A stretch of DNA of 27,961 bases, from NCBI RefSeq assembly GCF_006345805.1, contig NW_021827582.1, positions 1 through 27,961 on the forward strand. The letters run 5' to 3'. Position 1 is the stretch's first letter, and the number at the start of each line of letters is the position of its first letter. The position numbers were made by a program, and so were the translations under genes. Below are positions 1 to 27,961 of the stretch, piece by piece. The notes beneath the pieces are model-generated. The model was not told the origin of the DNA and ran no database searches. It saw only the letters and a list, made by a program, of their open reading frames with translations. Origin of the DNA: Octopus sinensis (lineage: Eukaryota).

Positions 1-350
1 AGCTGAAATATTTGATTACTGGTTTCATTGGACATTTCAAACCAAACATGAGCAGGAATGTTAGTACTGTAAGAAGCGTTCTTAAGGAGCTGCAATTTAA
101 AGTGTTCACTATCCTTTCCTTTTGCAACCCGTCCGATGTCTCTTTGAATGTATTTGATTGTATTGTATCATACAGCCTCTATGAAGTTTGAAGAAAGGGA
201 AAGAGACAACGGTTTTCTGAGCAGCAAACCAACGTCTTCCACTGGAATAAAGACAATGTTTACTGGATGCAATGATAGATTTATTATCAGTGAAAAATGA
301 CAGGGTGTTCATATTTGGAACGCATTTCATTGTAAGTCTGCCAGATTATG
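1..350 (-). mobile_element. Inverted copy of the 5' part of the HERO/R2-like LINE remnant
   Basis: Mirror of about 8880-9225. Confidence 0.55.
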
Positions 351-706
351 AGAGACATCAGCTAAAATAACAACAATAACTTGTCAGTAAACATTTAAAA
401 AATATTAAACAAACAAAACCTTTGTCATCACCTCACCTGTTAAACCACAACATATATTATTTGGCTGTTCCAAAAGAGAACCTGAAATCTATTTCGCTTC
501 TAATTTATCCATTTCACCAACCGTGCTAACCTGATTGGATACTTTATTAAATGTCAATAGTATCGATATGTTTAATATGATTAGTTTAATGCTAAAACTT
601 CCCATTGAAAGGTAAGAATGGAAGCTGCTCTTTATCATTCTGATATCAAAATAATAAGAAGATAAACCTTACAGAAATCAATCAAGTGATGTTATTTTAT
701 ACTCAC

Positions 707-757
707 CAACAGGTTCTTCCTGTGTCTGTGTTTCTTTATCTTTGAATGTTCGATTCT
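707..757 (-). pseudogene. Inverted, sequence-identical copy of exon 8473-8523 with intact splice sites
   Basis: Reverse complement of 707-757 equals 8473-8523. Minus-strand acceptor AG at 759-758 and donor GTGAGT at 706-701. Confidence 0.9.
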
Positions 758-1329
758 CTGAAATAAATATTTCCAAGTTTCAAACGTTGTAGAAAATTTT
801 ATCCATCTTTATTAATAATCTATATTTTATATCAGGGATTCCTTTCATAGATAATCAACTGTTGAAAACAATAATTTTGGTTAGAATGTTTATAGTTTGA
901 ACAGGATTACCATGTAATATTTACACTGCCTTCCAAAATTTCCTTTATCTTTTAAGACATTCGACGTCATCTAACAACTGTGTCATTATTTCATTTAATT
1001 ATCACTTGATAACACCAATCTTTTATTAGGTTTGTCTTTCCTTTCTTATATCTGCACTAAACATATGACGTGAAATTGTGCCCTCACTTCTGCCCTTCTC
1101 TAACCAACATTATTCTCAGCTTTGCTTAATTCCAATGGCAACCAGTTTGGTCATCAATGATCTAACCATTAACACATTACACACACCACTTTAAGTTGTA
1201 TAAACACTCACACCTGATCTCCTTCTTAAACATTACTGCAGGTAATCATTAGTTTTCAACTTCCTGCATCACTGTTCACCAGAATGTCAGCTGATGCATG
1301 AAATGCTTTAAAACACCTTAATAGAGCAG

Positions 1330-1700
1330 TGTTTATAAAGATGAGCGAAGATTACTTCTACACAGGTGGAACAGAAAATGATAGCAGGTGTCCTCAAAGA
1401 GGATACACTTGCACAAACTTCACTCTACTACAGGTAACTCTTCGTCCTTACATTATAGCAGTGCAAAGATCTGAAATGGTAGAATGGAAGTGATTCTGAA
1501 AACTCTAGGATATCTCTGACAACCCTCTTCTATATATCAACCAAACTTTCATCTCTCCTTTGATGTCCCCTTAATGCGGTGCCTCTGAATGGGCTGAAAA
1601 CTCAGTTCAATCAAATCTGAGGGGACGAAATGGACATCTCTGTAGAAATATTTACCTGACAGAAACCGTCTTCCTGATGTTGTAGTTAACAACATTACAA
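1330..1700 (+). mobile_element. Possible highly decayed non-LTR RT remnant (mirror at about 7525-7895, minus)
   Basis: ata gca ggt gtc ctc aaa gag gat aca ctt gca reads IAGVLKEDTLA, resembling the RT motif AGVLQGDTLAP of RTE-type LINEs. The rest is too decayed to confirm. Confidence 0.3.
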
Positions 1701-2344
1701 GGAATATGAAACCCTGCTCACACCCCATTCTACCATCACTGTTTTACCACATTTGTCACTAATGATCATTGACGTCAACTAATTGAAAATGTTTCTAAAA
1801 TGTTTTATAAAATACATCTAATTAGTGTCAAATACGTATACAGAAATGTTCCACAACATAGTGTTTCCTATGAAATGAATCGAAAACACAATACCATCAA
1901 AACATACTGAAACATAGGGACTATAATCACGGTTCGTATGGATGTGGTCTTGTAACCAAGGAAAATTGTAAAATTACAGAGAGTAATAAGGTGTAGAATG
2001 TTACTCGAAAGTGCCAAGTTCTGTTGAGGTTCTACAATTTGAGAAATGATCTACCTATGATAAGAATATTCACAATATACGATATTATGTTTAGATGCCT
2101 CTGAAACTCGTTCCGGGTGTAAAAATCGCGTTTTTGACAATTTTCAACTCGCCAGTAAACCATGTGTCGTATTCAACAATGGATCGAAACTCATTCTCCA
2201 AGATTGTATACATCTACACTTTATTCGTTCAAAATCTCAAAGTTTGCTCTTAACTTCTTCATAATTAATTTTATTTTCCAATATGTGCTTTTTAACAAAA
2301 TTGCGCAGTTCTCTGACAACTTTTATCACACAAGGTTAAAAAAA

Positions 2345-2740
2345 GTGACAGGACCAGCAAGTTCGGGGAGGGAGTACATTGATTACATCGACCCCAGTAC
2401 ACAACTGGTATTTTCCTATTGAGCCTGAAGGGGTGAAAAGGCGAAGTCAATCTCGGCAGAATTTGAAATTAGAACCTAAAGACGGACGAAATGCAGTTAA
2501 TTGCATTAACGATTCTGCCAGGGGTCACCTTATCTATTATTTAATAATATTAAAGCGGCGAACTAGCAGAATCGGTGGCGCGACGAACAAAATGCCGAGT
2601 GGCGTTTCGTCCGTCTTCTCGTTCTGAGTTTAAAATTCCACCGAGGTTGTCTTTGCCTTTCATTTTTTCAGGGTAAATAAAATAAGTACCAGTTGTGTAC
2701 TGGGGTCGATATACTCGCCTCATTTCATCCCCTGAAAATG
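2345..2740. mobile_element. Head-to-head pair of tRNA-derived SINEs (minus copy about 2345-2524, plus copy about 2555-2740)
   Basis: Both carry the family core (gttctgagtt.aaattcc.ccgagg..g.ctttgcctttcat...aagtaccag....actggggtcgat) in opposite orientations around a ~30 bp AT spacer. The same family recurs at 19320 and 22668. Confidence 0.8.
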
Positions 2741-2919
2741 ATCACAGAAGATCAATAAAAGGGCAGATATAAGCCGCCTATTTGCTAAAAATTTATATTT
2801 TAAATCATATTATTTTCATACTGAAATGCTTATGGTATTAAGGTAAAACTCCTAATTACAATTTGAGATGTTATTGATTTACAATTCATTGATTACATAT
2901 TAACAGGCAATTATCTAAA

Positions 2920-3664
2920 TAGATCATTATTATACGTTTTGTATTTTTGATTGTAAAAATAACTAGATATAAACGATGACAACCTCTTCTGGATGAGAGC
3001 AGATCCTCAGGGGCCAGCTTATAAAACCTGGCTCTCTGTCCCAGGTGCTCAAACCAATCAGATAATGTTCTGTTAGGGCACCCGACAAGCATTGCTACAG
3101 ATCGAGGAACGCCGTGGCCGAAGTCATGCGTTGATTGGTGCATGAAATTAATAAATCTTGGTTTTCATCTGAGAGTTCAATGATACAACCAATGTACCAA
3201 TCATTTTCATTCGTGTATCCAACATATTTTCAGGACCTTAACTTTGAAATATCTTGCTTAGATGCTGGCCTCTCCTCACCTAAAAGAGTGAAATTGTCAT
3301 CAGCTGATATCTTCTTCGTTAGAAGATCAGATCTTGAAGAAGGGACGAAGCGGTGATGGGATCGTGTGCCAACTGATTTCAGTGAGCTGCTGATTCGTGA
3401 AAGCAAATCGAAGCTGTTTTCACTTCGGACGACATCGGCTGCCGACATGTCAAAGAACATTATCTCTGGAATGCTTGCACATGCTCAGCCATACATCTTG
3501 CAACCTGTGAGAAAATGTCTTTCCGTGGTTACTTGTAGACTTGCTTTTTCAGCAACACATTTCTTCATCCTACTGATTCCCTCATATGTACTTTTTTCAC
3601 ATGACATGGCAAAGAAATACGACTCCGCTTCAAGTCCTTGATCATTCTGATGATGACAGAGATT
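2920..3664 (-). pseudogene. Inverted partial copy of the Sola2-like transposase remnant (C-terminal half only)
   Basis: Mirror of 5537 to about 6280. Begins abruptly at the NLCHHQND segment. Confidence 0.75.
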
Positions 3665-3837
3665 GTGGATCGCGCCTTCCTCATCCACGTGATCCCAATC
3701 GTCCTCCTGAAATCGTTACTCCACCGACATGGAGGCCTTCCGGGTGGTCGTTTCCACTCGCGCGGGTACCACTCGACAACTGCGCGTGTCCACAGATTTT
3801 CGGTGAGCTGGGCGATGTGTCCAGCCCATCTAAACAT
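3665..3837 (-). mobile_element. RTE-clade LINE ORF C-terminal fragment, cut at the inversion breakpoint
   Basis: FRWAGHIAQLTENLWTRAVVEWYPREWKRPPGRPPCRWSNDF matches the RTE C-terminal W.GH..R...RW...VLEW.PR..KR..GRP..RW.DD pattern. Confidence 0.85.
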
Positions 3838-3856
3838 ATGTATGTATGTATGTATG

Positions 3857-3901
<45 letters not shown>
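3837..3901. repeat. (TATG)n followed by (TA)n microsatellite
   Basis: Read directly from the sequence. Confidence 0.98.
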
Positions 3902-3903
<2 letters not shown>

Positions 3904-4365
3904 TGAAGTGGTGTTTCGTGTTTGGGGTTGGATATTCGATGCGCAACTTGGTTGACATTTGAATTTAGCAGAAGATGAGACGAATATTGATTAGAGATCT
4001 CTGGAGGGGAAATGACGATGTCTTGTCAAAGATCTGGAACAAACATAAGAAAACCAAAACGAAACTAAGAGAAAGTCTGTTGTTATTAGGGGATAATTAA
4101 ACGAGATAATTTCAGAATTGTTAAAATTGTTGGATGCCTTAAGAGACAGAGAAGGGTTGTTAAGTGTAGTTTATGCTGTTGTGGACCTAAATTTTGAATA
4201 ATTACATTGTAATACTGTAGAAATTATACAAATGCTCTCCAAAAGCATGATGGTCACCAGTTGACCAATGATGATAGGATTGTCTAACAATAATAAAACA
4301 TCGATTATTAATAATGATAAAGACTTTTTTCTACAGTGTTTAAAACATGAAATTGTTTATTTCAG

Positions 4366-4416
4366 AGGGTCCAAAGTCGTCAAAGCCGGAAGTCCAGATG
4401 TTAGCAGAACCACCTG
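4366..4416 (+). CDS. 51-nt symmetric (phase 1-1) linker exon
   Basis: Acceptor ttgtttatttcag|AG and donor CCTG|gtgagt. Open in frame with the downstream exons and the same length as exon 8473-8523. Confidence 0.75.
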
Positions 4417-7400
4417 GTGAGTAGAAAATAACTGTACCTAATTATGTTAGACCATATTACTCCATAAGAAGCATAGGGTTGGCTTCCCGGTTCCCCCGGC
4501 TTATTTATTCTTCCATGAAGAGGACGCTTGTCATCATCATTCATCATCATCATTATTTAGCGTCCACTTTCCCTGCTAGCATGGGTTGGACGGTGCAACT
4601 GGGGTCTGGGAAGCCAGAAGGCTGCACCAGGCCCAGTCTGATCTGGCAAAGTTTCTACGGTTGGATGCCCTTCCTAACGCCAACCACTCCGTGAGTGTAG
4701 TGGGTGCTTTTTACGTGCCACCGACACAGTTGCCAGAGGAGGCTGTCAAACGGTCACGGTCGGATGGTGCTTTTTTACGTTCCATCGGCACAGAGGTCAG
4801 ACGGGCGGCACTGGCAACGGCCACGTCTAGGTGGCTCTTTTACGTACCACCGGCATGGGGGCCAGGTGAGGCTGGCAACGGCCACGTTCGGATGGTTTTT
4901 TACGTACCACCGGCACTGGTATTACAGCTACAATTTCCATTGATGTTGATCGATTTTGATTTTGATTTAGTCCGCTGTAAAATTACATATTTTCGCCAGC
5001 TGAGTGGACTGAAGTGTTGGACATATTTAATCACGTGATTTTGACTCAGAGGATTTAGTAACGAGGATTTATGTGTACTGGGCAGCCCTGATGTGCCTAA
5101 CTTCCCCAGTGAATGATTTCCTTCAAACCGCTGAAAATGTGTTTAATACTCTGCATCAACCCCATTTCACAGCAAAGACTCAAACTAGTCTCCTTATTCA
5201 TCAGAAAGATGATCTGACATCAAATCATGCGACAGTATTGTCAGACTTGGCAGAAAATTATAGTTTTGTAGTGAAGGATTCGGAGCAAGGGTTTCATCGG
5301 AACAACTCCCAGGCCAATATATTCATCCATTCGCGATCTGTTATAAGACTGGTTCAAACCCACAATGCACTTCAATCTGTGTCATATCTGATTGTTTGAA
5401 ACATGACAATACCACAGTGCATGCTTTTATTACGAGGGTGATATCGCATATAAAGACAGAACTTCCATTCATAAACCATCTCCTGTACTTCAGTGACGGT
5501 GCAGCCGACCAATACAAGAACTAGAGACACCAAACAAATCTCTGTCATCATCAGAATGATCAAGGACTTGAAGCGGAGTCGTATTTCTTTGCCATGTCAT
5601 GTGAAAAAAGTACATATGAGGGAATCAGTAGGATGAAGAAATGTGTTGCTGAAAAAGCAAGTCTACAAGTAACCACGGAAAGACATTTTCTTACAGGTTG
5701 CAAGATGTATGGCTGAGCATGTGCAAGCATTCCAGAGATAATGTTCTTTGACATGTCGGCAGCCGATGTCGTCCGAAGTGAAAACAGCTTCGATTTGCTT
5801 TCACGAACCAGCAGCTCAGTGAAATCAGTTGGCACACGATCCCATCACCGCTTCGTCCCTTCTTCAAGATCTGATCTTCTAACGAAGAAGATATCAGCTG
5901 ATGACAATTTCACTCTTTTAGGTGAGGAGAGGCCAGCATCTAAGCAAGATATTTCAAAGTTAAGGTCCTGAAAATATGTTGGATACACGAATGAAAATGA
6001 TTGGTACATTGGTTGTATCATTGAACTCTCAGATGAAAACCAAGATTTATTAATTTCATGCACCAATCAAACGCATGACTTCGGCCACGGCGTTCCTCGA
6101 TCTGTAGCAATGCTTGTCGGGTGCCCTAACAGAACATTATCTGATTGGTTTGAGCACCTGGGACAGAGAGCCAGGTTTTATAAGCTGGCCCCTGAGGATC
6201 TGCTCTCATCCAGAAGAGGTTGTCATCGTTTATATCTAGTTATTTTTACAATCAAAAATACAAAACGTATAATAATGATCTATTTAGATAATTGCCTGTT
6301 AATATGTAATCAATGAATTGTAAATCAATAACATCTCAAATTGTAATTAGGAGTTTTACCTTAATACCATAAGCATTTCAGTATGAAAATAATATGATTT
6401 AAAATATAAATTTTTATATGTAAAATAAGATCCTTTTTAGCAAATAGGCGGCTTATATCTGCCCTTTTATTGATCTTCTGTGATCATTTTCAGGGGAGGA
6501 AATGAGGCGAGTATATCGACCCCAGTACACAACTGGTACTTATTTTATTTACCCTGAAAAAATGAAAGGCAAAGACAACCTCGGTGGAATTTTAAACTCA
6601 GAACGTGAAGACGGACGAAACGCCACTCGGCATTTTGTTCGTCGCGCCACCGATTCTGCTAGTTCGCCGCTTTAATATTATTAAATAATAGATAAGGTGA
6701 CCCCTGCCAGAATCGTTAATGCACTTAACTGCATTTCGTCCGTCTTTAGGTTCTAATTTCAAATTCTGCCGAGATTGACTTCGCCTTTTCACCCCTTCAG
6801 GCTCAATAGGAAAATACCAGTTGTGTACTGGGGTCGATGTAATCAATGTACTCCCTCCCCGAACTTGCTGGTCCTGTCACTTTTTTTAACCTTGTGTGAT
6901 AAAAGTTGTCAGAGAACTGTGCAATTTTGTTAAAAAGCACATATTGGAAAATAAAATTAATTATGAAGAAGTTAAGAGCAAACTTTGAGATTTTGAACGA
7001 ATAAAGTGTAGATGTATACAATCTTGGAGAATGAGTTTCGATCCATTGTTGAATACGACACATGGTTTACTGGCGAGTTGAAAATTGTCAAAAACGCGAT
7101 TTTTACACCCGGAACGAGTTTCAGAGGCATCTAAACATAATATCGTATATTGTGAATATTCTTATCATAGGTAGATCATTTCTCAAATTGTAGAACCTCA
7201 ACAGAACTTGGCACTTTCGAGTAACATTCTACACCTTATTACTCTCTGTAATTTTACAATTTTCCTTGGTTACAAGACCACATCCATACGAACCGTGATT
7301 ATGGTCCCTATGTTTCAGTATGTTTTGATGGTATTGTGTTTTCGATTCATTTCATAGGAAACACTATGTTGTGGAACATTTCTGTATACGTACTTGACAC

Positions 7401-10400
7401 TAATTAGATGTATTTTATAAAACATTTTAGAAACATTTTCAATTAGTTGACGTCAATGATCATTAGTGACAAATGTGGTAAAACAGTGATGGTAGAATGG
7501 GGTGTGAGCAGGGTTTCATATTCCTTGTAATGTTGTTAACTACAACATCAGGAAGACGGTTTTCTGTCAGGTGAATATTTCTACAGAGATGTCCATTTCG
7601 TCCCCTCAGATTTGATTGAACTGAGTTTTCAGCCCATTCAGAGGCACCGCATTGATTAAGGGGACATCAAAGGAGAGATGAAAGTTTGGTTGATATATAG
7701 AAGCGGGTTGTCAGAGATATCCTAGAGTTTTCAGAATCACTTCCATTCTACCATTTCAGATCTTTTCACAGCTATAATGTAAGGATGAAGAGTTACCTGT
7801 AGTAGGGTGAAGTTTGTGCAAGTGTATCCTCTTTGAGGACACCTGCTATCATTTTCTGTTCCACCTGTGTAGAAGTAATCTTCGCTCATCTTTATAAACA
7901 CTGCTCTATTAAGGTGTTTTAAAGCATTTCATGCATCAGCTGACATTCTGGTGAACAGTGATGCAGGAAGTTAAAAACTAATGATTACCTACAGTAATGT
8001 TTAAGAAGGAGATCAGGTGTAAGTGTTTATACAACTTAAAGTGGTGTGTGTAATGTGTTAATGGTTAGATCATTGATGACCAAACTGGTTGCCATTGGAA
8101 TTAAGCAAAGCTGAGAATAATGTTGGTTAGAGAAGGGCAGAAGTGAGGGCACAATTTCACGTCATATGTTTAGTGCAGATATAAGAAAGGAAAGACAAAC
8201 CTTATAAAAGATTGGTGTTATCAAGTGATAATTAAATGAAATAATGACACAGTTGTTAGATGACGTCGAATGTCTTAAAAGATAAAGGAAATTTTGGAAG
8301 GCAGTGTAAATATTACATGGTAATCCTGTTCAAACTATAAACATTCTAACCAAAATTATTGTTTTCAACAGTTGATTATCTATGAAAGGAATCCCTGATA
8401 TAAAATATAGATTATTAATAAAGATGGATAAAATTTTCTACAACGTTTGAAACTTGGAAATATTTATTTCAGAGAATCGAACATTCAAAGATAAAGAAAC
8501 ACAGACACAGGAAGAACCTGTTGGTGAGTATAAAATAACATCACTTGATTGATTTCTGTAAGGTTTATCTTCTTATTATTTTGATATCAGAATGATAAAG
8601 AGCAGCTTCCATTCTTACCTTTCAATGGGAAGTTTTAGCATTAAACTAATCATATTAAACATATCGATACTATTGACATTTAATAAAGTATCCAATCAGG
8701 TTAGCACGGTTGGTGAAATGGATAAATTAGAAGCGAAATAGATTTCAGGTTCTCTTTTGGAACAGCCAAATAATATATGTTGTGGTTTAACAGGTGAGGT
8801 AATGACAAAGGTTTTGTTTGTTTTATATTTTTTAAATGTTTACTGACAAGTTATTGTTGTTATTTTAGCTGATGTCTCTCATAATCTGGCAGACTTACAA
8901 TGAAATGCGTTCCAAATATGACCACCCTCATATTTTTCACTGATAATAAATCTATCATTGCATCCAGTAAACATTGTCTTTATTCCAGTGGAAGACGTTG
9001 GTTTGCTGCTCAGAAAACCGTTGTCTCTTTCCCTTTCTTGAAACTTCATAGAGGCTGTATGATACAATACAAATACATTCAAAGAGACATCGGACGGGTT
9101 GAAAGAAGAAGGGATAGTGAACACATTAAATTGCAGCTCCTTAAGAACCCTTCTTACAGTACTAACATTCCTGCTCATGTTTGGTTTGAAATGTCCAATG
9201 AAACCAGTAATCAAATATTTCAGCTTTGCGATTTCAGCAAGAAACAAGTATAAAGCTTAGTGAAGAAGGCAAGACCGGAGATTGCAACGGGAGATGATTG
9301 TGTACCATAGAACATGTACAAATGTTGTGCCCAGGTGTTATAAGCATTAATTACTATTTAGAGAGTTGTGGGATAAAGGTGAACTGATTAATGAATGGTG
9401 CAAGACAAAAGGATTTTATTCATCAAAGTAAGTTAATGCAAAACTAAGTGGCCAATTGAAGCCAATTTCAATCTTGAATGGCAAGATTTACAAGGCTGTA
9501 CTTGCTAAGAGATCAGCTATATATCTACAAAATAATGATTACGTAAGATGAAATATCCAGAAGGCTGGCATCTCCAGAACCCCTGTATGTAGAACATGGA
9601 TTTTCAGTTTGGGACTCGATAGAAAACACAAAGGGAAATTAAGGAATTTGAATGTGTTATGGCTTGAGCTGGTTAATGCTTTTGGCCCTCTATCAAGCAG
9701 TAAATATCTCCAATCAAGTGTTGATGGATGCAATGAACTTCTTTTATATATGAGAGAAGAGTAAGGACCTGATGAGGGGCTGCTATAACAATTTCAATAT
9801 GTGTTTCATGAGAGAAAATTTCACAAAAGACTTGCATCATTTTGAAATTGGAATTGTTGTAGTTTGCAAAATATCAGTCATTTTGTTTGTGCCTCTTATG
9901 GAGATGTTCCTTTGATCAGCAGATTGATCAAGAGAGACCGGTTCGGGTGAAATAACCTAAGAAGGATGACATCCATGGATGATATAAAAGTACCATGTAA
10001 GAGATTTGGCACAGATATAAGAAACAAAAGATAAAACTAAGGAAACAACAGTTTCTTCAATTGATAAATAAACGAGATAATTACTACGTTACTTGATAAT
10101 GAATGTAGGATGTCTTAATAGAGAGAAGTCTAGGAAGGTTAGTCTGTTTGGTTATGGACGTAAATATTGAGCTATTCCATGGGACCACGAAAGAAGTATA
10201 AAAATAATGGCCATTAATGATAAGAATGACTTACATTTATAAAATAAAGACCAATTAACAGAGACAGAGAAATTATACTATGACGTGTAAAATTTGGAAA
10301 TATTTATTTCAGAGTCTGTAAACCTGGATGAGAAACTTCTTCATAGTGTAGCAAAGAAGTTGGGGAATAAATGGCAGCAACTTGGTGAGTAAAAAAAAGC

Positions 10401-13400
10401 ACTTGATTTCTATAAATTTTGCCATTATTTGAACTTTTGTTTGTTAGAATGACTGAGAACAGGTTCCATTCCTAATTTTCTTTCGAATGGTTAGCTAAAG
10501 ATATTACTGAAATATCACCGAGTATGGTGAAATAGATAAATTAGAAGATACACAAGAGTTAATAGTGTCGTTTGGGACAGGTAACTAAATTCTATTATTG
10601 TTTACAGGTAAACAGGTGAGTTAATGTCAATGTTTCTATTTGTTTACATTGCTATTTAATATACTGGTAGGTTGTTGTTGTTGTTTAGGCAGATGTATGC
10701 CTTAATCTGGCAGACTTAAGAGGAAAAGTGTCCCAGGTGTGACGCCGTTCTTTTCTTGGCAGAACAGGACCACATTATCAAATGCAACATTCTTACAGGA
10801 GACTGTGTATCTCGTGAGACATGTTGTAGTAACTCTCCTGGTTAGCCTGTTTATTGTAGTCCTTTAGCCCCAGGACAACCTATAGTCCTCTCTCAAACCA
10901 GACAGGCCCTATTGTTAATTATTTTCCAGGGTCGCCTGGACTCAGCCCTTTAAGTTAAGGAAATACAAAATATAAAATAATCATCCTAACAGAAGTTGTA
11001 AAGACAACTTGACTTTGTTTGTCAATTGAAATCATTTCACTCTTCTTCTTTGCTTTACAAACCTCATTTGGAAAGGCATGAACATCACAATAAACCATGT
11101 CTCCTTGTCTCAAAGTTTAACAACAGAAAGTATCTTTTATACAATGCTCCTAGTATTTACAGTAATGTATTCCACCTCCCTATGGTACCTATATGCATGT
11201 AGGTAGAATGCACCATAGAGAAATGTCTTTACGTGGGACATTGAGCTTTGCTGGGGACTAGATTTGAACCTTCGTTCCCGGACACAAAAGGTCATGACAA
11301 TCACCGCAGTCATCTGATAGAAATGATTATTAAGAAAGGACATCATGTATGACGTGGCCAACTTGTTATATCTTTTGAATTCATATAAAATGTACCAGTC
11401 ATATACTGGGGTAAAATCGATTCACTAACAGCAGTCCATTATCCTCATCTTCCGTTCATTTTTCTCCCACAGTTGTGTTTCTTTGTCAGGTTTAACTTTT
11501 TTCCTTCCATTTAGATCTCCTGCCATTTCTTTACCCAAATTTTATTTTTCACACTCCCCCTCCCCATATTTCTACCATCTCCTCTCTCATGTATTAGGGT
11601 GACAACTAAGTTCCCTCTATTTTGTTTTAAAATTTAAAAGGTTTTATAAAAAACCCAGCTAATTAATGAATAATGTATTCACCCTTGTTGTTTACAACTT
11701 CTTTCCAACGTTCAACAAGATTTGTAATACCTCGTTCGTGGAAATCACCCGATTTCGACTGGAAAAATTGATCCAACCAAGCTCTCAATTCTGCATCAGT
11801 ATTGAACGAAACTCCGCGTATATCATTTGAAAGAGATCGAAAGAGGTAGAAATCCGTTGGTGCCAAATCAGGAGAGTACGGCGGGTGTGGCAGCACTTCC
11901 CAGCCATGCGTTTGAATGGCTTCCTTGGTTATATTGGCGATGTGAGGGCGGGAGTTATCGTGCAGCAGAAGAACTCCATGCTGACGATTAGGTCTTTTCT
12001 CTTGAATAGCCGTGTTGAGTCGTTCCATCTCTTGAACATAGAGTTCCGTGTTAACCGTTTGGTTCCGTTCAAGCAACTCGTCATGGATAATTCCTTCCCA
12101 GCCCCACCATACGCACAACATCGTTTAACGCGGATGAAGATCTTCTTTCACTCGCGGTGTCTCTTGTTTACCGGGGTTAAGCCATTCCTTACGCTGCTTC
12201 ATATTGATGTACAGGCACCATTTTCCGACTCTAGTAACGATTCGGCCAAGAAATCGTTGCCTGTGTCCATGAGTTGAGCGGTGACGAGCAAACAAGCCAG
12301 CAGAAATTGTGGCTCGTTGATTTCTGCTGTTGTCACTTAAAGCATGCTGAACCCATGCTCCATACTTCTGAACCCATCCCATCGAGTGAAGATGCTTCTC
12401 TATAGCAGTGTGAGAGCATTCCATTTTCTCTGACTGTTCCCCTGTCATTTGACGTGAATTTTCGTGCAAAAGTTGGTTTAATCGCTCTTCATCGAACTCA
12501 ACTGGACGGCCAGAACAAAGTGCATCTTTGAGGTCAAAATTTCCATTTGTGAACATGGCATACCAATCACAAGCGGTTCTTTCAGTTATGGCACCCTCTC
12601 CATACACTGTACAAATGTCGCGAGCAGCTTTTGCAGCCTTAGAACCTTGATTAAAAGCAAAAAAGTAGGTGTCGAAAATGCTCGTTTTTCTTAACTTGAC
12701 ATTCAGTTTTAATGATCTGAAAATAAACAAAAATTAACTAAAATTAACTACAAAGAAAACAAAATAGATTCCAAAATCATTCAAAATAGAATTCTCAAAG
12801 CAAAAATAGATTCCAAAATTTAAAAACGCCATAAATTCCAAAATTTATAAAAACCGCGGGAACTTAGTTGCCAACCCAATACTATCTCTGCTTCTTTGAA
12901 GACAAAGTTTTTCTTCCTGCTCATCTTTTGTCCAGCATCTCTACACCTGAATATTTTACTTCTAGTGAAGTATGTCCACCTCATTTCATGCCAGTTTTTA
13001 ATACATTTTCCACATTCAATGCAATATTGCACTTTACAACTACACATCACTCTGCACTTCATCTGGAAACAGAATCGCTTCAATGCAAATAGACACAACA
13101 GCTCTCTGTACAATTTTGCAGTTCAGTTACTATGCTTTCCGCATAGTCTCCTCCACTTCTAATCATACCTGTTAGGTAACAGAAACCAGCAACTACGTCT
13201 TTCAGAGTTGATATTACTTCAGATTCATTTTGTATATTTCATACTTACAAACCCCTTGCCCTCTTTCAACTTCTCTCTGATCCCACTGTACACTTTGTGT
13301 GCATTGAATACACCATATAAAAATCCTATTACCCCGACCTTTCTTTTCCTGCATATCGAATATGATAACTTCCCAGTTCAGGTAGATATTTATGGATACA

Positions 13401-14719
13401 GTAGTTCCTTCAGGATCTAACTGTTGTTGGCATGTAGATGGCGAGTCCTGCCTTCGTTTTTGCTAAAACACTTCTCATTGTAAGGGTTACCTTGAAACCT
13501 CTCCATTATAAGAATTTCTCTAAAGAGTGGAAGAAATCATTATTATGAGTCATGAATACAGAAAGACTAAGCTGTTGCCTTTTATAATATGTGATGTGTA
13601 GCAATCACTATGAAATTGTTTGTGTGGTTGACATCATTCTACCATGCCTTGTATGTATTTCTATTTTAATTGGTCCAGGTGTACCAAATATTATTGTTAT
13701 TATTTGACATTTCAATCTCAGCTTTCTAGATATTTGTAAATATGACAATTTGAGGCATTGACCATGGAATGTTATCAAACGTCGGAAATAGACTCCTTTT
13801 GAGGGGTCTCTGGAGTAACGTTACTCGACAGGGTGTGTAGGCTGGAGAATTGGGTGTCTCTCCAGGTCAAACGGCTGCTTCTCTGCATTGAGAAGTCAGA
13901 ACTCCAGTAATAGAGAAACGTGATTAGAATGTCACAAAAATGAATCGCAAAACGGGTTCTTGAAGCTGAGCCAACTGACAGGAGACCCCTAGGGGTAGAT
14001 CGAGACTAGATTGTTGGATAAAATCCATAGTTTCAATTGGTCATCTTTGAGAATGGATTCAGAAAATCTTCTGATAGGACCCGACGAAGGAGATTCCTAA
14101 AGACTCTACCCCAGCAACCCTTCTATGAATAAAGGACAGAGAAAATGGATGGATGGATCAAATCGTGTAACTGTTGGTCTCTATTGATTCTTTAGGCTCT
14201 CATACACTCTTACCCACAGAAAAACACTTCTCCTTCCTGCTCTTTACCAAACATTTTCTCGTGTAACTTTCAGTTAATTCTTTTTCAAAATGTTTTCTCC
14301 ATTTCCAGCCTTTATTTCAAAATGTTTGTTATTTTTGTCAACATCTTTAGAAACAGAGACCAATGTCTTCTATTTTCCCTGTTTCTTAAGTATTTCTCAT
14401 TCCTCTAATCACATGATTTCTTTGCTATATTTATAACAACCCACCACACACGTGTGTTATATTATCGGTAATGTTGTTTTAATTATATTTTTGTATTGTT
14501 GTATCTTTTGCAGGGAGAGAATTAGGAATTAAACAAGTTGACCTGAACATTATCAAGAGTGACTTCCCTAATGATACAGCAGAACAAAGTTTCCAGATGC
14601 TCTATAAATGGTTCCAGTGTTGTGATCCAGCGAATCGTACACTTAAAACATTAACGGAAGCTCTGACGGAAATCGAGTGTTTCGACGCTCTTGAACGTCT
14701 ATCATTAGACACAAATTGA
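4366..14719 (+). CDS. 3' part of a spliced gene encoding a C-terminal death-domain protein (exons 4366-4416, 8473-8523, 10313-10384, 14514-14719; 5' exons not in window)
   Basis: The four GT-AG exons join in one open frame through phase-1 introns: (E)GPKSSKPEVQMLAEPP|ENRTFKDKETQTQEEPV|ESVNLDEKLLHSVAKKLGNKWQQL|GRELGIKQVDLNIIKSDFPNDTAEQSFQMLYKWFQCCDPANRTLKTLTEALTEIECFDALERLSL DTN*. The pattern L..VA..LG..W..LGR.LG......I......EQ...ML..W......T...L..AL matches the death-domain fold consensus. No orthologue can be assigned. Confidence 0.88.
4531..4965 (-). mobile_element. 3' end of an RTE-type LINE (or derived SINE) with (ATG)n tail and internal ~63-bp tandem repeat
   Basis: (CAT)n at 4531-4553, then ggatgcccttcctaacgccaacc, a 3'UTR motif I recall from RTE-type elements. 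Four copies of ttttacgt.cca.cggca follow. Confidence 0.7.
4975..6280 (+). pseudogene. Decayed DDE DNA-transposase, Sola2-like (family assignment inferred from motifs)
   Basis: Frameshifted translation shows DLAENYSFVV.D..QGFH, ISDCLKHD...VHAFI, YFSDGAADQYKN, FFAMSC.KS.YEGI (degenerate HGK...DG.G), GTRSHH.FVP and a C-terminal DWYIG.I.E.SDE segment. Contains stops and frameshifts. Confidence 0.75.
6485..6880. mobile_element. Head-to-head SINE pair in the right arm (mirror of 2345-2740)
   Basis: Reverse complement of the left-arm pair. Confidence 0.8.
8473..8523 (+). CDS. 51-nt symmetric (phase 1-1) linker exon encoding ENRTFKDKETQTQEEPV
   Basis: Acceptor tatttatttcag|AG and donor GTTG|gtgagt. 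In frame with the death-domain exons. Confidence 0.78.
8880..10150 (+). mobile_element. Decayed RLE-type (HERO/R2-like) non-LTR retrotransposon RT region
   Basis: With stops: FSKKQV*SLVKKARP..A.G.D.VP..MYK, ELWDKGEL..EWCK, QLKPISILN.KIY, IQKAGI, NLNVLWLELVNAFGP, GI..VCKISVILF, SMDDI and later CRM...KSR. These match HERO-type RT motifs such as WLDLANAYGS, GCTISVILF and FMDD. Confidence 0.75.
10313..10384 (+). CDS. Death-domain exon 1 (72 nt, N-terminal helices)
   Basis: tatttatttcag|AG...CTTG|gtgagt. Encodes ESVNLDEKLLHSVAKKLGNKWQQL. Confidence 0.88.
11594..12879 (-). mobile_element. Full-length (1286 bp) mariner transposon with TA target duplication
   Basis: TIRs ttagggtgacaactaagttccc (from 11594) and gggaacttagttgccaacccaa (to 12879), flanked by TA at 11592-93 and 12880-81. 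Internal transposase remnant. Confidence 0.93.
11663..12730 (-). pseudogene. Mariner transposase, frameshifted
   Basis: Two ORFs (12125-12730 and 11663-12121) carry WVQHAL (WVPHEL-like), HDNSRPH and YSPDLAPTD. The first catalytic motif GDEKW reads RVGKW and the frame breaks near 12123. Confidence 0.92.
13780..14158 (+). mobile_element. RTE-clade (Rex3/Expander-like) LINE 3' end
   Basis: GVTLLDRV...LQV.RLLLCIEKS.L...VIRM....AKRVLEA.PT.RRP.G, ending in the gaaaatggatggatgg tail. Confidence 0.75.
14514..14719 (+). CDS. Terminal death-domain exon with stop codon
   Basis: Acceptor gtatcttttgcag|GG. 2 nt plus 68 codons ending in TGA at 14717-14719. Completes the death-domain consensus. Confidence 0.9.
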
Positions 14720-14956
14720 ATTTTTGAGTAAACTGTCGCTGCTGTTGTGTCCTAAGTCTACATTCGACAAATGCCTTCCATCCAGGACTATCCTGCCTTT
14801 CACTTAAGTTTAGAGAACTCAATACCACATTGTCTACTGTGTCCTTCTTTCAGATGACATATTGTGAATTGAGTAGGATTCGGCTACTAATTCTAGCAGA
14901 TCTGTCTACTCCATTGAGGGCAATTGTTTCCCTTGTTGTTAGAGATTAACTGTGGA

Positions 14957-14962
14957 AATAAA
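14957..14962 (+). promoter_or_regulatory. Candidate polyadenylation signal of the death-domain gene
   Basis: AATAAA about 240 nt after the stop codon. The motif is common in AT-rich DNA, so support is weak. Confidence 0.4.
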
Positions 14963-15223
14963 GATAAGCTTTGAAATTTCATTTGTTGTTGATGTTGTTG
15001 TTGTAAGTCCCTCTATCTCCCTAAACACCTCCATTGTTATGTAGGCAGTTTTAATATCTTGTGGATTTCTTCATAAAAATGGAATGTGTAATTCCATTTT
15101 GTAAAGCTTGCTTAAAATCCCATTTTGCTTTCGAGTAGAACCTTCCTTCTTGTAAACACAATTGTCAGTAAATATAGGATTTCCATTTCTTGCAGTCAAT
15201 AATTTTACATTAGGAGCTCAGTG

Positions 15224-15540
15224 AAGGCGCGTGGCTTAGTGATTAGGGCATTCGGTTCACGATCGTAATGTTGTGAGTTCAATTCCCAGCGACGCGTTGT
15301 GTCCTTGAGGAAGACACTTTATTTCATGTTAATCCCGTCCACTCAGCTGGCAAAAATGTGTAGTACATGTATTTCAAATGGCCGGCCTTGTCACACTTTG
15401 TGTCACGCTGAATCTCCCTGAGAAGTGCGTTAAGGATACACGTGTCTGTGGAGTACTCAGCCACTTGCACGTTAAGTTCACGAACAAGCTGTTCCGTTGA
15501 TCGTATCAGCTGGGATCCGTGTCGTCGTAACCGACAGAGA
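15224..15540 (+). mobile_element. tRNA-derived SINE (second family)
   Basis: A-box-like tggcttagtga and B-box-like gagttcaattcc, followed by the gtgtccttgag.aagacact core typical of conserved-domain SINEs. Confidence 0.75.
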
Positions 15541-16459
15541 GTTCCTTCACGAACTCACCCAATGTAAAAACAAGATTTGGCTCAAATTATTTTTGCTAAT
15601 ACCTCTATAAGGACAAGGAACACAACACGTATAATTATAGAGCCAAACTCCTAAAGGTTTCAAAGATATGCCCCGCCAAAATTTGAGAGCCAAGTCCCTC
15701 GTGGAGAGTGGATGTCAATTTATACATAATTTGCTGCTGAACATCTTTAAAACTAATCGTAGGCCAATAACATGAATTAACTCTGAAGGAGATGAGAAAC
15801 CAGTTGAAATTTTGAACGGATAAAGTATGGATACATACATTCCTGCATCACAAGTTTCATTCCCTTGTTTAATTGTTCACAGGGTGAACTTACGAGGCAA
15901 AACCTGTCAGAAGAATGAGTTGTGTTCACCTCGAACCATTTTCAGAGGCCTCCTCTAAATATTGTTTATGCCTGGTACATTGTCAGTCTTCCTATCATGG
16001 ACAGATTAGTCCTGAAATTGAAGAAACTCAGCAGAAGTTTGCTTGTATTATGCTTCTTGGTCCCATGAGGGTCCCTTGAATATTGATTTTTTAAAAAATG
16101 TCCGCTTATGAAAGGATTCATATTTGAGAGACCAATAACGTGAATATGGAAGAAGATAGAGCAATTCCGAAAGCAGATACTGACAGGGTACGTTCAGATT
16201 ACCCGGAGTAGCTACTCTTAGACAAATATTATCATTAGTATTAAAGGTGTTCAACACAATCTGTATAAACTGACATTAGAGCACCCCGAGGGGTGTAGCT
16301 CTCAAATTTTGGTGGGGTGTATCATTGAAACCTTTCGGAGTTGGACCCTAAAATCATAAGTATGTCCCTTGTGCACATAGCGGTATTCCCCAAATAATTT
16401 TGTGCCAAATCTGTGTTGGGCACGTCCACAGCTTTGACTGAGTTCTTTTGGAATGACCC
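15541..16459. mobile_element. Non-autonomous TIR DNA transposon (MITE-like)
   Basis: Imperfect inverted repeats at 15574-15708 and 16278-16411, for example aaaggtttcaa.gata..cccc.ccaaaatttgagagc. The right end is ggaatgaccc. The left end is degraded next to the SINE. Confidence 0.75.
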
Positions 16460-16464
16460 ATTAG

Positions 16465-16910
16465 CTTTCATCGAAACACTTGATAATGCAAAATACAGCT
16501 GAACGTGGGAGACAAATTGTGTGCGAAGATATATTCCAATTTGTTTAAACGTCTGTCACCGTGCTTTGTTGCATGTGGAGGGCAAAGGCTGCTTTACATG
16601 GAATTGTTTCTGTGCTAAATGTGAATGGGAACTCCATTCATTGAAACCCATGTGGGATCTTTGATATTACCAGCATTGATCCTACAAAAGGACCACAAAC
16701 AACCTCAGCCGCAATAACACGATCGTAGAAGCAGACAATGATGTAGCCTATGCCATTGTAATGGCCATGTGTAGCATCCACATTTCTGTAAAACCTAATG
16801 CAGCTTCTTTTCTTTCGCTTGAGAATATATAATGGAAACCCTGATGGCACGAGTTTGTTGAGGAACTTGAAAAGGTACAGAGAAGTATATAGATGTCATT
16901 TTTAATTATA
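16465..16910 (-). mobile_element. Helitron PIF1-type helicase C-terminal remnant
   Basis: PSGFP...L.....FYRNVDATHGHYNG.GYI...DRVIAAEV..GP..GS.L.I.KIPH, then across frameshifts FP....KQF..K.AFAL.CNKA..QTFKQIGIYL....QLY.ALS. These are canonical Helitron helicase motifs. Confidence 0.85.
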
Positions 16911-17244
16911 TTACTTAAATTCCCTTCCATATATTAGGAGATAGTTTTATTAACTTTTATTAATTTTTATTATTATTGTCTTCCATAGTATTTTAAAATT
17001 TTGACTTTGCCTTCCTACATCGAGACCCGACTATTTAACAAAACTTTTCTTTCACCTGATGACGTAGCTGAAGTTCTGAATTATTTTGAAAGGAATTTTA
17101 GCATTTTGCATTAATACAGGCCTGTAATTTATTCATTATTAGAGAGAATAATATAAATTATTTCCATGTTTCAAGAAACGAAACAATTTGTCGTGAATAA
17201 AGAATTTTCTTTCTGTTAAATAAATTTTCATCAAAATGTTATTT

Positions 17245-17672
17245 AGGACTGAAGACTTCAACAGAGTCCCTTTATCTGCGATCTAGTGGGCTCTGAGGAA
17301 GTTAGATGTAGATGGGTGGCTAGTGAAAGGCATACAAGCCATGAACAGGGGATTTGTCAGCAAGGGGAAAGTTAATCATGAGTAGGGTAATGAATTTAGA
17401 GAGCAGGTACTTCACCGAGGTTCGGTTCTTGGCCTCCTGCTTATCATTGTCCTCTTGGCCATAACAAGGAACTTACAAGTGACTCCTCTGAGAACTTTTA
17501 TATACGGATCACCTTCGTCTTATAATGGGATCTGTATCAGAATTGGTAAAGAAATTTCAGGTGTGGAAGCAAAGATTGGGATCTAGAGGGTAAGAAGTTA
17601 ACCTAGCAAAGAATAAAGTTGTAATTACCAAGACAACGGATAAGACTCTCTCCCCACGAGGTAAACTGCCCG
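17245..17672 (+). mobile_element. RTE-type LINE reverse-transcriptase remnant
   Basis: FNRVP..AI*WALRKL.VD.WLV..IQAM, LHRGSVLG.LL.IIVL.AIT, LYTDHL (YADDL-like) and KKFQVWKQ.L.SRG..VNLAK.KV. Confidence 0.8.
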
Positions 17673-18736
17673 GATGTACAAGGCGCAGTGTAGTGACCAT
17701 CTTTTTATCCGGCAACCCGGATGCTCTTTCTACTGTCCTCGAATGGCTTCAAAGTTGACAGCACCCATTAGATGATGCTCAGTCAAGCTGCTTTCCATCC
17801 AGATGTCCTCACATCTCAATCTGTCATCTTTAGCCGAACAAAGACTTAGTCCAGTGGCGTGAGATGGAGAGCGGAGACGAATGTTTGGGGATATCTATGA
17901 AATGCAGGTGGACAGAGAGACATCCGATGGGCACAGTCGTCTTTTGTGATCAATTATCGAATATGTAGGGTTTGCATCGCCAAATAACGTCCCCTCGTGT
18001 GGTCGAAGCCCTGGCTAGCAAAATATATTTAGAGAATGAATTGCTGATGAATAAGACTATGAAGGTTATACTGCGTCACACCATACTGCACAGAACTACA
18101 CCGAGTCACATCGCGGCACACCGCGTCTGCAAATGATGGATAATGCTGGGAAGATATGACAAAATAAACAGCAGTGTATTACACAATCCCCGCTGTATTA
18201 AAGTATCCGTGTTTGTGACTCTCTCTCTCAGATGTCCGGGGGGACACCTTCCATGTGTGTGTGTGTGTGTCCGTCACCTATTCACCGTCTAACTCTATTC
18301 TATTTGTGGGACACAGCTGCTGAGTCATCTTTGGATTTTGTCTAAATAAAGGATCAGCCAAGAACTCGAAATTAAAATTCAATCGATAAGAAAACAAGTT
18401 GAGGTGATGGAACTGATTTAGCATTTATCATATATTTGGAGAGATTTGGCTGACCAGTAAAGTTATGTGGCTATTGTAGGTAAGCATAAAACGAAAGAAC
18501 AATAAGAAGCGTAAGTTTGAAACACAGCACAATTATCTGATGTAAAATTGAAGTAAATCAATTGAGGTTTGAAAATACACAAGCTCCGACTGTCAATGTT
18601 AGATATCTATCTAAAACTTGTAGACATTTTGTCGTATCATTTATCATTTTGTTGTATCACTGTGCTCCGCTCCGAATTTGTTTTCTTATAACGTTCAGAA
18701 AATTGGAGATATTTTAAAGGAAATTTCCAGCTCATA

Positions 18737-19137
18737 GGCGCAGGAGTGGCTGTGTGGTAAGTAGCTTGCTAACCAACCACATGGTTCCGGGTTCAGTCCC
18801 ACTGCGTGGCATCTTGGGCAAGTGTCTTCTGCTATCGCCCCGGGCCGACCAATGCCTTGTGAGTGGATTTGGTAGACGGAAACTGAAAGAAGCCTGTCGT
18901 ATATATGTATATATATGTGTGTGTGTTTGTGTGTCTGTGTTTGTCCCCCTAGCATTGCTTGACAACCGATGCTGGTGTGTTTATGTCCCCGTTACTTAGC
19001 GGTTCGGCAAAAGAGACTGATAGAATGAGTACTGGGCTTACAAAAGAATAAGTCCCGGGGTCGAGTTGCTCGATTAAAGGCGGTGCTCCAGCATGGCCGC
19101 AGTCAAATGACTGAAACAAGTAAAAGAGTAAAGAGTA
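18737..19137 (+). mobile_element. Full-length tRNA-derived SINE (third family) with internal (TA/TG) tract
   Basis: Head ggcgcaggagtggctgtgtggtaag...ggttcagtccc and tail gactgaaacaagtaaaagagta. A near-identical copy lies at 26385. Confidence 0.9.
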
Positions 19138-19319
19138 TATCTTTCGTATTGAGTAGATTAGGGTTACAGCAGTTTCTGTTGTGATAAAAAAAAGGGTTTA
19201 ATGGACACGCACACATAAATCCTGACACGAGCTGACATCAGGGAATCGACTCCTGTCCTTGTGATCCATCAATTTATAATTCTTTCTATTATAGTCACAA
19301 GGCCTGAAATTTGGGTGGG

Positions 19320-19478
19320 AGGGGACTAGTCGATTACATCGACCCAGTACTCAGCTGGTACTTAATTTATCAACCCCGAAAGGATGAAAGGCAAAGTCGA
19401 CCTCGGCGGAATTTGAACTCAGAACGTATTGACGGGCGAAATACCTCAAAGCATTTCGTCTAGCTTGCTGCCTTCCAT
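19320..19478 (-). mobile_element. SINE, same family as 2345-2740
   Basis: gtcgattacatcgacccagt...gatgaaaggcaaagtcgacctcggcggaatttgaactcagaacgt. Confidence 0.85.
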
Positions 19479-22400
19479 CAACTCATAATGGATATGCAAC
19501 AGTTAGCGTGAACGTAGCTGTTCCCTTCTAATAAACTTCGAGAGATGACCGCGTTTTTGCCAGCCGGATCGAGCACACAAAAAAGTAATGATAATAAACA
19601 GATGTCTGTAAGGTACATTGAAACTGGCGGATTATTATATTTATCGGACGATGACAACAAATATTTACGTTTTCTTCGGTCAAATTCAGTACGAAGGAGC
19701 AGACATCTGTTGGAGCACGTGAGACTAACGGTTTTACTATACTTCTGGGACAAGGATAGCGGCAAGTGGATCGAATGCAGATGGGGGCACACACAGAAGA
19801 ACTGTCTTGGCGAAACATCCCAGTTCAGTGGTAAGAGTGTTCGAAATTGGAGTGGGAAGCTGGAAAGAGTGATGAATGTGCAGACACATCTGTGAAATGA
19901 AGGTGGTCAGAGTAACATCCGACGGGTGCGGCCAGTTTCGTGGCCACAATTCCTTGCTTAATAGCCAAGTGTATCGAGTTTATTAGGGGACGGAGTCCGT
20001 TTCAGTAATTGAAGCGTGCGAGTGTAGCAAAGGTTCAGAGTCGTCATCAATCGCTCGTCAAATAACGGCCTCTCATAGGAAGATCCTCCCTCTCTATCTC
20101 TATTCGTTGCCCAACAGTTCGCCGACGGACACCTTCTGTGTATGTCCGTCTCTTATTCTACCTGCTAGCTGTTGATACGTCCAAATACGGAAAATAAACG
20201 TCTGGTGGCGAGCGGGGAGACCGCGTGAATTACCGCATCCAGTGGCCGCCAGTACATCGGCATCTTCAACCCTCTCCGGCTAATTGCGGAGACACAGACG
20301 TGGCTTGTGTATTCGTGTGTCCTGCAAACCACTTGAACAGCGGTCAACCACTGATAACGTCCACTTGGTCGTCCGACGAAATTGTTAACCACCAAACTCG
20401 TGGTCAGCCTTTCCTTCGTATAAATTGAGTCGAAAATGATTGCTTGCATACCACAAAGACCCACAGTTTGAAGTGACGAACAGCAAGCATACTGCCATCT
20501 GTTGGATCTCAACTGGCAAACAACAGGGCTATGAAGATTTTGCTGCGCTTCTCCCCATTGCACCGCACAACACCGCATTACACCAAGCTACATCGAGATC
20601 AACAAGCTAAATCACGCAACAGGGGAAGTCAGAGGGCGGGAAATACTTTCGTCGTTCGTATAAATGAAACCGAAATTCACGCGGTTGACTGCAAATTCGT
20701 GACTAAAATGATGTCTGCATACGACTGCATTTACTGTTTGGGTGTGATGTACTTAGTAGAGCAGCTATCCACTTTGGTCCATACTAAGTGTTGCGATGTT
20801 GCCGGGTGCACCGATTTTAGTTTTATCCGACGACATGACTTCTACATTTTGCGCTGCTCACTAAAGTTATTGCCAAGGACCCAGATTCCGTCTGTCACGC
20901 GATGACGAACTCTGCTCCTTTCACGCACGTTTCCAAATTGGTACATAACGACATTGATTCCGTTATGGAACATGCTCAACACAAACGGGAAAGGGGCAAA
21001 GTAGAAGAGCCCCGTGTGAGGATTTGTCAAGCTGCTTTCCATAGAGACGATCTCACATACATTTCTGTCACCTGCCACCAACCCCAATGAAAGGACACTT
21101 ACAATCTTTATTAGAAGAATCTCATGCTTTTGCATTTGTCTCTGAGGTTTTCTTACTGTTGGGGGTCAGGCGAAAATGGCAACAAACCCAGATATGTCGA
21201 CGGCATGAATTATACATGGACATACACATATGATCTGGCTACTCGTGAACCAGACCCAAGCTTTGGGTACGCGGTGGAAAACGTACATGACTGCCCAGAT
21301 TTCATCTGAACATTGCATTATCCGGCATGTGCAACGGTGTGCAGGACAGTTTGTCTTTATTTATTTCTTGATTGATTTGTATCTGTCCAGGAACGAAGGA
21401 CGATGTTAATTGCCAGAGTGTGAGTCAGTGTAAGTGTTCAAGTACTCGTCGGTCACTCAGCAAAACCTCTGTCTCGACGAAATTCCTGGTCAGTGCTGAG
21501 AAAGAGAAGACAAAATTGACGGAAGATCGTTACAAGTGCTAAACCACACTGCATCGCTCTAAACTGTGTAACATCGTGCTACACGGCGCTGCACCACACC
21601 CCGAATGGCAGATCGTTTCTTATACAAAAAGAGAATCATTAAATGGCAGTGGAATGGCTTCTCTAGAAAGCACGTTCCAGCAAACAGCATTTCGAGTCGT
21701 GTGTAAGAGATCGCTTTTGTCTCGTTCTTTTCGAATGAGAGGGAAATAAAGAAATATTATCACCCAAGATGGTAAAGCTGTTTTTATATTTAGTGAGGAT
21801 GAGAGAGAAATACGTTTAAACAGAGGAAACAGGGATTCAAGGTTTTGACAAATATAACAATTATTAAGGACCATCTGGATGCTGTACAAAGTAACTCGTC
21901 TACAAAGAAACGGTGGATGTCAATACTCTGAAATTATTGAAATAACTCAAGAAGTTATCTACTTAAACAAGAAAATATTAAATGAAATCTCGGCAGGAAC
22001 AAAAGGTTTATGTTTTCTGGGGTGAAGCTACACAAGATTCTGTGAATATATGTCATTCATCTGATAATGTAATCAAAGAATGTTTAATGGAAGTGTGTGA
22101 TGTAGAACGTGCAATCGGCTGAGGGACAGAGGAAATGATCTTACTTTTATAGGAAGACAGGACTAACCGATAAAAAACAAGCTGTCACTTCTAAGATGGC
22201 GTTGCTAAAATGAATGGAGTTATTGAGGAGTTTCAGTTTCGAATTCTCCTTTCTACAATGTAAAATATTTGTATGTTCACTGACATTCACTCAACTCTCT
22301 GGCAGAAAATCCAGCTGCATCATATTGAATCACGAGGGTTTGGTAAATCTCGCCGCAATACAGCCAGGTCCCGTCTGACTTTTCTGGATTCCCTGGTAAA

Positions 22401-22667
22401 CGAAATATACAGGGAAACTAGAGACCCCCAGCTCAGTATGACCCCCTTCTGTAAATATCTGTCTATATAATTCTTATTCAGCAGAATGTAGGAGGGTCGA
22501 CTCAAACGCAATGACAAAGTGAATCTTGCTCTTCACACCGAGCAAGAAGATGACTCTAAATAATTTGATAAACTCGGCCCTCTCCTCCTAGGAAGGTCTG
22601 TTAGGCTAATCTTTTCAATCCCTTCCGCTTCATTGAACTATTTCCTAATTTCTACCATAAGCACGTG

Positions 22668-22904
22668 GAGGGGCATAATCGATTATATCGACACTGGAAT
22701 GCGACCGAGGCGTTATTTTATGATCTGCAGATGGATGAAAGATGAAACAAACTTGAGCAGGTTTAAATTTAAAATATTATGTCAACACCGAAAAGATGAA
22801 AGCTGGAGATGACCTCGGCAGAATTTGAACTCAGAAAGTACAGACGGATTAAATGCTGTTCAGCATTTTGTCCGGCGTGTTAACGACTCTGCCAGTTCAC
22901 CGCC
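22668..22904 (-). mobile_element. Diverged SINE, same family as 2345-2740
   Basis: atcgattatatcgac...gacctcggcagaatttgaactcagaa...gactctgccagttcaccgcc. Confidence 0.75.
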
Positions 22905-22981
22905 TTTCTGAGGTAATTAATTTTGTTAAATGTTTTCGCATTGTAAAAAAAAATCTCGTTAGCGAGTTTGGTTGGCGCAAA

Positions 22982-24614
22982 ATGAAAGAAGGAAACCAAC
23001 ACACAAGCAAAGAAAGAAAGAAGAAAGAAGAAAGAAAGGAAGGAAGACTGAAAGAAAGGAAGAAAGAATGAGAGAAGGAAAGAAGGAAAGGAAGAAAGAA
23101 AGAAAGAAAGACAGAAAGAAAGAAAAAAAGAAAGAGAGGAAGAAAGAAAGAAAGAAAGACAGAAAGAAAGAAAGAAAGGAAGGAAGAAAGAAAGAAAGAA
23201 TGGAGGAAAGAGAGGAAGAAAGAAAGAAAGAAAGAAAGAAAGACTGAAAGAAAGGAAGAAAGAATGACAGAAGGAAAGAAGGAAAGGAAGAAAGAAAGAA
23301 AGAAAGAAGACAGAAAGAAAGAAAAAAAGAAAGAGAGGAAGAAAGAAAGAAAGAAGAAGAAAGAAAGAAAGAAAGAAAGGAAGAAAGAAAGAAAGAATGG
23401 AGGAAAGAGAGGAAGAAAGAAAGAAAGAAAGAAAGACTGAAAGAAAGGAAGAAAGAATGACAGAAGGAAAGAAGGAAAGGAAGAAAGAAAGAAAGAAAGA
23501 CAGAAAGAAAGAAAAAAGAAAGAGAGGAAGAAAGAAAGAAAGAAAGACAGAAAGAAAAAAGAAAGAAAGAAAGAAAGAAAGAAAGAAACAAACAAACAAA
23601 GAAAAAAGAAAGAAAGAATGAAAGAAAGAAAGACAAAAAAGAAAGAAAGAAAGAAAGAAAGAAAGACTGAAAGGAAGAAAGACAGAAAGAAAGAAAAGAA
23701 GAAAGACAGAAAGAAAGGAAGAAAGAAAGGAAGGAAGAAAAAAGAAAGAAAGACAGAAAGAACGAAAGAAAGAAAGAAAGAAAGACTGAAAGGAAGAAAG
23801 AGAGAAAGAAAGAAAGGAAGAAAGACAGAAAGAAAGAAAGAAAGAAAGAAAGAAAAGACTGAAAGGAAGAAAGACAGAAAGTAAAGAAGAAAGAAGAAAG
23901 AAGAGAAAAAGAAAGAAAGACAGAAAGAAAGAAAGAAAGACAGAAAGAAGGAAAGAAAGAAAGAAAGACTGAAAGGAAGAAATACAGAAAGAAAGGAAGA
24001 AAGAAAGAAAGGAAGAAAAAAAGAAAGAAAGACAGACAGAAAGAAAGACTGGAAGGAAGAAAGACAGAAAGAAAGAAAGAACAGAAAGAAAGAAAGAAAG
24101 GAAGAAAGAAAAAAGAAAGACTGAAACAAAGATAGAAAGAAAGACAGAATGAAAGAAAGAAATGGAGAAGAAAGAAAGAGAGAAAGAGGGAAAGAAATAA
24201 AGGAAGAAAGAAAGGGGGAAAGAAAGGTGGAAAAAAGAAATAAAGAAAGAAAGAAAGAAAGAAAGAGGGAAGGAAAGCAAGGAAGAAAGAAAGATAGGAA
24301 GAAAGAAAGAAGAAAGTGAGAAAGAAATAAATTAAGATAGAAAGAAAGGTGTAAAGGAAGAAAGAATGAAAGAAAGAAAGAAAAAGAAAGAAGGAAAGGA
24401 AGAAAGACAGAATGAAAGAAAGAAAGAAAGGAAGAAAGAAATAAATAAAAAATGGAGAAATAAGAGGTAAAGAAGAAAGAGAGAAGAGGTAATGAAAGGA
24501 AGGAAGAAGAAAGAGAGAAATAATAACAAAGACATAATAAAGAAAGAAATTATAAATAAAGGTGAAAAATAAATAAAGAAAAAAGAAGGAAAGAAGAGAA
24601 ATAAGCATAAGGGA

Positions 24615-24645
<31 letters not shown>

Positions 24646-25240
24646 TAAAGAAATAGAGACAAAGAAAGAGAGAAAGAAATGAATAAAGAAGAAAAAGAAA
24701 TAAATAAATGAAGAAGAAATGAAAGGTGAAAGAAAAAATGAGAAAGAAGAAAGAAAAAACAAGGAAAGTAAATAGACAGATAAGAAAAAGGAAGTAAACT
24801 AAGAAAGATTAAATAATAAATAAGAAAGAAAGAAAGAAAGACTAATTAAAAATTGAGAAATAAGCAAAGAAAGAAAGGAAGAAAGAATAAAGAAATAAAG
24901 GATAAGAAATATGAAGAAAGAAAGAATAAAGTTATAAATAAAAACAGAGAGAAATAAAAAAAACAAAGAAGGAAAGAAAGAATACAGATTAATAAACAAA
25001 AGGAATTAATAAAGATATAAAATACAGATAAATAAAGAAAAAAATAATAGAGAGGAAAGAAATTAAGAAATATATAAAGGAGAAAGAAAGAATTATAAAG
25101 AAATAAAGGAGGAAGGAAGAAAGAAGGGATAAATAAAGAAAGAAAGATTCCAATATGAAAAAAATAAATTAAAAATAAGAATAATAGATAACACATAAGG
25201 AAGAAAGAAAGAAAGAAAGAAAATAAGGAAGAAAAAAGAA
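22982..25240 (+). repeat. (GAAA/GGAA)n-derived polypurine low-complexity tract
   Basis: Almost pure A/G on the + strand. Becomes more T-interrupted toward the 3' side. Confidence 0.97.
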
Positions 25241-25261
25241 AGAAAGTTGAAGTGATTCTGC

Positions 25262-25977
25262 AATGGAGGGTGAGATGAGAGAGGGAGAAGGAGGAAGAAG
25301 GAGAGGAAGAGAGAAAGAGCGAAATAGAAGAAAACGTTTTAAGTAGAGAGGGAAAGTATGAGTTGAGAGACGAAGAGAAAAAGGCGAAGTGTTAATATAT
25401 AGAGGGGGGAGAGAGAGAGAGAAAGGAGAAGGAGAGAGAAAACATGAGGAAGAACTAGATGGGGAGAGAGAGAGAGAGAGAGAGAATCAGATATTCACAG
25501 AGACATACAGACAAAGGGAGAGAGAGAGAAAGGGATGTGAGAGAGAGAAATGAAGGTGGCAGAGAGGGGGAGAGGGAGAGAGAGAGAAAGAAAGAGAGAG
25601 AGAAAGTGAGAGAGAGAAATAGAAGTCAGAAAGGGAGTGAAATATAAGATTTGCATAAAAGGGAAAGTATGAGGCAAGAGTGAAAGTAAAAGAGGAGGAG
25701 TGATAGGATATTAAGTAAAGCAGTGAAAGAGAGAGAGAGAGAGAGACATAGAGAGAGAGAGGGGGAGAGAGACTGATATATATATGTTTGGTGAGTGAGG
25801 GGGAGGATGAGGTGAGCGATATTGCAAGGGAGGCGGAGTGGTAAAAATAAATAAATAATGAGTTACTGAGAGGAAGGAGAGAAAGAGGGAGAAGTGAGAG
25901 ATAGAAAAGGTGAAAGAGAGGGAGAGTGAGAACAAGTGAGAGGAAGCATATAATGAGGGGGGAGGGAGGGACAGATA

Positions 25978-26008
<31 letters not shown>

Positions 26009-26200
26009 AATTGATGGCGAACGAATAAATATATTAATAGAGGAAGAGTAAGAGGTAATAAAGAAAGTAAAAGGGGCGGAGTCTTATTGGATTATATAAT
26101 GAGGTGGGAGTGTTAGAGAGAGAGAAAGGGCGTTGTCTTAAGCGAGGGAGAGTGAGAGGTGAGGAATATTGGAGTGGGAGGAAACAAGACAGACGAACCA
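25262..26200 (+). repeat. (GA)n-rich low-complexity tract
   Basis: Multiple (GA)n runs, for example about 25983-26008, in a purine-rich background. Confidence 0.9.
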
Positions 26201-26384
26201 AGGGTAGTAACTCTTCTTGCATCCCTTTTTGCTTTCAACTGTATTACTTTCCGTTGTGTTAAATAAAATCTGTTTTACTGCGCAGACTCTGAAGATATCC
26301 AATTAGAATTCAATGTAAATAAGAGATCGAACTATTTAGAAAACATTATCAATAAATATCGAACACTTCTACACATAACATATA

Positions 26385-26762
26385 GGCGCAGGAGTGGCTG
26401 TGTGGTAAGTAGCTTGCTAACCAACCACACGGTTGCGGGTTCAGTCCCACTGCGTGGCATCTTGGGCAAGTGTCTTCTGCTATAGCCCCGGGCCGACCAA
26501 AGCCTTGTGAGTGGATTTGGTAGACGGAAACTGAAAGAAGCCTGTCGTATATATGTATATATGTTATATGTGTGTGTGTTTGTGTGTCTGTGTTTGTCCC
26601 CCTAGCATTGCTTGACAACCGATGCTGGTGTATTTAGGTCCCCGTCACTTAGCGGTTCGGCAAAAAGAGACCGATAGAATAAGTACTAAAAGGTGGTGCT
26701 CCAGCATGGCCGCAGTCAAATGACTGAAACAAGTAAAAGAGTAAAAGAGAGAGTAAAGAGTA
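26385..26762 (+). mobile_element. SINE, same family as 18737-19137, with internal deletion
   Basis: Near-identical to 18737-19137 but lacks about 42 bp (gggcttacaaaagaataagtcccggggtcgagttgctcgatt). Confidence 0.9.
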
Positions 26763-27479
26763 TAACTGATTCGTTTGACTTTTGACATTTAGAATTTCGC
26801 CCTTTTACACTTCCGGTTCTTACTCTTTAATTCCCTCTTTTCTGCAATCTGCACAAGACCTCTGGAACTGCTAGATATCACAGCCAAAGCTCACATAAGG
26901 AATGGTAAACTATCAAGCTTCATTATTATTTTATAGACGCTACATCAAATATCCTTTTTTATATGAAACAAAATCGCTGATCCGATGTCCCTTGGTTGAC
27001 GTTTCTCGAAGGATGCGAGACATTATAGAAGTGAGTTTCTTTTATAAATTCATCGTAACTGCCTTTCATTTATATAAAAAATGAAGGATTAGACTCTGAG
27101 GATATGAAGTCCCTTGTTTTGTGTTTGGGGCTGACTACAAACCCCTCTTAAAGTGCCTTTCATTTTCTATCAAAGCAACGCATATCTTCGTGTACTTGGT
27201 GGTTATTTCTAGCGTGATGGGAAATTATTTATAGGACAATTCTTTTTATAAATGTTTCATAAATTTTCAATCACTGATTGAACTATTTAATTACTTCAAT
27301 TATGAATTACACATTAATTATGTAATTAATCATTAGTTACATGATTTATTTGTTTCTACTCAACAGAAACTAGAGACAAAAAAATTAAGGCAAAGTTGAA
27401 AATATAATTTATTAGAAAGAAAGTAGCGTCTCAGAAATAAAAATAAAGAAGCCTATTACTTATTCTATCATTCTTCTTT

Positions 27480-27705
27480 GCGGACCGCTATAAATGGAGA
27501 CGTAAACACTCCAACATCGTTGTCAAGCGATGGTGGTTGCACAAGCACTGCACACACAGACAATACATATACGACGGGCTTCTTTCAGTTTCCGTCTACC
27601 AAATCCGCTCAAAAAGCTTTATTCGGACCGAGTAGAAGACACTTTCCTGCGCTGGCCATGCTGAAACCGGAACCATGTGATTGGTTATAGCTACTTGCCA
27701 CACAT
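27480..27705 (-). mobile_element. Diverged SINE of the 18737/26385 family, opposite orientation
   Basis: tatacgacgggcttctttcagtttccgtctaccaaatcc...agaagacactt...gaaccatgtg.ttgg is the reverse complement of the family core. Confidence 0.8.
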
Positions 27706-27721
27706 CCAACATATACATATG

Positions 27722-27905
27722 AACGCGTGTGTACCGTTGGCGTTGTTTTTCCTCTGTCTTCCTTCTCTGGATCTTTCCTTCTCCATGTTTCCTACGAAGA
27801 GCTCCGCTCGAAACGTTAAACCCTCCTTCTTCCTTCTTTCCTGAGCGTCCAATAATACTATATTTGTTCCACGTCCTCGCGTTGTGATTTTTGTGCTTTC
27901 ATGAT
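27722..27905 (+). mobile_element. Probable Penelope-like element terminal-repeat fragment carrying a degenerate minimal hammerhead motif
   Basis: cctacgaagagctccgctcgaaacgt (27791-27816) resembles the CTGANGAA-stem-GAAACGT hammerhead form of Penelope-like elements. Confidence 0.5.
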
Positions 27906-27911
27906 TGGATA

Positions 27912-27914
<3 letters not shown>

Positions 27915-27961
<47 letters not shown>
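27915..27961. repeat. (TA)n microsatellite running off the window
   Basis: Read directly from the sequence. Confidence 0.98.

Follow-up and report, generated by a model that had tools for sequence, protein, structure and literature searches.

On balance we favour the view that the 51-nucleotide exon encoding T-Q-T in this stretch of octopus DNA is a genuine micro-exon of a linker, lying in a 3′ gene fragment from a large, octopus-specific family, and that its KETQT module is a canonical LC8 motif, probably one that docks LC8. The modules, variable in number, arose by tandem duplication of a unit of about 2 kb carrying the first death-domain exon, and are predicted to form an unstructured spacer between a RING and a death domain. 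As all modules are phase 1/1, the frame survives the inclusion or skipping of any one. In the youngest subfamily, of 20 units, the module bears K-E-T-Q-T, and the D standing before it in the copy described here makes of it a canonical LC8/DYNLL motif. The window, meaning the whole stretch of DNA analysed, is an entire unplaced 28-kb contig of Octopus sinensis (27,961 nucleotides) and carries only the 3′ end of a family member; its features are collected in Table 1.

Table 1. Features of the window, with position, strand and the evidence for each.
Feature	Position	Strand	Evidence
Inverted repeat, left arm; reaches the first base of the contig; mirror copy of the TQT exon at 707-757 (minus)	1-3664	-	meets the spacer at a truncated high-copy repeat
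Exon A, paralogous micro-exon, 51 nt, reads GPKSSKPEVQMLAEPP; anchor place taken by a degenerate V-Q-M	4366-4416	+	sequence, alignment, P0001; an RNA-like contig covers exactly 4366-4416, its spliced neighbours being those of a paralogue
Inverted repeat, right arm; holds the TQT exon; collinear with the C27 paralogue	5537-9225	+	repeat and alignment analysis
Upstream intron flank common to three exon units (4280-4365, 8387-8472, 10227-10312)	8387-8472	+	alignment A1; repeat families D11, D13
TQT exon, linker micro-exon, 51 nt, phase 1/phase 1, reads (E)NRTFKDKETQTQEEPV	8473-8523	+	AG/GT boundaries; in P0001
Eight-residue LC8-type motif K-D-K-E-T-Q-T-Q, positions -5 to +2	8487-8510	+	sequence reading; rules of PMC6607443; predicted LC8 contacts
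Death-domain exon 1	10313-10384	+	intron flanks homologous to those of both micro-exons; alignment A1; repeat families D11, D14
Death-domain exon 2 with stop codon (14717-14719)	14514-14719	+	Pfam Death E 1.9e-08, exon alone

Linker micro-exons of an ankyrin-RING-death-domain family

Read in frame, the TQT exon is ENRTFKDKETQTQEEPV, with the splice acceptor ...tatttatttcag directly before 8473, the donor gtgagt directly after 8523, and the anchor codons ACA CAG ACA (T-Q-T) at 8499-8507. It belongs to a public Octopus sinensis protein, XP_029654209.1 (P0001 below), which splices precisely the four exons of Table 1, all with the reading frame and every splice site intact; our analyses of the spliced product are all based on this protein. 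In it the TQT is found at residues 33-35, 14 residues before a Pfam Death match (residues 49-127, E 1.1e-13). The initial annotation, made from the letters of the DNA, was thus right both that an AG/GT-bounded micro-exon encoding DKETQT exists and that it lies just upstream of a death domain. The first seven residues of P0001, MKLFISE, are a read-through of the intron preceding exon A, and the 132-residue model is therefore truncated. Its NCBI name, RIPK1, is misleading and is based on the death-domain similarity of this truncated model: like RIPK1, P0001 has a C-terminal death domain (PF00531), but it has no kinase domain.

Members of the family to which this fragment belongs combine ankyrin repeats and a MIB-type RING with 17-residue micro-exons, variable in number, and a C-terminal death domain, with Pfam Ank, zf-C3HC4_3 (PF13920) and Death (PF00531) all present in P0005, P0009, P0027 and P0006, and with more than 150 exon matches in the genome. 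P0001 has the C-terminal Death domain following 17-residue linker modules, and these modules are common to P0006 and P0046. The ankyrin repeats and zf-C3HC4_3 RING expected upstream in the same gene are absent from the contig and found in paralogues; the end of the RING-tail exon, for instance, is matched exactly at 19 other places in the genome but is missing from the window. The gene copy in the window may thus be truncated, or may be a fragment left by the assembly. In O. vulgaris, the model P0002 on a 12-Mb scaffold links ankyrin and RING exons to a death-domain exon 2 identical to that of the window, so that an intact orthologue probably exists. To call the gene a death-domain adaptor, as had been suggested, is therefore too simple, since the window encodes just the C-terminal end of a member of the ankyrin-RING-death-domain family. 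NCBI names most members MIB1/MIB2 E3 ubiquitin ligases, and like these proteins the octopus family has ankyrin repeats followed by a zf-C3HC4_3 RING (PF13920). Unlike them, the octopus proteins carry a death domain at their C-terminal end, the N-terminal MIB/HERC2 and ZZ domains were not seen in the models scanned, and the window contig is without the ankyrin or RING part. Literature searches found nothing on this octopus family.

Exon A, the TQT exon and death-domain exon 1 have intron flanks in common, both by alignment and by repeat families, which shows the micro-exon units to be tandem copies of the death-domain exon 1 unit. Exon A equals the TQT exon in length and phase and aligns with it without gaps, and the proposed paralogy of the two stands. 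The assembly contains exactly 20 copies of the TQT-type unit, counting the window exon and its mirror copy, often in tandem at intervals of about 2 kb; a common variant of the KETQT unit reads E-V-K-E-T-Q-T-L. The peptide of the TQT exon is identical in the C27 and C8427 copies, and the three nucleotide differences from the C27 copy are all synonymous. Some paralogues carry several such units: KETQT units number two in P0006 and three in P0046, and VQT units three to four in P0036/P0063 and four in P0015.

That these units are spliced as exons is seen in an RNA-like contig of a paralogue, which runs from a RING tail through an exon-A-type exon to a unit exon with junctions exactly as predicted. 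We also considered a pseudo-exon inside a satellite-like repeat, a reading dropped because public models and the RNA-like contig splice this class of exon at identical boundaries. NCBI isoform models of paralogues differ by exactly one 17-residue unit (P0068 versus P0026 and P0069; P0037 versus P0065), with sizes of 312 versus 295 and 424 versus 407 residues. The label of cassette exon, given earlier to the window exon, agrees with its AG, its GTGAGT, its 51 nucleotides and its 1/1 phase, by which skipping keeps the frame, though skipping itself is seen only in these paralogue isoform models.

Fit to the LC8 rules and predicted docking

The published rules place a T-Q-T anchor with Q as position 0 and count as favourable a residue able to hydrogen-bond at -4, a large positively charged one at -3 and a strand breaker (P/D/E) at +2, and as unfavourable a proline before the anchor, a bulky hydrophobic residue at -2 and a highly charged segment (PMC6607443). 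Under the same rules VKT and VQA are poor anchors, and LC8 fails to bind many TQT peptides (PMC6607443). In the TQT exon ACA CAG ACA supplies the anchor, and D at -4, K at -3, E at -2 and the lack of proline fit; the Q at +2 is non-preferred and the segment is highly charged. With its D at -4, K at -3 and TQT anchor, D-K-E-T-Q-T is a canonical LC8 motif by this standard (PMC6607443), as the initial annotation had stated. AlphaFold2, given a 26-sequence alignment, returned a pLDDT of 44-49 and no secondary structure for residues 1-41 of P0001 and a pLDDT of 87-97 for the death domain; the linker carrying the motif is predicted to be unstructured.

The octopus genome encodes a canonical 89-residue LC8 (L046:1489-1755), and we predicted its complex with P0001. 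The segment RTFKDKETQT (residues 26-35) was placed in the LC8 groove with a score of 0.84, compared to 0.01 for the best control, with contacts to the LC8 beta-strand 59-70 and to residues 34-36 of the other protomer. The partner pLDDT was at least 54 and contact agreement between runs at least 94%. The mark for docking was benchmarked on solved complexes, 51 of 78 of which reach it, and on mismatched pairs, of which 2 of 108 do. Two-client structure predictions give confident scores for a sizeable share of non-binders (PMC12057147), and the score may reflect the model's memory of solved LC8 complexes. We judge that the window motif can probably occupy the groove of the octopus LC8 dimer; that it binds LC8 is an in-silico inference. 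Literature searches found no link between LC8 TQT motifs and death-domain proteins.

The same complex prediction did not place exon A in the groove. The idea that this exon, with its EVQM, is a degenerate second LC8 site was rejected on this ground and on its sequence, which carries M at +1 and a proline ahead of the anchor.

Alternative readings

An account that we regard as quite possible, though not probable, is that the exon is a functionally indifferent spacer, its K-x-[TV]-Q-T being left over from helix 1 of the death domain (E-E-K-x-L-L-x-V-A) with subsequent drift, and that no LC8 is recruited in the cell. The origin of the units as copies of the death-domain exon 1 unit agrees with this, and the K at -3, a hydrophobic side chain at -1 and the V at +2 recur in death-domain exon 1 of family members. 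So does the pattern of variation. Diversity in the 20-copy subfamily is 0.094 in the exon, 0.097-0.12 in the upstream intron and 0.03-0.05 in the downstream intron, and the anchor is changed in 3 or 4 of 18 other copies (MKT, THT and IQK, plus MQT). Within this subfamily no constraint specific to the anchor was found, as non-synonymous changes are equally frequent in anchor and other codons, and in other subfamilies VKT or VQA stands at the anchor place. Conservation of TQT beyond the neutral expectation was accordingly not borne out, the exon being as diverse as the upstream intron; we looked for selection for the LC8 motif and saw none. A tree-based count gave 18 synonymous and 25 non-synonymous changes, numbers that are unfit as a clean test of selection because the window unit is recombinant (8250-8449 resembles the C8471 copy, and 8450 onward the C27 and C8427 copies) and gene conversion blurs dN/dS.

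Against an indifferent spacer stands the recurrence of [TVI]-Q-T, preceded at -3 by K or R, in units that are otherwise little alike, across three Octopus species, which is suggestive of conservation, though confounded by common descent. Further, the window D-K-E-T-Q-T is no less canonical than the motifs of known binders, the predicted docking is strong and motif-specific, and the window exon differs from the C27 copy only synonymously.

A second alternative concerns the copy rather than the motif: the window gene may be truncated, or its contig a mis-joined haplotype, so that the exon enters no protein and only the paralogues matter. We consider this possible, though less likely than not. 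In its favour, the contig is just 28 kb and unplaced, the gene model begins within an intron, the RING and ankyrin exons are lacking, and upstream of exon A comes a truncated high-copy repeat and then a mirror of the downstream intron. Sequencing pieces from four runs, RNA-like and DNA, were placed on positions 3000-8999. No RNA piece lay on 8473-8523 among the matches listed, where contigs cannot show absence, and the depth of run X10 in the 8400-8599 bin was 0.6. Loose ends at 8473 or 8523 were likewise not seen among the matches listed, and the one spliced contig seen is a paralogue's. A dead copy is however at odds with the intact frame and splice sites of all four exons and with the probable intact orthologue represented by O. 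vulgaris P0002, and absence of the transcript is not demonstrable from contigs.

The TQT exon had also been placed within a double-stranded RNA stem, with A-to-I editing of its T/Q/T codons as a possible switch. The assembly does contain a 3.66-kb inverted repeat enclosing the exon, with arms 99% complementary (32 substitutions and 6 indels), but lying at the end of an unplaced contig it may be an assembly join. Loose ends occur at 3666 in four of four runs, with a depth above 100,000 in the adjoining repeat, and the short-read contigs break there because of this high-copy repeat. Coleoid cephalopods show extensive recoding, which together with the inverted repeat in the assembly speaks for dsRNA forming in the pre-mRNA and ADAR editing ACA CAG ACA, with destruction of the LC8 motif; we nevertheless hold this to be very improbable. 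The left arm ends at the first base of the contig and is joined at a truncated high-copy repeat, the C27 paralogue has no such arm, and a divergence of about 1% between the arms is compatible with two haplotypes. Moreover, the RNA-like runs showed no excess of A>G (13 and 1, compared to 10 and 12 in the DNA runs; contigs drop rare variants), and no differences fell inside 8473-8523 among the matches listed. Editing of these codons is thus unsupported, and the mirror duplication on the contig calls for caution before hypotheses of RNA structure or editing are raised.

Relation to known LC8 clients and significance

Well-known single LC8/DYNLL motifs are those of the dynein intermediate chain (K-E-T-Q-T), Bim (D-K-S-T-Q-T) and Bmf (D-K-A-T-Q-T). 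The octopus motif resembles them in its TQT anchor, K at -3, D at -4, disordered segment and predicted groove docking. It differs in having Q at +2, where P/D/E is preferred, in that its binding is a prediction, and in lying on a young duplicated micro-exon and not at a conserved site. Multivalent clients are also known, with seven sites in ASCIZ and five in Nup159 (PMC10046861). A similar picture emerges for the octopus paralogues P0006, P0046, P0036/P0063 and P0015, which have two to four motif-like units with a 17-residue period in a disordered linker, though here the sites are putative and their number comes from exon duplication and cassette splicing. A modular array of putative LC8 sites, as put forward earlier for the window gene, is found in paralogues, which carry cassette-spliced arrays of units, and not in the window gene itself, which has one canonical and one degenerate site.

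Were the motif in use, LC8 would join two chains into a pair and so bring two RINGs and two death domains together, the number of sites being set by gene copy and splicing; this cellular role is one that we infer. A more far-reaching scheme, which we put forward tentatively and think rather unlikely, is that spliced TQT/VQT arrays set the number of LC8 dimers zipping two chains together, and hence RING dimerisation (E3 activity) and death-domain nucleation, in a lineage-specific immune or cell-death signalling system whose assembly threshold exon duplication and splicing would tune.

Should LC8 not bind, the exon is an ordinary fast-evolving linker cassette. If it does, exon duplication would have produced many copies of the docking site for a hub within a cephalopod E3-ligase/death-domain family that has expanded enormously, and a duplicated part of a folded domain would have given rise to a short linear motif. 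Splicing could then set the strength of pairing, and with it provide a simple tuning of death-domain signalling.

A linker micro-exon of a large death-domain family

In the assembly searched (2.72 Gb in 13,516 contigs, the window being the whole of one 27,961-bp contig), the TQT-encoding micro-exon that the initial annotation had placed upstream of a death domain is borne out by its splice boundaries, by its peptide, (E)NRTFKDKETQTQEEPV, in a frame running on into the death domain, and by a public protein search, where P0001 (XP_029654209.1, 132 residues) joins exactly four window exons, this one among them. The T-Q-T anchor is written ACA CAG ACA (8499-8507). All our analyses of the spliced product are based on P0001, a truncated model, as its first seven residues are translated intron ahead of the upstream micro-exon (exon A; peptide GPKSSKPEVQMLAEPP). 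Pfam Death is matched with E 1.9e-08 by death-domain exon 2 alone and 1.1e-13 by P0001, whose public name, 'RIPK1', derives from the death domain alone.

Exon A was rightly taken for a paralogue, having equal length and phase and common intron flanks. Exon A, the TQT exon and death-domain exon 1 are preceded by a common intron stretch of ~85 nt, and the introns after them agree over their first tens of bases (families D11, D13 and D14 among the repeats, and alignment A1). Since all three exons have these flanks, the micro-exons are tandem copies of a ~2-kb unit carrying death-domain exon 1, cut down to 51 nt. The assembly contains exactly 20 copies of the TQT-type unit, the window's two mirror copies included, frequently in tandem with a period of ~2 kb, and more distant unit types, ~70% identical, are numerous.

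The related proteins recovered come from three Octopus species (O. sinensis, O. vulgaris and O. bimaculoides) and are mostly named 'MIB1/MIB2-like' by NCBI; they combine ankyrin repeats and a single zf-C3HC4_3 RING with a linker built of 17-residue repeats and a death domain at the C terminus. With one member as query, six-frame searching of the O. sinensis genome yielded >150 exon matches, so this is a very large family. The window contig holds only the linker and death domain of its gene, and the end of the RING-tail exon is absent from the window, although exact copies of that sequence number 19 in the rest of the genome. An intact orthologue probably exists, because the O. vulgaris protein P0002 has an identical death-domain exon 2, which on its 12-Mb scaffold is joined to exons for ankyrin repeats and a RING. 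In proteins of other subfamilies (P0027, P0018 and P0009) the 17-residue units read C-P-x-C-K-E-K-A-V-K-T-V-V-E-S-F, placing CxxC pairs every 17 residues, which look like strings of zinc knuckles and resemble the last CPxC of the RING; the Q-T carriers are the Cys-free units.

Features of the window, and examples of LC8-like open frames on other contigs
Feature	Position	Strand	Remark
Inverted-repeat left arm	1-3664	-	reaches contig's first base
Exon A	4366-4416	+	51 nt; phase as in TQT exon
Inverted-repeat right arm	5537-9225	+	
TQT exon	8473-8523	+	51 nt; polypyrimidine tract and AG before, GTGAGT after
Death-domain exon 1	10313-10384	+	
Mos1/mariner transposase remnant	11663-12730	-	in intron between death-domain exons; two ORFs (HTH_48, E 1.4e-13; Transposase_1, E 4.2e-14)
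Death-domain exon 2	14514-14719	+	stop codon at end
Extremely high-copy repeats	4400-5000, 6400-6600		summed contig depth to 6 million (DNA runs); many internal deletion joints
SINE-like sequences	2393-2517, 6521-6638, 19343-19467, 22775-22879		
Direct copies of ~400-nt element	18734-19132, 26382-26745		97-98% identical, 7.6 kb apart; more on contig C27
Purine-rich (GAAA/GGAA)n-like simple repeat	~22900-25900		~3 kb; GC skew ~0.8, AT skew up to 0.96; long spurious ORFs, both strands
Dynein_light open frames	C25:12066054, C8597:280489, C8459:191318, C8459:193825		

The inverted repeat around the exon

The dsRNA stem proposed around the TQT exon does correspond to an inverted repeat in the assembly, but one that may be an assembly join. 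Its arms are 99% complementary over 3.66 kb (32 substitutions and 6 indels, 14 of these 38 differences lying within the first 430 nt) and enclose a 1.87-kb spacer containing exon A. The junction of left arm and spacer falls at a truncated high-copy repeat with a depth >100,000, other copies of which are the source of the loose ends seen at 3666 in all four runs. The right junction is ancestral, since a paralogue on contig C27 is collinear across it, without the inverted arm. Both arm variants occur in DNA contigs, which is compatible with two copies or two haplotypes. That two haplotypes were stitched together in assembly has, in our judgement, a slightly better than even chance; otherwise the repeat is a real fold-back duplication. 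DNA contigs also have a junction between 5999 and 8044, and window 6003-7995 has no counterpart in the C27 paralogue (C27:18134614), so both arms carry a 2-kb insertion missing from related copies. The suggested A-to-I editing of the TQT codons found no support: A>G counts were 13 and 1 in the RNA-like runs and 10 and 12 in the DNA runs, with no RNA excess.

Fit to LC8 and selection on the motif

Published rules for LC8 binders centre on TQT as the anchor, with a residue able to form H-bonds (frequently Asp) at -4 and a large, positively charged one at -3; proline is absent ahead of the anchor, +2 is best filled by P, D or E, and many TQT peptides are non-binders (PMC6607443). By these rules K-D-K-E-T-Q-T-Q would be the canonical LC8-type motif first proposed, +2 excepted, in a rather highly charged segment. 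The genome encodes a canonical LC8 of 89 residues in a single open frame (locus L046:1489-1755). At least nine of 22 Dynein_light (PF01221) matches in the assembly are full-length, intron-free open frames, and LC8-like genes are thus themselves multiplied in O. sinensis.

LC8 and P0001 residues 8-47, two copies of each, were predicted as a complex with a score of 0.84 versus 0.01 for the best control, a mark attained by 51 of the 78 solved complexes and 2 of the 108 mismatched pairs, though this pass could stem from the predictor's memory of solved complexes. Partner pLDDT was >=54 and contact agreement between runs >=94%, with predicted contacts between partner residues 26-35 (RTFKDKETQT) and LC8 59-70 plus 34-36 of the other protomer. 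Predictions with two clients give confident scores for a sizeable share of non-binders (PMC12057147). AlphaFold2 (26-sequence alignment) leaves P0001 residues 1-41 unstructured (pLDDT 44-49, against 87-97 for the death domain), a predicted disorder that fits the needs of an LC8 client.

Over 19 aligned copies of the TQT-type unit, nucleotide diversity is 0.094 in the exon, 0.097-0.12 in the upstream intron and 0.03-0.05 in the downstream intron. N-R-T-F and E-P-V are invariant; the anchor, checked for conservation in paralogues, is altered in three or four of the 18 other copies (MKT, THT and IQK, plus MQT). Parsimony on the flank tree counts 18 synonymous and 25 non-synonymous changes (dN/dS roughly 0.4), the anchor codons not being spared, a count distorted by the window unit being recombinant: 8250-8449 is closest to a copy on contig C8471, and from 8450 onward, covering the exon and the intron after it, the nearest copies are those on C27 and C8427. 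This mosaic (8250-8750) points to gene conversion among paralogues. The sole positive hint of selection comes from the C27 copy, whose three differences from the TQT exon are without exception synonymous. Distant units repeatedly show K or R at -3 and [TVI]-Q-T, but selection for LC8 binding is not supported, because VKT (with CPxC) or VQA occupies the anchor place in other subfamilies and part of the recurrent pattern goes back to death-domain helix 1.

Arrays and splicing in paralogues

The suggested modular array of LC8 sites has its counterpart in paralogues, where P0006 has two KETQT units and P0046 three; of VQT units, P0036/P0063 (O. bimaculoides) have three to four and P0015 has four. 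In the window, the same complex prediction left exon A outside the LC8 groove. Cassette use likewise appears in NCBI isoform models of paralogues, which vary by precisely one unit: for one O. sinensis gene there is a 312-residue model containing two units, alongside two models of 295 residues that each keep one of the pair, and P0037 and P0065 differ by 17 residues. For the TQT exon itself, no piece on 8473-8523 was among the short-read contigs listed for window 3000-8999. One contig from run X10, RNA by guess, covers exon A exactly (4366-4416), running on into the RING-tail exon on its upstream side and, downstream, into a paralogue-type unit exon. Its source is a paralogue, not the window gene, and from these joins exon-A-type micro-exons are spliced at the predicted boundaries. 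The TQT exon genuinely belongs to a family of linker micro-exons that are duplicated and of cassette type, and its canonical motif passes the in-silico docking test, in partial support of a putative recruitment of LC8.
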